Part shown: positions 1 through 64,000 of the stretch, piece by piece
Position numbering within the stretch: the first letter of the stretch is position 1
Layout of the letters: every line of letters begins with the position of its first letter
Assembly: GCA_965223705.1 (NCBI GenBank)
Contig: OZ245015.1
Location: forward strand, 2,272,001-2,336,000
DNA: 64,000 bases
Reading direction: 5' to 3'
Source of the DNA: Myxococcota bacterium
GTDB lineage: Bacteria; Myxococcota_A; UBA9160; UBA6930
Notes under the pieces: generated by a model
What the model saw: the letters and a program-made list of their open reading frames with translations, nothing else
Databases searched by the model: none
What the model was told of the DNA's origin: nothing
Program-made: the position numbers and the translations under genes

Positions 1-197
1 CCCTCGGTTGGTTGGGGCCGCGCGGGCTCGATGCCTTGATGCTGCGGCGGGCTTCCGGAACCGACACCGTTGACGCGCTCCTTTCCCAGCGCGCCGGAGC
101 GCTCGTCGCGAGCCGCGCTTTCCGTCCTTTGATGATCACCACGCACCCAGATATCGCGAAGTCCGATTGCCTCTTCTACGCGGTTGCCAAGACGTGA
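1..197 (+). CDS. possible 3' end of a gene running in from outside the window (unknown product)
   Basis: Open frame from the window edge to TGA at 195-197, converging on the stop of the phyH-like gene; no recognisable motif. Confidence 0.3.
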   Translation, partial: LGWLGPRGLDALMLRRASGTDTVDALLSQRAGALVASRAFRPLMITTHPDIAKSDCLFYAVAKT

Positions 198-206
198 TCC
201 GGGGCA

Positions 207-1052
207 TTAACCGTGTTGAGGCAGGAGCGCTTCGGCGGTGTTCTCGATTTCACTTGAGGGCAGTCCGTCGACCGCATAGAACCCCAGCGCGCCGTTGGGC
301 GTGTTCCCGATCATGTCGAGGAGCTCGGGCGTTAGGGTCTCCGCGACGGCGGGTGGGACCGCCAAGGACTGGTTCTCTTCCTGCCGCAGCCAGCCGAGCG
401 AGTACGTGAGGATCACGCCGTAGCGCCAATCCCCGGAGACGTTCGCCCCCGCACCGTGGAGGGTGCCGCCCAACCAGAACAGCACGGATCCAGCCTCCAT
501 ATCCACAGGGAAGACTTCGCCCGGCAGCGGTGTTCGCTCCGGCCCCCACTTGTGGCTCCCCGGCACCAGCAGGGTTCCGCCGTTTTCGGCGGTGAAGTCC
601 GAGATCGCCCACATCGTCGCGACAACGAGGTTCGGCCGCGGCGTTGCAAAGAACGGGAACGTGTCTTCCTCGCGGTGGAGCGATTGCTGGCGAGCGCCCG
701 GACCGACCTCGACGGCCGCGCCCACGTGCAACTGATAGCGGCCGCCCGGCGAGCAGTTCGGAAGGAGGAAGTGGTCGCAGACGGTTTTGGCGACCGGATG
801 CAGGACGAAATCGCGCGCCGTTTCGGACTGCGCGACGAGGGAGATCACGCGGCGTGTGTGACCGGGATAGAACGAGCTCCCGTCGTCCTCCGTGTCGACG
901 CGAGTCCGTGTCATGGCGCCGGCGAGCTCGCCTCGCAGCGCCGCGCGCTGCTCCGCGCTGGTCACCTCGGTCACGATGAGGCAGCCGGCTTCCTCGAGGA
1001 GCGGGATTCCGCGATGGGCCAACTCGGAATACGCGATCGTGGGGATGGTCAC
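207..1052 (-). CDS. phytanoyl-CoA dioxygenase (PhyH) family 2OG-Fe(II) dioxygenase
   Basis: PGARQQSLHREED, MWAISDFTAENGGT, LHGAGAN and LGWLRQEEN motifs; GTG start overlaps the upstream TGA (GTGA). Confidence 0.88.
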   Translation of the reverse strand: MTIPTIAYSELAHRGIPLLEEAGCLIVTEVTSAEQRAALRGELAGAMTRTRVDTEDDGSSFYPGHTRRVISLVAQSETARDFVLHPVAKTVCDHFLLPNCSPGGRYQLHVGAAVEVGPGARQQSLHREEDTFPFFATPRPNLVVATMWAISDFTAENGGTLLVPGSHKWGPERTPLPGEVFPVDMEAGSVLFWLGGTLHGAGANVSGDWRYGVILTYSLGWLRQEENQSLAVPPAVAETLTPELLDMIGNTPNGALGFYAVDGLPSSEIENTAEALLPQHG

Positions 1053-2671
1053 GCTGTCGACTCGATCTTCTCGTAGCCGGGAAAGCCCTGCTCGAGTTCC
1101 CCGTAGCAGGACTCGTTGTAGCGCTTGAACCCGCCGCAATAGACCATGAAGACGCGCGGTTTTCCGGGAACGTTCGCACCGGAATACCAGCTCTTCGTCG
1201 TCAGCGCGCCGGGGCGACGCTCGGCGTAACGAAGCGTCTCGGCGCGCCAGTGTTGCTGGGACTCGGCGAGCGGATGAAGTTGCGGTCGCCCGTGCCCCTC
1301 GAGCCACTCGACGGTGTCGAAGATGAAGTCGACCTGCTGCTCCGCGAGCGTCGCCATGTTCGAAAGCACCGAAGGCGACTGGGCACTCGACGGGAAGAAG
1401 AGGTTCGGAAATCCGTGCACCATGGTGCCGAGGTAGTTCATCGGTCCGTCCGCCCAGGCGTCCTTCATGGTGCGTCCGCCCATGCCGACGATGTCCATCG
1501 CGAAGACGGGCCCGGAAATGGCGTCGAACCCGGTGGCATAGACAATGACGTCGAGAGGGATCCTCTCCTCGGTCGTGCGAATCCCATCGGCGAGAATGCG
1601 TTCGATCGGCGTTTCTCGCAGGGAGACCAGACGAACGTGCGGCAGGTTGAACGTCTGCAGGTAGACGTTGCTCATACAGGGTCGCTTCCCCCCGTACGGG
1701 TGATCCCACGGCGTTAGGTGATCCGCAGTCCACGGATCGTCGACTTGCTCGCGCATCCGCTCGCGGACGAAGTCCGAAATGGCGTCATTCGCCTCGGGCA
1801 AATACGCGTCGCGGAATGCGAGCGGGATGTACGTCCCTTCCCATGCCCGCTCGAGCGCCTCCTCGCGTCCCTTTTCGTCGAGCTCGATGAACCGCTCGTG
1901 CCCCATGTCGAGCGGCACATGCCCGCCGTAGGACTCGCGAAAAGCGCGACGGACCGCTTGCGGGTCTTCGCGCAGACGCGCGACGATGTCGGCATCCATG
2001 GGACCCGAGCGAACCGGAGTGACGTAGTTGGCCGTGCGCTGGAAGACGACAACTTCCGAAGCGACCTTTGCGATCTCCGGGATCGCCTGCACACCCGACG
2101 ATCCGGTGCCGATGACGCCGACTCGCTTGCCGCGGAAATCGACGCTTCCGTCTTGGGGCCAACTCGAAGTGAAGTAGGCTTCGCCGGCGAAGTCGTCGAC
2201 CCCTTCGATATCCGGTGCTTTGGGGTCCGAGAGCGCGCCGATGGCGAGGATCGGATACCGGCAGGTGACCGACTCACCGGCGGCGGTACCGATCGACCAG
2301 AACCCGGTTTCTTCGTCGTAGTGCACCGAGACCACCTTCGTGTCGAAGGTGATGTCTTTCAGGACGTCGCACCGCTCGGCCACGAATCGGAGGTAGCGCT
2401 GGATCTCACCCTGCTCCGCGCAGGCGTCCGTCCAGTTCCAGTCGCGCACGATGTCGTCGCTGAAGAAGTACGCGTAGTTGTAACTCTCGACGTCGCAGCG
2501 CGCGCCGGGGTAGGCATTCCAGTACCAGGTTCCGCCGACGTCCGACCCTCGTTCGAAGCCCCTGACGCTGAAACCGCGTTGGCGCGCTTGCCAGAGTGCG
2601 TAAATTCCCGCGAATCCCGAACCGACGACGACGATGTCACAATCGAGTTGACGCTTCGTGTTCTCTTCCAT
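1049..2671 (-). CDS. Baeyer-Villiger monooxygenase (cyclohexanone monooxygenase family)
   Basis: GSGFAG, GGTWYWNAYPGARCD, GTGSSG, ATGFD and SWYSGANVPGK motifs. Confidence 0.9.
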   Translation of the reverse strand: MEENTKRQLDCDIVVVGSGFAGIYALWQARQRGFSVRGFERGSDVGGTWYWNAYPGARCDVESYNYAYFFSDDIVRDWNWTDACAEQGEIQRYLRFVAERCDVLKDITFDTKVVSVHYDEETGFWSIGTAAGESVTCRYPILAIGALSDPKAPDIEGVDDFAGEAYFTSSWPQDGSVDFRGKRVGVIGTGSSGVQAIPEIAKVASEVVVFQRTANYVTPVRSGPMDADIVARLREDPQAVRRAFRESYGGHVPLDMGHERFIELDEKGREEALERAWEGTYIPLAFRDAYLPEANDAISDFVRERMREQVDDPWTADHLTPWDHPYGGKRPCMSNVYLQTFNLPHVRLVSLRETPIERILADGIRTTEERIPLDVIVYATGFDAISGPVFAMDIVGMGGRTMKDAWADGPMNYLGTMVHGFPNLFFPSSAQSPSVLSNMATLAEQQVDFIFDTVEWLEGHGRPQLHPLAESQQHWRAETLRYAERRPGALTTKSWYSGANVPGKPRVFMVYCGGFKRYNESCYGELEQGFPGYEKIESTA

Positions 2672-2679
2672 GGCTGTCC

Positions 2680-3156
2680 TTAGTCCTTCGCTAGCGGCCT
2701 AGTCTCCGGGGAGCGGTTTGACGGCTCGATCGTGACGAGAACGAGTCGCTTCATAGCTTCCGCGAGGTCGTCTTCTCTCGGACGTTTTTCCCCGTCGAGC
2801 CGCACCCCGGCAAACGGCGCGTCCCGGGGCACGGCGGTGAGGAAAGCACGCATCGTGGGCAGCATCACGTCGGGTTCGCGTTCCGTGCGTGCCGTCCCCG
2901 GGAGCCACTGTCTCCGCCGGAGGGTGCGTACGGGCGCGGGTTCCTCGAAGTTGCGCCACCAGGCGCTGCCGCGAGCGGCAAAGCAGTGCACGCGTCCGCC
3001 GTTCTCGAAATAGCTGACGGGCGTCCGGTACGTGCGACCGGACTTCCCACCCGTGAATTCCAACACCAGGGTGTTGTGGCTCAGCAAGCCGTGCAGTGGC
3101 GAGCACAGCAGTGCCCGGACCAGTGGGTTGAGGAGGGAATACAGCTTCGAGGCCAT
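2680..3156 (-). CDS. deazaflavin (F420)-dependent nitroreductase/quinone reductase family protein
   Basis: LNPLVRALL..SPLH, TGGKSGRTYRTPV and WWRN motifs; ATG at 3156 (MASKLYS). Confidence 0.7.
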   Translation of the reverse strand: MASKLYSLLNPLVRALLCSPLHGLLSHNTLVLEFTGGKSGRTYRTPVSYFENGGRVHCFAARGSAWWRNFEEPAPVRTLRRRQWLPGTARTEREPDVMLPTMRAFLTAVPRDAPFAGVRLDGEKRPREDDLAEAMKRLVLVTIEPSNRSPETRPLAKD

Positions 3157-3165
3157 ATTGACTAG

Positions 3166-3182
3166 ATAACAATCAGTGTTAT
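3166..3182. promoter_or_regulatory. AT-rich inverted repeat ATAACA-N5-TGTTAT in the divergent katG promoter region; candidate regulator site
   Basis: Perfect 6-bp palindromic arms in a short AT-rich intergenic region of a GC-rich genome. Confidence 0.35.
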
Positions 3183-3206
3183 TTGTGGGTTCAGGCGGAG
3201 ACGTGA

Positions 3207-5444
<2,238 letters not shown>

Positions 5445-5456
5445 CGACGCCATGCT

Positions 5457-5491
5457 GGAGCGCCCGGAACCGTGACGGTTCCGGGCGCTCC
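5457..5491 (+). terminator. 16-bp perfect stem-loop downstream of katG
   Basis: GGAGCGCCCGGAACCG-TGA-CGGTTCCGGGCGCTCC; no clear U-tract. Confidence 0.55.
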
Positions 5492-5626
5492 CTCAAAAGG
5501 TATACGCCGGTGCCGCCATCGGCGAAACTCGGTATCGCGCTCGTAGAAACCCCGTCGGGAGTTCCTCGCATACTCGGATCGGGATCCGCGACCGATATAG
5601 CGTGACGGCTTTGGAGGTCGGACTCT

Positions 5627-6814
5627 ATGCGAGGGGGCGGCGAGGCGGCGCGTAGTCCGCGCGAAGGGTCGCGAGCGTGGCTCGCCGACCAACCGGCGAT
5701 TCGGCGCGAGATCGAGCGGGATCGCTCGATCAAGCTGCGCGTGCGGGCCCGGGTATTCCTCAGCCTGGGCCCCTTGGTCTTCATGAGCTTCTGGGGCCTC
5801 GATTGGCTGATCGCGCCCGAGCTCGCCCCTACGTTCCTGTGGCTGCGGCTACCCGTGCTGCCGCTCAGTTTCGTCGGTTTTGCGCTCTCCTTCTCGGACC
5901 GGTTCGACAGCGGAATCCGTGTCTTCTCGGCGGCTGGGATCTGCTGGGGAGCCTTCGCGGTCTCGATCATCGCCGCGATGACGGGAGGCTTCGAAGCGAC
6001 GTACATCACGGGCGTCGTCCTCATCCAGATCGTTCCCCTCTTCCTCCCCTTCCGGCCCTGGGCGATTCTCTTGCTCGAAGTCGCCATCGTCGCCGGGCAC
6101 GTCGCCATCAACCTCGCGTTCCATCCCGCCGATGGATCGATGCTCGAGCCCGTGCTCTTCCTGCTCGCCGCGTCCGTCCTCGTACTGGCGGTCGCCGTCC
6201 TCTCCGAACAAGCGCGCATCCAAGAGGGGGTTCACCGCTATCGGCTCGCCGAAGCGAACGAGGAGCTCGAACAACTCGCCGGCCTCGATGCGCTGACGGG
6301 TCTCGCGAATCGCCGGAGCTTCGATTCCGCACTCCTGCGAGAGTGGCGGCGCCTCAGTCGGTCGAAGCATCCGCTCTGCGTGGTGATCTGCGATGTCGAC
6401 CACTTCAAGGACTACAACGACCACTACGGGCATCCCGCCGGCGACGCGTGCCTACGGAAGGTGGCGCAGTTGATTCGAGAGTCCCTGCATCGACCCTCCG
6501 ACGTGGCGGCCCGCTACGGCGGCGAAGAGTTCGCGGTTTTGCTCCCGGAAGTGGATATCGCCGGCGGCGTCGCCGTCGCCGAGCGAATTCGCGATGCCGT
6601 CGAGTCGCGGAGCCTCCGCCACGAGACCGCTGCGCGAGGCGTTGTCACGTTGAGTCTCGGCGTGGCGGCGCTGATCCCCGATTCGACGCACTCGCAAGCG
6701 AAGCTCGTCGAGTCCGCCGATCGGGCGCTCTATGCGGCGAAGGACCGAGGTCGCAACCGCGTCGAATCCGCCGCTGCCGGCCGGGGGCGACGACTCGCCC
6801 TCATCCAGAGCTAG
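5627..6814 (+). CDS. membrane-bound diguanylate cyclase (GGEEF)
   Basis: Several N-terminal TM helices; DALTGLANRR, DVDHFKDYND, RPSD I-site and GGEEF. Confidence 0.92.
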   Translation: MRGGGEAARSPREGSRAWLADQPAIRREIERDRSIKLRVRARVFLSLGPLVFMSFWGLDWLIAPELAPTFLWLRLPVLPLSFVGFALSFSDRFDSGIRVFSAAGICWGAFAVSIIAAMTGGFEATYITGVVLIQIVPLFLPFRPWAILLLEVAIVAGHVAINLAFHPADGSMLEPVLFLLAASVLVLAVAVLSEQARIQEGVHRYRLAEANEELEQLAGLDALTGLANRRSFDSALLREWRRLSRSKHPLCVVICDVDHFKDYNDHYGHPAGDACLRKVAQLIRESLHRPSDVAARYGGEEFAVLLPEVDIAGGVAVAERIRDAVESRSLRHETAARGVVTLSLGVAALIPDSTHSQAKLVESADRALYAAKDRGRNRVESAAAGRGRRLALIQS

Positions 6815-7968
6815 AGCGGCGCTCCTCGACTCTCGCCGGTCAGGCGCAGCCGGCCCATCGACTCGTAGTTGCCCTGGGCGATCTGGATGTGCTGGGTGGC
6901 GGTGTGAATGTCCCGCCAGTGGCGCTGCAGGGGGTGCGTCGAGAAGATCGACGACGTGCCGGCCGCGGTGTAGAGGCGATCGATGGCCTCAGCCGCGGAG
7001 GCTGCGGCGTGACAGCTCGCGAGCCGGGCGCGGCGACGGACCTCGATGCTGGCTGTCCCCACTCGTTCCACTTCATCCCACAGCGCCTCGGTGGTTTCGA
7101 AGACGTAGCTGCGAGCCGAGCTCACCAGAGCTTCGGCCTTCGCAAAATCGATCTGAGCGGACGGCCGCTCGGCGAGGGAGCCGCTGCTCTGGGCCGGTAC
7201 TTTGCGTTCGGCCAGTTGCTGAAAGCTTTCGAGCGCGGCTCGAGCGATACCGAGTGCCACGGCGACGACGCAAGGCGGAAAGAGCGTGACGATCGGAACG
7301 CGGTAGAGCGTGGTGTCGACGGCCGGTGGATCGGCGAGTGTGACCCAGCGTCCTTCGGGAACGAACGCCTCGCGAACCTCGACGTCGTGGCTGCCCGAAC
7401 CGCAAAGCCCCACGACATCCCACGTGTCATGGATCGCGACGTCTTCGCGCGGGAACATGGGGAGGAGTACTTCGGGGCTGTCGGAGTTCCCGTCCCCTCC
7501 CCCCTCGATGACCACCGTGCCGAGCAGCCAGTTCGCGCCGGGGCAGCCCGAGGCGAAGCGCCAGCGTCCACTCGCCACCAAGCCGCCATCCACCCGTCGG
7601 GCGCTCCCGGTGAGGGCGAGCACTCCGGCGGGAACGGCCGGCTCTGGGCCGGCGAAAATGGATTCGCCCCAGTGTTTCGGCAGGATTCCCGAGACCAGCG
7701 CCGTCGTCTGGTAGTTCATCAAGACCCAACCGGCGGATCCGTCGCCGTAGGAGATTTCCTCGACGACGCGCAACGTGTCGAGCGCGTGGCTTTCGAGTCC
7801 GCCGTAGACCTTGGGCACCGCCATCTGTACGAGTTCGTCTTTGACGAACGCGCGGACAATGTCGTCGGGGAGTCGGCGCGCTTCTTCGAACTCGAGGGCG
7901 CGCGCTGCGAGTTGCGGGGCGAGCCTGCGCGCCGCGGCGAGCTGCGGGTCGCCGCCCTCAGTCGGCAT
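6811..7968 (-). CDS. acyl-CoA dehydrogenase-fold flavin-dependent hydroxylase (HsaA/IacA-like)
   Basis: GSAGW, SGRWRFASG, DTWDVVGLCGSGSHD and LQRHWRDIH motifs; ATG at 7968. Confidence 0.88.
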   Translation of the reverse strand: MPTEGGDPQLAAARRLAPQLAARALEFEEARRLPDDIVRAFVKDELVQMAVPKVYGGLESHALDTLRVVEEISYGDGSAGWVLMNYQTTALVSGILPKHWGESIFAGPEPAVPAGVLALTGSARRVDGGLVASGRWRFASGCPGANWLLGTVVIEGGGDGNSDSPEVLLPMFPREDVAIHDTWDVVGLCGSGSHDVEVREAFVPEGRWVTLADPPAVDTTLYRVPIVTLFPPCVVAVALGIARAALESFQQLAERKVPAQSSGSLAERPSAQIDFAKAEALVSSARSYVFETTEALWDEVERVGTASIEVRRRARLASCHAAASAAEAIDRLYTAAGTSSIFSTHPLQRHWRDIHTATQHIQIAQGNYESMGRLRLTGESRGAPL

Positions 7969-8680
7969 AGTCCGGCTCTTCGCGGTCGAGCGCCGCGACC
8001 ATGCTCGTCCAGGCGTCCTCGAGGACGCCGCTCGCCAGATACTCGCCCCCCATCTTGGCGACGCTCGAAACCACCGCTTGCGGGACCGGCGTGATGGCTG
8101 CCCCGCCGGACGTCGCCGCCACTTGGATGGCACAAGCGCACTCGAGCACGTGGAGCCGGCCGAAAGCTTCGGCCACGCTGCGACCCACAGAGATGGTGCC
8201 GTGGTTGCGCAAGAGGAGGTTGTTCTTTTCGCCGAGGGCTTCGGCGACTTGCTCGTCCCCGACACCGATCCCCTCGTAGTCGACGTAAGCGACGTCTTCG
8301 GCGACGAGCATGGCGGTTTGCGAAAGCGGCAGCAGGCCCTCCGCCTGGGCAGATACCGCCGTGCCGGCCGTCGTGTGGAGATGCAGGATGCAGTTTACGT
8401 CTGGGCGGCGTTCGTGGATGGCGCCGTAGATGGGAAATCCGCCATCGTCGATACGGCCGCCTGCGACCGCCTTGCCCGCGAGGTCGACCTTGACGAGTCT
8501 CGACGCGGTGACTTCGCTGCACATGCTCGGGAAGGGCGTCACCAGCAGATGCTCGGGCTCTTCTGGAACGCGCGCCGAGAGGAGCGTAAACACCAGGTCG
8601 TCCCAACCGCGCCGCGCCACCATGCGGTGCGCTGCGGCCAATGCCCGGCGCTGAGTCGATTCGTTGTTCACCTCGGTCAT
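7958..8680 (-). CDS. class II aldolase/adducin family protein
   Basis: SARVP, EVTASRLVKVD, HLHT and LLRNHG motifs. Confidence 0.88.
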   Translation of the reverse strand: MTEVNNESTQRRALAAAHRMVARRGWDDLVFTLLSARVPEEPEHLLVTPFPSMCSEVTASRLVKVDLAGKAVAGGRIDDGGFPIYGAIHERRPDVNCILHLHTTAGTAVSAQAEGLLPLSQTAMLVAEDVAYVDYEGIGVGDEQVAEALGEKNNLLLRNHGTISVGRSVAEAFGRLHVLECACAIQVAATSGGAAITPVPQAVVSSVAKMGGEYLASGVLEDAWTSMVAALDREEPDYAD

Positions 8681-8684
8681 CGCC

Positions 8685-9563
8685 CTACCTCCCGGTTCGC
8701 TCGAGATGTTCGGACAGCTGCCGGTCATACCGGCTCGTCGCGGCGTCGCCCTGAGAACGCCGATACGGCGTCCAGCGGGGCGGGCCCGCGGGTTCGGGCG
8801 TATCACCCATCACGGTGACGCGCTGGATGATGCGCTCGCCGTCGAAATCGTTCAGGACAAAGTGCTGGGTGCAACGGTTGTCCCACATGGCGACCGTACC
8901 CGGGGTCCAGTGGTACCGGACCGTAAAGCGCGGGTTCGCGATCCACCGGGTGAGGTAGCCGAGCAAGAGCTCACTTTCCTCGTGCGAAAGCTCGACGATG
9001 CGTCTCGTGAAGTGCTGGTTCACGAAGAGCGATTTCTGTCGCGTCACCGGATGAACGCGCACGACTGGATGGATCGCGGCCTTCTCCGGGCGACCGTGGG
9101 GCGATGCATCGTGAAGCGCGGTCAGCCCCTCGCAGAGGTCTCGAAGCGGCGGGGAGAGTTCGTCGTAGGCTTTGTACATGTTGGCCCACATAGTGTCGCC
9201 GCCGACCTCCGGGCATTCGAGCATGTGCAGGACGGCCATCACCGAAGGTTGTTCTTGGAACGTGATGTCGCTGTGCCATTCATCCGCGACGCCGCCGCCA
9301 CTCGCGGCGAGCTCGAAGATCTCGGGCTGCTCGGCCAGCGGATTCCGCAGGTGTGGATGACCTTCCAAGTGACCGAAGAGCCGACCGAAAGCGACGTGCT
9401 CGTCCGGAGTCGGATGTTGATCCGGAAAGAAGAGCACCAGGTGCTCCGTCAACAGCTTGAGGATCTCGTCGGGATCGACCGCAGCGACATCGGCCAACGA
9501 GATCCCGCGCACCTCGGCTCCTAGAGAACCCGAGAGTCGAATGACGTCGAACGGTTCACCCAT
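8685..9563 (-). CDS. TauD/TfdA family 2OG-dependent dioxygenase
   Basis: WHSDITF, GGDTMW, HPVVRVHP and WDNRCTQH motifs. Confidence 0.92.
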   Translation of the reverse strand: MGEPFDVIRLSGSLGAEVRGISLADVAAVDPDEILKLLTEHLVLFFPDQHPTPDEHVAFGRLFGHLEGHPHLRNPLAEQPEIFELAASGGGVADEWHSDITFQEQPSVMAVLHMLECPEVGGDTMWANMYKAYDELSPPLRDLCEGLTALHDASPHGRPEKAAIHPVVRVHPVTRQKSLFVNQHFTRRIVELSHEESELLLGYLTRWIANPRFTVRYHWTPGTVAMWDNRCTQHFVLNDFDGERIIQRVTVMGDTPEPAGPPRWTPYRRSQGDAATSRYDRQLSEHLERTGR

Positions 9564-9660
9564 GTGCCAGGTCCCTCCATGGTCCAACCCGTACAGGATA
9601 GCGCGCGGCCCGTTTCCGATGCGTTCGAGGAGTGCACTCCAGTCGCGCCTCTGACATGCT

Positions 9661-10662
9661 GTGGCGGTGAACGAATTCTGCTGCCGTTTCGGACTTGAGA
9701 CACCCATCCTCAATGCCGGCATGGGCCTGGGAATCGCGGGCCCCGCGCTGGCCCACGGCGTCCGCCTCGCGGGCGGCCTCGGGGTGCTCGGGCTCGGCGG
9801 CCTTCCCAAGGAAGTCGCACGCGATCAGATCGCGGCTTTCCGCCGCCTGTCCGAGCAGCCCTTCGGCGTGAATCAGATCTTGCCGCTGCATCAGGCGGGT
9901 GCCATTGAGGCGTGTATTGAAGCATCGGTCCCGCTGCTGATCCTATTTTGGGGCGATCCGTCGCCCTACGTCGCCGACGCGCGTCGCGCCGGCGTCGCGC
10001 TGTTTTCCCAGGTAGGGGACGCCGAGGAAGCGGCGCGTGCGGCAGACGCCGGTGTGGACGGCGTAGTCGTTCAGGGATGCGAAGCCGGCGGTCACGTCAA
10101 AGCCGTGCGGCCACTCGCCGAGACGCTGCCCGAGACGGTGTCCGCGGTTTCGCCCCGGCCGGTAATCGCCTCGGGCGGCATCCGCACGGGGGAGGACATC
10201 GCTCGTGCCCTTCGCGACGGTGCTTCCGCGGTATCGATCGGAACGCGCTATGTCGCGACGGTTGAGGCGGGCGTGACCGAAGCCTACAAGGAGCGCGTCG
10301 TGGCGGCCCGCAGCGAAGAGACGGCGTTGACCGAATTGTTCGACGTGGGTTGGCCCAACGCGGCTCACCGCGTTCTCCGCAATCGCGCGTTTCGCGAGTG
10401 GGAAGCGGATGGACGCCGGCCTCCGGGGTCGCGCCCGGGAGAAGATCGCGTCGTGGCGAAGCTCAAGGCGGGCACCGGCACCGTGGCGCTGCCGCGCTAC
10501 ACCGTCTCCCCTCCCGTCTCCGGGGTCGAGGGCGACCTCGAGGAGCTTCCGCTCTACTGCGGGGAATCCTGCGACGCAATTCGAGAGATCTCGCGTGCGG
10601 AAACCGTTACGCGCAAACTTCGCGCCGAATTCGAAGCGGCGTGGCCCGGTGGAACGCCCTAG
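9661..10662 (+). CDS. nitronate monooxygenase / 2-nitropropane dioxygenase family flavoprotein
   Basis: PILNAGM, QGCEAGGH, ASGGI and GTRY motifs. Confidence 0.88.
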   Translation: MAVNEFCCRFGLETPILNAGMGLGIAGPALAHGVRLAGGLGVLGLGGLPKEVARDQIAAFRRLSEQPFGVNQILPLHQAGAIEACIEASVPLLILFWGDPSPYVADARRAGVALFSQVGDAEEAARAADAGVDGVVVQGCEAGGHVKAVRPLAETLPETVSAVSPRPVIASGGIRTGEDIARALRDGASAVSIGTRYVATVEAGVTEAYKERVVAARSEETALTELFDVGWPNAAHRVLRNRAFREWEADGRRPPGSRPGEDRVVAKLKAGTGTVALPRYTVSPPVSGVEGDLEELPLYCGESCDAIREISRAETVTRKLRAEFEAAWPGGTP

Positions 10663-10922
10663 ATCCCCAAGCGGCTCAAGGCGTTGACCACGGCTCGCAC
10701 GGCCGTCGTCAAATGCGGGTGGGAATCTTCGAAGCTCACCTCCGCTTCTCGAAGGCGGGAGATGATGGTGCTTCCCAGATCGGATTCGCTCGAGGCGAGG
10801 AGCGCTTCGATCTCTCCGAGCGCTTCACTCAGGGCGCGGGTTTGCTCCTGACTCAAAGGCTCCCCGGCATCGATCTCGCGATGAAGCTCGGCGACGGTCT
10901 CGCGTAGGTCTTCCCGGGACAC
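10659..10922 (-). CDS. DUF4404-like small protein
   Basis: C-terminal FEDSHPHLT...ALSRLGI pattern; GGAGG RBS. Confidence 0.75.
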   Translation of the reverse strand: MSREDLRETVAELHREIDAGEPLSQEQTRALSEALGEIEALLASSESDLGSTIISRLREAEVSFEDSHPHLTTAVRAVVNALSRLGI

Positions 10923-10985
10923 TTCTGAGAACCTCCTTCCCGCGCAAGATTACCGAACTCCCCGGTCTCTACGCTCTCCGACGCG

Positions 10986-11315
10986 CTAGCGGTTGTCGTA
11001 GACCTCCTTCGCGACGATCGCGGCATTGACTGCGGTGGGCCAGCCCGCGTAGAACGCCAGCTGCGTGATGATCTCGCCGATCTCGTCCTCGGTGACCCCG
11101 TTATCGAGGGCCCGGCCGATGTGGCTCCTCAGCTGATCCGTGCGATAGAGGGCGGTCAGCACGGCGACGATGATCAAACTTCGGTCGCGCTTGCTCAAGC
11201 CGGGCCGCTCCCAGATGTCGCCGAACACGACGTCGGTCGTCAATTCGGCGAGGTGGGGCGCCACTTCCTTCATCACCTCGTAAACGTCGGGTCGCTCGTG
11301 TGAGTTCTCAGGCAC
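10986..11315 (-). CDS. carboxymuconolactone decarboxylase family protein
   Basis: FGDIWERPGLSKRDRSLI, ALDNGVT and AFYAGWP motifs. Confidence 0.88.
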   Translation of the reverse strand: MPENSHERPDVYEVMKEVAPHLAELTTDVVFGDIWERPGLSKRDRSLIIVAVLTALYRTDQLRSHIGRALDNGVTEDEIGEIITQLAFYAGWPTAVNAAIVAKEVYDNR

Positions 11316-11342
11316 TGGTTGTCTCCTGGTTGGTTGGTCGGG

Positions 11343-12878
11343 TCAAAGCCCGGGTGCTTTCGGACCGAGTAAGGTCGCGCGCTCATGGTAGAGGCGCCTC
11401 GCCATGAGTTCGTGCCCGAACGGAGCGAGATGGACGCGATCCCACCACAAGAAGCCGCTATCGCGTTGCTCGACCAAGAATGCGTGGGTCTCGATAACGG
11501 GAACGCCTCGCTCGCGCGCGATCTCGCGCAAAATATCGTGACGCTCGTAGAGCTCGTGTAGGCTCCGCCGGTTCTCCGTGGTGTTTGCCTCGGGAATCAA
11601 GACGGTGTGGGCGCCTGAGGATTGCGCGAGCTCAACCAATTCTGGAAGAGCGCGGCGATAGCTTTCCGCATTCCTGTCATTGTGCCCGACGTTGAAAACG
11701 ACCACGTCGGGGTCGAGGTCGAGCCAGTTCGCGCGGTAGGTCGCCAGTAGTTGAGGCGCGGTCCAGGCGGGAATTCCGGCGCTCAGGCACTCAAAGCGGG
11801 TTTTCGGCGGTGCGGAACGGTTGAGCTTTGCCTCGAGCCGTTCAAACCACGTGTCTCCGCGAGACCGCGCGCCGGATCCCCAGGTTTGGGAGCCGCCCAC
11901 CATGAGGATGCGGAAGACGCCCTCGGGCTTCGTCGCCGCCGCGACTCGGGCGAGTCGTGCGACGACGGCTGATTCGTCCTCGATGCGGTTTGGGTAGTGG
12001 TAGAAGTCGACGTTGTCGGTATGTCGCCGCCCGAGAACGAAACGTTCGGTAGCCAGGCCGAGGCTCGCCGTTACGAGGAGAACGAGATGCGACGTCGCTA
12101 GGTAGAGATGGAGCGATCGCTCACTGCGACTCCGTTGACGCCGGGTCGCCGCAAAGACGGCGAAGTGGAAGAACGCCACCGCCGCCATACACGCCGCAAA
12201 GCTCGGCCACAGCGGGCCCCGGTGCGAAAACGATTCCGTAATCGTCGGAGTGCCATCGGCGCGCTCGAGAACCACGTTGTCGACGTAGGTGTGCTTCGCC
12301 CCGGACCCGCGAAATCCCACGAGCCCGCGTTCGATGTCGCGACGCGGACAGGAGCCCGCCGCGATTCCGTCTACGTTCACCGAAAAGCCATGTTCTCCCG
12401 GGTGCAACGCCAGCCGGTGCCAGCCCTTGTCGAGGCCCGAAACGGGAAGGATCACGCGATGCCGAAAGCCACCGTCTCCGTCCCCGACCAGACACGCCGT
12501 TGGGAAATCGGGGTTGCGGCTCAAACGCACGCCGGCGAACCCGTCGGCATTCTTGTCGTAGAGCACCACGAGATACCCCTCTTCTCGCAGCCGAATATCC
12601 GCCTCGAGCGCTTCTAGCGCGAGCGGCTCCCGAAACAGGACCTCGTGAAACTTGTGCCAGACGCCGAGGTTCAGCCGACCGCGATGGAGGGCCGTCCGGG
12701 TCGTGAGAAAAGCGACGGCTCCCAGGATTCCGTACTCGACGTCGACTTTCGAACTCGTCCACCGTCCGTTGCGGTGGAGGGTGTTCTGGCGCTGCAAGAT
12801 GATCTGCTGGAGGAGTAACGCCGCGAGAACCGACGCGAGCACGTGAAATACGACGAGACGTTTCGGGCGAGCGGGCAC
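11343..12878 (-). CDS. membrane-anchored SGNH/GDSL hydrolase
   Basis: GGSQTWG, GHND and DRVH SGNH blocks after TM segments. Confidence 0.72.
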   Translation of the reverse strand: MPARPKRLVVFHVLASVLAALLLQQIILQRQNTLHRNGRWTSSKVDVEYGILGAVAFLTTRTALHRGRLNLGVWHKFHEVLFREPLALEALEADIRLREEGYLVVLYDKNADGFAGVRLSRNPDFPTACLVGDGDGGFRHRVILPVSGLDKGWHRLALHPGEHGFSVNVDGIAAGSCPRRDIERGLVGFRGSGAKHTYVDNVVLERADGTPTITESFSHRGPLWPSFAACMAAVAFFHFAVFAATRRQRSRSERSLHLYLATSHLVLLVTASLGLATERFVLGRRHTDNVDFYHYPNRIEDESAVVARLARVAAATKPEGVFRILMVGGSQTWGSGARSRGDTWFERLEAKLNRSAPPKTRFECLSAGIPAWTAPQLLATYRANWLDLDPDVVVFNVGHNDRNAESYRRALPELVELAQSSGAHTVLIPEANTTENRRSLHELYERHDILREIARERGVPVIETHAFLVEQRDSGFLWWDRVHLAPFGHELMARRLYHERATLLGPKAPGL

Positions 12879-12881
12879 GAC

Positions 12882-13664
12882 CTACGGACTTTCGAGGTAG
12901 TTCTCGACGAGTGCCCACTCTGCGGCATTCGCCATCACGTCGTTGTGATCCCTTCCCGGGAAGACATGAATCTCGGGCCCTCTTGGCAGCTCACGGACCA
13001 ATGCCTCGGTCGCGCTTCTGGGGATCACGGAGTCGCTCTCTGCCACCAGGATCAACGCGTCGACGCCGACGCGTTGGGCGTCACCACGCGTCTCAAAGGG
13101 ATGCCTCATCAGACTTCTCACGGGAAGCCACGGGTAGTGGAACCGGGCGACATCCCGGAGGCTCGCGAAAGGACTGATCAGGATCAGCCCATCGAGCTCG
13201 CGACGCGCGGCGACGTGGAGCGCCATGGCGGTGCCGAGGCTCCGGCCCATGATCGCGATCCTGCGTTTCGGGTGCTGCTTACGGATCCAGTCGAAGTGCG
13301 CGAGAGCGTCGCCCCGGAGTGCGCCTTCGCTCGGAGTGCCTTCGCTGTCGCCGTAGCCACGGTAGTCGATCAAGTACGCCGTCACCTCGCGGAGCGCGAG
13401 CATCGCCCCGGCATTGGCGGCGACAGGCTCCGCATTCCCGCCGAAGTACACCAGGACCACGCGCTCTTCCTCCGCGCGCACGCGCACGCCGCGCAAGCGG
13501 AGACCTCCTACGACGTTCTCGATCGCTTGCACGCGCGGATCCGCGAGCGGAGCGACCGGTCGCGCGCCGATAAAGAGCAGCCGATCTTGCTTTAGGTAGA
13601 AGAGCGCGCAGACGGCAACGTAGACGCCGGCGCCGATCAAGAGAAAGACGACAAGGGATCTCAT
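12882..13664 (-). CDS. alpha/beta hydrolase (BEM46/ABHD-like)
   Basis: YFGGNAE, DYRGYG, GRSLG and HND motifs; ATGA overlap with the upstream gene. Confidence 0.88.
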   Translation of the reverse strand: MRSLVVFLLIGAGVYVAVCALFYLKQDRLLFIGARPVAPLADPRVQAIENVVGGLRLRGVRVRAEEERVVLVYFGGNAEPVAANAGAMLALREVTAYLIDYRGYGDSEGTPSEGALRGDALAHFDWIRKQHPKRRIAIMGRSLGTAMALHVAARRELDGLILISPFASLRDVARFHYPWLPVRSLMRHPFETRGDAQRVGVDALILVAESDSVIPRSATEALVRELPRGPEIHVFPGRDHNDVMANAAEWALVENYLESP

Positions 13665-14653
13665 CGGCCGACCAGCATGCGAACCACGGCGCGTCGCTTC
13701 GGAGCCGTCATGTGTCGCTGTGTGAAGAACCGCGCGTGTGCGTCCCGGGGAGCGCCCTTGTCGAGTGAAAGGCCCCACAACCCCTCGATCTGGTTCGGAA
13801 CGAGGGAGTAGCGCACATCGATGACACGCGAGGGGTCGCTCGGGTCGAGGGCGAGCCAGTTCCGAGAAAACTCCCCGAAGCGATCGATATCGATCGCTTG
13901 CTGTGTCTTCGGTTCGAGCCAGGGCAGATCGCGTTCGATCGCGAGTGCCGGGATCGGATCGCCAGAAAAGACTTGCGTCTCAAAGCTCAAACGCAGGGCG
14001 TCCGCGTAGAAGCGGCCCTCGACCTCGTACAGGGATTTCCACAGGAGAAGGTTGCCGAACGTAGGCTTCACGACGAGCCGCTCGAAGGCATGCCCCCGCG
14101 TCTGCGCAACCTGCGCACCCGCGATTTCTGCTCGTTCGCGCTGCACGATACCGAGACTGAGATAGAGAAGGATGAAAAGAGCGCCGAAGTGAGCGAAACG
14201 AGACCTCTGCCGAAACCACGCGAGGCCGACGGCGGAGGTGACCACGAGGGTGAGCAGTGGGTCGACGACGGCGATGATGTTCCACGCGACGCGTAGGTCG
14301 GAAAACGGCCACAGGAGCATGGTCCCGTAGGAGGTACACGCATCGATGGCGCCGTGGGTCGCGTAGCCGATCAGAGCAAAGGTGTAGAGACGTCCGAACG
14401 AGGCATTGCTCGAGAGGCCGCGCCCGAGGCCCGCGACCAACAACGCACCGATCGGAATAAACACCAGAGAGTGTGTGAACTGCCGGTGGAACTCGAGAAA
14501 CAGCAACGGGTCGTCCGAGGAACGAATGAAGACATCGATGTCTGGCACAGCACCGGCGACCGCGCCGATGGCGGCGGCGCGCCGCAGTTCAGTCGGTCTG
14601 GCCAAGCTCGCGCTTGCGATGGCGCCAATGACGGCCTGGCTGATCGGGTCCAT
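13661..14653 (-). CDS. inner-membrane metal-dependent hydrolase (YdjM/DUF457-like)
   Basis: MDPISQA, PDID, HRQFTHS and HGAIDACTSYGT motifs. Confidence 0.85.
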   Translation of the reverse strand: MDPISQAVIGAIASASLARPTELRRAAAIGAVAGAVPDIDVFIRSSDDPLLFLEFHRQFTHSLVFIPIGALLVAGLGRGLSSNASFGRLYTFALIGYATHGAIDACTSYGTMLLWPFSDLRVAWNIIAVVDPLLTLVVTSAVGLAWFRQRSRFAHFGALFILLYLSLGIVQRERAEIAGAQVAQTRGHAFERLVVKPTFGNLLLWKSLYEVEGRFYADALRLSFETQVFSGDPIPALAIERDLPWLEPKTQQAIDIDRFGEFSRNWLALDPSDPSRVIDVRYSLVPNQIEGLWGLSLDKGAPRDAHARFFTQRHMTAPKRRAVVRMLVGR

Positions 14654-14750
14654 GCCTTGTCCGGGTTCGGGGGTGGTCCCCTCGTGGGTTCGAGTCATTG
14701 TACAGTTACCGCGCGAACCCGATGGAAGCGCGAGCGGAGGACCGCCATCG

Positions 14751-15827
14751 ATGCTGATTGGACTCATCACTACAATAGCCATCTTGGTGCTTTCGCTCGT
14801 GTGGGTTCGGGCACGTCTGCAGGGCCCGGATCTCCACCGCTTCGACGAGCCGATCGATCCACCGGTGTCGCCGCGAAGTAGTGCGAGTCCGGCGCATGCG
14901 GACGTCGTGCGACAAATCGAGGAGATGGCGCGCTCCCTGTCGGAACTGCCGCGCACGGCGCGGTTGGGCGCCCTCCGGAAACAACTCGACGCCGGGTTCG
15001 GCTCTCCCGCTGATCCATCCACGAAGGTGATTCCGGTCGATGGCGCGGGATTCCGGGGGGAGTGGGTGCTGGCACCGGGCTCCCGCCCCGACCGCCGACT
15101 TCTCTACCTCCACGGCGGCGCTTTCGTGGCCGGAAGCTCCGTGAGTCACCGCGGCATCACGTCTCGGTTTTCGCAAGATGCGCGAGCCGCCGTGCTCTCT
15201 GTCGACTACCGGTTGATGCCCGAGAACAACCGCCAGGCAGGGATCGACGACTGTCGGGCGGCCTATCGTTGGTTGCTCGAAAACGGACCCGACGGGCCTT
15301 CTGCGCCCGAGACGCTCTTCGTGGCGGGAGATTCCGCGGGCGGGAACCTCGCACTGATGCTCGTCGCCTGGGCGCGGGATGCGGGACTTCGGCCCGCCGA
15401 TGGCGCCGTGGCCTTGTCCCCCGGAACCGACGCGACCTTTGGGAGTCCGAGCCTGACGAGCAACCTCGATTCCGATCCGATGCTCGCGCCCATGCTCCGC
15501 GACTTTCTCCGAATACCCCGCCCCTTCCGTCTTCTCATCACTTGGGCGACGTCCAAGATGCGCCCCTGCGATCCGGTGGTTTCTCCGGTGTTCGGCGACT
15601 TGTCCCGACTTCCGCCGGTGCTCGTCCACGCGAGCGACGCGGAACTCCTGCGAGACGACGCCAGGCGCTGGGTCAACAAAGCGCGCGCTGCGGGCTCTCC
15701 CGCCACTCTCGAGACGTGGCCTCACGTCGTCCATGTTTGGCACGCGTTCGCGCCTGAACTCACCGAAGCCAATGAGGCCCGCGAACGCATCCGCGCTTTC
15801 TTCGATCGGTGCGCGAGCGTCTCATAG
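14751..15827 (+). CDS. esterase/lipase (hormone-sensitive lipase family)
   Basis: HGGAF, GDSAGG and HVWH motifs; N-terminal TM anchor. Confidence 0.88.
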   Translation: MLIGLITTIAILVLSLVWVRARLQGPDLHRFDEPIDPPVSPRSSASPAHADVVRQIEEMARSLSELPRTARLGALRKQLDAGFGSPADPSTKVIPVDGAGFRGEWVLAPGSRPDRRLLYLHGGAFVAGSSVSHRGITSRFSQDARAAVLSVDYRLMPENNRQAGIDDCRAAYRWLLENGPDGPSAPETLFVAGDSAGGNLALMLVAWARDAGLRPADGAVALSPGTDATFGSPSLTSNLDSDPMLAPMLRDFLRIPRPFRLLITWATSKMRPCDPVVSPVFGDLSRLPPVLVHASDAELLRDDARRWVNKARAAGSPATLETWPHVVHVWHAFAPELTEANEARERIRAFFDRCASVS

Positions 15828-15842
15828 ACGCGCGTTGTCGCC

Positions 15843-17325
15843 TCACGCGTAATCGAAAGCGGCGTCGTCCAGGTCGATCGCGGGAATTTCCTTCCTCTCC
15901 GCCCAGTAGTCCTGGTTGTGCTGCCAGTCCGGCTTGTCACCGCGCTTGGGCAAGAGGTGCATGCGACGCATGAGATAGCCGGGGTTGAAGTTCTCCTGAT
16001 CGATCCACGGCAGGATCGGCATGTCCGCGTCTTCCGGACGTAGCCTGGGCGTGACGCGCCTCGCCCCTTTCTCGTCCATGTGCCGGAGGAGTCGGCAGGT
16101 GAAGTCGCCCAGCAAGTCGACCCGCAAGGTCCAGCTCGCCCGGAAGTAACCGAAGACCCAGAGGAGGTTCGGGACGCCGGTGAACATCATCCCGCGGTAC
16201 GTGACGGTCTCAGCGAAATCGACGGGTTTCCCATCGACAGAGAACTCGATGCCGCCGAGTACGCTCAGATTGAAGCCCGTCGCGGTGACGACGATGTCGG
16301 CTTCGAGGAACTCGCCTGACTTGAGGAGGATGCCCTTCTCGGTGAAGCGTTCGATATGGTCCGTGACCATCGACGCCTTGCCCGCCGCGATTCCGCGGAA
16401 GATGTCACCATCCGGAACGAACGCCAGCCGCTGTTGCCAAGGGCGATACTTCGGTGTGAAGTGCGTCGCGATGTCGTAGTCGGGACCGAGATAGGCGCGC
16501 ACACCGTCGAGCAGCTCGCGCTTGACCACTTCGGGCTCTTCGACAGCGCGACGCGTGAATTCTTCCTGTTCGTGGAGGATCTGCCGTCGCGTGATCTCGT
16601 GGATCCAGGTCTCATCCACCTTGAGCGCCCGGAGCTGATCGGCGAGCGGGTTCTGGTTGATTGCGGGATGAAAGTACGTCGGTGAACGCTGGAGTACGGT
16701 GACGTGCTCGCACGCTTCGGCGATCGCTGGGACGACCGTGGCCGTGGTGGCGCCGGAGCCGATCACGACCACCTTCTTCCCTTTGTAATCGAGATCTTCG
16801 GGCCAGGTCTGGGGATGAACGATCTCGCCCGCGAATTCGTCCATGCCCTCCCACTCGGGGGTGTAGCCCTTGGCGTGCTCGTAGTAGCCCTGACACATCC
16901 ACAGGAAGTTCGCGGTGAGATGGACCGCCTCTCCTGTGTCGGTGCGGGTTCCTTCGATCGTCCAAAGATTCTCTTCGCTCGACCAGCGGGCTGTCGCGAT
17001 CCGGTGGTTGTACCGGATATGGCGATCGAGATCGTTCTCTTCGATCACCTCCTCCATGTAGGCGAGGATCTCGTCGGCGGTCGCTACCGGTGGGCCCGTC
17101 CAAGGCTTGAAGCGGTACCCAAAGGTGTAGAGGTCGCTGTCGGACCGAATGCCTGGGATAGCGGTGGATGTGCCAGGTGCCGCCGAAGGTCTCGAGAGCT
17201 TCGAGGACGATGAAGCTCTTCTCCGGACATTGCTGGGTCAGGTGATAGGCCGCGCCGACGCCGGAAATGCCCGCCCCAACTACGAGAACGTCGAAGTGTT
17301 CAGCTTGTCGTGTTGTCTCACTCAC
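15843..17325 (-). pseudogene. flavin-containing monooxygenase (EthA/AlmA-like) split by a 1-nt insertion near 17155 (pseudogene or sequencing error)
   Basis: N-terminal GAGISG...GGTWHIHRYP is in one frame; GIRSDSDLYTFGYRFKPW...HPQTWP...GSGATT...ATGF continues in another. Confidence 0.8.
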
Positions 17326-18431
17326 TATGCTGCCGCCTGCTCTCGGGAAGTTCCGATTTCTTCGCCCACCTGCGCCTCCTTCAGCTTGGGAAGCACTTCC
17401 TTCGCGAAGAGATGGACGTTGGCGTGAGCCATCTCGGGCGGCATCCCGCCGTAGCTGAACACACCGATCTGCCCTGCACTGTCGGCCATCGACTGGTAGT
17501 CCATGATCTTCTCGAAAACCTGCTTCGGCGTTCCGTAGATCTGCAGCTCGGCGAGGAAGCTCACGAACGCGTCGACGCCGTGCTTGCGGATGTTCTTCGA
17601 GAGACCGCCGTAGTACTCGTAACCCTTGATGTTCGCGAGTTCGGCGTTGTCGAACTCATAGTGCTCGAGCGCAGAACGACTGTACGCACGGATGTACGTC
17701 TCCATCATCTCCTTGGCCACGCTCTCATCCTCGTGGCACGCGATGAAGCTCGCGATGATGGGTTTCGGCGCTTCTCTCCCGTTCAGCTCTCGGTAGAGCT
17801 CGCGATACATGGTCAGTTCCGACTGGGTCGTCGCCCACGGCTTTTGCGCGATGACCAAGATGCCGACCTCGAGCCGCGCCATGATGCGCGCGGACTCGGG
17901 TGAGACGGCCGCCGCATACGCGCGGCCCCGAAACGACCGAAACGGCGCGGGCCGGATGGCGGCCCGCGGCTGGTTGAAATACTTCCCTCGGTATTCGATC
18001 ACGCCCGTCTCGAGCGCTCCGAGGATCGCTTCGGTGTACTCGATGAAGCGACCCCTCGATTCGTTCATATCGAGACGGAACGCGTCGAACTCGACCCGAC
18101 CGAGACCTCGCCCGAAGCCGACGATCGCCCGCCCTTTCGACACGTGATCGAGGACCGAGATCTCCTCGCACAGGCGAATCGGGTCGTGCCACGGCACGAT
18201 GTACGCCATGGCACCGAGCTTCACGTGCTGGGTGCGACCCGCCATGTAGGTGAGGAACTGCGCGACGTTGGGACACATCGTGTACTCGGTGAAGTGATGT
18301 TCCGCCGCCCAGATCGAATCGAAACCGAGAGGCTCTGCGAGATCGGCCATTCCGAGTTCATGCTCATAGACCGTCTTGTCGCTTTCGTCGTTGCGCAGAT
18401 TCTGAAAGAAAGCACTGAACCCGACGTGCAT
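17325..18431 (-). CDS. LLM-class (luciferase-like) flavin-dependent oxidoreductase
   Basis: LGFDSIWAAEHHF, PWHDP and GFGRG motifs. Confidence 0.92.
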   Translation of the reverse strand: MHVGFSAFFQNLRNDESDKTVYEHELGMADLAEPLGFDSIWAAEHHFTEYTMCPNVAQFLTYMAGRTQHVKLGAMAYIVPWHDPIRLCEEISVLDHVSKGRAIVGFGRGLGRVEFDAFRLDMNESRGRFIEYTEAILGALETGVIEYRGKYFNQPRAAIRPAPFRSFRGRAYAAAVSPESARIMARLEVGILVIAQKPWATTQSELTMYRELYRELNGREAPKPIIASFIACHEDESVAKEMMETYIRAYSRSALEHYEFDNAELANIKGYEYYGGLSKNIRKHGVDAFVSFLAELQIYGTPKQVFEKIMDYQSMADSAGQIGVFSYGGMPPEMAHANVHLFAKEVLPKLKEAQVGEEIGTSREQAAA

Positions 18432-18537
18432 TGGGCACCCCCGTTTCTTCGAGGCTACGAGCCGGTGGGGGACCGGGGTATGAGCGCGGTCATACGGTCC
18501 AAAGTGATCGCCACCGCCTGGTGCTTATATTCGGGTC

Positions 18538-19731
18538 ATGGCCGACCCCTTGACTCAGGCGCTGCTGACCCTTGGGATCCTGTTCTTGGCCGGCCTCGCT
18601 GCGGACCTTCTCGGCCGGCGCACGCGGCTCCCGCGGGTGACCTTGCTTCTTCTGTTGGGCGTCGGCGCCGGCCCTGTCGGGTTGAATCTCATCCCCCAGG
18701 AGGGCGCTGCCTGGTACCCGTTCGTCGCCAATCTGGCGCTCTTGATGGTGGCCTTCCTCTTGGGAGGTGAGCTCCGGCTTCCCGTCTTGCGTCGGCACGG
18801 GCGGGCCGTTCTCCTCATTTCTCTCACCGTGGTTTTCGCGACGGTTGTGATCGTTTCGTTGGGGCTCGTCGCGCTCGGATGGCCCGTCGAGATCGCCCTA
18901 CTCCTCGGCGCGACTGCGACCGCGACCGATCCGGCAGCCGTAACCGATGTCGTGCGGGAGGCGCGTGCCAGGGGCCCCTTCACCACCACGCTCCTCGGTG
19001 TGGTGGCCGTCGACGACGCGTGGGCGCTCGCCGCGTTGAGCTTTGCCTTCGCTTCGGTGCTCGCAATGACGAGCCCCGAAGCGGCGCAGTCCGTGGTCCT
19101 CACCGGTGTCATCGATCTCGTCGGCGCGGTTCTCCTCGGTTGCGCCTTGGGCATTCCGATGGCGCTGCTGACCGGCCGGATCCGCGCCGGCGAGCCCACG
19201 CAAGCCGAGGCGTTGGGCGCGGTGCTCCTCTGCGGCGGGCTCGCGCAGATGCTCGACGTCTCTTTCTTGCTGTCGGCGATGACCATGGGTGTCGTCGTCG
19301 CAAACGGCGCTCGCCATCATCGGAGGCCGTTTCGCGCGATCGAGGGCATCGAGTGGCCGTTCATGGTGCTCTTCTTCGTCCTGTCTGGAGCGTCCCTTTC
19401 CCCGGACCATCTCGCGGGGGCGGTGGGACTCACCCTTGCCTACATCGGCCTACGTGTCCTCGGGCGATGGATCGGCGGTTGGTTCGGATGTCGGTGGTCG
19501 GGGCAACCGATGTGGTCGAGCACCGTCGGTTTTGCCCTCTTGCCTCAAGCGGGGATCGCCATCGGCATGGCGCTGGTTGTTTCGCAGCACCTACCCGGGG
19601 TCGACGGCGTGATACTCACAACGACCGTGACCGCCACCGTGTTGTTCGAGCTCGTGGGGCCCGTTTTGACCCGGATGAGCTTGGTGCGGGTCGGAGAGGT
19701 CGGGACCGCTTCGGAGGCCCGCGCGGAGTGA
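18538..19731 (+). CDS. cation:proton antiporter (CPA2/Kef-type)
   Basis: About 12 hydrophobic segments; ATDPAA, VAVDD, FFVLSGA and PQAGIAIG motifs. Confidence 0.88.
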   Translation: MADPLTQALLTLGILFLAGLAADLLGRRTRLPRVTLLLLLGVGAGPVGLNLIPQEGAAWYPFVANLALLMVAFLLGGELRLPVLRRHGRAVLLISLTVVFATVVIVSLGLVALGWPVEIALLLGATATATDPAAVTDVVREARARGPFTTTLLGVVAVDDAWALAALSFAFASVLAMTSPEAAQSVVLTGVIDLVGAVLLGCALGIPMALLTGRIRAGEPTQAEALGAVLLCGGLAQMLDVSFLLSAMTMGVVVANGARHHRRPFRAIEGIEWPFMVLFFVLSGASLSPDHLAGAVGLTLAYIGLRVLGRWIGGWFGCRWSGQPMWSSTVGFALLPQAGIAIGMALVVSQHLPGVDGVILTTTVTATVLFELVGPVLTRMSLVRVGEVGTASEARAE

Positions 19732-19743
19732 GGCTCGCGGCCG

Positions 19744-20619
19744 CTACGACGATGAAGGCATCTTTCCGTTCCCCAGCATTCGCTCCGCTTTTTCGAAATC
19801 CACCAACCAGAGGCGCCCGCCCAGGATCGGCGCCGGGTCGTAGCTGGTGTAGCCGAGCAGTTGCTGAACGCGCGGTGAAAAAGTTTTTGCCAAGTCAAAG
19901 GGAATCATGAGCGGTGAAGCTTCCTCGGGTCGCAGCCAGCCGAGCACGAAACTCAAGTGCAAGCCGCGCCGCCACCCGTCGGAGCGATTGGCGCCCGCGC
20001 CGTGCACTACTTTCCCGCTGTAGAGGAGCGCACTACCGGCGCGCATCTCGGCGGGGATGGTTTCCTCGGGTTTGCCGTCCATCACATCGAACGACTCCCA
20101 GCGGTGACTTCCCGGGGTCACCCGTGTGGCGCCGTTTGCTTCATGGAAGTCACTCAGCGCGAAGATGGAGCTCACCGTGACCTCGGGCGCCGCCGCTCCT
20201 TGAGCGGCGAACGCGGGCCAGTTGCCCATGTCGCGGTGGAGCATCTGAGCCTGCTCGCCGGGGCCTACGATCATCGCCTGGCCGGTGTTGAGCCAGTAGG
20301 ATCCCGCGTTGGGGAGGAGTGCCGAGTCGGCGTAGGCGCCGAGCACCTCGTGCTCGAGGAGCTCGACAAAGACGGGGCTACGAGCGGCGAGGCCCGTAAA
20401 GCGTACGGTGGGGGAACCGTGAAATGCCTCCCAGAGTGTGCTCCCGCTGCGAGAACCGGGAGGGGTCGTTGCTATGGCTCCATCGAGTTCGCGGTTCAGC
20501 GATGCGAGGCGATCCGGGGCGATCATGTCCTCGACGATCGCCGCGCCGTCGTGCTCGATCGCGTCGAGAATTTCGGGGATCGGTGTGTTTCGCGGGAACG
20601 TCTGCAGCGACGCGCTCAC
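19744..20619 (-). CDS. phytanoyl-CoA dioxygenase (PhyH) family protein
   Basis: QMLHRD, NGATRVTPGSH, HGAGAN and LGWLRPEE motifs. Confidence 0.88.
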   Translation of the reverse strand: MSASLQTFPRNTPIPEILDAIEHDGAAIVEDMIAPDRLASLNRELDGAIATTPPGSRSGSTLWEAFHGSPTVRFTGLAARSPVFVELLEHEVLGAYADSALLPNAGSYWLNTGQAMIVGPGEQAQMLHRDMGNWPAFAAQGAAAPEVTVSSIFALSDFHEANGATRVTPGSHRWESFDVMDGKPEETIPAEMRAGSALLYSGKVVHGAGANRSDGWRRGLHLSFVLGWLRPEEASPLMIPFDLAKTFSPRVQQLLGYTSYDPAPILGGRLWLVDFEKAERMLGNGKMPSSS

Positions 20620-21098
20620 GGAGTTTCACCCTTCGCGCCGAGCACGCCCCGCGCGGCCACCCAGAGCAGGAACACGACGAGAAAGACGCTCGGCAGGCCC
20701 GGCAGAAAGCCCAAGACGCTCAGCCAATCCGCTTCGCCGAGCGGGCTGTCGCCGAAAGTCAGCGAACGGTTGCCCGCTGCGTTTCCGATCCAGTAGAAGA
20801 CCGTGAAGGACCAAGCGATGTAGATGAAACCCCAGGCGGTCCACGTCTGCATGCGCGCGCTCAAATTGAGCTTTGGCAGGGCGAGGGCCACCACGACGAC
20901 CAACAGACCGTTCGTGAGGCCGCCCGAGTGCGCGCGCACCCACCCTTCCGAGCTGCCGTAGACGTCGAAGACCAGGATGTTGCCCGGAAAGATCTCGAAT
21001 CCGCCGACCAGTTTGAACATCAACATGAAGCCCGCCAGCATCGAGACAAGGATCACCAGCAGGCCGTGTCCAATCATGAGTCGTTGGTAGCGTTCCAT
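20616..21098 (-). CDS. styC: styrene oxide isomerase (StyC)-like membrane heme protein
   Basis: GHG, LVGGFEI.PG, EGW.RAHSG...NG, FY and NR.LTFG closely match StyC as recalled; 4 TM helices, 160 aa. Confidence 0.75.
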   Translation of the reverse strand: MERYQRLMIGHGLLVILVSMLAGFMLMFKLVGGFEIFPGNILVFDVYGSSEGWVRAHSGGLTNGLLVVVVALALPKLNLSARMQTWTAWGFIYIAWSFTVFYWIGNAAGNRSLTFGDSPLGEADWLSVLGFLPGLPSVFLVVFLLWVAARGVLGAKGETP

Positions 21099-21109
21099 CT
21101 CTCGTCACC

Positions 21110-22027
21110 TCATGCGCGGCTTTTGAAGGGCACTGGAATATCGGGGTCGTCCGTGTCGATGAGTGGAAGCGGAGCATCCGGTGGGAGCGTCTTGTGACCC
21201 GCCACCCAAGCCTTTTGCCACTCGGGATCTTCGTCGACGCGCGGATTGTGTCGCGGCGAGAGCGCCCGTAGGAGGTACGGCCCCACGTTCCATACCATCG
21301 ATCCGATCTCGCGGGCGGTCTCCCACATCGTCGCGGGTCGCCCCCACAGCCCGTCTTTCCGAAGTGCCGTGACCATGGCGATCAAGCCGTAACCCAGCAC
21401 GTGAAAGGAGCCGTGGAAGACACCGAGGGCGCGCGGCCAGTAGCGCCCCGAGTAAGCCATGTAGGCATCGAAAGCGACGGTCTTGTGTTCGGTTTCCTCG
21501 ACCATGTGCATGACCCAGAACGAGGCCACCCAGGGGCAGTTGCCGCCCCAGAGCTCCCGCCGCCGGTTGATGAACCAGCGAGTGAAACCGTTCGTCATCG
21601 TCTCGAACCCGGCGTTGTAAGCCAGCTGCGTCTCGAGTGACCGACTGAGTAGCCGCTCGTAGGATGCCTCCATGCGGTCCTCGACGTCGGCGAGCTCGGG
21701 GTAGCCGTTTTTCTTGATCAGTTCGTTCAGGCGGCGGTGGCATTGGTAGTGCTTCGCTTCCTGGCCGTTGAAGCCGCGAATGTCCTCGAGAAGCCGCGGT
21801 TCTTCGATGTGCTTTGCCGCCGCGCGCATGGATTTGATCAAGTAGGGCTCGAGGTAGGGCATCGTCAGCGAGAACCCGTTGAACATGTGCGAGCGCACGC
21901 GCGCGCCCGGCGCCCAGACCGGGTCGAGATCGTCCGGGAATTCGAAGTTGAAGTTCCGGATGAGGATCTCGTCGACTTGCTTCGGTTCGTATCGGTAGTT
22001 CGGATTCGGCGCGAGGGCTGCGGACAT
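21110..22027 (-). CDS. predicted metal-dependent hydrolase (PF10118-like, ferritin-fold)
   Basis: PYLEPYLI, FNGQEAKH..CH, E..T and HMVEETEHKTVAFD motifs. Confidence 0.85.
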   Translation of the reverse strand: MSAALAPNPNYRYEPKQVDEILIRNFNFEFPDDLDPVWAPGARVRSHMFNGFSLTMPYLEPYLIKSMRAAAKHIEEPRLLEDIRGFNGQEAKHYQCHRRLNELIKKNGYPELADVEDRMEASYERLLSRSLETQLAYNAGFETMTNGFTRWFINRRRELWGGNCPWVASFWVMHMVEETEHKTVAFDAYMAYSGRYWPRALGVFHGSFHVLGYGLIAMVTALRKDGLWGRPATMWETAREIGSMVWNVGPYLLRALSPRHNPRVDEDPEWQKAWVAGHKTLPPDAPLPLIDTDDPDIPVPFKSRA

Positions 22028-22071
22028 AGGCGTCACCTTTCTGCCGGGGCCCGTATTGTACGCGACACGGG

Positions 22072-22986
22072 CTAGCGCCAGTCGTCGATGACGAAATCCT
22101 CATCGCCCGCCCAAAGCGGGGGGCCGGGCCGGTGCATGGCGACACCGCTAATGACGGGCTGATAGCCCCGTCTTAGGAGCATCTCGTAGGCCCGGCGACG
22201 CCCCACGTTCATGCCCGCTACCAACAACTTCGACCCCCGGCGGCGCGCGAGGGCTTCGCAGCTGTCCAGCAGGTCGGCGAAGTCGGCGGAAGCCGTCGCC
22301 CCTCGGCGAACCGCGCCGAACTTCACGTAGCACGTGTCCGAACCAGCCTCGCTGTTCGCTCCTTCGTGGCACACCGCGAAGCCGTTGCGAGAGTCCGTGA
22401 GCACGCCATAACCCAATTCGAGGCGCGCGGCCGCATCGAGTTCGTGGCTTAGGTCGAGTCCCGGCGACACCTCCTCGGCGATCGATCGGCAGCACGCGGT
22501 GTCACAGTCGATCGGACCTCGATTCCCGTCGATCGTTCCGCGAGGGTCGAGTGGTTTCTGGAAGATGACGTTCAACATTCCGGGTCGAAAGTCGAAACTC
22601 TGATAGAACGAGATGTGCTTCACGCTGTGAGGGAACGTGAACAAGCCGCTCCCGGCGAGCTCCCACGAATCGAGCAGAGCGATGACGGGCTCCATCAAGG
22701 GCCTCGCAAAGCCCCGGCCCCAGTATTTCGGGTGGACGCTCAGTGGCCCGAAAAAGGCGAACCGCCCCCAGCGCGTCGCCAGGTTGCTCCCGACGAGCTC
22801 TCCTTCCATAAATGCGCCAAAGGCCTGTTCGGGCTGGCTTCGCCACCGCGACGCGACAAACGAGCTGTCACCGCCGAAAGATTCCGGTTCGGGTAGGCCG
22901 ACGAAGGTTCCAAACGCGAGACGCATCACGCGTTCGGCTTCCCGTAGGTCGTCGGGTTCTAGAGGTCGGATATCCAGTTCTGCCAT
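22072..22986 (-). CDS. GNAT family N-acetyltransferase
   Basis: GPLSVHPKYWGRGFA acetyl-CoA motif; C-terminal DDWR. Confidence 0.8.
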   Translation of the reverse strand: MAELDIRPLEPDDLREAERVMRLAFGTFVGLPEPESFGGDSSFVASRWRSQPEQAFGAFMEGELVGSNLATRWGRFAFFGPLSVHPKYWGRGFARPLMEPVIALLDSWELAGSGLFTFPHSVKHISFYQSFDFRPGMLNVIFQKPLDPRGTIDGNRGPIDCDTACCRSIAEEVSPGLDLSHELDAAARLELGYGVLTDSRNGFAVCHEGANSEAGSDTCYVKFGAVRRGATASADFADLLDSCEALARRRGSKLLVAGMNVGRRRAYEMLLRRGYQPVISGVAMHRPGPPLWAGDEDFVIDDWR

Positions 22987-23053
22987 CGGTAAAAGCGTAG
23001 CGCCGACTGGCGAGGAGTTTTCAACCCGTGCCGATTGGGTGTATGTGATGGGT

Positions 23054-25135
23054 ATGAAAACCGCTCTCCTACGCCTCCTCGGTCTCGTGATGCTCGTGAG
23101 CACGGCTTCCCACGCCTTCGACGCAGCGGATCTCGACGACGAAGAGAACGGCGAGAACTGGCTGGCCCACGGCCGCACCCATAGCGAGCAGCGCTATTCG
23201 CCGCTCGCGGAGATCAACGCGGAGAACATCGGGCAGCTCGGGCTCGCGTGGTCGCTCGACTTGCCCGACGCCCGGCAACTGGTGGGTACGCCGCTCGCGG
23301 TCGACGGAATTCTCTACGTCACGTCGAGTTTCAGCGTCGTCACCGCGATCGATGCGCGCGAGAAGAAGGTCCTCTGGACGTACGACCCGAAGGTTCCCGA
23401 GCACGCCGGCGAAACACTTCGGGTTCTCTGGGGCACGAGTCGCGGCGTCGCTTATTGGAACAACAAGATCTACGTGGCCGCCGGAGATGGACGGCTCATC
23501 GCCGTCGACGCAAAGACCGGCGAAGAGATCTGGACCGCACAGACGACAGAGCCCGGCAGCCACTATTTCGTCACCGGTGCGCCGCGCGCGTTCCGAGGCA
23601 AAGTCATCATCGGGAACGGGGGAACCGAGAACGGCCCGTCCAGAGGGTACGTGACGGCCTACGACGCGGAAACCGGCGTGCAAGCCTGGCGTTTTTGGCT
23701 GGTGCCGGGAAATCCCGCGGACGGTTTCGAGGATGAGGCGATGCGGATGGCCGCAAAGACGTGGACCGGCGAGTGGTGGAAGCACGGCGGTGGGGGCAAC
23801 GCATGGAACGCGATTACGTACGACCCCGACTTCAACCACATCTACATCGGGACCGGGAACGGATCGCCGTGGAACCAGAAGATTCGAAGCCCGGGCGGAG
23901 GCGACAACCTTTTTCTGTGTTCCATTGTCGCCGTCGATGCGGACACCGGAAAGTACAAGTGGCACTACCAGACGGTTCCGGGCGAAACCTGGGACTTCAA
24001 TTCTGCGATGGACATCGTTTCCGTCGACTTGGAAGTGAACGGGTATCCCTTAAAGACGATCATGCACGCTCCGAAGAACGCGTTCTTCTACATCCTCAAT
24101 CGCGAGAACGGCAATTTGTTGAGCGCGAAGCCGTTCGCGAAAACGACCTGGGCCACGGAAATCGACGAGAAAAGCGGCCGGCCCGTCGAGGTGCCGGGGT
24201 CGCGATACGAAGACGGCGAGGTCACGATCTGGCCCGGGCCGGCCGGGGCCCACAACTGGCAACCCATGTCGTGGAACCCGAAGACGAAGTTGATGTACTT
24301 CCCGTTCCAAGATCTGCCGGGCTACTACAACGACCGAGGGATTCGCCCGGCCGAGTGGCGAGCCAAGCCACACGAGATGCACACCGGCGTCGCGTACGCC
24401 ACCGAGGACGCGCCGCCGGACAGCGGCACGAGCGGCGTGATGGCTTGGGATCCGCTGCTTCAAAGGGTTGCGTGGAAGCACGAGACGCCGGGCATCTTCA
24501 ACGGCGGCACCATGACAACCGGCGGCAACCTGATGTTCCACGGGCAGGCCGACGGTCGGTTCATCGCGTATCGCGCCACAGACGGCAAGAAAGTCTGGGA
24601 ATACGACGCGAAACACGGCATCGCGGCTGCCCCGATCTCCTACGAGGTCAACGGCCGACAACATGTCGCCGTGCCCGTGGGCTGGGGCGGTGGGCTGTCC
24701 ATGATGGGCGGCTCGCTCAGTGCGCAGCACGGTTGGGCCTATGGCGCCCATCCTCGTAGGCTCCTGGTTTTTGCGCTCGGCGGCGAGGCGTCGCTGCCTG
24801 AGACACCCGGGCCCGTCTTTGTGAAGCCTCTCGACGATCCGTCCTTCGAAATCGATCCCGCTTTGGCGGAGCGCGGCAAGGCTCTCTTTACCGAGAACTG
24901 CACGTGGTGCCACGGACCGGGGGCGGTCTCCGGCGGCGGCACGCCGGACCTCCGCGCATCGCCGATCCTGTTCGATCCGACCGCGCTCAATAGAATCGTG
25001 ACCGATGGCGAGCGGATCCGGCGCGGGATGCCCAAGATCGCAACGCTCGGCGCCGAAGATCTCGAGGCGATCCGGCACTTCGTCAGGCACCGTGCACGAG
25101 AAGACCTGAACGCCGCTTCAGCAACCACTCGCTGA
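23054..25135 (+). CDS. PQQ-dependent quinohemoprotein alcohol dehydrogenase (type II, C-terminal cytochrome c)
   Basis: Signal peptide; RYSPL..IN, RGYVTAYD, GTGNGSPW, HAPKN and GAHNW motifs; CTWCH heme motif. Confidence 0.9.
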   Translation: MKTALLRLLGLVMLVSTASHAFDAADLDDEENGENWLAHGRTHSEQRYSPLAEINAENIGQLGLAWSLDLPDARQLVGTPLAVDGILYVTSSFSVVTAIDAREKKVLWTYDPKVPEHAGETLRVLWGTSRGVAYWNNKIYVAAGDGRLIAVDAKTGEEIWTAQTTEPGSHYFVTGAPRAFRGKVIIGNGGTENGPSRGYVTAYDAETGVQAWRFWLVPGNPADGFEDEAMRMAAKTWTGEWWKHGGGGNAWNAITYDPDFNHIYIGTGNGSPWNQKIRSPGGGDNLFLCSIVAVDADTGKYKWHYQTVPGETWDFNSAMDIVSVDLEVNGYPLKTIMHAPKNAFFYILNRENGNLLSAKPFAKTTWATEIDEKSGRPVEVPGSRYEDGEVTIWPGPAGAHNWQPMSWNPKTKLMYFPFQDLPGYYNDRGIRPAEWRAKPHEMHTGVAYATEDAPPDSGTSGVMAWDPLLQRVAWKHETPGIFNGGTMTTGGNLMFHGQADGRFIAYRATDGKKVWEYDAKHGIAAAPISYEVNGRQHVAVPVGWGGGLSMMGGSLSAQHGWAYGAHPRRLLVFALGGEASLPETPGPVFVKPLDDPSFEIDPALAERGKALFTENCTWCHGPGAVSGGGTPDLRASPILFDPTALNRIVTDGERIRRGMPKIATLGAEDLEAIRHFVRHRAREDLNAASATTR

Positions 25136-25173
25136 CGGTTCTACACGACAATCGTTCCAGAATGGAGCCCCAC

Positions 25174-26619
25174 ATGACCACCAACCTCGCTGAACTCGAT
25201 CTCACCGCTCAGGCCGAACTCGTCCGGGACGGGGAAGTGGCACCGATCGAACTCATTGACGCGGCCATCGAGCGTCTCGAGAAAGTGAATCCCGAACTGA
25301 ACGCCGCCATTCACCTCCTCTACGAACGCGCGCGGAAGCGCGCGGCAGGTCCTTTGGCGGACGGTGCGTTTCGCGGTGTGCCTTTCGTCATGAAGGACCT
25401 CCTGGGCGGAAACGCCGGAGAGCCGCTCCACGGCGGCATGCGCGCACTCAAAGAGGCGAACTTTGTCGCGCCGGTCGACAGCTACCTGGCGGAGAAGTTT
25501 CGCGATGCGGGCCTCATCACCATTGCGAAAACGAACACGCCCGAGTGGGGGCTCGCGGGAACGACGGAACCGCAAGCGTACGGCGCTTCGAAGAATCCCT
25601 GGGATTCGACGCGATCTCCCGGGGGCTCGAGCGGCGGTAGTGCGGCCGCGGTCGCGGCCCGCGTTGTCGCTGCGGGGCACGGCGGCGACGGCGGCGGCTC
25701 GCTCCGTATTCCCGCGAGCGCTTGCGGAATCGTCGGGCTCAAGCCGACGCGCGGCCGTGTCTCGGGCGGCCCGCTCTACGGCGAGATCTGGCACGGCTTC
25801 GCCACCGAAGGTGCCATGACGCGGAGCGTGCGCGACATGGCGGGCCTGCTCGACGTCATGGCGGGACGGATGCCGGGCGATCCGTACTCTCCGGCGCCTC
25901 CGGACCGGCCCTACCGCACGGTGATGGACGAGGACCCAGGCAGTTTGAGGATCGGTTTTTTCGCATCCCCACCCTGGGGAACGGATCGCCTGCACACCGA
26001 TTGCCGCGCTGCGGCCGACGCGGCGGCAAAGGTTCTGGGCTCACTTGGTCATCGTGTAGAAGATCGGTACCCCGGCGCCTACGACGATCCCGACTTCATG
26101 AGTCAGTTCGGTCGGATTATCGTCGCTCAGGCGACACGGAGTCTGGACTCGATCGCCGCGATGATGGGGCGCGAGCTCGGCCCCGAGGCGGTCGAAGCGT
26201 ACACGTGGTGGTTTATCGAACAGGGGCGTCGCGTCTCGGCGGCGGAATACTTGGCGTCGGTCGATTGGATCCAGAGCTTCAGCCGTCGGATGGCGGCATT
26301 CTGGGCTGAGGGATTCGACCTGCTCTTGACGCCCACCCTCGCGGAGCCGCCGCCCAAGCTCGGCGAGATGACGAATCCCAGTCAGGATCCAGCGGTGGTG
26401 TGGGCGCGCAATCTCGAGGTCATTCCTTTTACGCCAGCGCAAAACGCGACCGGCCAACCGGCGATCAGCTTGCCCCTCTACTGGAGCGACAACGGACTCC
26501 CCATCGGCGTTCAACTCGTCGCCGATTTCGGGCGTGAGGATCTGTTGCTTCAGGTCGCGGCCCAGCTCGAGGCCGCACAGCCTTGGGCGGGGCGTGTCCC
26601 GCCGATCGCTGCAGCCTAA
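25174..26619 (+). CDS. amidase (amidase signature family)
   Basis: GVPFVMKDL, PGGSSGGSAAAVA, DGGGSLRIPAS and GLPIGVQ motifs. Confidence 0.93.
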   Translation: MTTNLAELDLTAQAELVRDGEVAPIELIDAAIERLEKVNPELNAAIHLLYERARKRAAGPLADGAFRGVPFVMKDLLGGNAGEPLHGGMRALKEANFVAPVDSYLAEKFRDAGLITIAKTNTPEWGLAGTTEPQAYGASKNPWDSTRSPGGSSGGSAAAVAARVVAAGHGGDGGGSLRIPASACGIVGLKPTRGRVSGGPLYGEIWHGFATEGAMTRSVRDMAGLLDVMAGRMPGDPYSPAPPDRPYRTVMDEDPGSLRIGFFASPPWGTDRLHTDCRAAADAAAKVLGSLGHRVEDRYPGAYDDPDFMSQFGRIIVAQATRSLDSIAAMMGRELGPEAVEAYTWWFIEQGRRVSAAEYLASVDWIQSFSRRMAAFWAEGFDLLLTPTLAEPPPKLGEMTNPSQDPAVVWARNLEVIPFTPAQNATGQPAISLPLYWSDNGLPIGVQLVADFGREDLLLQVAAQLEAAQPWAGRVPPIAAA

Positions 26620-26676
26620 GCCGGGCGCGTCTCATTGTGAGATGATGGCGGGGGAATACAACTCAGGAGGCCTCCC

Positions 26677-27276
26677 ATGACGATCCATTCGTGCTTCTCC
26701 CCACGCTACGCCTTGATGGGGCTTGCGGCGCTCTTCGCGTTCGGCGTCGGCGCCCAACCCGCCGAGGCGAACCACTCACTCCGGACCCGACAGCAGTTGG
26801 TGGACCTCATGCTCTGCTACGCACGCGGTACCGATGCCATCGGCGATTCGACGCGTGCAGATCCCGCCGGTGACGGCGCCGACATCTACTCCGAGTGCTT
26901 TACCGACGACGCCGTCTTTCGCGCCTGGTTCCCGGGAACCGACTTCAGTGACGAATCCCAGGCGGTGACCGTCGGGCCTGGCGATGGGCAGACGGGGCCC
27001 GAGGCCTGGGCTGGCTTCGTGTTCAGCGTCTTCGACGGGACGTACACGTTTACCCAGCATTCTCTCAGTAACTTCGATGTCAAGGTGAAGGGTCGTCACG
27101 CGATGCTCGAGGCCTACCTCAACGCGGCGCATGTCGCGCAGGACGGCGAAGCTGTGACTCAGGTCGACGTCGCTCATGGGACATATCGATTGAAGATCAA
27201 GAAGATCAGGGGGCGCTGGCGCGTGAAGCAGCTCGAGCTCCGACTGATCAACTTCACGCCGTTCTTCCAGAACTGA
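26677..27276 (+). CDS. secreted SnoaL-like / NTF2-fold protein
   Basis: Signal peptide; YARGTD, CFTDDA, TQH.LSN and GRWRV pattern; CAGGAGG RBS. Confidence 0.7.
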   Translation: MTIHSCFSPRYALMGLAALFAFGVGAQPAEANHSLRTRQQLVDLMLCYARGTDAIGDSTRADPAGDGADIYSECFTDDAVFRAWFPGTDFSDESQAVTVGPGDGQTGPEAWAGFVFSVFDGTYTFTQHSLSNFDVKVKGRHAMLEAYLNAAHVAQDGEAVTQVDVAHGTYRLKIKKIRGRWRVKQLELRLINFTPFFQN

Positions 27277-27291
27277 ACGGGGGAAACCCTC

Positions 27292-27323
27292 GCGTGCCAC
27301 CTCCCTTCGCGGAGGTGGCACGC
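27292..27323 (+). terminator. 13-bp stem-loop after the SnoaL-like gene
   Basis: GCGTGCCACCTCC-CTTCGC-GGAGGTGGCACGC. Confidence 0.5.
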
Positions 27324-27347
27324 TGGGGCGCACGATCGGAGAGTGCT

Positions 27348-27671
27348 GTGCAGGATTCGGGGATTCGCGTCGCGTGGTCGACCATCTCGGGTCGCGAAGC
27401 GGCCGACGCATTGGCGCGCGCTCTCGTGGAAGAGCGCGTCGCCGCGTGCGTCAACATCGTCCCGAATGTGACTTCCGTCTACCGTTGGCAGGGCCAGATC
27501 GAGACGAGCGAAGAGTTCTTGCTCCTCGTCAAGACGCGCGCTGATCGCGTCGAAAAGCTTCGCGAGCGGTTGCTCGATCTCCACCCCTACGACGTGCCTG
27601 AATTCGTCGTGTTCGACGTCGCGGAAGGCTCGGCGGGCTACCTGCGCTGGGTGGCGAGCGAAGTCCGCTAG
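27348..27671 (+). CDS. cutA: divalent-cation tolerance protein CutA
   Basis: AACVNIVP.VTSVYRWQG, E.LLLVKT, HPYDVPE and YLRW motifs. Confidence 0.92.
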   Translation: MQDSGIRVAWSTISGREAADALARALVEERVAACVNIVPNVTSVYRWQGQIETSEEFLLLVKTRADRVEKLRERLLDLHPYDVPEFVVFDVAEGSAGYLRWVASEVR

Positions 27672-27680
27672 CGCACCCGC

Positions 27681-28622
27681 TCATCCAAAGTGGACGGCCG
27701 AGATATGCGCGTCCATCACGACGTCGCGGTAGGGCGACGACCCGACGTCATCACCCGCAGCGCCGGCGCAGACGTGGAGGGGGATCAGATGCTCCTCGCG
27801 CGGGTGGCACGCGCGAGCCGCCGGCGCCCTCTCCCATGCAGCGAGTCTCGCGTCGCGCGCGCTGGGTTCGAGACCAGCGGTTTCCGCGAGCCAATCGTCA
27901 AAGGCTTTCGATTCCGCGCGTGGCGACGGGCTGCCGCGCACACCAGCCATGAGCCCGTCCATGTTGTGGTAGCTCATGCCGCTTCCGACGATGAAAAGCC
28001 CCTGCTCCCGCAATGGCTCGAGAGCACGACCGATCTCCAAGTGCTCGGACGGATCGAGTCCCGCTTTGAGCGAGAGCTGCAACGTCGGGACGTCGGCCTC
28101 GGGGAACATGAGCTTCAGCGGAACGAACGTCCCGTGGTCGAAGCCTCGAGACGGATCTTCACCGCTCGCAATGCCGGCCCGCTCGAGAAGGCCCCGAATC
28201 TCGCTTGCAATCTCGGGAGCGCCCGGAGCCGGCCAGGTCACCTCGTAGGCCTCCGGCGGGAAGTTGTAGTAGTCGTAGAGAAGAGGCGGGCGCTGCGCGG
28301 TCAGTACCGTCGGTATTTCCTCTTCCCAGTGAGCTGAAATGACCAGCACGGCTCGAGGTTTACGCTGTGGAACCGAAGGCAGCTCTTTCATATAACGCGC
28401 CATCCGGTCCCACATCCCCGCCGGGCCCAGGAGAGGCTCGTTGACGAAGGGCCACGGTCCCCCTCCATGGGGCAAAAAGACCACCGGCATTCGTTCTTTG
28501 GGGCTCACCGTTTCTCCCTGTGAAGCGGCGGCGTAACCCGGTGAACGAGCGCCGCTCACCGCTCCCGCCGCGAGGAGGCCGGCTCCTTGGAGGGCCTGCC
28601 GGCGCGTCAGTGTAGGACGCAT
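27681..28622 (-). CDS. class III extradiol ring-cleavage dioxygenase (LigB/DODA/YgiD-like) with twin-arginine leader
   Basis: PHGGGP, ISAHW, RGFDHG, GSGMSYHN and HPREEH motifs; N-terminus TRRQALQGAGLLAAGA. Confidence 0.88.
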   Translation of the reverse strand: MRPTLTRRQALQGAGLLAAGAVSGARSPGYAAASQGETVSPKERMPVVFLPHGGGPWPFVNEPLLGPAGMWDRMARYMKELPSVPQRKPRAVLVISAHWEEEIPTVLTAQRPPLLYDYYNFPPEAYEVTWPAPGAPEIASEIRGLLERAGIASGEDPSRGFDHGTFVPLKLMFPEADVPTLQLSLKAGLDPSEHLEIGRALEPLREQGLFIVGSGMSYHNMDGLMAGVRGSPSPRAESKAFDDWLAETAGLEPSARDARLAAWERAPAARACHPREEHLIPLHVCAGAAGDDVGSSPYRDVVMDAHISAVHFG

Positions 28623-28630
28623 CGCCTCGC

Positions 28631-29284
28631 TCAGTCCCGCCCGAGCGCCGCGAGATACTCCGCGATATTGCCCTCGTTCAAGTCGGTGTGGAAGGGATCG
28701 AGGTGTGGGTCCGATTGCCAGACGTACTCGGTCATGCGCGCTACGCCTTCAGCCCGTTCGCGCCCGTAGAGCTTGGAAATGACCCCGAGCGCCATGTCCG
28801 TGCCAGCGGAGACGCCCGACGATGTGACGAACGGGCCGTCCTCGACCCAGCGCGCTTCCTCCACCCAGTCGACACGATCGCTTTGGCTCGAAGCGAGATT
28901 GAAGAACAGCTTGTTGGAGGTGGCCTTCCGCCCGTCGAGGACGCCCGCTTTCGCGAGAAGCGCCGATCCGGAGCAAACCGACATCGTGACCTCCGCCCGC
29001 GCCGAGCGCGCCCGCAAGAACCCGAGCAGTGCCTCGTTCTCGAGCTCGGGCATCGTTCCGATGCCCCCTGGCAGGAGGATCAGGTCGAGGTCGGGACAGT
29101 CGGAAAAGCTGTGCTCGGCGAGCGTGGCCGGGCCTTGGGTCGAGCGGACGGGGCCGGCGCGCTCCGCCACGGTGACGATCCGGAGATCTTTCCCGAGGCT
29201 CCCGAACATCTCGAGTGGGCCGTAGTAGTCGAGAAGCTCGAAGTCGTTGTAAAGAATGGCACCGAGGGTTCTTGTGTCGGGCAT
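28631..29284 (-). CDS. DJ-1/PfpI family protein
   Basis: FELLD..GP, PGGIG, SVCSG, RWVEDG and SSGVSAGTD motifs. Confidence 0.9.
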   Translation of the reverse strand: MPDTRTLGAILYNDFELLDYYGPLEMFGSLGKDLRIVTVAERAGPVRSTQGPATLAEHSFSDCPDLDLILLPGGIGTMPELENEALLGFLRARSARAEVTMSVCSGSALLAKAGVLDGRKATSNKLFFNLASSQSDRVDWVEEARWVEDGPFVTSSGVSAGTDMALGVISKLYGRERAEGVARMTEYVWQSDPHLDPFHTDLNEGNIAEYLAALGRD

Positions 29285-29295
29285 GGGGCCTCCAG

Positions 29296-30897
29296 CTATC
29301 CACCCCGCAGCTCGAGACGCACGATCTTCGGGACCGCGTCGGGCATCGAGGAGTACGTGGTCCAGATGTCGCCAGACTCGGGGTGGATTGCGATGTGACG
29401 AGGATAGCCGGGCTCGGTTGGGAACGGGTAGACGTCGCGACGCTTCGTTTCGGGGTCGAAGCGGATGAGCGCACTTCCGAGAGCCGAGGCCACCCACACG
29501 TGGCCCGTGCGCGGATCCACCTCGACGTCGTACGGCCCGAGGGTGGATTCGCCGAGGGCATACCGCTCGAAGGCGTTCGTCTCTGGATCGAAGCGCGCCA
29601 ATCCGCCCGTGTTGAACTCGGGGATCCAGATCGCGCCGTCGGGGCCAACGCCGGGACGCCGGGGGCCAGCGTTTTCGACCGGCATGGCGTAGAGGTGCGA
29701 GTCTTGGCTCTCGGGGTCGAATCGAAACAGCTGGTTGGCCGCCAACATCGTTCCCCACACGATGTCGCGCGCATCCACTTGGAGCCCGTAGAGGAGCGGT
29801 AGCCCTTCCCCGTCCTCCATCACGTCGCCGGGAATGTCGGTGACGGTCACCTCGCCGTTGCTCGGGTCCATCATGCCGATTCGTTTCGCCGCGGAGAGGT
29901 AGTCGTTGAACCAGAGACGACCCTTCGAATCGATTTCGATGCTGTGGGGGTACATCCCGACGGGGAACGTCTTCACCGCCCCATCGCTCACGTTGAGACG
30001 GACCAACGATTCTGTGCCGCCGAGCAACGTCCACAGTTCCCCATCGGGTCCGAAGGTGAGCGCACGGACTTGACCCATCACTTCGGGTTTCTCGTTCACA
30101 GGGAAGGTCTGCATCCGTCCACTCAATGGATCGAGGGCCCATACGGCGTTGTTGTAGAACGCCGTGATGTAGATGCGGCCGTCCGGGCCGACGACGAGAT
30201 CGTGCGGGAGAGACGGCGACTGCGGAACCGGATATTCAGTGAAGCGGGCCCTCCGTGCAGCGCCGGTCGCCGCGGGGCCGCGTGCCAACGTTTCGATCGC
30301 CGGTGGGGTCAAGTGCTGCGCGAGCCACTCGGCGTACGCGGCATCCTGAAAATCGGGAGGTGTGAGCCCGTACACGTCGATCGAACGCATCAGGGCGATC
30401 GCGGCGAGCCAGTCCGCTGCGGTCCGCGGGCGTCCCTCTCGCATGATCCGTCCATGGGCGATCTCGTGGCAACTCGCGCAATTGAGGATGAACTCCCGTT
30501 TCATCGGGCCTTCGGGGAGAAGGTCAAGCCACGCCGCGCTGGGTAGCCGTGCGCGGAAAGAGAGGTCGTCTTCCATGGCAAACGACAACGTGAGACGTGT
30601 GTCGACCCCGAGATCGCGGTTCGCCTCGGAAACGCGTTTCCCCGGCGCTTGCGCCCGTATCGCGTAGGCGGCAGGCCCGAGATCGTCGAGGTCGTAGCGT
30701 CCCTGTTCATCGGTGAACACGCTCGTCTCGATGCCCGTCGCGGCAGAGCGGGCCGTGACCGTCGCGCCGGCGATCGGAGCACCACCGGCGGTCACGCGTC
30801 CTTCAAGACCCGCCGCGTTTCCGGCCAGGGGAGCGCCGAGCGCGAGCGCCCAGAGGCACGGAAGGAGCGGTGAAAAAACCGAGCGGTGCAGTGCCAT
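29296..30897 (-). CDS. secreted protein: carboxypeptidase-regulatory-like domain + c-type heme motif + Vgb (streptogramin lyase)-like beta-propeller
   Basis: Signal peptide; GATVTA..TDEQGRY; CASCH; repeated GPDGxxW propeller blades. Confidence 0.75.
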   Translation of the reverse strand: MALHRSVFSPLLPCLWALALGAPLAGNAAGLEGRVTAGGAPIAGATVTARSAATGIETSVFTDEQGRYDLDDLGPAAYAIRAQAPGKRVSEANRDLGVDTRLTLSFAMEDDLSFRARLPSAAWLDLLPEGPMKREFILNCASCHEIAHGRIMREGRPRTAADWLAAIALMRSIDVYGLTPPDFQDAAYAEWLAQHLTPPAIETLARGPAATGAARRARFTEYPVPQSPSLPHDLVVGPDGRIYITAFYNNAVWALDPLSGRMQTFPVNEKPEVMGQVRALTFGPDGELWTLLGGTESLVRLNVSDGAVKTFPVGMYPHSIEIDSKGRLWFNDYLSAAKRIGMMDPSNGEVTVTDIPGDVMEDGEGLPLLYGLQVDARDIVWGTMLAANQLFRFDPESQDSHLYAMPVENAGPRRPGVGPDGAIWIPEFNTGGLARFDPETNAFERYALGESTLGPYDVEVDPRTGHVWVASALGSALIRFDPETKRRDVYPFPTEPGYPRHIAIHPESGDIWTTYSSMPDAVPKIVRLELRGG

Positions 30898-30905
30898 TCC
30901 GTGAC

Positions 30906-31937
30906 CTAACGGAGATTCGGGAGGACTTCTTCCGCGAAGAGTGTCATCGACCGCCGACTCTTCGCCGGGTCGAGCCCGGGGAAGTGCATGCCGATCACCA
31001 GGTGGGTCATCCGCATCGACTTTGAGAAGCGCTCGAGTCCCGCGGCGACTTCGTCGGGGGTGCCGATGAGCGGTACGCCTGGGACGCTCTGATCGAGGGA
31101 TTCCCGCAGTTTGTCCGGCGCGGGAAGCGCCGCATCGGTGTCGGATTGGATCTTGTCGATCGAGTCGGAAGCTTCCGCCGCCCACTTCTGATACCAGAAG
31201 AGCAAGTGGTGGAGGTGTTCCTGGCAGTCTTCCCACGCCTGGTCGGTCGTCGGCGCGCAGTAGGCCCATTGAAGCTGTGTCGCGAAGAAATCCGCCGGGT
31301 CTTTTCCGAGGTCGGCCAGCATCTCGTCGTAGAGCTTTTGTCCATTGGGCTCGCTCACCCCGAGGAAGTGACAGCCCAACCGGGCCGCGCGGCGAACGGC
31401 TCGAGTGCCTCGGGCCCCGATCCAGATCGGCGGCGGGTCCTGCACGGGTCTCGGTTGCATCGCGAGGTCTTGGAATTTGTAGTGCTCGCCTTCGTATGAG
31501 AAGGATTCGTGACTCCACATCCCCTGGATCACTTCGACGCCCTCTTCCAGCAAGCTGCCCCGCTTCTTGCGGTCCACTTCGAAGTTCTCGAACTCGCTGG
31601 GCACATAGCCTTGTCCGAGCCCCAAGTCGAAGCGCCCGTTCGAGAGGATGTCGACGGTTGCCGCATCTTCGGCGACGTGCCTCGCGTCATGCAACGGCAG
31701 GAGCACCAGATACGTTCCGATCCGGATGCTCGAGGTGCGCGCGGCGAGCGTGCCTGCGATCGGCATCAGCGACGGGGAGTAGCCGTCGGGGCTGAAATGG
31801 TGCTCCGTAAGCCAGATGTTGTCGTAGCCGAGCCCCTCTGACAGAACGGCTTGGTCGAGCTGTTCCTCATAGAACGCGGCCCAGGGTTTTCGCCACTGGG
31901 GCGGGTTCCGGAAGGACCAGAGAAGGCCAACTTTCAC
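30906..31937 (-). CDS. LLM-class flavin-dependent oxidoreductase
   Basis: GYDNIWLTEHHF, SNGRFDLGLGQGY and PPPIWIG motifs. Confidence 0.92.
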   Translation of the reverse strand: MKVGLLWSFRNPPQWRKPWAAFYEEQLDQAVLSEGLGYDNIWLTEHHFSPDGYSPSLMPIAGTLAARTSSIRIGTYLVLLPLHDARHVAEDAATVDILSNGRFDLGLGQGYVPSEFENFEVDRKKRGSLLEEGVEVIQGMWSHESFSYEGEHYKFQDLAMQPRPVQDPPPIWIGARGTRAVRRAARLGCHFLGVSEPNGQKLYDEMLADLGKDPADFFATQLQWAYCAPTTDQAWEDCQEHLHHLLFWYQKWAAEASDSIDKIQSDTDAALPAPDKLRESLDQSVPGVPLIGTPDEVAAGLERFSKSMRMTHLVIGMHFPGLDPAKSRRSMTLFAEEVLPNLR

Positions 31938-32074
31938 AAATCACCTCCGCTACGGGCCCACAACTGTAGTCCACCCAACGACACAATCTGTACCCCGCGC
32001 GGCCCTCGTTGAGTGCATGATGGACGCGCCGGGCTCGACCTGACGGGCTCCGCGCCTCCGGGAGGGTCTACGCG

Positions 32075-33532
32075 ATGAAAAACGCTGTCCTCGTCTTTCT
32101 ATTGACGGCGCTGGCCGCAGGCATGCCGGCCTCGGCCGGCGACTTCCTCATCGTCGGCGGCACGGTCGTGAATGCGGCCGGTTCGCAGCGGGCTGACGTT
32201 CGCATCCGCGGCGAGTTGATCGCCGAGGTGGGCGCGCTCGAGCCGGAGGAAGGCGAGCGTGTCATCGATGCCACCGGTCGGCTCGTCTTGCCGGGCGGTA
32301 TTGATCCCCACGTGCACCTGGCGCCGATCCGCGACCTCTTCACCTTTGCCGACGACTTCGAGAGCGGGTCCCGGGCGGCCCTCGCCGGGGGGATCACGAC
32401 GCTCGGTGAGATGGCGTTTCCCAACGAGGGTGAGTTACCGGTCGCCACGCTCGAGCGCGAGCGCGCTCTCATCGAAGCGCAGACGATCGCCGACGTGTTC
32501 GTGCATACGACCGTCATCGAGCCCAGCGATGCCGCGATCGCGAGCGTTGCCGGCCTGGTCGAAGCGGGCCAACCCTCGATCAAAATCTTCATGAACTTCG
32601 AGACGTTCGAGTCGCACGAGCCCGGCTTTCTGCGACTCATCGAGCGCGCTGGCGCGCTCGGAATCCGCATCGCCATCCACTGCGAAGACCTTCACACGAT
32701 GGCGCACGTCGCCAGCGCGCTCGAGGCGGAAGGCAAGACGTCGGCGAACCATTACCCCGCGAGTCGACCCGTTTTCACAGAGGAAGTCGCAACCCAGCGT
32801 GCGATGACCCTCGCCGAGATGACAGGGGCCTCGCTCTATGTCGTACACCTTTCTTCGGCCCGGGCGCTCCGTGCCGTCGCCGCGGTACGCGATCGCCTTC
32901 CGGTTTTCGTGGAGACGCGGCCGATCTATCTGCATCTGACCGACGAGCGTTACCGCGGCCCTGACGCCGGGCTTTTCGTCGGACAGCCCCCGATTCGTTC
33001 CGCTGCGGACCAGCGCGCGCTGTGGGAAGGAATTGTCGCCGGGACCGTCGACACCGTCGCAAGCGATCACGCTCCTTGGACGCGCGCCGAGAAGCTCGAT
33101 CCCGCGAATACGATCCTGCACCCGCGCCCGGGCGTGAACAATCTCCAGGTCATGCTCCCGATGCTCTTTTCCGACGGCGTCGTCGCCGAAAAGATCACCC
33201 GAGAGCGTTTCGTCGCCGTGACTTCGGCGAATGCCGCAAAGCTGTTTGGTCTCTATCCGCGCAAAGGTGCCGTCGCGCCCGGCTCGGACGCCGACCTCGC
33301 GGTCTGGGATCCGGGTGAAACGCGCACGATTCGCGACGCGGACGTTCTCTCGAAGACGGGGTTCTCGATCTACTCGGGGACGGAGGTCACCGGATGGCCC
33401 GTCCTCACGCTGCGACGCGGAGCGATCGTGTACGAGAACGGCAAAATCACCGCGAGTGCGGGAAGCGGTAAACTCATTCCGAGAAAGCCCATCGGGCGTC
33501 GTTCCGGTGAACCCCAGAAGGGAGCTCGATGA
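32075..33532 (+). CDS. dihydropyrimidinase/hydantoinase-like amidohydrolase with signal peptide
   Basis: PGGIDPHVH, GGITT, IKIFM (carbamylated Lys), HCED, HLS, SDHAP and GSDADL motifs. Confidence 0.88.
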   Translation: MKNAVLVFLLTALAAGMPASAGDFLIVGGTVVNAAGSQRADVRIRGELIAEVGALEPEEGERVIDATGRLVLPGGIDPHVHLAPIRDLFTFADDFESGSRAALAGGITTLGEMAFPNEGELPVATLERERALIEAQTIADVFVHTTVIEPSDAAIASVAGLVEAGQPSIKIFMNFETFESHEPGFLRLIERAGALGIRIAIHCEDLHTMAHVASALEAEGKTSANHYPASRPVFTEEVATQRAMTLAEMTGASLYVVHLSSARALRAVAAVRDRLPVFVETRPIYLHLTDERYRGPDAGLFVGQPPIRSAADQRALWEGIVAGTVDTVASDHAPWTRAEKLDPANTILHPRPGVNNLQVMLPMLFSDGVVAEKITRERFVAVTSANAAKLFGLYPRKGAVAPGSDADLAVWDPGETRTIRDADVLSKTGFSIYSGTEVTGWPVLTLRRGAIVYENGKITASAGSGKLIPRKPIGRRSGEPQKGAR

Positions 33533-34218
33533 GCCAGGTCAGCACGTGTCTGGTGGTTGGCGTGGGCCCGGGCCTGGGCGCCGCGGTGGGGCGCCGGTTT
33601 GCCAAGGCAGGGCATCCGATCGCCCTTGCGGCTCGCAACGTTGCGAGGCTCGCTGAATTTGTTTCAGAGATTGAAGCCGCGGGCGGAACCGCTCGGGGTT
33701 ATGCGTGTGACGCCACGGTCGAGGCGGACGTCGCCGCGCTGTTTGAGCGGGCAGAAAAAGACCTGGGACCGGTTGGCGTCGCCGTCTACAACGCGTCTGG
33801 CCGTGTGCGCAAGCCCATCGCCGAGACATCGGTGGAGGATTTTGTCAGCAGCTGGGAGCGCTGTTGTCTCGGCGGCTTTCTCGTCGGTCGCGAAGCGGCC
33901 CGCAGCATGGAACCGCGCGGCGAAGGAACCATCCTGTTTACGGGCGCCACGGCGAGCATGAAGGGTTATCCGCAGTCGGCCACATTTGCGGTGGGCAAGT
34001 TCGGCCTGCGCGCGCTGGCCGAATCGATGGCCCGCGAACTGCATCCGAAAGGCATTCACGTCGCACACTTCAATGTCGACGGTGGTATCGGTGAAAACGA
34101 GCAGGAATCTCTTCTGCGCCCCGAGGCGATCGCCGAGACCTACTACGCGACACATGCCCAGCATCGAAGCGCGTGGTCACACAGCGTCGAGATTCGGCCT
34201 TGGGTGGAAGGATTCTGA
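33529..34218 (+). CDS. short-chain dehydrogenase/reductase
   Basis: GVGPGLG, YNAS, FTGATAS, KFGLRALAESMAREL, C-terminal RPWVEGF. Confidence 0.9.
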   Translation: MSQVSTCLVVGVGPGLGAAVGRRFAKAGHPIALAARNVARLAEFVSEIEAAGGTARGYACDATVEADVAALFERAEKDLGPVGVAVYNASGRVRKPIAETSVEDFVSSWERCCLGGFLVGREAARSMEPRGEGTILFTGATASMKGYPQSATFAVGKFGLRALAESMARELHPKGIHVAHFNVDGGIGENEQESLLRPEAIAETYYATHAQHRSAWSHSVEIRPWVEGF

Positions 34219-34224
34219 GGAAAC

Positions 34225-35553
34225 TCAGCGACCTTGCGATTCCATATAGGCCGGGTCAAAGAGCTTTCGCTTCACTTTCTTGCTGTTCGGATGCAGGTAG
34301 AACTGCCCGATCGTGCAGCGTCCGGCCTGCACATCGAGCACAGTAAATGCTTCGAAGAATGAAGCACCGATGCCCGCGTGCTCGCTTCCTTTGTAGAAGT
34401 CCGGGTGGGCCTGTCCGACGATGTAGATCTTCCAAAGCTTCCCGGCCACGTCATAGATGTCTTCGTAGGGGACCGTAAAGGTCTGCGCGTCCATATAGAG
34501 GCGCCTTCGCGTCACCGGATGGGCTTCGTCGACAGGCGATCCGTCGAGCACATGGATCTTGCGAAGCTGCCAGTGGATCAGCGGAAAACAGCCCCCCTGC
34601 CCGCCAAACGCGACGAACTGGTACCCGTCCTTCTGGGGGGGCGGATCCGTCGCGAACTCGGTGAGCTCGCTGTGTCGATAGAAGGGCACGAGGACGTTTG
34701 CCGTGCGTACATAAGTCCATCGGTAATCCGAGATGCGACCGTTGTACCCGCCGAAGTCCTCGATCATCAGCTCGGAGCCGAGGTAGGAATCCGTCGTCTG
34801 TCCCGTAGCAAGGCGCCGGATGCGACGCGTCGAGCCCAAGTACATCCACGCGTCGTCGCGCTTCTTGTCGTCGATATAGCGATGCATCAACAGCTGCGTG
34901 CCGCGGAGCTCGAAGGGCTCGCGCACGTTCAAGTAGAGCGAGCGCAAGATCTTGTGCTTGTTGGGCTTGAGTTCCGGCTTGGGCTCCGTGTCGACCCGAC
35001 CCATCACGTTGAGCAGGTGCCCTTCGAGCTCGATCCGCCGGTCGATGGTCCCGTCGGACATGTGCTTGTAGGTCCAGTACATCGGGTCGACGCTCAGGGC
35101 GTCGCCTGCGGCATAGCCGTATTGATAGTTCCAAATGAGTTTCTCGCCCGCGCGGGGATCGTCGGACGCCGGTTCCTCGGGGAAAGGACGGCCCGCGACG
35201 AAGCCGCTGATGTCGCCCGGTTCGGGCCCCAACTGGACCTTCCCCAACTGCTCGAGCGTCGCCTGTTTGTAGTTCTCCGAGATGTCGATCGAAAAGGTCG
35301 GCCGCGTTTCGAGTACGTAGCCACCATCCCCGACAATCCCGGCCAGGCCCTCCGGGACGGCATCGATGAAGGAAGCGAGGTTCGACGCGTCTACGGCCAC
35401 ACCGGGCGTGTAGCCGGGCATCGTGGGCGGTCCGTCGATGTAGGGGGAAAACGCATTCTGGATGATGTCGTCCGCCTGATCGGCCCGCGCAATTCCGGCG
35501 GCGGCCAAGACGAGAGCGACGAGCAGCAGCGAGCGCGTCGAAGTTCGGATCAT
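34225..35553 (-). CDS. DUF1329 family periplasmic protein
   Basis: Signal peptide; GRPFP..DPRAGEKLIWN, DDAWMY, RRIRRL and YDVAGKLWK motifs. Confidence 0.85.
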   Translation of the reverse strand: MIRTSTRSLLLVALVLAAAGIARADQADDIIQNAFSPYIDGPPTMPGYTPGVAVDASNLASFIDAVPEGLAGIVGDGGYVLETRPTFSIDISENYKQATLEQLGKVQLGPEPGDISGFVAGRPFPEEPASDDPRAGEKLIWNYQYGYAAGDALSVDPMYWTYKHMSDGTIDRRIELEGHLLNVMGRVDTEPKPELKPNKHKILRSLYLNVREPFELRGTQLLMHRYIDDKKRDDAWMYLGSTRRIRRLATGQTTDSYLGSELMIEDFGGYNGRISDYRWTYVRTANVLVPFYRHSELTEFATDPPPQKDGYQFVAFGGQGGCFPLIHWQLRKIHVLDGSPVDEAHPVTRRRLYMDAQTFTVPYEDIYDVAGKLWKIYIVGQAHPDFYKGSEHAGIGASFFEAFTVLDVQAGRCTIGQFYLHPNSKKVKRKLFDPAYMESQGR

Positions 35554-37931
35554 CGAGGATTCTCCTGTTTCGCAGTCTCGGATCGTACGAAGCGAGGCTT
35601 CGCAACCGTGATCCAGGCCGGCACGAACAATAGAGCGGCCAGCATATTGAAGATCATCATCGCGATCAGTAGCTGCGCGGCGTCGGCCTGGAAGCGCAGC
35701 GTTGAACCGACGACCCAAGCGGCGACGCCGCACACCAACGTCGCCGCGGTGAAGGTGATCGCCAAGCCGGTGGTCGAGAGGGCGAGGCGCACGGCGTCCG
35801 CCACAGTTGCAGCGCCGTCACCCATTTCTCGCCGGACTCGATCCATCAAGTAGATCGCGTAGTCGATCCCGATTCCGATGCCGACACCCACGACCGAAAC
35901 GGTGTTCAAGTTCATCGAAATGCCCGCGAACCGCATGTACGCGTGAGTCAGCACCGTGGCGAGGAGCATCGTCATGAGCATCAGCCATGCGGCGTGGAAG
36001 GATCGGTAGAAAAGGAGCACCGAGCAGAACACGAATCCGAGGACAGCCGGGACGATGCGCCAGCTCGACGTGCGGATCTCTTCGTTGATGGCCGCTGTGA
36101 CACCGACGATTCCCGCGGCCAGCTGGATCTCGAGGCCTGGGACCTCCGCCTCAGGGGATTCCACCCACGCGCGGGCGCGTTCGACCAGACGCCGGACCGT
36201 GCCGGCGCGGTAGTCCGTCGCGAAGAAACGAACGTTCGTCTCCTGTTGCGGGGAGTCGATCAGGTGGCGCAGGGCGTCGGGGATCGCGGCGGTGAACACG
36301 TAGGAATAGATCAGTGTCCCGGTGTCGTCGCTGTTCTCGGGCAGCTGGGCATAGCGCGGATCGTCATTGCGGGTGTACCGATGGAGAAGCCGTACGAACT
36401 GCGGCAGATCGAACCCGGCGACGACGGCGGGGTCTTCGAGCATGTACTGGGAGAGCGCTTCGATTGCCTCGAGGACTTCGAGTCGCCGCAACCCCTCGGG
36501 CTCCTCGGTCCGGGCGACGAGGTAAAGAGGCGCCGTCCCTTCGAACTGCCCGGCGATCGCTGCAGCAGACCGATTGTAGTCGTGGGACGGATACAGGAGA
36601 GACGAGCCCGGCTCCGTCTCCCCCACTTCGAGCCCGAGGCTGTACACGGCCGACAGGACGAATGCGACGCCACAGGCGACGAGGATCGCCCGCGCCGTCG
36701 CGGCTTGGGTGAGCCAGCGGCCCCAAGCCGGCATCGCGCGGCGCAGAACCGTCGCAAGATGTCCTCCACCCGGAGGAGGCAGCCAAGAGAGGAGGAGCGG
36801 AACGACGAGCAGGCCACTGACCGAGATCGACAACGCCCAAAACGCGCCGTAGCCCGCGAGCTTGTCGTTCAAGGGGATGTCGCTCAGCGCGATCAACGCG
36901 ATACCCGCAGCGTCGCCGACGATGGCGAGCAATCCGGGCGTCAGCAGATCCTCGAAGGCCGCGGCGGCGGCCGCTTTCGACTCGCCGTGGTGAACGAACT
37001 CCTCGCGGAATCGCTCGAGCATCTGGACCGCATGGGAGAGCGCGCGAGCGGACACGAGGAACGGAATCACCAACGTCAGCGGATTGATTCCCTGCCCCAA
37101 GAACCCCAGGTAACCGAGGCCCCAACAAGCCGAAATCGACGCGGCGAGAAGCGGGAGAAACACGCCCACCGGATGGTAAAAGTGACCGACCAGGAGCAGT
37201 GTCATGATCCCCAGCGTGAAGAGCATGACGACGCCTGCTTCGGGCAAGTAGCCGATCGCCCACCCCATCAGCACGGAGGGCCCCACCGCGTGAATCGCAA
37301 CGCCGGGCGCGCTCTCCTCGGCACGAACGGTCTGCAGCGCTGCGAACGTTTCCTCGACGTCGAGGTCGATCTCGTTCAGTTGGGCGTGAATTAGCGCTGT
37401 CGAGAAATCGTAGGAGACCAGCACCCCGAACACTTCGGGGTTCGAGGAGATACTCGACCGCAATTCTTCGAGCTGTTCCGGGCGGAGTGCCGGTGCGCGG
37501 GGGTTGTAGTACGGCCGGGAGATCAGGTTGCCGTCGGGCGTCACGAACGTGTTGCGGACGTTGCGGTGTGTGAGGCTGCGCAACAGATTGTGATCGACGC
37601 CGGGAATGGCGTCGATTCGGCGCGTGATGCGATCGAGCCGAGCGAGTCCTTCGTTCGTCAGGAGACCGCCGGGCTCGAGCTCGACCGCCGCCAAGATGAC
37701 GTTCGCACCGCCAAAGGTGTCGCGAATGCGGTTGTGGAGTTCGATCGAAGGATGGCCCGCCGGAAGGAGATCCGAAAAGCTCGATTCGAGATACAACCGC
37801 GGGATTTGCGACGCGAAGACGAGGGTCGCCGCGGCGATGACCAGGAGGACGGCGCGCGGGGCGCGGAACACCAGAGTGGTGACGCGCGCCGACCAACGCG
37901 CGCGCGCATCGGTCGAGGAAGGGGCACTCAT
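35550..37931 (-). CDS. MMPL/RND family transporter
   Basis: Two TM bundles with large periplasmic loops; FGGAN, SARALSHAVQ and GIGIDYAIY motifs. Confidence 0.88.
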   Translation of the reverse strand: MSAPSSTDARARWSARVTTLVFRAPRAVLLVIAAATLVFASQIPRLYLESSFSDLLPAGHPSIELHNRIRDTFGGANVILAAVELEPGGLLTNEGLARLDRITRRIDAIPGVDHNLLRSLTHRNVRNTFVTPDGNLISRPYYNPRAPALRPEQLEELRSSISSNPEVFGVLVSYDFSTALIHAQLNEIDLDVEETFAALQTVRAEESAPGVAIHAVGPSVLMGWAIGYLPEAGVVMLFTLGIMTLLLVGHFYHPVGVFLPLLAASISACWGLGYLGFLGQGINPLTLVIPFLVSARALSHAVQMLERFREEFVHHGESKAAAAAAFEDLLTPGLLAIVGDAAGIALIALSDIPLNDKLAGYGAFWALSISVSGLLVVPLLLSWLPPPGGGHLATVLRRAMPAWGRWLTQAATARAILVACGVAFVLSAVYSLGLEVGETEPGSSLLYPSHDYNRSAAAIAGQFEGTAPLYLVARTEEPEGLRRLEVLEAIEALSQYMLEDPAVVAGFDLPQFVRLLHRYTRNDDPRYAQLPENSDDTGTLIYSYVFTAAIPDALRHLIDSPQQETNVRFFATDYRAGTVRRLVERARAWVESPEAEVPGLEIQLAAGIVGVTAAINEEIRTSSWRIVPAVLGFVFCSVLLFYRSFHAAWLMLMTMLLATVLTHAYMRFAGISMNLNTVSVVGVGIGIGIDYAIYLMDRVRREMGDGAATVADAVRLALSTTGLAITFTAATLVCGVAAWVVGSTLRFQADAAQLLIAMMIFNMLAALLFVPAWITVAKPRFVRSETAKQENPR

Positions 37932-38968
37932 GGACTCGATCCCGCGTCCGCGCTCGAGGCGTTCAGCCGAACCAAGCCCGCGGAACCCACGGCGAACAAA
38001 GGGCCCTCGGCGGGTCGCGTGAGACCGCGGAGATCGTGCGCGACGCCGCGACGCGGGCTCGCGAGCAGCCGCTTCCAGCGCGGCGGTGTGCCTTCTTGGC
38101 GTCGACTGGCGAAGCCGCCGGCGCCCACGATCACCATCGCCCCCTCACCCCGCGAGATGCCGTAGACCGCGCCGGAGAACTGCGTCTCCTCCTGGACCCA
38201 CTGCTCCGCGCCGGCGTCGAGCCGGAAGACCGCGCCGGTATTGCCGACGACCCACGTCCGACCATCGGGGGCGAACGCCGCTGCGTGGGGATAGAGATCG
38301 CCCTCGACCGAGGGACCGATGCGCCATTCCTTTCCGCCGTCGTCCGTCGCGAGAAACGTGCCGAATTCGCCGACGACGCGAACGCGGTCGACGCCGATCA
38401 GGCCGACCGCCGTCAGCAGGCGATCGCTGCGGTCGTCGAATACACGCCTCCAGCGATTTCCACGATCGTCGCTGCGCAAAACCGTGCTGTACTCGCCGAC
38501 CGCCCACAGGTCCCCGGTCGGCCCGCAGTGGAGGTCGAGAAGTCGCGCGCCTGCCGGTCGGTTTTCCGGGTCGTTCTGGATCGGCCGTCTCTCCCACGGC
38601 GCGTCCCGCGAGCTCCGTCCCCACAACCCGCTCCGAAAGTCCAACAGGAGGAAGCGACCGTCGGGGCACACGGTGAGAGCGATGAAAGGTGGGCGGCCGG
38701 GGAGCTCGGTCCGCTCGAACCGTTGACCGCCGTCGATCGACTCCAGCACGAGGCCTTTCGAGCCCACGGCCACGAGGCGTTTCCCGTCCCGCGCGATGGC
38801 TTGGAGCGCGTCGGCCGGCGCAGCCACCGCGAGATGCTCTCGTGCAGGGAGTTCGCGCGGACGTTCGGCTGCCGCGACTGTCACGAGTAGGACAGAGCCC
38901 AGCGCGATGGCAGCGTACCGGGCCCCCCGCGGCGTACGCGCAAAACGACAAAATCGACGCGTATCCAA
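37928..38968 (-). CDS. YCF48/BNR-repeat beta-propeller protein
   Basis: AVG..G and SxDGGxxW (BNR) repeats; adjacent to the RND and DUF1329 genes. Confidence 0.8.
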   Translation of the reverse strand: MDTRRFCRFARTPRGARYAAIALGSVLLVTVAAAERPRELPAREHLAVAAPADALQAIARDGKRLVAVGSKGLVLESIDGGQRFERTELPGRPPFIALTVCPDGRFLLLDFRSGLWGRSSRDAPWERRPIQNDPENRPAGARLLDLHCGPTGDLWAVGEYSTVLRSDDRGNRWRRVFDDRSDRLLTAVGLIGVDRVRVVGEFGTFLATDDGGKEWRIGPSVEGDLYPHAAAFAPDGRTWVVGNTGAVFRLDAGAEQWVQEETQFSGAVYGISRGEGAMVIVGAGGFASRRQEGTPPRWKRLLASPRRGVAHDLRGLTRPAEGPLFAVGSAGLVRLNASSADAGSSP

Positions 38969-39025
38969 GGGGTGGTCCTGGGCTCCTCGAGTGGGACGAT
39001 GCGGCCTCCGATCCTACACGAACTC

Positions 39026-40012
39026 TCACTCCGCTGTGGAAACCCGCGGGGGGTCGGGAGCGGGATTTCTAGGCTCCCGGACCGCGCGGTCCGAGGCGAT
39101 CACGAGGTAGACGACAGCGGAGAGCACGACGGCTCCGCCGATGAGTGTGCCTCCGCTCGGCACTTCACCGGGCCAGATCCACACCCACAGCGGTGTGAGC
39201 ACGATCTCCGAGAGGTTCAACAACGACACCTGGGCCGTCGGCACCGAGCGGTGCCCGATGTTGTACAGGGGCAGCCCGAGCCCGAGAGCGATCCCGCCGG
39301 CGGCGAACGCGAGAAGGAAGTCTTTCGCGCTGTACGCGAGACCCACCGTCGCGAACGAGACCCATCCCGCCCCGATCAGAATGGCGACCCCGGCGATGAT
39401 CGCGGGTTGTAGTGGATCCGCCTGATGCCCACCCGACCGGATCAAGACGTTGTAGAGCCCCAGCATCACCGGGATGGCGGCGGCGAAAATCACGCCGCTC
39501 GTCTGCCCGGCCTCGATTCCGGATCCCACCATGACGGCGACACCGACCGCCGCCACCGCCATCGCACCCAGTGTGAGGAGAGAAACGCTTTCGCCGAGGA
39601 AGACGCGTCCAAAGAACGCCCCGAAAAATGGAGCCGCGGGCAGCATGAAGATCGTGAGCGCCGCGGTCGTTCTCGCCAGCGCCAGAACAAAACACACGGC
39701 CATCGCGGCCATCAACAGGCCCGCGACGATCGTGCGCCCACCCAACGAAACGCGGGCCACATCCGCTCTCCGTCGTCGAATCCAAGCCACGCACAACAGA
39801 ACCAGCGCCGCGGATCCGCCGCGAACAGTCAGGAACTGCCAATCATTGGCGTGTTCGAGGGCTCTGAAGAAGATGGCCGTGAAGCTGAACAGGACCCCCG
39901 CGGTGAGGACCGAGATCGCTCCCTGCCGATACGTGAGGTCAACCGTCACCGCGCGAACGATCGCGAGAAGGTTTGGATCATCCACCCGTTTTACGCCGAA
40001 CCCCGTGTCCAT
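39026..40012 (-). CDS. DMT/EamA family transporter
   Basis: About 10 TM helices; FLGE, E..L.PLWVW and GE.P motifs. Confidence 0.85.
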   Translation of the reverse strand: MDTGFGVKRVDDPNLLAIVRAVTVDLTYRQGAISVLTAGVLFSFTAIFFRALEHANDWQFLTVRGGSAALVLLCVAWIRRRRADVARVSLGGRTIVAGLLMAAMAVCFVLALARTTAALTIFMLPAAPFFGAFFGRVFLGESVSLLTLGAMAVAAVGVAVMVGSGIEAGQTSGVIFAAAIPVMLGLYNVLIRSGGHQADPLQPAIIAGVAILIGAGWVSFATVGLAYSAKDFLLAFAAGGIALGLGLPLYNIGHRSVPTAQVSLLNLSEIVLTPLWVWIWPGEVPSGGTLIGGAVVLSAVVYLVIASDRAVREPRNPAPDPPRVSTAE

Positions 40013-40073
40013 GGGAAGCGCTCGTTCGGGCGCTCGTTGCGCATGCTCGGCGCCCCGTCATATAGTGGAAACG

Positions 40074-41102
40074 ATGTCTTCACAACTCGAATTCGGAATG
40101 TTCGACTGGCTCGATCGAGGGACGGGCTCTACCGGTGAACTCTACGAATCCCGCATGGCGCTCATCGAGCGGGCCGATCGGGCGGGTTTCTACGGCTACC
40201 ACCTGGCAGAGCATCACGCGACACCGCTCGGCATGGCGCCCTCACCGTCTGTCTTTTTCTCCGCGGTGGCACAGCGGACGAGCCAGATCCGCTTCAGCCC
40301 GATGGCCTACCTCCTCCCCCTCTACCACCCGCTGCGGCTCGTCGAAGAGATCTGCATGCTCGATCATCTTTCCGGCGGACGTGTGGAAGTCGGTGTGAGT
40401 CGCGGCGTCTCGCCCCATGAGATCGGCTGCTACGCCGTCGAGCCCGAAGAGACGCGTGAAATCTTCACCGAAACCCTGGCGATCTATCGGGCGGCCATGT
40501 GCGAGCCCGTCCTCAATCACGTCGGAAAACACTTCCAATTCAAAGACGTGCCGATGGAGATCGAGCCGCTCCAGCGGCCCTACCCGCCCCTCTGGTACCC
40601 GTCGTTCAGCGAAGCGGGCGTGCAATACGCGGCGGAGCACGGGTTTCATTTCATGAGCCTCGGGCCACCGTCGCTCGTAGCCCACCTGATGGGCCGCTAC
40701 CGCGAGATTTCCGCGCAGCATGCCGATCGGACCGATCGCATCAACGGTCATGTCACCCAACCCAAGCTCGGCGCGATGCGACAGATCTTTGTCGCCGATT
40801 CCGACGAAGCGGCGATGGCGATCGCCGAGCCGGCCTACGCGGATTGGTACAAGTCGATTCTCAAGCTCTGGCACCGTCGCAGTGACAACTCCTACGACGG
40901 ATTTTTCGATTGGGAGAGTTGCCTCGGCGGAGAGACGGTGCTGATCGGTTCCGTCGCGACCGTCCGTGAGCAGATTGAGAAGCTCGTCGAGGAGAGCGGC
41001 ATCAACTACTTCGTCGGGTCCTTCGCTTGGGGCTCTCTCAGTCACGAGCAGAGCATGGGGTCTCTCGAACGGTTCATCGACGAGATCGTTCCCGCCCTCT
41101 AA
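40074..41102 (+). CDS. LLM-class flavin-dependent oxidoreductase
   Basis: GYHLAEHH, SGGRVEVGVSRG and QRPYPPLW motifs. Confidence 0.9.
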   Translation: MSSQLEFGMFDWLDRGTGSTGELYESRMALIERADRAGFYGYHLAEHHATPLGMAPSPSVFFSAVAQRTSQIRFSPMAYLLPLYHPLRLVEEICMLDHLSGGRVEVGVSRGVSPHEIGCYAVEPEETREIFTETLAIYRAAMCEPVLNHVGKHFQFKDVPMEIEPLQRPYPPLWYPSFSEAGVQYAAEHGFHFMSLGPPSLVAHLMGRYREISAQHADRTDRINGHVTQPKLGAMRQIFVADSDEAAMAIAEPAYADWYKSILKLWHRRSDNSYDGFFDWESCLGGETVLIGSVATVREQIEKLVEESGINYFVGSFAWGSLSHEQSMGSLERFIDEIVPAL

Positions 41103-41115
41103 CCCGGAGCTTGTC

Positions 41116-42147
41116 ATGGCGCGCTTGCGAAATGCCGTCATCGGTAGCTATCCCCAACCCGCCTGGTTGGTGGATCGGGAACGACTCATCGAAAAGGTCG
41201 TCCCGCGCGTCCGCGCACAGGATATCTGGCGGGTGCCCGAGCCCTTTCTCGAAGAAGCCCAGAACGACGCAACGCTCCTCGCCATCCGCGACCAAGAGCG
41301 CGCGGGCCTCGAAGAGATCACCGATGGCGAGATGCGGCGGGAGAGTTACTCGAACCGCTTCGGAACCGCCCTCTCGGGTGTCGATATCGAGGACCCCGTG
41401 GTGGTCGAGGTCCAGAATCTAACCATGCGCCTTCCGCGCATCGTCGGTCCCCTCGGCCGGCCGCATCCCGTTGAGGTCGACGATCTCATGTTCTTGCGGG
41501 CCAACACCGATCGAAGGACGAAGATCACGCTGCCAGGTCCCTTCACCCTCAGCAAACAAGCGAACGACGAGCACTACAAAGATCCCGAGGCCTTGGCGAT
41601 GGCCTACGCCGAGCTCGTGAACCAGGAGGCACGGGACCTCGAGGCGGCGGGGGCCGACGTGATTCAGCTCGACGAACCCTGGCTGCGACAGGATCCCGAC
41701 GGCGCGAACCGCTACGCCGTCGCCGCAATCAACCGGGCTCTCGAAGGCCTTCGCGTGGAGACGGCGATCCACCTGTGTTTTGGGTACGGCTTCGTGGTCG
41801 GACCCGACAAACCCAAAGCGTACGCGTTCCTCGACGGATTGGCGGATTGCGCTGTCAATCAAATCTCGGTGGAGGCCGCGCAAGCGCAGCTCGATCTCGG
41901 CGTCTTCAAGCACCTATCGACCAAGACGATTTTGCTGGGCGTCTTGGATCTCTCGAACAACCGTGTCGAAGCGGACGAGGTCATCGCCTCCCGAATCCGG
42001 AGCGCACTTCCCTTCGTACCGCCGGAGCGGCTGGTCCCCTCGCCCGACTGCGGGATGAAATATCTGAGCCGAGAGGCCGCGTTCGGGAAGCTCTGCGCGC
42101 TGGTACGCGCGACTGAGATCGTGAACCGCGAAATCGACGCCGCGTAG
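41116..42147 (+). CDS. cobalamin-independent methionine synthase II family (short MetE-like) protein
   Basis: GSYPQP, TDGEMRR, PGPFT, QLDEP, HLCFG and PDCG (Zn ligands). Confidence 0.88.
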   Translation: MARLRNAVIGSYPQPAWLVDRERLIEKVVPRVRAQDIWRVPEPFLEEAQNDATLLAIRDQERAGLEEITDGEMRRESYSNRFGTALSGVDIEDPVVVEVQNLTMRLPRIVGPLGRPHPVEVDDLMFLRANTDRRTKITLPGPFTLSKQANDEHYKDPEALAMAYAELVNQEARDLEAAGADVIQLDEPWLRQDPDGANRYAVAAINRALEGLRVETAIHLCFGYGFVVGPDKPKAYAFLDGLADCAVNQISVEAAQAQLDLGVFKHLSTKTILLGVLDLSNNRVEADEVIASRIRSALPFVPPERLVPSPDCGMKYLSREAAFGKLCALVRATEIVNREIDAA

Positions 42148-42319
42148 GGTCTCCGAACGGCAGACCGAGGCATGGCCGCGGCAAGTGGGGGCACCGTGCT
42201 CAAACATTCTCGCGCCGACTGGGTGATGAGAGCGCTCGCACACCTAGGCGGCGCTGCGAAACTGCGCGCGGTACCCCTACCTGCCGCGGCCTCGCGACAC
42301 CCAGCCCATCCGCTAGGCG

Positions 42320-42931
42320 TTAGACGCCCCACCCCTTCAGAACTTCTTCGTGGCCGACGACCCAGCCGAAGCGGGTGCCGAAGGTCTCGAGCGCCCAGTG
42401 GTGGCGCTCGGGCGCGATCTCGCCGGTCGCGTCGGAGACGATGACGGTTCGGTAGTCGCGCTGGGACGCGTCGCGCGCCGTTGTCTCGACGCAGATGTTG
42501 GTCGTGACACCACAGATGACGAGGTTCCGAACGTCTTGTGCACTCAAGATCGACGCGAGAGGCGTGCCGTAGAACGCGCTGTAGCGATTCTTGTCGATCA
42601 CGAAGTCGTCGGGGCGTGGTGTGAGCTCGGGAATGAGTTCGATATCCGGAGTGCCCGCCGCACAGCACCGCGCTTCGACGAATGCGGGAATGATCTCGTC
42701 GGTCAACACGCCGCCGTCGAGGTAGTCGGCGCGCCACACGAGCCGCGTATAAATCACCGGAACGCCCGCCTTATGGGCACCCTCGACCAGCCGAACACAC
42801 GGGTCGATCGCAGCTCGACACATGGCGATGTCAAACCCCGCGCGCGCCGAGGACCCTTCGGGATCGCAGAATCCGTGCTGCATATCCACGACGATGAGCG
42901 CGCTGCGCTCGACTTGAATCGGTGCGTCCAT
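42320..42931 (-). CDS. isochorismatase-like cysteine hydrolase
   Basis: VDMQHGF, KNRYSAF and GVTTNICVETTARDA motifs. Confidence 0.9.
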   Translation of the reverse strand: MDAPIQVERSALIVVDMQHGFCDPEGSSARAGFDIAMCRAAIDPCVRLVEGAHKAGVPVIYTRLVWRADYLDGGVLTDEIIPAFVEARCCAAGTPDIELIPELTPRPDDFVIDKNRYSAFYGTPLASILSAQDVRNLVICGVTTNICVETTARDASQRDYRTVIVSDATGEIAPERHHWALETFGTRFGWVVGHEEVLKGWGV

Positions 42932-44454
42932 CAGCTGTCCCTCGAGAGTTCGGCGACGGCCTGCTCACGCAGCACGCGCCGCAACATTTTTCCGGTCGGG
43001 TTGCGCGGCAACTGCGGCACAAAGAGGAAGTTCTTGGGAACTTTGAAGGGAGCGAGGCCGTCGCGACAGTGCCGATCGAGAGCTTCCGAGTCGAGCGTGC
43101 CCTCGCTGACGATGCACGCCACGACGCGCTCACCCCAGCGCTCGTCGGGAATACCGACGACGGCGCTCTCGATGACGCCGGGGAACTCCGAGATTCTCGC
43201 CTCGATCTCCGCGGGGATGATGTTCACGCCCCCCGAAAGGATCATGTCTTTGCTTCGACCCACGATATAGAGGTAGCCCTCGTCGTCGATGCGCCCGAGG
43301 TCTCCGGCCGTGAGCCACTCGCCGCGGCGGATCGCGGCAGTCGCTTCGTCCTGCTTCCAATAGCCGTTGAAGTGATAGGGCGACCGCGTGTAGAGCTCGC
43401 CGGTTTCGCCGTCTGGAAGACGCTTGCCCGCCTCGTCGAAGATGCCGATCTCCGTCCATGGGAACGGCAAGCCGACGCAATCGGTTTTCCGCAGCTGATC
43501 GGGCGGCCGAAGATTCGAGACGATCCCTCCCTCGGTCGAACCGTACGCCTCAAAGAGTCGCCCTGGGCCCCACTGTGCGACGATGCGTTCCTTGTCGCGT
43601 TGCGGGAGGGGCGCTGCGTTGGAAATGATCACGCGAAGATCACTCAGCGGATAGCGATCGAGGGTCGCTTTCGGCAGAGCGAACAGAGCACTGACGTGAG
43701 TGGGTACCACGAACACGTTGCTCGCACGCGTTGACTCGAGGGTTTGCAGAAGGCCTTCGGGCTCGAATTTGGGCGTGATCGTGACGGTGCCGCCGAACAG
43801 CAGTGGCGCCACGCCATAAGCGAAGCCGCCTCCGTGATAGAGCGGTGCCGTCGCCACCGTGTGGTCGGATGGCCCGAAACAGCCGTACTCCCCCGCCATC
43901 GCCATAAACGTGAGGGTCCGCGAGCGGTGCGAGAGCATCACGCCCTTCGGTTTTCCGGTGGTGCCCGACGTGTAGGAGATCGCGAAGGTGCTTTCTTCCG
44001 AAACGTCGGGCAGCGCGGCTGTCGCGCTCGCCTTCTCGCGCCATGCGTCGTAGGTCGACCCGATCACGAAGACACGCTCGGGATCGATCCCGCCCGCCTC
44101 GCGCGCGGTCTCCTCGCAGGTAGGGTGGACAAAGAGCGCGTGTGAATCGCTGTCTTCGAGGATGGCACGCAACTCGGGCGACGTGAGATGCGGATTGGCG
44201 GTCACCACCGCCAGGCCGGCGCCGGACAAACCCGCAACGAGCTCAACGTACTCGAGGCAATTCGGTGCGAGCAGCGTGACATGGCTACCGGGGCTGAGGC
44301 TTAGCGCGCCCGCTGCTGCGGCGACGCGCCGGATGCGTTCGCCGAGTTGCCCGTAGCGGAGCGACTCACCCTCACAAACAATCGCCAGGTGTTCCGGGTC
44401 TCGACCGGCCGCGCGCAACAGCCCGTTCGGCAGTGTGAGACCGGCTGCATTCAC
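42931..44454 (-). CDS. acyl-CoA synthetase (AMP-binding enzyme)
   Basis: YTSGTTGKPKG, YGSTE, GDLG, GRSKDMI and PRNPTGK motifs; GTGA overlap with the upstream gene. Confidence 0.92.
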   Translation of the reverse strand: MNAAGLTLPNGLLRAAGRDPEHLAIVCEGESLRYGQLGERIRRVAAAAGALSLSPGSHVTLLAPNCLEYVELVAGLSGAGLAVVTANPHLTSPELRAILEDSDSHALFVHPTCEETAREAGGIDPERVFVIGSTYDAWREKASATAALPDVSEESTFAISYTSGTTGKPKGVMLSHRSRTLTFMAMAGEYGCFGPSDHTVATAPLYHGGGFAYGVAPLLFGGTVTITPKFEPEGLLQTLESTRASNVFVVPTHVSALFALPKATLDRYPLSDLRVIISNAAPLPQRDKERIVAQWGPGRLFEAYGSTEGGIVSNLRPPDQLRKTDCVGLPFPWTEIGIFDEAGKRLPDGETGELYTRSPYHFNGYWKQDEATAAIRRGEWLTAGDLGRIDDEGYLYIVGRSKDMILSGGVNIIPAEIEARISEFPGVIESAVVGIPDERWGERVVACIVSEGTLDSEALDRHCRDGLAPFKVPKNFLFVPQLPRNPTGKMLRRVLREQAVAELSRDS

Positions 44455-45104
44455 CGAATGCCCCGGGTGTTGTCGCCGGGCGGGTCGTTCGGGCCTTCCC
44501 GCCAACCGAAGGCGAGCTCGCGCCAGAGGTCGCGGTAGTCGTAGTCGGTGTTGAGCGCGAGGTTCAGGCGGTTGTAGGACGCGAAGTCGCTGACGACGTG
44601 GGTCAGCTGAACGATCCCTCGATCTCCGAGACCGATTCCACGGAGTGCCTCGACCTCTGCGTCGGTCACGGACGCCGGGTCCTCATTCACGTGCAGTGCG
44701 TAGCCAAGGATTGCCTTGAGCCGCGGGTCGTCGACGGCATCGCTTCCCTTGGAAACGAAATCTCGCACCGTCGTCTCCGGTGTGCCCATGCCGTAGCTGA
44801 GAATCGTGCAGAATGCGGCTGTGCAATACGGGCAGCCGTTCGCTTGGGAGACGGCGATTCCCACGTGCTGGATCTCCGCGAGTGTGAGCTCACCCGCGGA
44901 CCAGAGGACGCGTGTGGCGCCGAGCTTGGCCTTGAGGAACTCCGGGAAGTTCAACTCCACCCGGAAGTGGTTGGGCACCGCGCCCTCCATCTCCGTAACC
45001 CACTCGAAGATGGCGCGGATCTCGGGATCGTCGGTGTCTGCGTCGGGCAGTGCCACGCGCGCTTTTCGGTCCTGCTGATCGGCTGCCAACGGGTGTTCCT
45101 CCAA
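44451..45104 (-). CDS. AhpD/CMD-like peroxidase-related protein
   Basis: VSQANGCPYC motif, GAVPN and NRLN. Confidence 0.78.
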   Translation of the reverse strand: MEEHPLAADQQDRKARVALPDADTDDPEIRAIFEWVTEMEGAVPNHFRVELNFPEFLKAKLGATRVLWSAGELTLAEIQHVGIAVSQANGCPYCTAAFCTILSYGMGTPETTVRDFVSKGSDAVDDPRLKAILGYALHVNEDPASVTDAEVEALRGIGLGDRGIVQLTHVVSDFASYNRLNLALNTDYDYRDLWRELAFGWREGPNDPPGDNTRGIR

Positions 45105-45107
45105 AGA

Positions 45108-45953
45108 CTAGTCGCGCGCAGCGACCCACTCGAGCATTTCCTGGAACTTCGCGGCGCCGTCCGCCAGCGTGGCCTTCAAATCGGTCAGCTCTTGGTAGAA
45201 CGTCGCGTCGGACGCTTCTTCCAAGGCAAGGCCCTCGGCGTACGTTCCCAAGGCGCCGCCGTCGATCAAGCTTTTGTACCGCTTCACCATCATCGGGTGG
45301 TTGCGCGACATCATGCGCGCGATCTCGACGCTCTCGCGATCGAGGGTTTCGTTGTCTGGGAATACCTGCTGTACGAGTCCCCATGTGAGCGCTAGGTCCG
45401 CTTCGATCGGAAAAGAACTCATGGTGGCGAATTTCGCATTGTTGACGCCGCAGAGATGAATCAAGCGCTGGGACAACCGGCGGCCCGGATGAACGCCGTA
45501 CTTCGCATGGTTGTCCATGAAGACGGCGCGTTCCGAAGCGAGCAAGACGTCGCAGGCCGTCGCGAGCTCGAACCCGCCGGTTACCGCGGGCCCGCCCACT
45601 GCGCCAATCACGGGGAACGGGCATTCCCAGATGGCTCGCCACGGGTCGTTCTTTCCCGACACACCGCCGGCAAAGTATTCGTCGAGGTTGCCGACGTCGA
45701 GGCCGACGGCGAAGCCACGGCCTTCGCCGCGTAATACGATGGCGCGTACTTCGTCGTTGTTCGGGTCGGGGTCGAGCCGATCGCTCAGCGCGTTGAAGGC
45801 CTGCGCCGTGGCCTGCATCAAGGCGACGCTCATCGTGTTGAAGGTGTCGGGGTTGTTCAGCGTGACGACGTAGATGCCTTCATCGCCATCGATCCGGTCC
45901 ACGAGCACGTCGTCATTCGGGCCGTAAACCGCCACCCGAGTTCGGTCCGCCAT
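45108..45953 (-). CDS. enoyl-CoA hydratase/isomerase family protein
   Basis: FAVGLD, PVIGAVGGPAVTGGFELA and CD motifs; GGAGG RBS before ATG 45953. Confidence 0.88.
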   Translation of the reverse strand: MADRTRVAVYGPNDDVLVDRIDGDEGIYVVTLNNPDTFNTMSVALMQATAQAFNALSDRLDPDPNNDEVRAIVLRGEGRGFAVGLDVGNLDEYFAGGVSGKNDPWRAIWECPFPVIGAVGGPAVTGGFELATACDVLLASERAVFMDNHAKYGVHPGRRLSQRLIHLCGVNNAKFATMSSFPIEADLALTWGLVQQVFPDNETLDRESVEIARMMSRNHPMMVKRYKSLIDGGALGTYAEGLALEEASDATFYQELTDLKATLADGAAKFQEMLEWVAARD

Positions 45954-46014
45954 GAGGGGCACCTCCGTTCACTCGAAGCGAAGCTTAGCGTCGCTCGGGC
46001 CCCTAAAAACGCAA

Positions 46015-46045
46015 ACAGCCGGAGCTGGGAACCAGCTCCGGCTGT
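46015..46045 (-). terminator. intrinsic terminator closing the collagen cassette
   Basis: 14-bp perfect stem ACAGCCGGAGCTGG/CCAGCTCCGGCTGT followed on the minus strand by TTGCGTTTTT. Confidence 0.7.
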
Positions 46046-46087
46046 CGATGTCGAAGGTCGCGCCGAGGGGCGCGATGAACTGTGGCG

Positions 46088-46624
46088 TTAGTCCGGGATT
46101 GCGTAAGCGCACACGCCCTTGTTGATCATCCGTACGACTGCGTTTTGGTGGTCGGGGTTGCTCGTGAAGTCGTTGTCCTGGAACTTCACCAGCACCTCGG
46201 GCATACCGCCCTGGAAGCCCGAGCGGATGATCAGACTCGAGGTTTCGTCGCAGAGCCAATTCGGCTCGGTGGAGTTGTTGAGACCCTTGAACCCCATGGT
46301 CGCAGTGCAGATGTGATTCTGCTTGATCGAGCTAAACGACTGATAGCTGAGAACTTTTTGACCGTACGGCGGGACGACAAACGAATCGTAGGCCACCGGG
46401 GTTTCCGTCTCGGTATTGATAATCGTCAGATTCGTTTGGACCGCGTAGTAGCCGGGATTGGTCACGATGCACTGACCCGTGCCGATGTAGTCAAGCTGCA
46501 ACGGGTGCGTGGCTAGTATGGGAGTCTGGAAAAAATACTCGGCCGATGCCGGCATTCCGAACAGGAACGCCGCTGCGAACAAAGCCGCTAAAAATCGCTT
46601 GCGCATATCTTTCGTCCAATTCAT
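46088..46624 (-). CDS. secreted hypothetical protein with 4 mature-region Cys (paralogue A of 47892-48392)
   Basis: Sec-type signal ending PASA; AAAGGAGG RBS; clear alignment to 47892-48392; alternative start ATG 46606. Confidence 0.8.
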   Translation of the reverse strand: MNWTKDMRKRFLAALFAAAFLFGMPASAEYFFQTPILATHPLQLDYIGTGQCIVTNPGYYAVQTNLTIINTETETPVAYDSFVVPPYGQKVLSYQSFSSIKQNHICTATMGFKGLNNSTEPNWLCDETSSLIIRSGFQGGMPEVLVKFQDNDFTSNPDHQNAVVRMINKGVCAYAIPD

Positions 46625-46666
46625 TGGGTCCTCCTTTCACCCTCCGCACGTAGTTGTATCACACCG
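46625..46666 (-). repeat. copy 1 of a 42-nt upstream element (promoter/leader) shared with 48411-48452
   Basis: 37/42 identity by manual alignment; identical core CGTAGTTGTATCACACCG. Confidence 0.85.
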
Positions 46667-46788
46667 GCAAAAAGCCGTGTAAGAAACCGATGACGTTTTG
46701 TGATAATTCGCCCTGCCCCGAGGGGGCAGTCGCTCCTCCAGATGGGTCTGGCGTACTTCGTCCCCGTGGCGACCTCGCGCGACCGGGT

Positions 46789-47382
46789 TCACGATGGACT
46801 CGGACGGCGCCCGAGGATCCAGGAGACGCACGACTTCCGGACGCCCCGGGTTATCGGGGTCACCTGGTGGAAGAGGTGCGAGGGAAAGACGACGACACTG
46901 CCCTGCCTGCGCGCCGGAGAGAGCTCGTAGGGATTGCCTTCAGCATCGGAGATCATGAGCAGCCCGCCCTCGTACGATTCCGGGTCGGAGAGGGAGAGAG
47001 TGCTACTCACGACGCGGGTCAGCCCCTGCTCCGAACCCGGGTCGACCGTATCATGATCGTCGTCCGCTGAATCGCGGTGCCACCCATAGAACTCGCCTTC
47101 ACCGTAACAGCCGTACTGAACGCCTTGGGAAACCTCGACTTCGAGCTGCCAATATTCACGATTCGCCATGGCGGCGTAGTGAGTCATCAAGCCGTTCACC
47201 CAGTGCCAGACGTCCCAGAACGCCACACTCGCGTCGCGAAGCTCGGTGTCGACGGTGTACCCGCTCTCGCGTCCGACGGTGCCCCGGGCGGCCTCCATGG
47301 CATCGCCCTCTTCGACGATCACGTCGCAGACTTTCGCGGGAATGACGCCGTCGAAGATGTGGTAGAGCGGGAGTTGACGCAT
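46789..47382 (-). CDS. 2OG-Fe(II) oxygenase, prolyl 4-hydroxylase/PKHD-like
   Basis: YGWHRD (HxD), YEGG, VFPS..HQVTP (distal His), RKS.V.W (2OG-binding Arg); no signal peptide. Confidence 0.88.
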   Translation of the reverse strand: MRQLPLYHIFDGVIPAKVCDVIVEEGDAMEAARGTVGRESGYTVDTELRDASVAFWDVWHWVNGLMTHYAAMANREYWQLEVEVSQGVQYGCYGEGEFYGWHRDSADDDHDTVDPGSEQGLTRVVSSTLSLSDPESYEGGLLMISDAEGNPYELSPARRQGSVVVFPSHLFHQVTPITRGVRKSCVSWILGRRPSPS

Positions 47383-47438
47383 GAGGTTCCGTACCCCCCA
47401 AGTTTAGCCCCGGTCTTACCCCGGTCGTTTCGCAGGCC

Positions 47439-47493
47439 GCGAAACGAAAACCGCCGGGGCGCCTTGCAGCAGCCCCGGCGGTCTTCGTTTCGC
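47439..47493 (-). terminator. terminator/stabilising hairpin immediately after the collagen-like gene
   Basis: 22-bp inverted repeat with 1 mismatch; the minus-strand 3' arm ends TTTTCGTTTCGC. Confidence 0.75.
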
Positions 47494-47883
47494 CTATTCC
47501 GGGAACCCGGGTTCGCCGGGCGGGCCCGGAGGACCGGGCGGGCCGGGATCACCCGGGTCTCCCTTCGGACCCGGCGGACCAGCCGGGCCGGGGATCCCGG
47601 GATTTCCCGGGTCTCCCTTCGGCCCGGGGTCGCCCGGTAGTCCCGGCTTGCCGGGAAGGCCCGGCTTACCCGGCTGACCGGCCGGCACCTGGGGCCACCA
47701 CGCGTTGCCCGCGCGGGCCGGTTTGGAGGAAAGCGCAATCGCTGCGGAAACGATCGGCGTCACCCACATCGATCCGATCACGCCGGTGGCGAGAATCCCC
47801 GACACCTTGCGGCGCGTCATGCGCTGTTCGCCGGTCGCGTCTTCCTGCTTCAACTCGTCGACTCGGTGGTCTTTGTCACGCAT
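47494..47883 (-). CDS. small collagen-like protein with twin-arginine-type leader
   Basis: TRRKV + hydrophobic stretch + PARA cleavage-like site, then 20 uninterrupted Gly-X-Y triplets to the C-terminus. Confidence 0.85.
47500..47679 (-). repeat. (Gly-X-Y)20 collagen-coding repeat
   Basis: [60 protein letters not shown]; synonymous codons vary, so selection acts at the protein level. Confidence 0.93.
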
Positions 47884-47891
47884 AGACCGAC

Positions 47892-48392
47892 CTACGCGTC
47901 ACATCGCGGGAAGATGCCCTGGTTGATCAAGTTCCCGAGACCGTCGGTACGGATCGGGTCATTCGTGTAGAGATTGTTCCAGAACTGCAGCCGAATTGGA
48001 GCGAGTGCCGAGGGCACCATGGGCACTTCGTAGGGCCCCGGGACGCAGTCGCCATTCGTCTCCGTGTTGTTCGTCTGCGGCGAGGCCACGCAGAAGTGAT
48101 TCACGAGCTGCGCGGTCAGTGCCTGGTAGGAGAGAACCGCTTGGCCATGGCCCGGGACGAGCACGTCGTCGCTGGCGACGACGGTGTTGGTGACCGCATT
48201 GATGATCGCCAAGTGGGTGGCAACCGGGCTTATGCCGCCGTTGTTCGCGATGCACTGTGAGATGCCGATGTAGTTCAAGGGGAGCACACCGGTAACCAGT
48301 GCAGGCGTCTCGTAGACGGTGTTCGTGGCCGCCGCCGACATTCCCATCAAGAGGAGCGCCGCACACGCGACGCCTGAGATTCGTTTGAGCAT
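47892..48392 (-). CDS. secreted hypothetical protein with 4 mature-region Cys (paralogue B of 46088-46624)
   Basis: Sec-type signal ending SAAA; shares TP.L.T, YIG..QCI..N, IIN, VP..GQ.VLSYQ, NH.C, N.TE.N..C and IN.G with paralogue A. Confidence 0.8.
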
Positions 48393-48410
48393 CCTTTGTT
48401 CCGATCCTGC

Positions 48411-48452
48411 TGGGTCCTCCCCTCACCCTCCCGGCGTAGTTGTATCACACCG
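48411..48452 (-). repeat. copy 2 of the 42-nt upstream element
   Basis: TGGGTCCTCCCCTCACCCTCCCGGCGTAGTTGTATCACACCG versus the copy at 46625-46666. Confidence 0.85.
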
Positions 48453-48521
48453 CCTAAAGGCAGTGGGAGAAAGCCGTGTCATCTCAGCGGCGTTTTTGAG
48501 CGCCCCCCTAGGGGGGCAACC

Positions 48522-49319
48522 CTACGCGTCGAGTTCCTTCAGGAACGAACGCAGGTCGTTGTTGAAATCCGCCGGGCGCTCGAGCTGATAGAAATGCCCG
48601 ACATCTTCGACCACCTTGATCCTGGCGCCCGGAATGTTGTCGGCGAGGAACTGGTTGGCTTCGAGGGGCGTCGCCTGATCTTCAGCGCCCGCGATCACGA
48701 GGGTCGGCTTCGTGATCTCGCCGAGACGATCGCTGATGTTCCAGTTGAAGACGCCGCTCGGGTCTCCCGCCGATCCGCCGAAGGTGGCTTCGGTGAAGTT
48801 GTCGTCGACCATGAAGTAGCCGACCAACAAGTCCATCAGCTCGGGCTTCTGCTGCTTGCTCTTGGCGGAGAGCGCTCCTTCGAGCAGGCCCGCGAAAGCG
48901 CCGCGCCAGTCCTGCGCGAAGGCTTCTCCGGCTTCCGGCGGCATCCCCGCCGCGAGGTTCGTGCCACTGCTCAGAATGAGCGTGCCGCGGACGCGCTCAG
49001 GCGCGTCGAGATTGACCTGCATGGCGATCATGCCACCGATCGAGTTGCCGACGAGGACGGCTTGATCGATGCCCGCATCGTCGAGCACGGCGACGACGTC
49101 GGCCGCTTGCTCCTCGATCGCGAAACCCGCGGCGGGCTTGTCCGAGCGCCCGTGGCCGCGGTGGTCAATGATGATGCACTGATGTTGTTGCGCGAATGCG
49201 AAGGTCTGGAAGTGCCAGATGTTGGCGTTCGTCGAAAACGGGTGAAGGAACACGATGGGTGAGCCTTGACCGTAGGACTCGTAGTAAACCTGGACGTCGT
49301 TTCGCTTTACGTAGGGCAT
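48522..49319 (-). CDS. alpha/beta hydrolase (enol-lactone hydrolase-like)
   Basis: DHRGHGRS, GNSIGG, PTLVIAGAED and GH motifs. Confidence 0.88.
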   Translation of the reverse strand: MPYVKRNDVQVYYESYGQGSPIVFLHPFSTNANIWHFQTFAFAQQHQCIIIDHRGHGRSDKPAAGFAIEEQAADVVAVLDDAGIDQAVLVGNSIGGMIAMQVNLDAPERVRGTLILSSGTNLAAGMPPEAGEAFAQDWRGAFAGLLEGALSAKSKQQKPELMDLLVGYFMVDDNFTEATFGGSAGDPSGVFNWNISDRLGEITKPTLVIAGAEDQATPLEANQFLADNIPGARIKVVEDVGHFYQLERPADFNNDLRSFLKELDA

Positions 49320-49393
49320 GGAAGTCTCCTCAGTGGGTTGACGGGTAGGCGGAAGGGTATCAGGTCCGAGCTCTCGGGCGGAGGTGTCTTCTC

Positions 49394-50281
49394 CTAGAAG
49401 GACGTTCCGTACTTCCCGGAGTCTCGCAGGTCCCAGTAGCGGCGATCCAGTTCTTCGGTGATCGGTCCCGGAACGCGCCCGTGGAGGGGCCGTCCCGAGA
49501 TTTCCCGCACCGCCAAGGCGCCGCCGGCGGTGCTGGTCGTGAAGATCTCCTCCGCACTGAAGGCGTCGAAGGGCGACAGATCACAGGCTTCCACCTCGAT
49601 CCCGGCTTCCCGGGCGAGTTCGAGAAACGTCGCCCGCGTGATGCCTTCGAGGATCCCCTTCTTCGGCGTGCGCAGTCGCCCCTGATGGACGAGGAAAATG
49701 TTCGACGCCGGTCCTTCGGCGAGATAGCCGTCCGTCGAGAGCCAGACGACATCGTCGTAACCGGCGTCGAGCGCTTCGATTTTCGCGAGCTGAAACGACA
49801 ATCGGTCGAGGCACTTGTAGCGAGGATCCAGGGTGTCCGGCCGGAAGCCACGACCGGATGCGACATGCAAGCGGATGCCCTGGGCACGCTTCTCTTCGTC
49901 CGCCAGAAACACATAGGGCGCCGCCCACACGATGACGGTCGGGTCGACGACCCGAGGGTCCGCGACGACTTCGCGCGATACGCCGCGTGTCACGATGACG
50001 CGTACGCTGGCGTCTCGAAGCTCGTTCCGGTGCAGCGTTTCGATAATGACGTCCTGCCACTCAGCGCGGCGGAGAGGCTGGCCGAGCCGGGTGGCCTGCA
50101 GCGACTGTTCCAGGCGGTCGAGGTGGGCATCCAGCCGAAAGAGCGAGCCTTTCCAGGCGGAAACGACATCGAATACGCCGTCTCCGAGGAGGAAACCCTG
50201 ATCGAGCACCGAAATATGAGCCTCCGACAGCGGCCGGTAGGCTCCGTTGATGTAGAGGATCGGCTCCTCGTTCATCGTCAT
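49394..50281 (-). CDS. class IV aminotransferase (branched-chain/D-amino acid aminotransferase fold)
   Basis: DQGFLLGDGVFD, HLDRL, EGPASN, LEGITR and TSTAGG motifs. Confidence 0.9.
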   Translation of the reverse strand: MTMNEEPILYINGAYRPLSEAHISVLDQGFLLGDGVFDVVSAWKGSLFRLDAHLDRLEQSLQATRLGQPLRRAEWQDVIIETLHRNELRDASVRVIVTRGVSREVVADPRVVDPTVIVWAAPYVFLADEEKRAQGIRLHVASGRGFRPDTLDPRYKCLDRLSFQLAKIEALDAGYDDVVWLSTDGYLAEGPASNIFLVHQGRLRTPKKGILEGITRATFLELAREAGIEVEACDLSPFDAFSAEEIFTTSTAGGALAVREISGRPLHGRVPGPITEELDRRYWDLRDSGKYGTSF

Positions 50282-50607
50282 CCTCCGCTCGACGGCGCTT
50301 TGTAGTCGATCGATTGCGCCACCTTCATGGCGGCGACCGCCTCATCCATCGAGTACAGCGGCGTCACGAACGTGTTTCCAACATCGCCGGCGACATCCGC
50401 CATGGCGACGGCCATGGCGTGCACATCGCTTTCGAGCTCGACGATGATGACGGCGTCCCACTCGCCAAACGTGAAGTAGAAATCGACCAGCCGTCCGCCG
50501 AGTTTCTCCATGATGACACTCGCCTGGGGGATGCGGTCCTGTGGGTTCGAAACGAGGCCCCGCGTGCTCGCGACGTTGTATTTGATTTGGATCATGAAGC
50601 GACGCAT
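50278..50607 (-). CDS. GYD domain protein
   Basis: LGGRL..FYFTFGEWD pattern. Confidence 0.8.
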   Translation of the reverse strand: MRRFMIQIKYNVASTRGLVSNPQDRIPQASVIMEKLGGRLVDFYFTFGEWDAVIIVELESDVHAMAVAMADVAGDVGNTFVTPLYSMDEAVAAMKVAQSIDYKAPSSGG

Positions 50608-50658
50608 CGGGCCTCCCTGGGTCCCGTCTAAAGTATCATGACGGAACGCGGAGGAAGC

Positions 50659-51729
50659 ATGCACGTCGGCGTCATGATCTCATTTCAAAACCATTGGAAC
50701 AGCCCGCGCCCCGATCGGGAGATCTACGAGAACGAGCTGCGCATCGCGGGCCTCGTCGAGCCGCTGGGATTTGACTCGATCTGGAGTCTCGAGCACCACT
50801 TTACGGACTACACCCTGTGTCCCAACCCGATCCAGTTCGGGGCCTACATGGCGGGGCGAACGCGGCGAATACAGCTCGGTACGGCGGCGGTGATTCTGCC
50901 CTGGCACAAAGACCCGCTTCGGGTCGCCACCGATTTCGCCATGCTCGACAACTTGTCCGGCGGGCGTGCTCTGGTGGGTCTCGGGCGCGGAATCGGGCGC
51001 GTCGAGTACGAAGGCTTCGGGATCGACATGAGCGAATCGCGCGAGCGCTGGGAGGAGTCGCTGGGAATGATCCTCGGCGGGCTCGAAACCGGAACCATGG
51101 CCGCCCATCAAGGCAAGTACTACCAGCAGGTCGAGCGGCCGATTCGCCCCGCCCCGTTTGGCGACATTCGCGACAAGCTCTTCATCGTCTCGATGTCTCC
51201 CGACACCATCCCCTACGTCGCGGAATACGGCGCGGCGTTCATGACCTTTGCGATCGCTCCTTGGGAGCGGCGCTCGAAGGACGTCAAGCACTACCAGGAG
51301 CTGTTCGAGGCGAAGCATCAGCGCCCCGCTCCGCCGATCTCGGCAAACATGTTCGTATACGTCGACCAAGACTCGAGCAAGGCGAAGGAAATGGCGACGA
51401 AGTACATCGGTGATTACTGGCAATCGGCGGTGCAGCACTACGAAATGACCGGCGACCACTTCGCCGCGGCCGGCAAGAGCTACGAGTTCTACGCAAAGTC
51501 CGCGACGGCGCTGCGGGACCACTCCGACGCGGTGACCCAAGGCTATATCGACAACCAGATCTGGGGCACGCCCGCGGACTGCATCGAAAAGATCCGGGCC
51601 ATCACGGATCTGTGCGGGGAGATCCAAATCAACTGCCAGTTCTGCTACGCCGGCATGCCCTACGACGTGGCTGAGCAGAACATGCGGGTCTTCGCGCGGG
51701 ACGTCCTTCCGACTTTGAAGGCCTCGTGA
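50659..51729 (+). CDS. LLM-class flavin-dependent oxidoreductase (paralogue of 17325-18431)
   Basis: MHVG..FQN, LGFDSIWSLEHHFTDYTLCPN and GLGRG motifs. Confidence 0.92.
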   Translation: MHVGVMISFQNHWNSPRPDREIYENELRIAGLVEPLGFDSIWSLEHHFTDYTLCPNPIQFGAYMAGRTRRIQLGTAAVILPWHKDPLRVATDFAMLDNLSGGRALVGLGRGIGRVEYEGFGIDMSESRERWEESLGMILGGLETGTMAAHQGKYYQQVERPIRPAPFGDIRDKLFIVSMSPDTIPYVAEYGAAFMTFAIAPWERRSKDVKHYQELFEAKHQRPAPPISANMFVYVDQDSSKAKEMATKYIGDYWQSAVQHYEMTGDHFAAAGKSYEFYAKSATALRDHSDAVTQGYIDNQIWGTPADCIEKIRAITDLCGEIQINCQFCYAGMPYDVAEQNMRVFARDVLPTLKAS

Positions 51730-51742
51730 GACCGGACCGGAG

Positions 51743-52114
51743 TTACCAGGTGATTTTCTCGGGATCGCCCTTGTAGAGCGTTCGGACGAACGCGATCACT
51801 TTCCAGGCCTGGTCTTCGTCGATGATTTCCGCGAAGGCCGGCATCGCGGCCCGGCCTTCCATCAGTTGTTTGAGGAGGCTCTCGTCGCCCCCGTCACCTT
51901 GTTCCCAGCGATCGTCATTGATGCTCGGACCCATTCCGCCGCCGCCCGCAGCCCCGTGGCATGCGTAGCAGTTGAGGCGCTTGTAGAGCTTGGCCCCCTC
52001 CGCGATGGCTTCCTCGTTCCCGGTGTACGGATTCTTGCGCGGGGCTTCGGCCGCACCGGCGAGCGCGATGACGGACGCCGCGACGAGGAGGAGAAAGGGA
52101 AGCGGTCGCCGCAT
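51743..52114 (-). CDS. xoxG: cytochrome c, XoxG-type electron acceptor
   Basis: Signal peptide; NPY.G...AI.EG..LY, CYACHG, GGMGPS and MPAF; last gene of the xoxF operon. Confidence 0.8.
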   Translation of the reverse strand: MRRPLPFLLLVAASVIALAGAAEAPRKNPYTGNEEAIAEGAKLYKRLNCYACHGAAGGGGMGPSINDDRWEQGDGGDESLLKQLMEGRAAMPAFAEIIDEDQAWKVIAFVRTLYKGDPEKITW

Positions 52115-52920
52115 CAACGGCCTCTCTCGAGGGTGGGGATGCCGAATCGTTCGAGGATCCCTGCGACGGCCTGCTGGCGGCTGCGGAGCACCTCGTCGAT
52201 CGCCCGGTGAAGGGCTTCGTCGGCGGGTCGCACCGCGATCGCCATGTCGTAGCGAAAGGGCAGTGTCGCTGTTTCCTCCGACGGAGGAACGAAACGCATC
52301 CGTAGCGGCTTGGGCTGATCGCGTCGGAAGAACCCCGCGATGGGGCCCCAGACGATCGCCACATCGACCTCCCCGCTTCCCACGGCGTCGACCAGCGCTC
52401 GAGGCGGACTGTCCGTCCCGTAGTCGCCGAACACGCTGTATCCCACCACGTTGTCGACAATCCCGCGGTCGGAGAGGGCGTGGGCGGGCGGGCTGTTCGC
52501 GTAGTCGTCGCCGATCAGATGCACGCCCACTCGGACGTCACGCAAGACGTCGGAATTCAGCGATTCCGGCTCAACTCCCGATCCTTCTCGCGAAAGAAAG
52601 ACGTACCCGGATCGGTAGTAGGGCCTCGTGGTGAGAACGCGATCGAGACCGGCTGGAACTCCCATGACCGCGTCGCAGTGCCCGTCGCGCAGCTGCCGTA
52701 AGAAGCCGCGTCGTTGCGGCCACCACAGGTAGGTGACCTCGCGGGATAGGCCCTCGCCCACGAGCTTCGCCAGCTCGTTCTCGAACCCTTGGGCTTTCCG
52801 GTTCGAATACGGCAGCCCGTTGGGATCGGCGCAGACCCTGAGCGGCTCGGCGTTCGCACTGTTCGTGAGCACCAAACACGCGGCAGCGAGCCACGCGCCG
52901 AGCGCTCCGGACCGACCCAC
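52114..52920 (-). CDS. xoxJ: MxaJ/XoxJ family periplasmic binding protein
   Basis: LRVCADPN.LPYSN, GFENE, T.PYYRS.Y and WGPIAG motifs. Confidence 0.9.
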   Translation of the reverse strand: MGRSGALGAWLAAACLVLTNSANAEPLRVCADPNGLPYSNRKAQGFENELAKLVGEGLSREVTYLWWPQRRGFLRQLRDGHCDAVMGVPAGLDRVLTTRPYYRSGYVFLSREGSGVEPESLNSDVLRDVRVGVHLIGDDYANSPPAHALSDRGIVDNVVGYSVFGDYGTDSPPRALVDAVGSGEVDVAIVWGPIAGFFRRDQPKPLRMRFVPPSEETATLPFRYDMAIAVRPADEALHRAIDEVLRSRQQAVAGILERFGIPTLERGR

Positions 52921-52925
52921 CTCGT

Positions 52926-54716
52926 TTAGCGGCTGGCGGTAGTCAGCGCGTCGTCGAGCGCGAAGACGTACAGCGTGCCGCCCTTGGCCGTGTCTTTCGG
53001 GAGGTCGCCAAACGCGCCGATCGCCCCCAGGGCCGCGGTCGGGTCGTCGGTCGCGAGATCCGCGGCCACAACCAACCCGGACCAGCCGCCCACGCCCGAC
53101 AGCACGGCGACGTACTGCTTGCCGTCGGGTCCACGGTAGGTCATCGGCGCCGCGATGATTCCCGAGCCCGCCTTGAACTTCCAGAGTTCCTCGCCGCTGC
53201 GCGCATCCACGGCTTTGAACCAGCCGTCCATGGTCCCGTAGAAGACGACGTCACCAGCCGTCACCAGAGCGCCACTCCACGCGGCCCACTTCTCCTTGAT
53301 GCCCCACTTCTTGGTGCCGGTCGTAGCGTCCCAGGCCATGAATTCGCCGCGGTTTCCACCCGGGCCGGGGAACATCTTCACAATCGCACCCACATACGGG
53401 ACACCTGCGATGTAGGAGACCTCGGTTCCCTCGTAGTCCATGCAGATATTGTTGGTCGGCACGTAGAAGAGCTTCGTACGCGGTGAGTACGCCGAGGGCT
53501 GCTGGTCCTTCGCGCCCATTGCGCCGGGGCAGATGCCTTTCGTGTTGACGTCCTGCTTCGTGCGCTTTTCCGGGTTTTCGACGGGCACGCCCGTCGCGAG
53601 ATCCACCGATTTGGCCCAGTTCACCTCGGCGAATTTGTCGGCGCGGAGCACTTTGCCGTTGGTTCGATCGATCGCGTAGGCGAACCCGTTGCGATCGAAG
53701 TGAACGAGCGCCTTGTGGGTCTTTCCGTCGAGATCGAGATCGACGAGGATGTTTTCGTTGATGCCGTCGTAATCCCACGCGTCGTGGGGTGTCATTTGGT
53801 ACGCCCAACGCGCTTCGCCCGTGTCGGGGTTGCGCGCGAAGATCGACATCGACCACTTGTTCTCACCCGGACGCTGGTCCGGGTTCCAAGCGCCGGGATT
53901 GCCCGTGCCGTGATAGAAGAGATCGAGTTCTTCGTCGTAGCTGTACCAGCCCCAAGTGGTACCGCCGCCGCGCTTCCACTCGTCGCCCTTCCAGGTCGAT
54001 ACGCCGAGATCCTTGCCCTGGTGGGACGGATACGGCGACGCGAAGTCCGCTCCGATACCGACTTCGTCGTCGGGGCCGGTGCTGTATCGCCGCCAGATCT
54101 GCTTGCCGGTCTTGACGTCGTTCGCGGTCACGAAACCGCGCACGCCGAACTCACCGCCGCTGATGCCGGTGATCACCTTGTCGCGCACGACGAGAGGCAC
54201 CATGGTGATGGTTTGACCCTTCTTGTGGTCCCCCTGCTTGACGCGCCACACGACCTCACCGGTTTCGGCATCGAGAGCGACGGTGTGGGTGTCGAGCTGG
54301 TTGAAGAAGATTTTGCCGTCGGCGTAGGCCACGCCGCGGTTCACGACATCGCAGCACGCGATGGGGATGACGCTCTCATCTTGTTCCGGGACGTGCTTCC
54401 ACTTGAGTGCCGGGCCGGGCTTCGTGAGATCGAGCGCGAAGACGTGGTTCGGGAACGCGGTGACCAGATACATCGTGTCGTCGATGACCAGCGGCGCGCC
54501 TTCGTGCCCGCGCAGGACACCTGTCGACAGCGTCCAGGCCGCGCGAAGATTCTTGACGTTGTCGGCTTTGATGTCGGCGAGTTCACTGAAGCGCGTCAGT
54601 GCGTAGTCTTTTCCCGGGAGCGGCCATTCGCCTGCGCTGTCGGCGGTCGCGACGACCGGCGCGGTGACCATGCAGGCAGCGAAAAACACGACGAGGCACG
54701 AGAGCTTGCGTTCCAT
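52926..54716 (-). CDS. xoxF: lanthanide-dependent PQQ methanol dehydrogenase
   Basis: STGVLRGHEG, CCDVVNRG, GGEFGVRG, WDYDG (extra lanthanide-binding Asp), HFDRNG; followed by xoxJ and xoxG, no mxaI. Confidence 0.92.
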   Translation of the reverse strand: MERKLSCLVVFFAACMVTAPVVATADSAGEWPLPGKDYALTRFSELADIKADNVKNLRAAWTLSTGVLRGHEGAPLVIDDTMYLVTAFPNHVFALDLTKPGPALKWKHVPEQDESVIPIACCDVVNRGVAYADGKIFFNQLDTHTVALDAETGEVVWRVKQGDHKKGQTITMVPLVVRDKVITGISGGEFGVRGFVTANDVKTGKQIWRRYSTGPDDEVGIGADFASPYPSHQGKDLGVSTWKGDEWKRGGGTTWGWYSYDEELDLFYHGTGNPGAWNPDQRPGENKWSMSIFARNPDTGEARWAYQMTPHDAWDYDGINENILVDLDLDGKTHKALVHFDRNGFAYAIDRTNGKVLRADKFAEVNWAKSVDLATGVPVENPEKRTKQDVNTKGICPGAMGAKDQQPSAYSPRTKLFYVPTNNICMDYEGTEVSYIAGVPYVGAIVKMFPGPGGNRGEFMAWDATTGTKKWGIKEKWAAWSGALVTAGDVVFYGTMDGWFKAVDARSGEELWKFKAGSGIIAAPMTYRGPDGKQYVAVLSGVGGWSGLVVAADLATDDPTAALGAIGAFGDLPKDTAKGGTLYVFALDDALTTASR

Positions 54717-54790
54717 GGAACCCTCCCAGTGGGTGATGCCTCGTCACCCTACGCCTCGAACAAGAAGGGGTCAATCGGCTTCGCGACGCT

Positions 54791-55942
54791 TCAGAGGGCC
54801 TCGTAGACGGCGGATTCGAATGCTTGGAAAGCCGACACCGAGCCGGCGTCGTAGAACGGCAGGATCTGCGACAGGTAGACGCCTGTCACACCCCGATGAG
54901 TGTCGATCCAGTAGTACGAGTTGAAGATGCCGGCCCAGGCGAGGCTTCCGGCCGAGCGGCCGGTCGGGAGCGGATCGTTCGTGACGACGAAACCCAAGCC
55001 GTGTCCACAGCCTGCGAAGTCGGCGACATCGTTGGCCAGCTCGGGAGCGGAACTCTTGAACTCGCCCAACGCCAGGGGTGCGATGTGGTCTCGCCCCGCC
55101 TCGGTGCACAGGCTTTCGCCGAGGATCCGAGACCCGTCAAGCTCCCCGCCTCGCAACACCGCTTGGAGGAAGCGCAGGTAGTCGCCAGCTGTGGAGTAGA
55201 GGCCGTGGCCACCGGCGTGGAACGGGACGTCCGGGGGTGCGGCGTCGGGATCTTCGACGAGACCGCCGTCGGGTGTCCGGTGATGCAAGGTGATCACACG
55301 CCCGTGCTTCTCGGCGGGAACGTTGAAGTGGGTATCGGTCATTCCGAGCGGCGCGAAAATGTGCTCGTCGAAGTAATCCCCCAAGCGCTGATCGCTCAAG
55401 GTTTCCACCAGTTGTCCCGCCCAATCCGTATTGATCCCGTATTCCCAAGCGGTGCCCGGGTCTCGAATGAGCGGAGCCTCCATGAACGCATCCGTGCCTT
55501 CGAAGGGATCGCCCATCATCTGCAATTGCTGGGCTTGGGCGAGGTCGGCGCTGAGAAACGAATAACCGAACCCCGCCGTGTGAGTGAGGAGCTGGCGCAG
55601 TGTGATCGTTCCTCGGACGGGCCGCAGCCTCGCCTTGCCACGGTCGTCGAAACCCTCGAGCAGCTGTCGCTTACCGATCTCGGGCAGGATCCGGCTCACG
55701 TCGTCATCGAGCCCCACGCGACCTGCCTCGACCAACTGGAGCGCGGCGAACGTGGTGATCGCTTTGGTCATCGAAGCGATTCGGAAGATCGAGTCGCTTC
55801 TCAACGGGTCGCCACCGGCGACGCACCGGTTTCCCGCTGCGCCGCAGAAACGGACGCCATCTCTCGTTGCGAACGCTGCGGCAACCGCGGGAACACGGCC
55901 ATCGGCCACGGCGTTATCGAGGACTTGCTGTACGTCCGTCAC
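54791..55942 (-). CDS. serine hydrolase (beta-lactamase class C-like esterase)
   Basis: FRIASMTK (SxxK), LLTHTAG, WEYG, PLGMTDT and WAGIFNSYYWID motifs. Confidence 0.9.
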   Translation of the reverse strand: MTDVQQVLDNAVADGRVPAVAAAFATRDGVRFCGAAGNRCVAGGDPLRSDSIFRIASMTKAITTFAALQLVEAGRVGLDDDVSRILPEIGKRQLLEGFDDRGKARLRPVRGTITLRQLLTHTAGFGYSFLSADLAQAQQLQMMGDPFEGTDAFMEAPLIRDPGTAWEYGINTDWAGQLVETLSDQRLGDYFDEHIFAPLGMTDTHFNVPAEKHGRVITLHHRTPDGGLVEDPDAAPPDVPFHAGGHGLYSTAGDYLRFLQAVLRGGELDGSRILGESLCTEAGRDHIAPLALGEFKSSAPELANDVADFAGCGHGLGFVVTNDPLPTGRSAGSLAWAGIFNSYYWIDTHRGVTGVYLSQILPFYDAGSVSAFQAFESAVYEAL

Positions 55943-55959
55943 GGTGGTCTCCTCCGCTG

Positions 55960-56340
55960 CTAGCCCATTCGATGGAGCGCGCAGAGCTTGTTGCCGTCGG
56001 GATCCCGCAAGTACGCGAGGTAGAGCGGACCGAACCCGCCCTCTCGAACCCCCGGCGGATCCTCGATGCTGGTGCCGCCGTTGCTCTCGCCGGCCTTGTG
56101 CCACGCGTCGACCTCGGCCTGCGACGAGCACGCAATGCCGATGGTTCCGCCATTCGCGTGTGTCGCGGACTTCCCATCGATCGGCTCTGTGACGAGGAAC
56201 AGCCCGTCGTTGTGCATGTAGATCAGCCGATTCTTGTCGTCGACCGTCGCCGGCTGGCCACCCAGCGCTCCGAACAAGGCGTCGTAGAACTTCTTCGAAC
56301 GATCGATGTCGTTGCTACCGACCATGACGTGTGAAAACAC
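55960..56340 (-). CDS. VOC/glyoxalase family protein
   Basis: FSHVMVGSND..RSKKFYD and YLAYLRDPDGNKLC motifs. Confidence 0.9.
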   Translation of the reverse strand: MFSHVMVGSNDIDRSKKFYDALFGALGGQPATVDDKNRLIYMHNDGLFLVTEPIDGKSATHANGGTIGIACSSQAEVDAWHKAGESNGGTSIEDPPGVREGGFGPLYLAYLRDPDGNKLCALHRMG

Positions 56341-56435
56341 TTCGCACTCTCCTCACTCAGCCCCCGCCGCATCATCGTGCAGCAGATTCGGCCGAGGGGC
56401 CAGTGCGTGTTTTTTGCACGTGTGGTGCCCGGCGT

Positions 56436-56852
56436 CTAGCCCTGGCAGCTCTCACTCGGCCAACCGAACCAACGCCGGTGGACTCTGGGATAGACGGCCG
56501 TGCCGAGTAGGAGACCCACCACGGTGATGAGGGCGAGCAGACGACCCTCGCCGATTTGCACCCACGCGATCGACGGGCACGCGCCGGAAAGGGCCCATCC
56601 CGCGCCAAACAGCAGTCCGCCGGGGATGGTCCCGGCGTGAACTTTTCGCGGCGCATGTTGCCCGGCGGAAGGAATGAATCGAAATGCGATCCCGATCCCT
56701 GCGACGCCCGCGGCGAACGACAACGTCAGCCGCCAATCCTGGAACGTGAACATGCGATGAACTTCGCCGAACTCCGAGAACCCGATACGGCTGAGCGCGA
56801 AACCCATCATGAGGCCGAGGCACCCGGTCAAGACGTGGCAGGGAATCCGCAC
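56436..56852 (-). CDS. YeeE/YedE family (DUF6691-like) sulfur transporter subunit
   Basis: GGLLFGAGWALSGACP motif. Confidence 0.85.
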   Translation of the reverse strand: MRIPCHVLTGCLGLMMGFALSRIGFSEFGEVHRMFTFQDWRLTLSFAAGVAGIGIAFRFIPSAGQHAPRKVHAGTIPGGLLFGAGWALSGACPSIAWVQIGEGRLLALITVVGLLLGTAVYPRVHRRWFGWPSESCQG

Positions 56853-56854
56853 GC

Positions 56855-57487
56855 TCAAAGCGAGCTCTTGATCAGGAAGGACACCGCGGCGCCCCCGGCG
56901 AAGAATGCCGCGGTGGCGAGGAAGCTTCCGGGCTGAAGCCGGCCCAAGCCCGAGAGGCCGTGGCCCGAGGTACAGCCGCCCGCCATGCGACCTCCGAAAC
57001 CGACGAGAAAGCCGCCGGCCAGCGCCGCCATGACCCCGAAGGCCCCGGTGCCCATCAACTCCTCGAAACGCGTTCCGAGGCTCCACGTGCCGGCGCCCGT
57101 CGGTGGACCGTGTAGGAAGGCCGCGAGGGTCCCTCCCAGCATGAGCGCGACGATGAAGGTGGCCCCTGCGGAAACCGGCAACCGAATTCTGGGGGACGCT
57201 CCGCAGGAGGTCGAAGCGGGAACGCCTCCGGTGAGCTCGGGCGGGAGCTCCATATCGCCGAACTGCGCCCGCGTCGCCGCGAGCAACTTCTCGTCGAGTC
57301 CGCCGCTCGAGAGTTCGATCTCTCGCGCCCGGTCCCGCTCATCTTCTCTCCAGCGTCCGATGCGCGCGAGCATTCCCGAGACGGTCAAGAGCCGTCCCGA
57401 GACCGCGACATGGATGATGCAGACGATGGCCAGGGCGGCACCGCCGAGCCACCAGGGCCAGTAGACGAGTGTGGCCCCGTCGCTCAA
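56855..57487 (-). CDS. YeeE/YedE family sulfur transporter subunit
   Basis: YWPWWLGG and GGFLVGFGGRMAGGCTSGHGLSG motifs; TTG start overlaps the upstream TGA. Confidence 0.85.
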   Translation of the reverse strand: MSDGATLVYWPWWLGGAALAIVCIIHVAVSGRLLTVSGMLARIGRWREDERDRAREIELSSGGLDEKLLAATRAQFGDMELPPELTGGVPASTSCGASPRIRLPVSAGATFIVALMLGGTLAAFLHGPPTGAGTWSLGTRFEELMGTGAFGVMAALAGGFLVGFGGRMAGGCTSGHGLSGLGRLQPGSFLATAAFFAGGAAVSFLIKSSL

Positions 57488-57684
57488 GCCTCGCCCTCCG
57501 CGAGCTCTTCCCCGTTCGGCAAGAGGGTCGGCGACGGCAGCTCGCCACGGCAGTTCATCTGGTAGCGGACGCAATCTTCGTAGCGTCCCTCACAGAAGTA
57601 GATCTGCCACACGCGCAAAACGGAAGTGAGCTTGAACCGCTCAAAGAGCGGGCAGTCTTCGGCGTGGGAGCACTTCTTCGACAT
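57484..57684 (-). CDS. small cysteine-rich hypothetical protein (66 aa)
   Basis: C-x5-CPLF...FCEG....CVRY...C...LLPNG; stop overlaps the yeeE start. Confidence 0.65.
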   Translation of the reverse strand: MSKKCSHAEDCPLFERFKLTSVLRVWQIYFCEGRYEDCVRYQMNCRGELPSPTLLPNGEELAEGEA

Positions 57685-57748
57685 CTCGGGTCCGCTTCGG
57701 AAGTCGCGGACGCGAACTTGACCGGCCGAGATAGAAACCCGGGGTGCG

Positions 57749-60022
57749 TCAGGCTTTTTCCCGACTCGTTATCCACTGAATCAACGCGTCACCGGGCATC
57801 GCTTTCGCGAACAACCAGCCCTGCAGCTCGGCGCACCCGCGCGCGGACAAGAACTCCTGGTGTGCCTCGGTCTCAACGCCCTCCGCGACCACGGGGACGT
57901 CGAGTGAGTCCGCCATGCCGAGGATGGCGGACACGATGGCGACGTCCTCGGCGTCATCCGGGAGACCGCGGACGAAGCTCCGATCGATTTTGAGGCGACT
58001 GATCGGCATCCGTTTGACAAGCGACAGGGAGGAGTAGCCGGTTCCGAAATCGTCGAGGGCGAATCCGACGCCCAGCCCGGCGAGAGCGCGAATGTGTTCC
58101 CACAACTCTTCCGAGTCGGCCATCAGAACCGTCTCCGTGATCTCGAATTCGATGCTCCGGGTCGCCACCGACGAAGCGGATAAACGGCGGGCAAGCTCAT
58201 GGATAAAGGCGACGTTCTCGAGCTGTTTCGGGGAAATGTTGAGAGACAGCCGGAAATCGGGACCGAGGCGATCGCGGTTTTCCGACAGCCAGGCGAGTGA
58301 GGTTTCGAGAGTGAACTCGCCGACATCCTCGATCAGTCCGGTCCGCTCACAGATCGGGATGAATTCCGCGGGAGAGACGGCCCCGCGTTCTTTGTGAGTC
58401 CAGCGCAGGAGTGCCTCGGCTCCGGTGACGCGACCCGAGACGCCGCACAGGATCGGCTGGAAATGCACTTCGAGCTCGCCCTGGGCGACCGCCCGGTGGA
58501 GATCGGCCTCGAGCGAGATCGGGTCGGGTTCCTGCATGTGCGGCGAGAACCGAAGGAAGCCGGCTTTCCCTCGGGCTTTCGCGGCGTACATCGCGGCGTC
58601 GGCGCTGGTGATCACGCCTTCGATGTCTTCGGCATCGGTCGGATAGATCGCGATCCCGATGCTCGCGCCGACAAAGACCTCTCGTCCGGCGACGTCGAAC
58701 GGTTTCGCGAGTTGTTGGAGGATCCGCTGCGCGACGATCTCGGCATTCTTCGGATCCTCGATCTCGTCCAAGATGACGCTGAACTCATCGCCGCCGAGTC
58801 GCGAGAGTCCGCTCGAATAGCCTCGACAAGCGCTATCGCTGTGCCGGATCGCTCGGCTCAAGCGTCGGGCGACTTCGCACAGCAGCTGATCTCCGCCGGC
58901 ATGGCCCATCCCATCGTTGATGCGCTTGAACCCGTTGAGGTCGATGTAGAGCACCGCACAGACGCGATCGTGCTCTCGACAATTTCCGAGTGTCGACTCG
59001 AGCAGCATCCTGAACGCCCGACGATTCGGCAGCCCCGTGAGCTCGTCGAGCTCTGCGGCGCGGCGTAGCGAGTCCCGGGTGCGGACCCGCGTCGCGGCGT
59101 GGCCGAGCTGCGCCGCGACGGAACGCAACACCCGATCCGCGTCGGCGGCACTGCTGACCTCGGCGAGGAATGAGACGCGTAGCGTCCCGAGGACGTCGTC
59201 GGACCAGGAGATCGGGAATTCGGCTCCGGCAAAGTCCGCCATCCGCGGAGCGTTCGCATCCGGGAACGCAAACAGGATCGGCTCCCCGGGATCGTTCGAG
59301 GAAAGCTCGATCTCAGCGCGCGCGAGGGAGAGGTTCTCCACGATCGCTTTGAGGATCTGCTTTGAAAGGTCCTCGAGGGAAAGGTCGCGACTCGCAATGG
59401 TGCTCAGCTCGAGAAGGAGCGTCGCCGTAGCGCTTTCGGTGCGTTCGATCCGCAGGAGGGTGTCGAGCTCTGCCTCGGTCGCGCGTTGGAGGCGCCCCCA
59501 GGCGAAGCACAGGACTGCGACGACCGAGATCCCCGTGACGGCGTTGGACAGTGCCAGCGCGTCCTCGGCGGGGAGTCCGCACGCGCCTCCGTGTGCCGCG
59601 TATAGGAGGATGGCCGTCGTGCAGCCGAGTACGGCCCAAACCAGGGAGTCGCGAACTCCGACGATCACCGCACCCGCCAGAGGAACCGCCGACAACCAGC
59701 CCAACGCGTTCGAATGGAGTCCCCCCAGCGCGACGATGTTGGCGGCGCACAATCCGAACAAGACTGCGCAACCGAGTCGACCGGCCAGGACATGGTCCTC
59801 GGTTCGATGGAGTACGGCGAGTGCGGCGGCCCAACCGATCAGTGAAAGGCTGTAGGCCAGCGCTGCGGACGGCCCGAGGTACCAACCCCAGGCGATCCCA
59901 AGGGGGATGCACAGGCCCATGGCGAGCCACAGCAGGAGTCTCAACTGTCGAGCGCTGCGTCCCGCACCTCGGGTCTCGACGTAGCGTCTCTGTGTTTCCG
60001 CTTCCATCCTGCGGAGCCACAT
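57749..60022 (-). CDS. membrane-bound GGDEF-EAL diguanylate cyclase/phosphodiesterase
   Basis: TM region; DELTGLPNR, GGDEF, EALLRW, DDFGTGYSS, KIDRSF and EGVET motifs. Confidence 0.93.
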   Translation of the reverse strand: MWLRRMEAETQRRYVETRGAGRSARQLRLLLWLAMGLCIPLGIAWGWYLGPSAALAYSLSLIGWAAALAVLHRTEDHVLAGRLGCAVLFGLCAANIVALGGLHSNALGWLSAVPLAGAVIVGVRDSLVWAVLGCTTAILLYAAHGGACGLPAEDALALSNAVTGISVVAVLCFAWGRLQRATEAELDTLLRIERTESATATLLLELSTIASRDLSLEDLSKQILKAIVENLSLARAEIELSSNDPGEPILFAFPDANAPRMADFAGAEFPISWSDDVLGTLRVSFLAEVSSAADADRVLRSVAAQLGHAATRVRTRDSLRRAAELDELTGLPNRRAFRMLLESTLGNCREHDRVCAVLYIDLNGFKRINDGMGHAGGDQLLCEVARRLSRAIRHSDSACRGYSSGLSRLGGDEFSVILDEIEDPKNAEIVAQRILQQLAKPFDVAGREVFVGASIGIAIYPTDAEDIEGVITSADAAMYAAKARGKAGFLRFSPHMQEPDPISLEADLHRAVAQGELEVHFQPILCGVSGRVTGAEALLRWTHKERGAVSPAEFIPICERTGLIEDVGEFTLETSLAWLSENRDRLGPDFRLSLNISPKQLENVAFIHELARRLSASSVATRSIEFEITETVLMADSEELWEHIRALAGLGVGFALDDFGTGYSSLSLVKRMPISRLKIDRSFVRGLPDDAEDVAIVSAILGMADSLDVPVVAEGVETEAHQEFLSARGCAELQGWLFAKAMPGDALIQWITSREKA

Positions 60023-60063
60023 CGGCAGAACGGAGCTGCGTCTCGATCCGGGAATCGCACTCG

Positions 60064-61701
60064 CTACTGCAGGTAGTTTGCACCTCCGATCCGCCCCGCT
60101 TTAGGGTCGATCCGCACGTGAACGACCGCGACCCGGTCCGCCGCTAGGGCGCGTTCGAGCGCGGGCCGGATGTCTGCGGGCGCTTCGACGTACTCTGCAT
60201 GACCGCCGACCATCTCGGCGATCTTCTCGTAGCGAGCCGGCAGCAGCGCGGCGATCGGCGGAGCGCCCGCGGGCAACATGCGATCTTGGATGCCGTGTCC
60301 CGCGATGCCTTCGTTATTCGCGACCACCAGGACCGGTTTCGCGCCGACCCGCGCGGCGGTCTCGACAACCATCGCGGCGGCACCGAATGCGTAGTCGCCG
60401 AGTACGGCCACGGTCGGTCGATCCGGGTGCGCGAGGCTCGCACCGACCGCATACGGCGCTCCGACGCCCATGCAGCCCGTGGTACCGGCGTTGAGGCGTC
60501 CGCGGTTCACGTAGCTGGGTAGCACCGCGCGGCACACGCCCATGATCGTCTCTCCCTCGGCGACGAGGGTCGCATCGCGCGGCGCCACAGCTCGAACCTC
60601 CGAAACGAGCCGATACGGATTGATCGGGATCGAATCGTCCTGAAGTGCCGTGCGTAGTTTTTCCTCATTTTGCGCGGTCTTTGCGCGGAGCTCCTCGAGC
60701 CAATGCTCAGATTTGGTCCGCAAGCCCTTTCCCTGCATCGCGTCCGCCAGTTCGTCGGCAGTCGCACCGGCGTCCGCGACGACACCGAGGGACAACGGGG
60801 CGCCCGAAGCCATCTCCTCGGCTTCGACGTCGACTTGGATCAATCGGGCTTCCGGGTGGAAGCGGCGTCCGTGGCCGAAGATCCAGTTGAAGCGCCCCCC
60901 GAACATCACGACGACGTCCGCCGCTCCGAGCGCCGCAGACCGCGCGCCCCCGACGAAATTCGGGTGGTCGTCGGGTAGCGTTCCCCGAGCCATGGGCGAG
61001 CACAGGTACGGGATGCCCAGATCGACGATGCGTTGCAGCGACGGTCCCGCGTCGGCCCAGGCCGCCCCCTTCCCTACCACGATGAGCGGACGCTCCGCCG
61101 ACGCCAGCGCTTCCGCGATCTGATCGACGGCGGCGGGCGACGGATAGGCGCGCGTCACGTCCGCGGCGTCGCGATAGCGCGCCTTCGCTTCCGGGATCTC
61201 GGCGGCCACGACGTCGCCGGGGAAGTCGAGGTACACGCCGCCCGGGCGGCCTTCCAGCGCTTTGCAGAGCGCGAGATGGATCCATTCACCGATTCGCTCG
61301 GTTGCGTCGACCCGTCCGACCCACTTGCAACCGGCTTGTGTCAGGGCGACTTGGTCCGCTTCTTGGAAGCCGCCCAGACCCGTCGTTTGACGAAACGCCG
61401 AGCCACCGAGAACCACGAGCGGCATCGCGCTCTGAGTCGCGACGTAAAGCGGGGTGAGCGTGTTCGTCGCGGCGGGCCCGGAACCGACGATCAGCACCCC
61501 GGGGCGTTTCTTTTGGTAGCCCCAAGCGGATGCCATGAAACCGCCGTTCATTTCGTGGCGACAGCCGATGACCTGGAGCCCCTCTTCCTGCGCCCCGGCG
61601 AAGACCTCGATCATGGGTCCGGCCACAACACCGAAGACGGTAGAGATCCCGGCTCGAGCTAATTGTCGGCCGGCCACCTGACCGCCGTGAATGGTTGCCA
61701 T
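60064..61701 (-). CDS. thiamine-diphosphate enzyme, oxalyl-CoA decarboxylase / 2-hydroxyacyl-CoA lyase family
   Basis: CRHE, GGFQE, PGGVYLDFPG, AGTTGCMGVG and GDYAFG...NN motifs. Confidence 0.85.
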   Translation of the reverse strand: MATIHGGQVAGRQLARAGISTVFGVVAGPMIEVFAGAQEEGLQVIGCRHEMNGGFMASAWGYQKKRPGVLIVGSGPAATNTLTPLYVATQSAMPLVVLGGSAFRQTTGLGGFQEADQVALTQAGCKWVGRVDATERIGEWIHLALCKALEGRPGGVYLDFPGDVVAAEIPEAKARYRDAADVTRAYPSPAAVDQIAEALASAERPLIVVGKGAAWADAGPSLQRIVDLGIPYLCSPMARGTLPDDHPNFVGGARSAALGAADVVVMFGGRFNWIFGHGRRFHPEARLIQVDVEAEEMASGAPLSLGVVADAGATADELADAMQGKGLRTKSEHWLEELRAKTAQNEEKLRTALQDDSIPINPYRLVSEVRAVAPRDATLVAEGETIMGVCRAVLPSYVNRGRLNAGTTGCMGVGAPYAVGASLAHPDRPTVAVLGDYAFGAAAMVVETAARVGAKPVLVVANNEGIAGHGIQDRMLPAGAPPIAALLPARYEKIAEMVGGHAEYVEAPADIRPALERALAADRVAVVHVRIDPKAGRIGGANYLQ

Positions 61702-61775
61702 ATCGATCCTCCCGGAGGTTTCCGTCCCGCGCGCATTCTCGCAGAAAGTCTGCGCGGACAGGGTACTCTGACGCG

Positions 61776-63278
61776 GTGGAGCTACCTCCGAGCCGGACGT
61801 TCTTGACGCTCCTTCGCGAGGTTGCCGAGCGGGCGCCGACGCGCCCTGCCGTGGTCACGTCGACCGAGCGCGTCTCTTACGGCGATCTCCTCGCGCTGTC
61901 CACCGCCCGGGCGCGCCAATTTGCGGACGACGGACTCGAACGAGGGGACCGGGTCGCGGCCTGGATGACCAACCGGGTCGCGTGGCTCGAGTTGTTGTTC
62001 GCGACGACCGCATGCGGAGCGACCCTCGTGCCCTTCAGCACGTGGTCCACACGCGACGAGTTGCGGTTCCTGTTGAAGGATTCCGCGGTTCGCTGGTGTT
62101 TCGCGCAGAGCGTCCTTGCCGAACGCGATTTCCGGGAGGATCTCGAAAGCCTGCGGGAAGAGACGCCTGCTCTCGAGCGAGTGGTCTTTCTCAGCGAGAT
62201 GTCCGAAGCGCCTCCGCGGGATTTCGTCGATCGAGGACAGCCCGGAGACCCCGCGCTCCTCTTGTACACGTCCGGGTCGAGCGCCCGTCCCAAGGCGGTG
62301 CCGCTACAGCACGGCCCAGCGATCGAAAACGGTTTTCACATCGGCGAGCGCCAAGGGCTTTCCGAGCGCGACGCGGTGCTCGTGCCGGTGCCTTTGTTCT
62401 GGTCCTACGGATGCATCAACGCGTTACCGGCGATCCTGACCCACGGTGCGACCATGGTGCTTCCCTCGGTCTTCGAACCCTCGCAGGCACTCGAGCTGAT
62501 CGAATCCGAGCGCTGCACGGCCATCTACACGTTGCCCGCCATCACGAATGCGCTGATCTCCGCGCCCGCGTTTCGCCCGGAACGCACCGCGAGCCTGCGC
62601 ACGGGGCTGACGATCGGAACGCCAGAAGACATACGGAGAGCGGCGCGCGAGCTGGGCGCGAAGGAGATCTGCAATATCTACGGCAGCACCGAGTGCTACG
62701 GGAATTGCTGCGTCACGCCCCACCATTGGCCGCTCGAGCGCCGCGCCGAGAGCCAGGGCCCGCCGCTCCCCGGGATGGAGCTGCGAATTCGCGAAGCCGA
62801 AGGCGGTGCGATCGAGGTGCGAGGCCGCACGACGACCGGCTACGTCGGGGAAAGCGCTCGGCACAACGCCGAGGTGTTTACCCACGATGGTTTCTTCCGG
62901 ACCGGAGACCTCGGGACCCTCGACGCAGGTGGCAGCCTTACCTTTACCGGACGCAGCCACGAGATGATCAAGCGCTCGGGCATCAACGTGGCGCCCGCGG
63001 ACGTGGAGGAAGCCCTGCTTCGCCATCCCGAGGTCGCCATGGTCGGTGTGACTGGAACCCCCGATCCGCGCTGGGACGAAGCCATCATCGCGTTCGTCGT
63101 GCCGGTTCCCGGCGGGCAGCGGAACCCTAAAGTATTACTTGAGCATTGCCGCGATCTCTTGTCGCGATACAAGTGGCCTGACCACATCGAGCTGTGCGAT
63201 TCCCTGCCGCTCACGGCGACGGGGAAACTCCTGCGGCGCGAGCTCAAGGCGCTGGCCGCGAATCTCCCTCGCGCCTAG
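61776..63278 (+). CDS. acyl-CoA synthetase (AMP-binding enzyme)
   Basis: YTSGSSARPK, YGSTE, TGDLG and PLTATGK motifs. Confidence 0.9.
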   Translation: MELPPSRTFLTLLREVAERAPTRPAVVTSTERVSYGDLLALSTARARQFADDGLERGDRVAAWMTNRVAWLELLFATTACGATLVPFSTWSTRDELRFLLKDSAVRWCFAQSVLAERDFREDLESLREETPALERVVFLSEMSEAPPRDFVDRGQPGDPALLLYTSGSSARPKAVPLQHGPAIENGFHIGERQGLSERDAVLVPVPLFWSYGCINALPAILTHGATMVLPSVFEPSQALELIESERCTAIYTLPAITNALISAPAFRPERTASLRTGLTIGTPEDIRRAARELGAKEICNIYGSTECYGNCCVTPHHWPLERRAESQGPPLPGMELRIREAEGGAIEVRGRTTTGYVGESARHNAEVFTHDGFFRTGDLGTLDAGGSLTFTGRSHEMIKRSGINVAPADVEEALLRHPEVAMVGVTGTPDPRWDEAIIAFVVPVPGGQRNPKVLLEHCRDLLSRYKWPDHIELCDSLPLTATGKLLRRELKALAANLPRA

Positions 63279-63314
63279 TGCCCACCCGGTGGTCCATCCG
63301 GCCCTCTGGGGTGC

Positions 63315-64000
63315 CTACAAGGTCGCCCGAAACCCGCCCTTCGCGGTGATCGCTTTGGCTTCGGGGATCACGCGTTTCCCTGTGTGGTCGATTTGCTCGA
63401 GGAGCTCATCGACTTCGCCGCTCGGGCAGTCGAAGAACGCGACGACGTGGGTGTAGCCCGCCGCTGCGAACCGCTCGAGGTCCGCGAGAACCTGTTCCGG
63501 ATGGCCGGAACAAATCGGGCGCCCGTCCTCGGGCAGCGGCCGCTCTGTGACGCGCATGGACGCGAGGGCCAGCATGCTGAACGTCGTCGGGTCGCGACCG
63601 AGTGCGTCGAGTTCGGAACGCACGATGTCCTGCAGGTTTGCGAAGCGGGCGGGATCCGCACCGGGGTCGAGGAAGATCGGATAGAGACCGTCGCAGTACT
63701 TGGCGGCGCGTCGGGCCCCCGCCGGTGCCACGCTACCGAAAATGATCGGCGGCCGTGGCCGCTGCACCGGTTTCGGGTCCATGGAGAGGTTTTCGAACGC
63801 GTAGTGCGCGCCGTCGAACGCGACCACGTCGTCGCAAAAGCAGCGCTTGTAGATCTCGATGCACTCCTCGGTCATCGCGCCGCGATCGCTGTGGGAGAGT
63901 CCGAGGGCCGTGAACTCTTCTTCCATCCAGCCAGCGCCCACGCCGAGGATGAGGCGCCCGTTCGAGAGCACGTCCACGGTGGCGAACTGTCGTGCGTCGT
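63315..64000 (-). CDS. LLM-class (probably F420-dependent) oxidoreductase, 5' end outside the window
   Basis: DVLSNGRLILGVGAGW..EEF and PKPVQRPRPPI motifs. Confidence 0.88.
   Translation of the reverse strand, partial: DARQFATVDVLSNGRLILGVGAGWMEEEFTALGLSHSDRGAMTEECIEIYKRCFCDDVVAFDGAHYAFENLSMDPKPVQRPRPPIIFGSVAPAGARRAAKYCDGLYPIFLDPGADPARFANLQDIVRSELDALGRDPTTFSMLALASMRVTERPLPEDGRPICSGHPEQVLADLERFAAAGYTHVVAFFDCPSGEVDELLEQIDHTGKRVIPEAKAITAKGGFRATL

Follow-up and report, generated by a model that had tools for sequence, protein, structure and literature searches.

As far as the cited account goes (PMC8968730), bacterial collagens usually carry Pro in the X position and Thr in the Y position of their Gly-X-Y triplets, and they are held to lack hydroxyproline and to be stabilized by other means. 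The same source describes BaP4H, a prolyl 4-hydroxylase (P4H) of Bacillus anthracis, as able to hydroxylate (PPG)n peptides in vitro. Bacterial operons that encode collagen-like or tail-collar proteins together with 2-oxoglutarate (2OG) dioxygenases and sulfotransferases were predicted by Iyer, Abhiman, de Souza, and Aravind in 2010, in the part of that work cited here (PMC2938197). When we searched the literature for native hydroxyproline in collagen-like proteins of bacteria, only reviews turned up. To our knowledge, BaP4H is not encoded beside its presumed substrate, and we know of no demonstration of native hydroxyproline in BclA. Collagen-type P4Hs (animal C-P4H, Cr-P4H-1, vCPH, and BaP4H) use a lysine to bind the C5 carboxylate of 2OG, and an arginine at this position is typical of PHD/PKHD-type enzymes. 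The substrates of vCPH and the mimivirus hydroxylases are (P-A-P-K)n-like repeats.

Here we describe a four-gene cassette in a Myxococcota bacterium, contained in a 64,000-nucleotide stretch of contig OZ245015.1 that was analyzed as a whole (the window). We tentatively read it as a lineage-specific gene islet devoted to an exported mini-collagen, and give this explanation in its entirety, including hydroxylation of Y-position prolines, export, and a role for two secreted partners, somewhat less than an even chance. An earlier sequence-only reading had not recognized the arrangement as a described system; the idea of bacterial collagen hydroxylation, however, was already put forward in the cited part of the 2010 work, for co-encoded 2OG dioxygenases of other families (PMC2938197).

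Organization of the cassette

Four co-oriented minus-strand ORFs, in the order B, collagen-like gene, oxygenase, and A, lie where the sequence-only reading had placed them, with the ATG of the collagen-like gene 8 nt past the stop codon of B and, as it had also claimed, a terminator 3' of A. The features, in window positions, are as follows.

48503-48516: hairpin CCCCCCTAGGGGGG ahead of B's upstream element, counterpart of the one after the oxygenase gene
48411-48472, minus strand: conserved element upstream of B, with a second copy before A
47892-48392, minus strand: gene B, 166 aa, secreted; signal peptide ending ...MSAAA|T, 4 Cys in the mature part
47494-47883, minus strand: collagen-like mini-protein, 129 aa; PF01391, E 6.8e-11
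47439-47493, minus strand: very stable hairpin directly 3' of the collagen-like gene; 22-nt arms, 95% complementary
46789-47382, minus strand: 2OG-Fe(II) oxygenase, 197 aa, no signal peptide; PF13640, E 5.9e-15
46713-46729, minus strand: short GC hairpin CTGCCCCCTCGGGGCAG 3' of the oxygenase gene, within the minimum free energy (MFE) fold of 46700-46790
46625-46686, minus strand: conserved upstream element of A, ending GGAGGACCCA immediately before the ATG
46088-46624, minus strand: gene A, 178 aa, secreted paralogue of B; signal peptide ending ...PASA|E, 4 Cys in the mature part
46014-46046, minus strand: intrinsic terminator after A; 15-pair stem followed by a T-run

Neither the hairpin at 47439-47493 nor the repeat upstream of A and B figured in the sequence-only reading. 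This hairpin has an MFE of -51.9 kcal/mol (z, -6.77), and none of 200 shuffled sequences folds as well; it is likely a terminator or a 3'-end stabilizer, and it sets B and the collagen-like gene apart from the oxygenase gene. Because so strong a hairpin separates the collagen-like and oxygenase genes, the four genes probably form several transcription units, which speaks against a single operon. Over its full length, the region 46700-46790 is no more stably folded than shuffled sequences. The elements preceding A and B constitute a 62-nt direct repeat, 82% identical versus roughly 55% for the coding sequences (by eye, from the alignment), and its core 17-mer occurs at these two places alone in the genome. 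Shuffled sequences fold as well as the RNA of the two elements (z, -0.75 and -1.6), so we dropped a riboswitch reading in favor of a DNA-level one; the repeat probably serves both genes as a promoter or 5' untranslated region. It has no match in Rfam, and a search of 44000-50500 against that database gave two subthreshold chance matches and nothing else.

The surroundings of the cassette are chromosomal, and a Pfam search found no phage genes around it. GC content at third codon positions (GC3) is 0.75 to 0.82 for the four cassette genes and 0.78 to 0.83 for their neighbors. The cassette and both flanks are contiguous in contigs from three runs of two samples in one study, which is possibly the source itself. 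The second sample differs by two coding-sequence SNPs, both synonymous, a pattern that at n = 2 is a weak hint. The whole cassette was found in no other genome or metagenome searched, and metagenome scans with the oxygenase subclade and with the A/B-DUF1554 subfamily returned no relative. In two genomes of the same genus, the flanking hydrolase and enoyl-CoA hydratase genes lie on separate short contigs and have other neighbors.

A domain-less mini-collagen rich in Y-position proline

The collagen-like protein consists of a charged N-terminus with an RR motif, a hydrophobic stretch of 27 residues, an A-R-A site, and 20 G-X-Y triplets, the tract ending in (GPP)3-GEP-GFP-E. The mature part would comprise about 72 residues, and neither the ORF nor Pfam reveals a globular domain. 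The match to PF01391 scores 42.2 bits, above the Pfam gathering cutoff of 27.2. Glycine is the first residue of all 20 triplets, without interruption, and is encoded by four different codons used in phase. Proline occupies the Y position in 17 of the 20 triplets and the X position in 7; two GPK, two GKP, four GDP, and one GNP are among them. The two other collagen-like genes of the genome have Y-position proline in 10/24 and 3/24 triplets, and neither has an oxygenase nearby. Runs of at least seven GXY occur just four times in the six frames of the 4.56-Mb genome, and three of the four are the collagen-like genes, so that the tract is not a chance feature. Collagen trimers are usually nucleated by a flanking trimerization domain, and the mini-collagen may form a triple helix of this trimeric kind.

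One alternative is that the ORF is nonfunctional, either a remnant that is not expressed or a frame wrongly called in GC-rich DNA. The exact sequence, tried in four forms, is absent from a collection of 15 billion proteins, and the public gene call is therefore presumably different or absent. The Shine-Dalgarno sequence is weak, and no leader homologue emerged: a word-index search with residues 1 to 70 gave zero matches, the peptide itself included, and the leader gave chance-level matches at most in 192 genomes. Set against these points are the 20 in-phase glycines with their four codons, the E value for PF01391 (6.8e-11), an in-frame export signal, a GC3 of 0.77, as in neighboring genes, and the position 8 nt behind B with a strong hairpin following, all of which make a nonfunctional ORF very improbable.

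Export signal

The sequence-only reading assigned the mini-collagen a Tat leader and proposed that the peptide, once hydroxylated, folds or trimerizes in the cytoplasm before Tat carries it out, in a manner resembling ribosomally synthesized and posttranslationally modified peptides (RiPPs), and that A and B serve outside the cell as assembly or anchoring partners. The RR pair does lie in the n-region, the genome has two TatC genes, and a peptide beside a relative of the oxygenase (locus L009) has a similar leader, with a charged N-terminus and RR, albeit at a weak alignment E value of 6e-4. The Tat assignment was nevertheless not confirmed: the T-R-R-K-V motif, the hydrophobic stretch, and the A-R-A site drew no match from the Pfam and NCBIfam TAT-signal profiles (TIGR01409/PF10518) at E values up to 5 to 10, profiles by which short signals are often missed. 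The N-terminus reads T-R-R-K-V-S, with K-V-S where the usual Tat consensus, S/T-R-R-x-F-L-K, continues x-F-L-K, and a hydrophobic stretch of this length could also hold the protein in a membrane. Prolyl hydroxylases modify chains that have yet to fold, which suits Sec too; export of unfolded, hydroxylated chains by Sec fits as well as Tat, and the findings lend no support to export of a folded trimer. Nor do they support a RiPP-like pathway, the oxygenase being the one modifying enzyme of the cassette; Pfam, NCBIfam, and ORF searches detected neither a leader peptidase nor a cyclase nor any further RiPP enzyme within the cassette, and no protease, RRE-domain protein, or transporter in or beside it. 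We regard this folded-export scheme as quite unlikely.

The oxygenase has a prolyl-hydroxylase fold

The HxD...H...R signature attributed earlier to the oxygenase holds, as H102-x-D104...H172...R182-x-S184, and H102, D104, H172, and R182 are invariant across 24 homologues. The protein scores 56.4 bits with PF13640 (cutoff, 27), with the double-stranded beta-helix, the HxD...H triad, and the basic 2OG residue of that family, and it is the only PF13640 protein encoded in the genome. A Foldseek search with the predicted model (pLDDT, 89.8) placed the Pseudomonas putida P4H 4iw3 first (E, 2e-12; TM score, 0.76), with PiuC, Cr-P4H, vCPH, and PHD2 also among the top matches; apart from PiuC and the putative Shewanella oxygenase 3dkq, the matches listed are all prolyl hydroxylases. 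As modeled, the oxygenase is a cytoplasmic enzyme with a prolyl-hydroxylase fold and a complete Fe/2OG site.

Its affiliation within that fold is mixed. The N-terminal half matches Chlamydomonas P4H (E, 8e-6) and the C-terminal half PiuC-type hydroxylases (3e-11). R182, of the R-x-S motif, aligns with the corresponding Arg of PiuC and Sbal_3634, and thus occupies the position where collagen-type P4Hs have the 2OG-binding Lys. The NCBIfam PKHD models NF003972 to NF003975 reach at best 69.2 bits against a cutoff of 143, over residues 90 to 189 alone. The phrog_61 profile, which has no curated cutoff, matches over the full length (residues 5 to 192; E, 3.3e-32). The closest homologues, P0003 and P0004, are 52% and 48% identical.

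These affinities bear on an alternative that we take seriously but consider doubtful, namely, that the neighbors are functionally unrelated and the oxygenase is a PiuC/PPHD-like hydroxylase of another substrate (for example EF-Tu, as in Pseudomonas) situated in a patch of lineage-specific genes, where a surface collagen-like protein happens to be its neighbor. It accords with the structural ranking, in which 4iw3, the prolyl hydroxylase of EF-Tu, comes first and PiuC next, with the PKHD-type RxS 2OG motif, and with the hairpin between the genes. However, the identity to 4iw3 is just 22%, and the oxygenase was found in 0 of 40 relatives at E of ≤1e-10, which makes a housekeeping role a poor fit. 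The sole PF13640 gene of the genome, moreover, adjoins its sole collagen-like gene of the Y-Pro type; with the oxygenase one gene from one of three collagen-like genes, chance adjacency would be of the order of 0.002 (for ∼4,000 genes, estimated from genome size, and for a pair picked post hoc).

Gene neighborhoods of oxygenase relatives

The sequence-only reading had tied its case to synteny of oxygenase and collagen-like genes in other genomes, and this expectation failed by half. A credible Pro-rich collagen-like ORF was present at 0/80 bacterial homologue loci, where contexts are heterogeneous (TonB receptors and assorted enzymes), whereas 10 of 80 viral loci, as a raw count, have a Pro-type collagen-like ORF near the oxygenase relative and 70 do not. 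Two sets of candidates were rejected: GERGEY-repeat ORFs near Caulobacterales PiuC-like genes (20/80 loci) are tails of an opposite-strand small zinc-ribbon protein, not collagen substrates, and the Pro-rich same-strand ORFs from a screen of 44 bacterial homologue loci are spurious GC-rich frames alone. On a tree of 110 oxygenase sequences, the protein from the window groups with P0003 and P0004 (support, 97) in an open polytomy, and the collagen-neighbor trait is unclustered, requiring three changes, no better than shuffles. The mixed contexts, the bacterial count, and the unclustered trait all favor unrelated neighbors.

Several relatives, on the other hand, lie in tight operons with Pro-rich repeat proteins, which speaks for a functional link. 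At locus L095, whose oxygenase is the closest on the tree among relatives of known gene context, the order is a G-x-P-rich collagen-like gene (583 aa), a DUF6065-like gene, and the oxygenase. At L145, a fiber gene with 36 triplets (13 with Y-position Pro) stops where the oxygenase gene begins. In Azospirillum (L008), a protein with a PGFY/PSY tract is encoded 15 nt upstream of the oxygenase, and at L009 the peptide with the RR leader, carrying GPNAD repeats, is encoded 150 nt downstream. The DUF6065-like partner occurs at 1/80 genome loci and 4/80 viral loci.

Hydroxylation of the Y-position prolines of the mini-collagen by the adjoining oxygenase is thus suggested circumstantially, by the predicted prolyl-hydroxylase fold, the single PF13640 gene, the Y-Pro-rich neighbor, and the relatives encoded beside Pro-rich repeat proteins. 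The enzyme might instead modify the cassette proteins in another way, at Lys in G-P-K, at Asp or Asn in G-D-P or G-N-P, at X-position Pro, or on A or B. The peptide offers such sites in its GPK, GKP, GDP, and GNP triplets (2, 2, 4, and 1), the L009 peptide repeats D-S-D-x-G-P-N-A-D, and the B. anthracis P4H is described in the cited account as hydroxylating X and Y prolines alike (PMC8968730). Yet the structural neighbors of known chemistry are all prolyl hydroxylases, and A and B contain no Pro-rich tract; we think this alternative unlikely.

A and B form a rare secreted family

The claimed paralogy of A and B is borne out (36% identity; E, 2e-26), as is their prediction as secreted proteins, each with a Sec-type signal peptide and four cysteines in the mature part. 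B has no Pfam or NCBIfam match, and a word-index search with A returned the self-match alone. A profile of the A/B family recovered 13 proteins among 1.84 billion, and none of 192 further genomes of the order, and none of the 160 oxygenase-homologue loci, gave a match to the domain. This genome has five copies, two of which adjoin collagen-like genes: B adjoins the mini-collagen, and a 317-aa paralogue with an additional DUF1554/endostatin-like domain adjoins a 406-aa collagen-like gene.

The model of A has a pLDDT of 72.6, with values of 89 to 96 in its beta-sandwich core. A fold search gave generic beta-sandwich and jelly-roll matches, the best being TM1070 (Z, 8.4), along with GOLD domains, carbohydrate-binding modules, clostridial collagen-binding domains (Z, 6.5 to 6.6), and TNF-like lectins; such matches did not permit assignment to a specific family. 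A search of the ESM Atlas found unnamed clusters alone. By profile and predicted fold, then, A and B are members of a very rare beta-sandwich family tied to collagen-like genes. Gene adjacency suggests that they may be assembly partners of the mini-collagen; a complex prediction for B with the mature collagen peptide gave a score of 0.00, which decides nothing either way.

Proposed mechanism and implications

In the explanation that we favor, the oxygenase would hydroxylate the Y-position prolines (X-Pro-Gly) of the unfolded peptide in the cytoplasm, and the hydroxylated chains would then be exported, by either Sec or Tat. Outside the cytoplasm, the chains might zip into a triple helix of ∼17 nm, nucleated at the C-terminal (GPP)3 cluster, to which hydroxyproline would supply the stability otherwise missing in a short, domain-less collagen. 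A and B, as putatively co-regulated beta-sandwich proteins with two predicted disulfides, may bind, cap, or anchor the collagen extracellularly.

A bolder form of this proposal is that a free-living bacterium natively makes a domain-less, hydroxyproline-stabilized mini-collagen, with a single P4H-type enzyme acting on Y-position prolines before export and the previously unknown A/B family replacing a trimerization or anchoring domain in trans; we consider it improbable, with a modest chance of being correct. If true, it would be a bacterial counterpart of the logic of animal collagen, P4H, and NC domains, and a native bacterial P4H-collagen pair would change the view of bacterial collagens as hydroxyproline free. 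It would also have consequences for how collagen hydroxylation arose, a matter raised in the cited part of Iyer et al. 2010 (PMC2938197), and hydroxylated recombinant collagen, for which the biomaterials field now uses foreign P4Hs, could be made with a compact system of two genes. The A/B family, secreted, very rare, and linked to collagen-like genes, poses a question of its own.

Comparison with known systems

The closest solved structures are those of P. putida PPHD (4iw3) and PiuC/YbiX (TM scores of 0.76 and about 0.6), and the RxS 2OG motif is common to all. The oxygenase of the window differs from them in its 22% identity, in its NCBIfam PKHD score (69 versus 143 bits), and in having no TonB receptor or iron-uptake gene alongside. 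BaP4H and the BclA-type exosporium proteins of B. anthracis resemble our case in combining a monomeric P4H-fold 2OG oxygenase with collagen-like proteins in the same genome. Unlike that pair, the enzyme described here adjoins a 129-aa collagen without a globular domain, and BaP4H chains do not match it in sequence at E of ≤1.

Two viral systems are also comparable. As with the PBCV-1 vCPH (PDB 5c5t) and the mimivirus collagen hydroxylases, a small P4H of one domain shares its genome with Pro-rich or collagen-like proteins, here a putative target; vCPH ranks 14th among the structural matches (TM score, 0.68; identity, 16%), and these viruses, in contrast, have eukaryotic hosts. The cyanophage and pelagiphage oxygenases of PHROG 61 provide the best full-length family match, with relatives at 33 to 35% identity in 255 phage records, some of them behind collagen-like fiber genes and a DUF6065-like gene; the genome studied here has no DUF6065-like gene, and the setting is chromosomal. 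The operons predicted in the cited part of Iyer et al. 2010 (PMC2938197) likewise co-encode a 2OG-Fe(II) dioxygenase predicted to hydroxylate a bacterial collagen-like protein, whereas the cassette in the window, without a sulfotransferase, has a P4H/PKHD-type PF13640 enzyme and a new secreted family.

Gene layout and transcription units

The sequence-only reading had placed four minus-strand genes in a single cassette, in the order B, collagen-like gene, oxygenase, A, where A and B are paralogous secreted proteins. All four are present as ORFs in that order:

45108-45962, flanking enoyl-CoA hydratase gene
46088-46624, minus strand, A (178 aa)
46625-46686, minus strand, 62-nt upstream element before A
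46789-47382, minus strand, 2OG-Fe(II) oxygenase (197 aa)
47494-47883, minus strand, collagen-like ORF (129 aa), starting 8 nt past the B stop
47892-48392, minus strand, B (166 aa)
48411-48472, minus strand, 62-nt upstream element before B
48522-49319, flanking alpha/beta-hydrolase gene

The four genes have a GC3 of 0.75 to 0.82, close to the 0.78 to 0.83 of the flanking genes, and so look native and translated rather than recent imports or noise. Together with both flanks they are unbroken in contigs from three sequencing runs of two samples in one study, which may be the source of the window itself. Coding differences from these contigs occur only at 46582 and 47182, and both are synonymous. 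The lengths of two noncoding G/C runs also differ by a single base, at 46625, just 5' of the A ATG, and at 48511, in a hairpin ahead of the B upstream element; these differences are likely homopolymer noise or strain variation.

Adjacency of the four genes was confirmed, and the terminator claimed after A was found, but a single transcript is not the favored arrangement. A 22-bp hairpin lies 3' of the collagen-like gene (-51.9 kcal/mol, z = -6.8), and a smaller GC hairpin lies 3' of the oxygenase gene. Direct comparison revealed the 62-nt element before both A and B; the two copies are 82% identical with an 18-nt exact core, compared with about 55% identity (by eye) for the coding sequences, and the element is confined to these two sites genome-wide. 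Neither copy gave a significant RNA fold or an Rfam match, and the element is probably a dedicated promoter or operator. From the hairpins, the terminator, and the repeated element, we propose three likely units: B plus the collagen-like gene, the oxygenase alone, and A alone. The A and B-collagen units are likely to be under common control.

A mini-collagen with proline in the Y position

The collagen-like ORF matches PF01391 (E = 6.8e-11) and contains 20 uninterrupted G-X-Y triplets. The in-phase glycine codons include GGT, GGC, GGA, and GGG, which indicates a periodicity maintained in the protein rather than one arising from repeated DNA. The 4.56-Mb genome holds only four GXY runs of at least seven triplets in six frames, three of which are collagen-like genes. 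The exact peptide, in four candidate forms of 47494-47883, is absent from a 15-billion-protein collection in which A, B, and the oxygenase are all present; the public gene call for this interval apparently differs or is missing. That the ORF is nonfunctional, as its absence from the collection might suggest, is very improbable in our estimate, given its codon usage and maintained periodicity.

The protein has no globular domain. It begins with a charged 21-residue stretch, followed by M-T-R-R-K, a 27-residue hydrophobic segment, and an A-R-A site, after which come 10 residues, the triplets, and a 16-residue C-terminal end. The leader had been assigned to the Tat pathway; the twin arginine is there and the genome carries two tatC genes, but TAT-signal profiles gave no match to the peptide, and the leader could equally well be a Sec signal or a signal anchor. 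The earlier proposal of a RiPP-like, Tat-exported mini-collagen hydroxylated by the adjacent oxygenase, with A and B as extracellular partners, appears decidedly improbable in that specific form.

Collagen prolyl 4-hydroxylases (P4Hs) act on the X-Pro-Gly motif. The mini-collagen has proline at Y in 17 of its 20 triplets and at X in 7, whereas the two other collagen-like genes of the genome have proline at Y in 10/24 and 3/24 triplets and at X in 14/24 and 16/24. Both encode proteins that are IPT/TIG-like toward the N terminus and globular toward the C terminus. One is described with the A/B family below; the other lies outside the window:

G000:C1:2211155-2212018 (the genome's own contig), minus strand, third collagen-like gene: signal peptide, IPT/TIG-like part, 24 triplets, C-terminal globular part

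Neither an A/B-domain gene nor an oxygenase gene is found beside it. In bacterial collagens proline is mainly at X, with threonine in Y, and most bacteria cannot make hydroxyproline, according to a review (PMC8968730).

The oxygenase has a prolyl-hydroxylase fold

The oxygenase matches PF13640 (E = 5.9e-15), a family with no other member in this genome, and lacks a signal peptide. H102, D104, H172, and R182 are invariant in 24 homologues. A search with Foldseek using the structure model (pLDDT 89.8) returned prolyl hydroxylases, PiuC, and the Shewanella putative oxygenase 3dkq; the matches include the Pseudomonas putida P4H bound to EF-Tu (4iw3; E = 2e-12, TM 0.76), the Chlamydomonas P4H with a (Ser-Pro)5 peptide, the PBCV-1 collagen P4H, and Dictyostelium and human PHD2. 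In sequence, the C-terminal half resembles PiuC-type hydroxylases (3e-11) and the N-terminal half the Chlamydomonas P4H (8e-6); scores fall under the curated cutoffs of the NCBIfam PKHD models. The best family match, over the full length, is PHROG 61, a phage 2OG-Fe(II) oxygenase family (E = 3.3e-32), and relatives at about 33 to 35% identity occur in 255 phage records, mostly from cyanophages.

The 2OG-binding residue is the Arg of an RxS motif, as in PiuC. Because collagen-type P4Hs use Lys for 2OG binding, we assign the enzyme, on the basis of its model, a predicted prolyl-hydroxylase fold but do not place it in the collagen-P4H family. We regard some other chemistry on the same proteins as improbable beside the structural matches to prolyl hydroxylases.

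A and B define an orphan domain family associated with collagen-like genes

A and B are 36% identical (E = 2e-26). Both carry a Sec-type signal peptide, and the mature part of each contains four cysteines, of which two recur throughout the wider family and two are restricted to A and B. Neither matched Pfam, NCBIfam, or PHROGs. The model of A is a beta-sandwich (core pLDDT 89 to 96) whose structural matches are generic (best Z, 8.4) and suggest no function. A profile of the domain common to both, run against 1.84 billion representatives, matched just 13 proteins at E ≤ 0.001, A and B included; one match (P0020) corresponds by eye to the L094 ORF of this genome, and another (P0016, 317 aa) probably to the L003 protein. 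Five copies of the domain are encoded in this genome; a search of 192 further genomes from its order and of 160 loci encoding oxygenase relatives found none. The three further copies are at these loci of the same genome:

L003 859-1812 and 1967-3187 (G000:C1:1863787-1866115), 317-aa A/B paralogue directly downstream of a 406-aa collagen-like gene
L004 913-2055 and L094 1270-2358, two more A/B paralogues with a common C-terminal domain of about 170 aa without Pfam match

One of the latter two adjoins a group-1 glycosyltransferase gene. The 406-aa protein has an IPT/TIG-like N terminus and 24 triplets; its 317-aa neighbor combines the A/B domain with a DUF1554/endostatin-like C-terminal part. 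Animal collagen XVIII ends in an endostatin domain. Two of the five A/B-domain genes therefore adjoin two of the three collagen-like genes, an arrangement with a chance probability of about 1e-5 if the genome has about 4,000 genes, as estimated from its size. This adjacency is the best evidence that the A/B domain may work with collagen-like proteins.

Neighborhoods of oxygenase homologues

Comparative evidence for a link between the oxygenase and collagen is mixed. Searches of 40 relatives gave no oxygenase match at E ≤ 1e-10, the peptide leader gave only chance-level matches in 192 genomes, and two metagenome scans, for the oxygenase subclade and for the A/B-DUF1554 subfamily, found no relatives. 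Synteny of oxygenase and collagen gene, the check set by the sequence-only reading, was seen at some of the viral loci screened and at none of the bacterial ones. Species-representative genomes gave 548 homologue loci; the best 80 of these, whose neighbors vary, held no credible Pro-rich collagen-like ORF, whereas at 10 of 80 viral loci a co-oriented collagen-like ORF of the Pro type lies upstream. Y proline outnumbers X proline in five of these ten but not in the remaining five, which include three near-identical loci. In the viral contig L095, a G-x-P-rich collagen-like gene is followed by a DUF6065-like gene and the oxygenase; in the viral contig L145, a fiber gene ends where the oxygenase starts. 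On the oxygenase tree, L095 is the relative with known context nearest the window enzyme, which forms a supported clade with its closest homologues, P0003 (MEM7193411.1, 52% identity) and P0004 (48% identity), and the collagen-neighbor trait is not clustered.

Also favoring a link, two bacterial loci have Pro-rich repeat proteins beside the oxygenase:

L008 (Azospirillum melinis) 4943-7969, operon of four tight genes: PGFY/PSY tract plus RTX repeats plus DUF5648; oxygenase; 216-aa protein without family match; DUF6065-like protein
L009 (MAG) 6720-7145, 141-aa peptide, 150 nt downstream of a 40%-identical oxygenase

In L008 the 35%-identical oxygenase starts 15 nt past the gene with the PGFY/PSY-rich opening tract, the last two genes overlap, and the L095 gene between the collagen-like gene and the oxygenase encodes a homologue (E = 2e-23) of the DUF6065-like protein. 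The L009 peptide has a charged N terminus and RR leader like the window peptide, and four D-S-D-x-G-P-N-A-D-like repeats; a DUF1554/endostatin-like protein is encoded upstream.

GERGEY repeats at 20 Caulobacterales loci were considered as collagen substrates and rejected, as they belong to an unrelated opposite-strand zinc-ribbon protein. This small protein (L036 5168-5518 and 19 other loci) has a Pro/Ala-rich linker and a (GERGEY)n tail, and its gene is divergent from a PiuC-like hydroxylase gene in Phenylobacterium and Caulobacter genomes.

The main alternative is that the oxygenase has another substrate and merely sits within a patch of lineage-specific genes. The variable bacterial neighborhoods and the unclustered collagen-neighbor trait are consistent with this; the relatives beside Pro-rich repeat proteins and the Y-proline bias speak against it, and we consider the alternative somewhat unlikely.

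A tentative mechanism and its relation to known systems

We tentatively propose that the cytoplasmic oxygenase hydroxylates the Y-prolines of the unfolded precursor. The chains would then be exported, with the signal cleaved or kept as an anchor, and would fold, beginning at the C-terminal GPP cluster, into a short triple helix stabilized by hydroxyproline. A and B, made under the same control, would act on the triple helix outside the cell. As a whole, from hydroxylation through A/B action, this scheme is possible rather than probable.

Among open-access papers and preprints, we found none that reports native hydroxyproline in a collagen-like protein of bacterial origin. Solved structures of viral collagen P4Hs exist among the Foldseek matches, and the Bacillus anthracis P4H hydroxylates (PPG)n in vitro, as a review notes (PMC8968730). 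Iyer et al. 2010 (PMC2938197) predicted that 2OG dioxygenases encoded alongside bacterial collagen-like proteins hydroxylate them; the enzymes in that prediction differ in belonging to the Asp-beta-hydroxylase and PhyH families and occur with sulfotransferases. We rate hydroxylation of a bacterial collagen by an adjacent oxygenase as a kind of system already predicted, yet unproven. Particular to this locus are the domain-less mini-collagen, its extreme Y-proline bias when the genome's two other collagen-like genes serve as controls, and the orphan A/B family.
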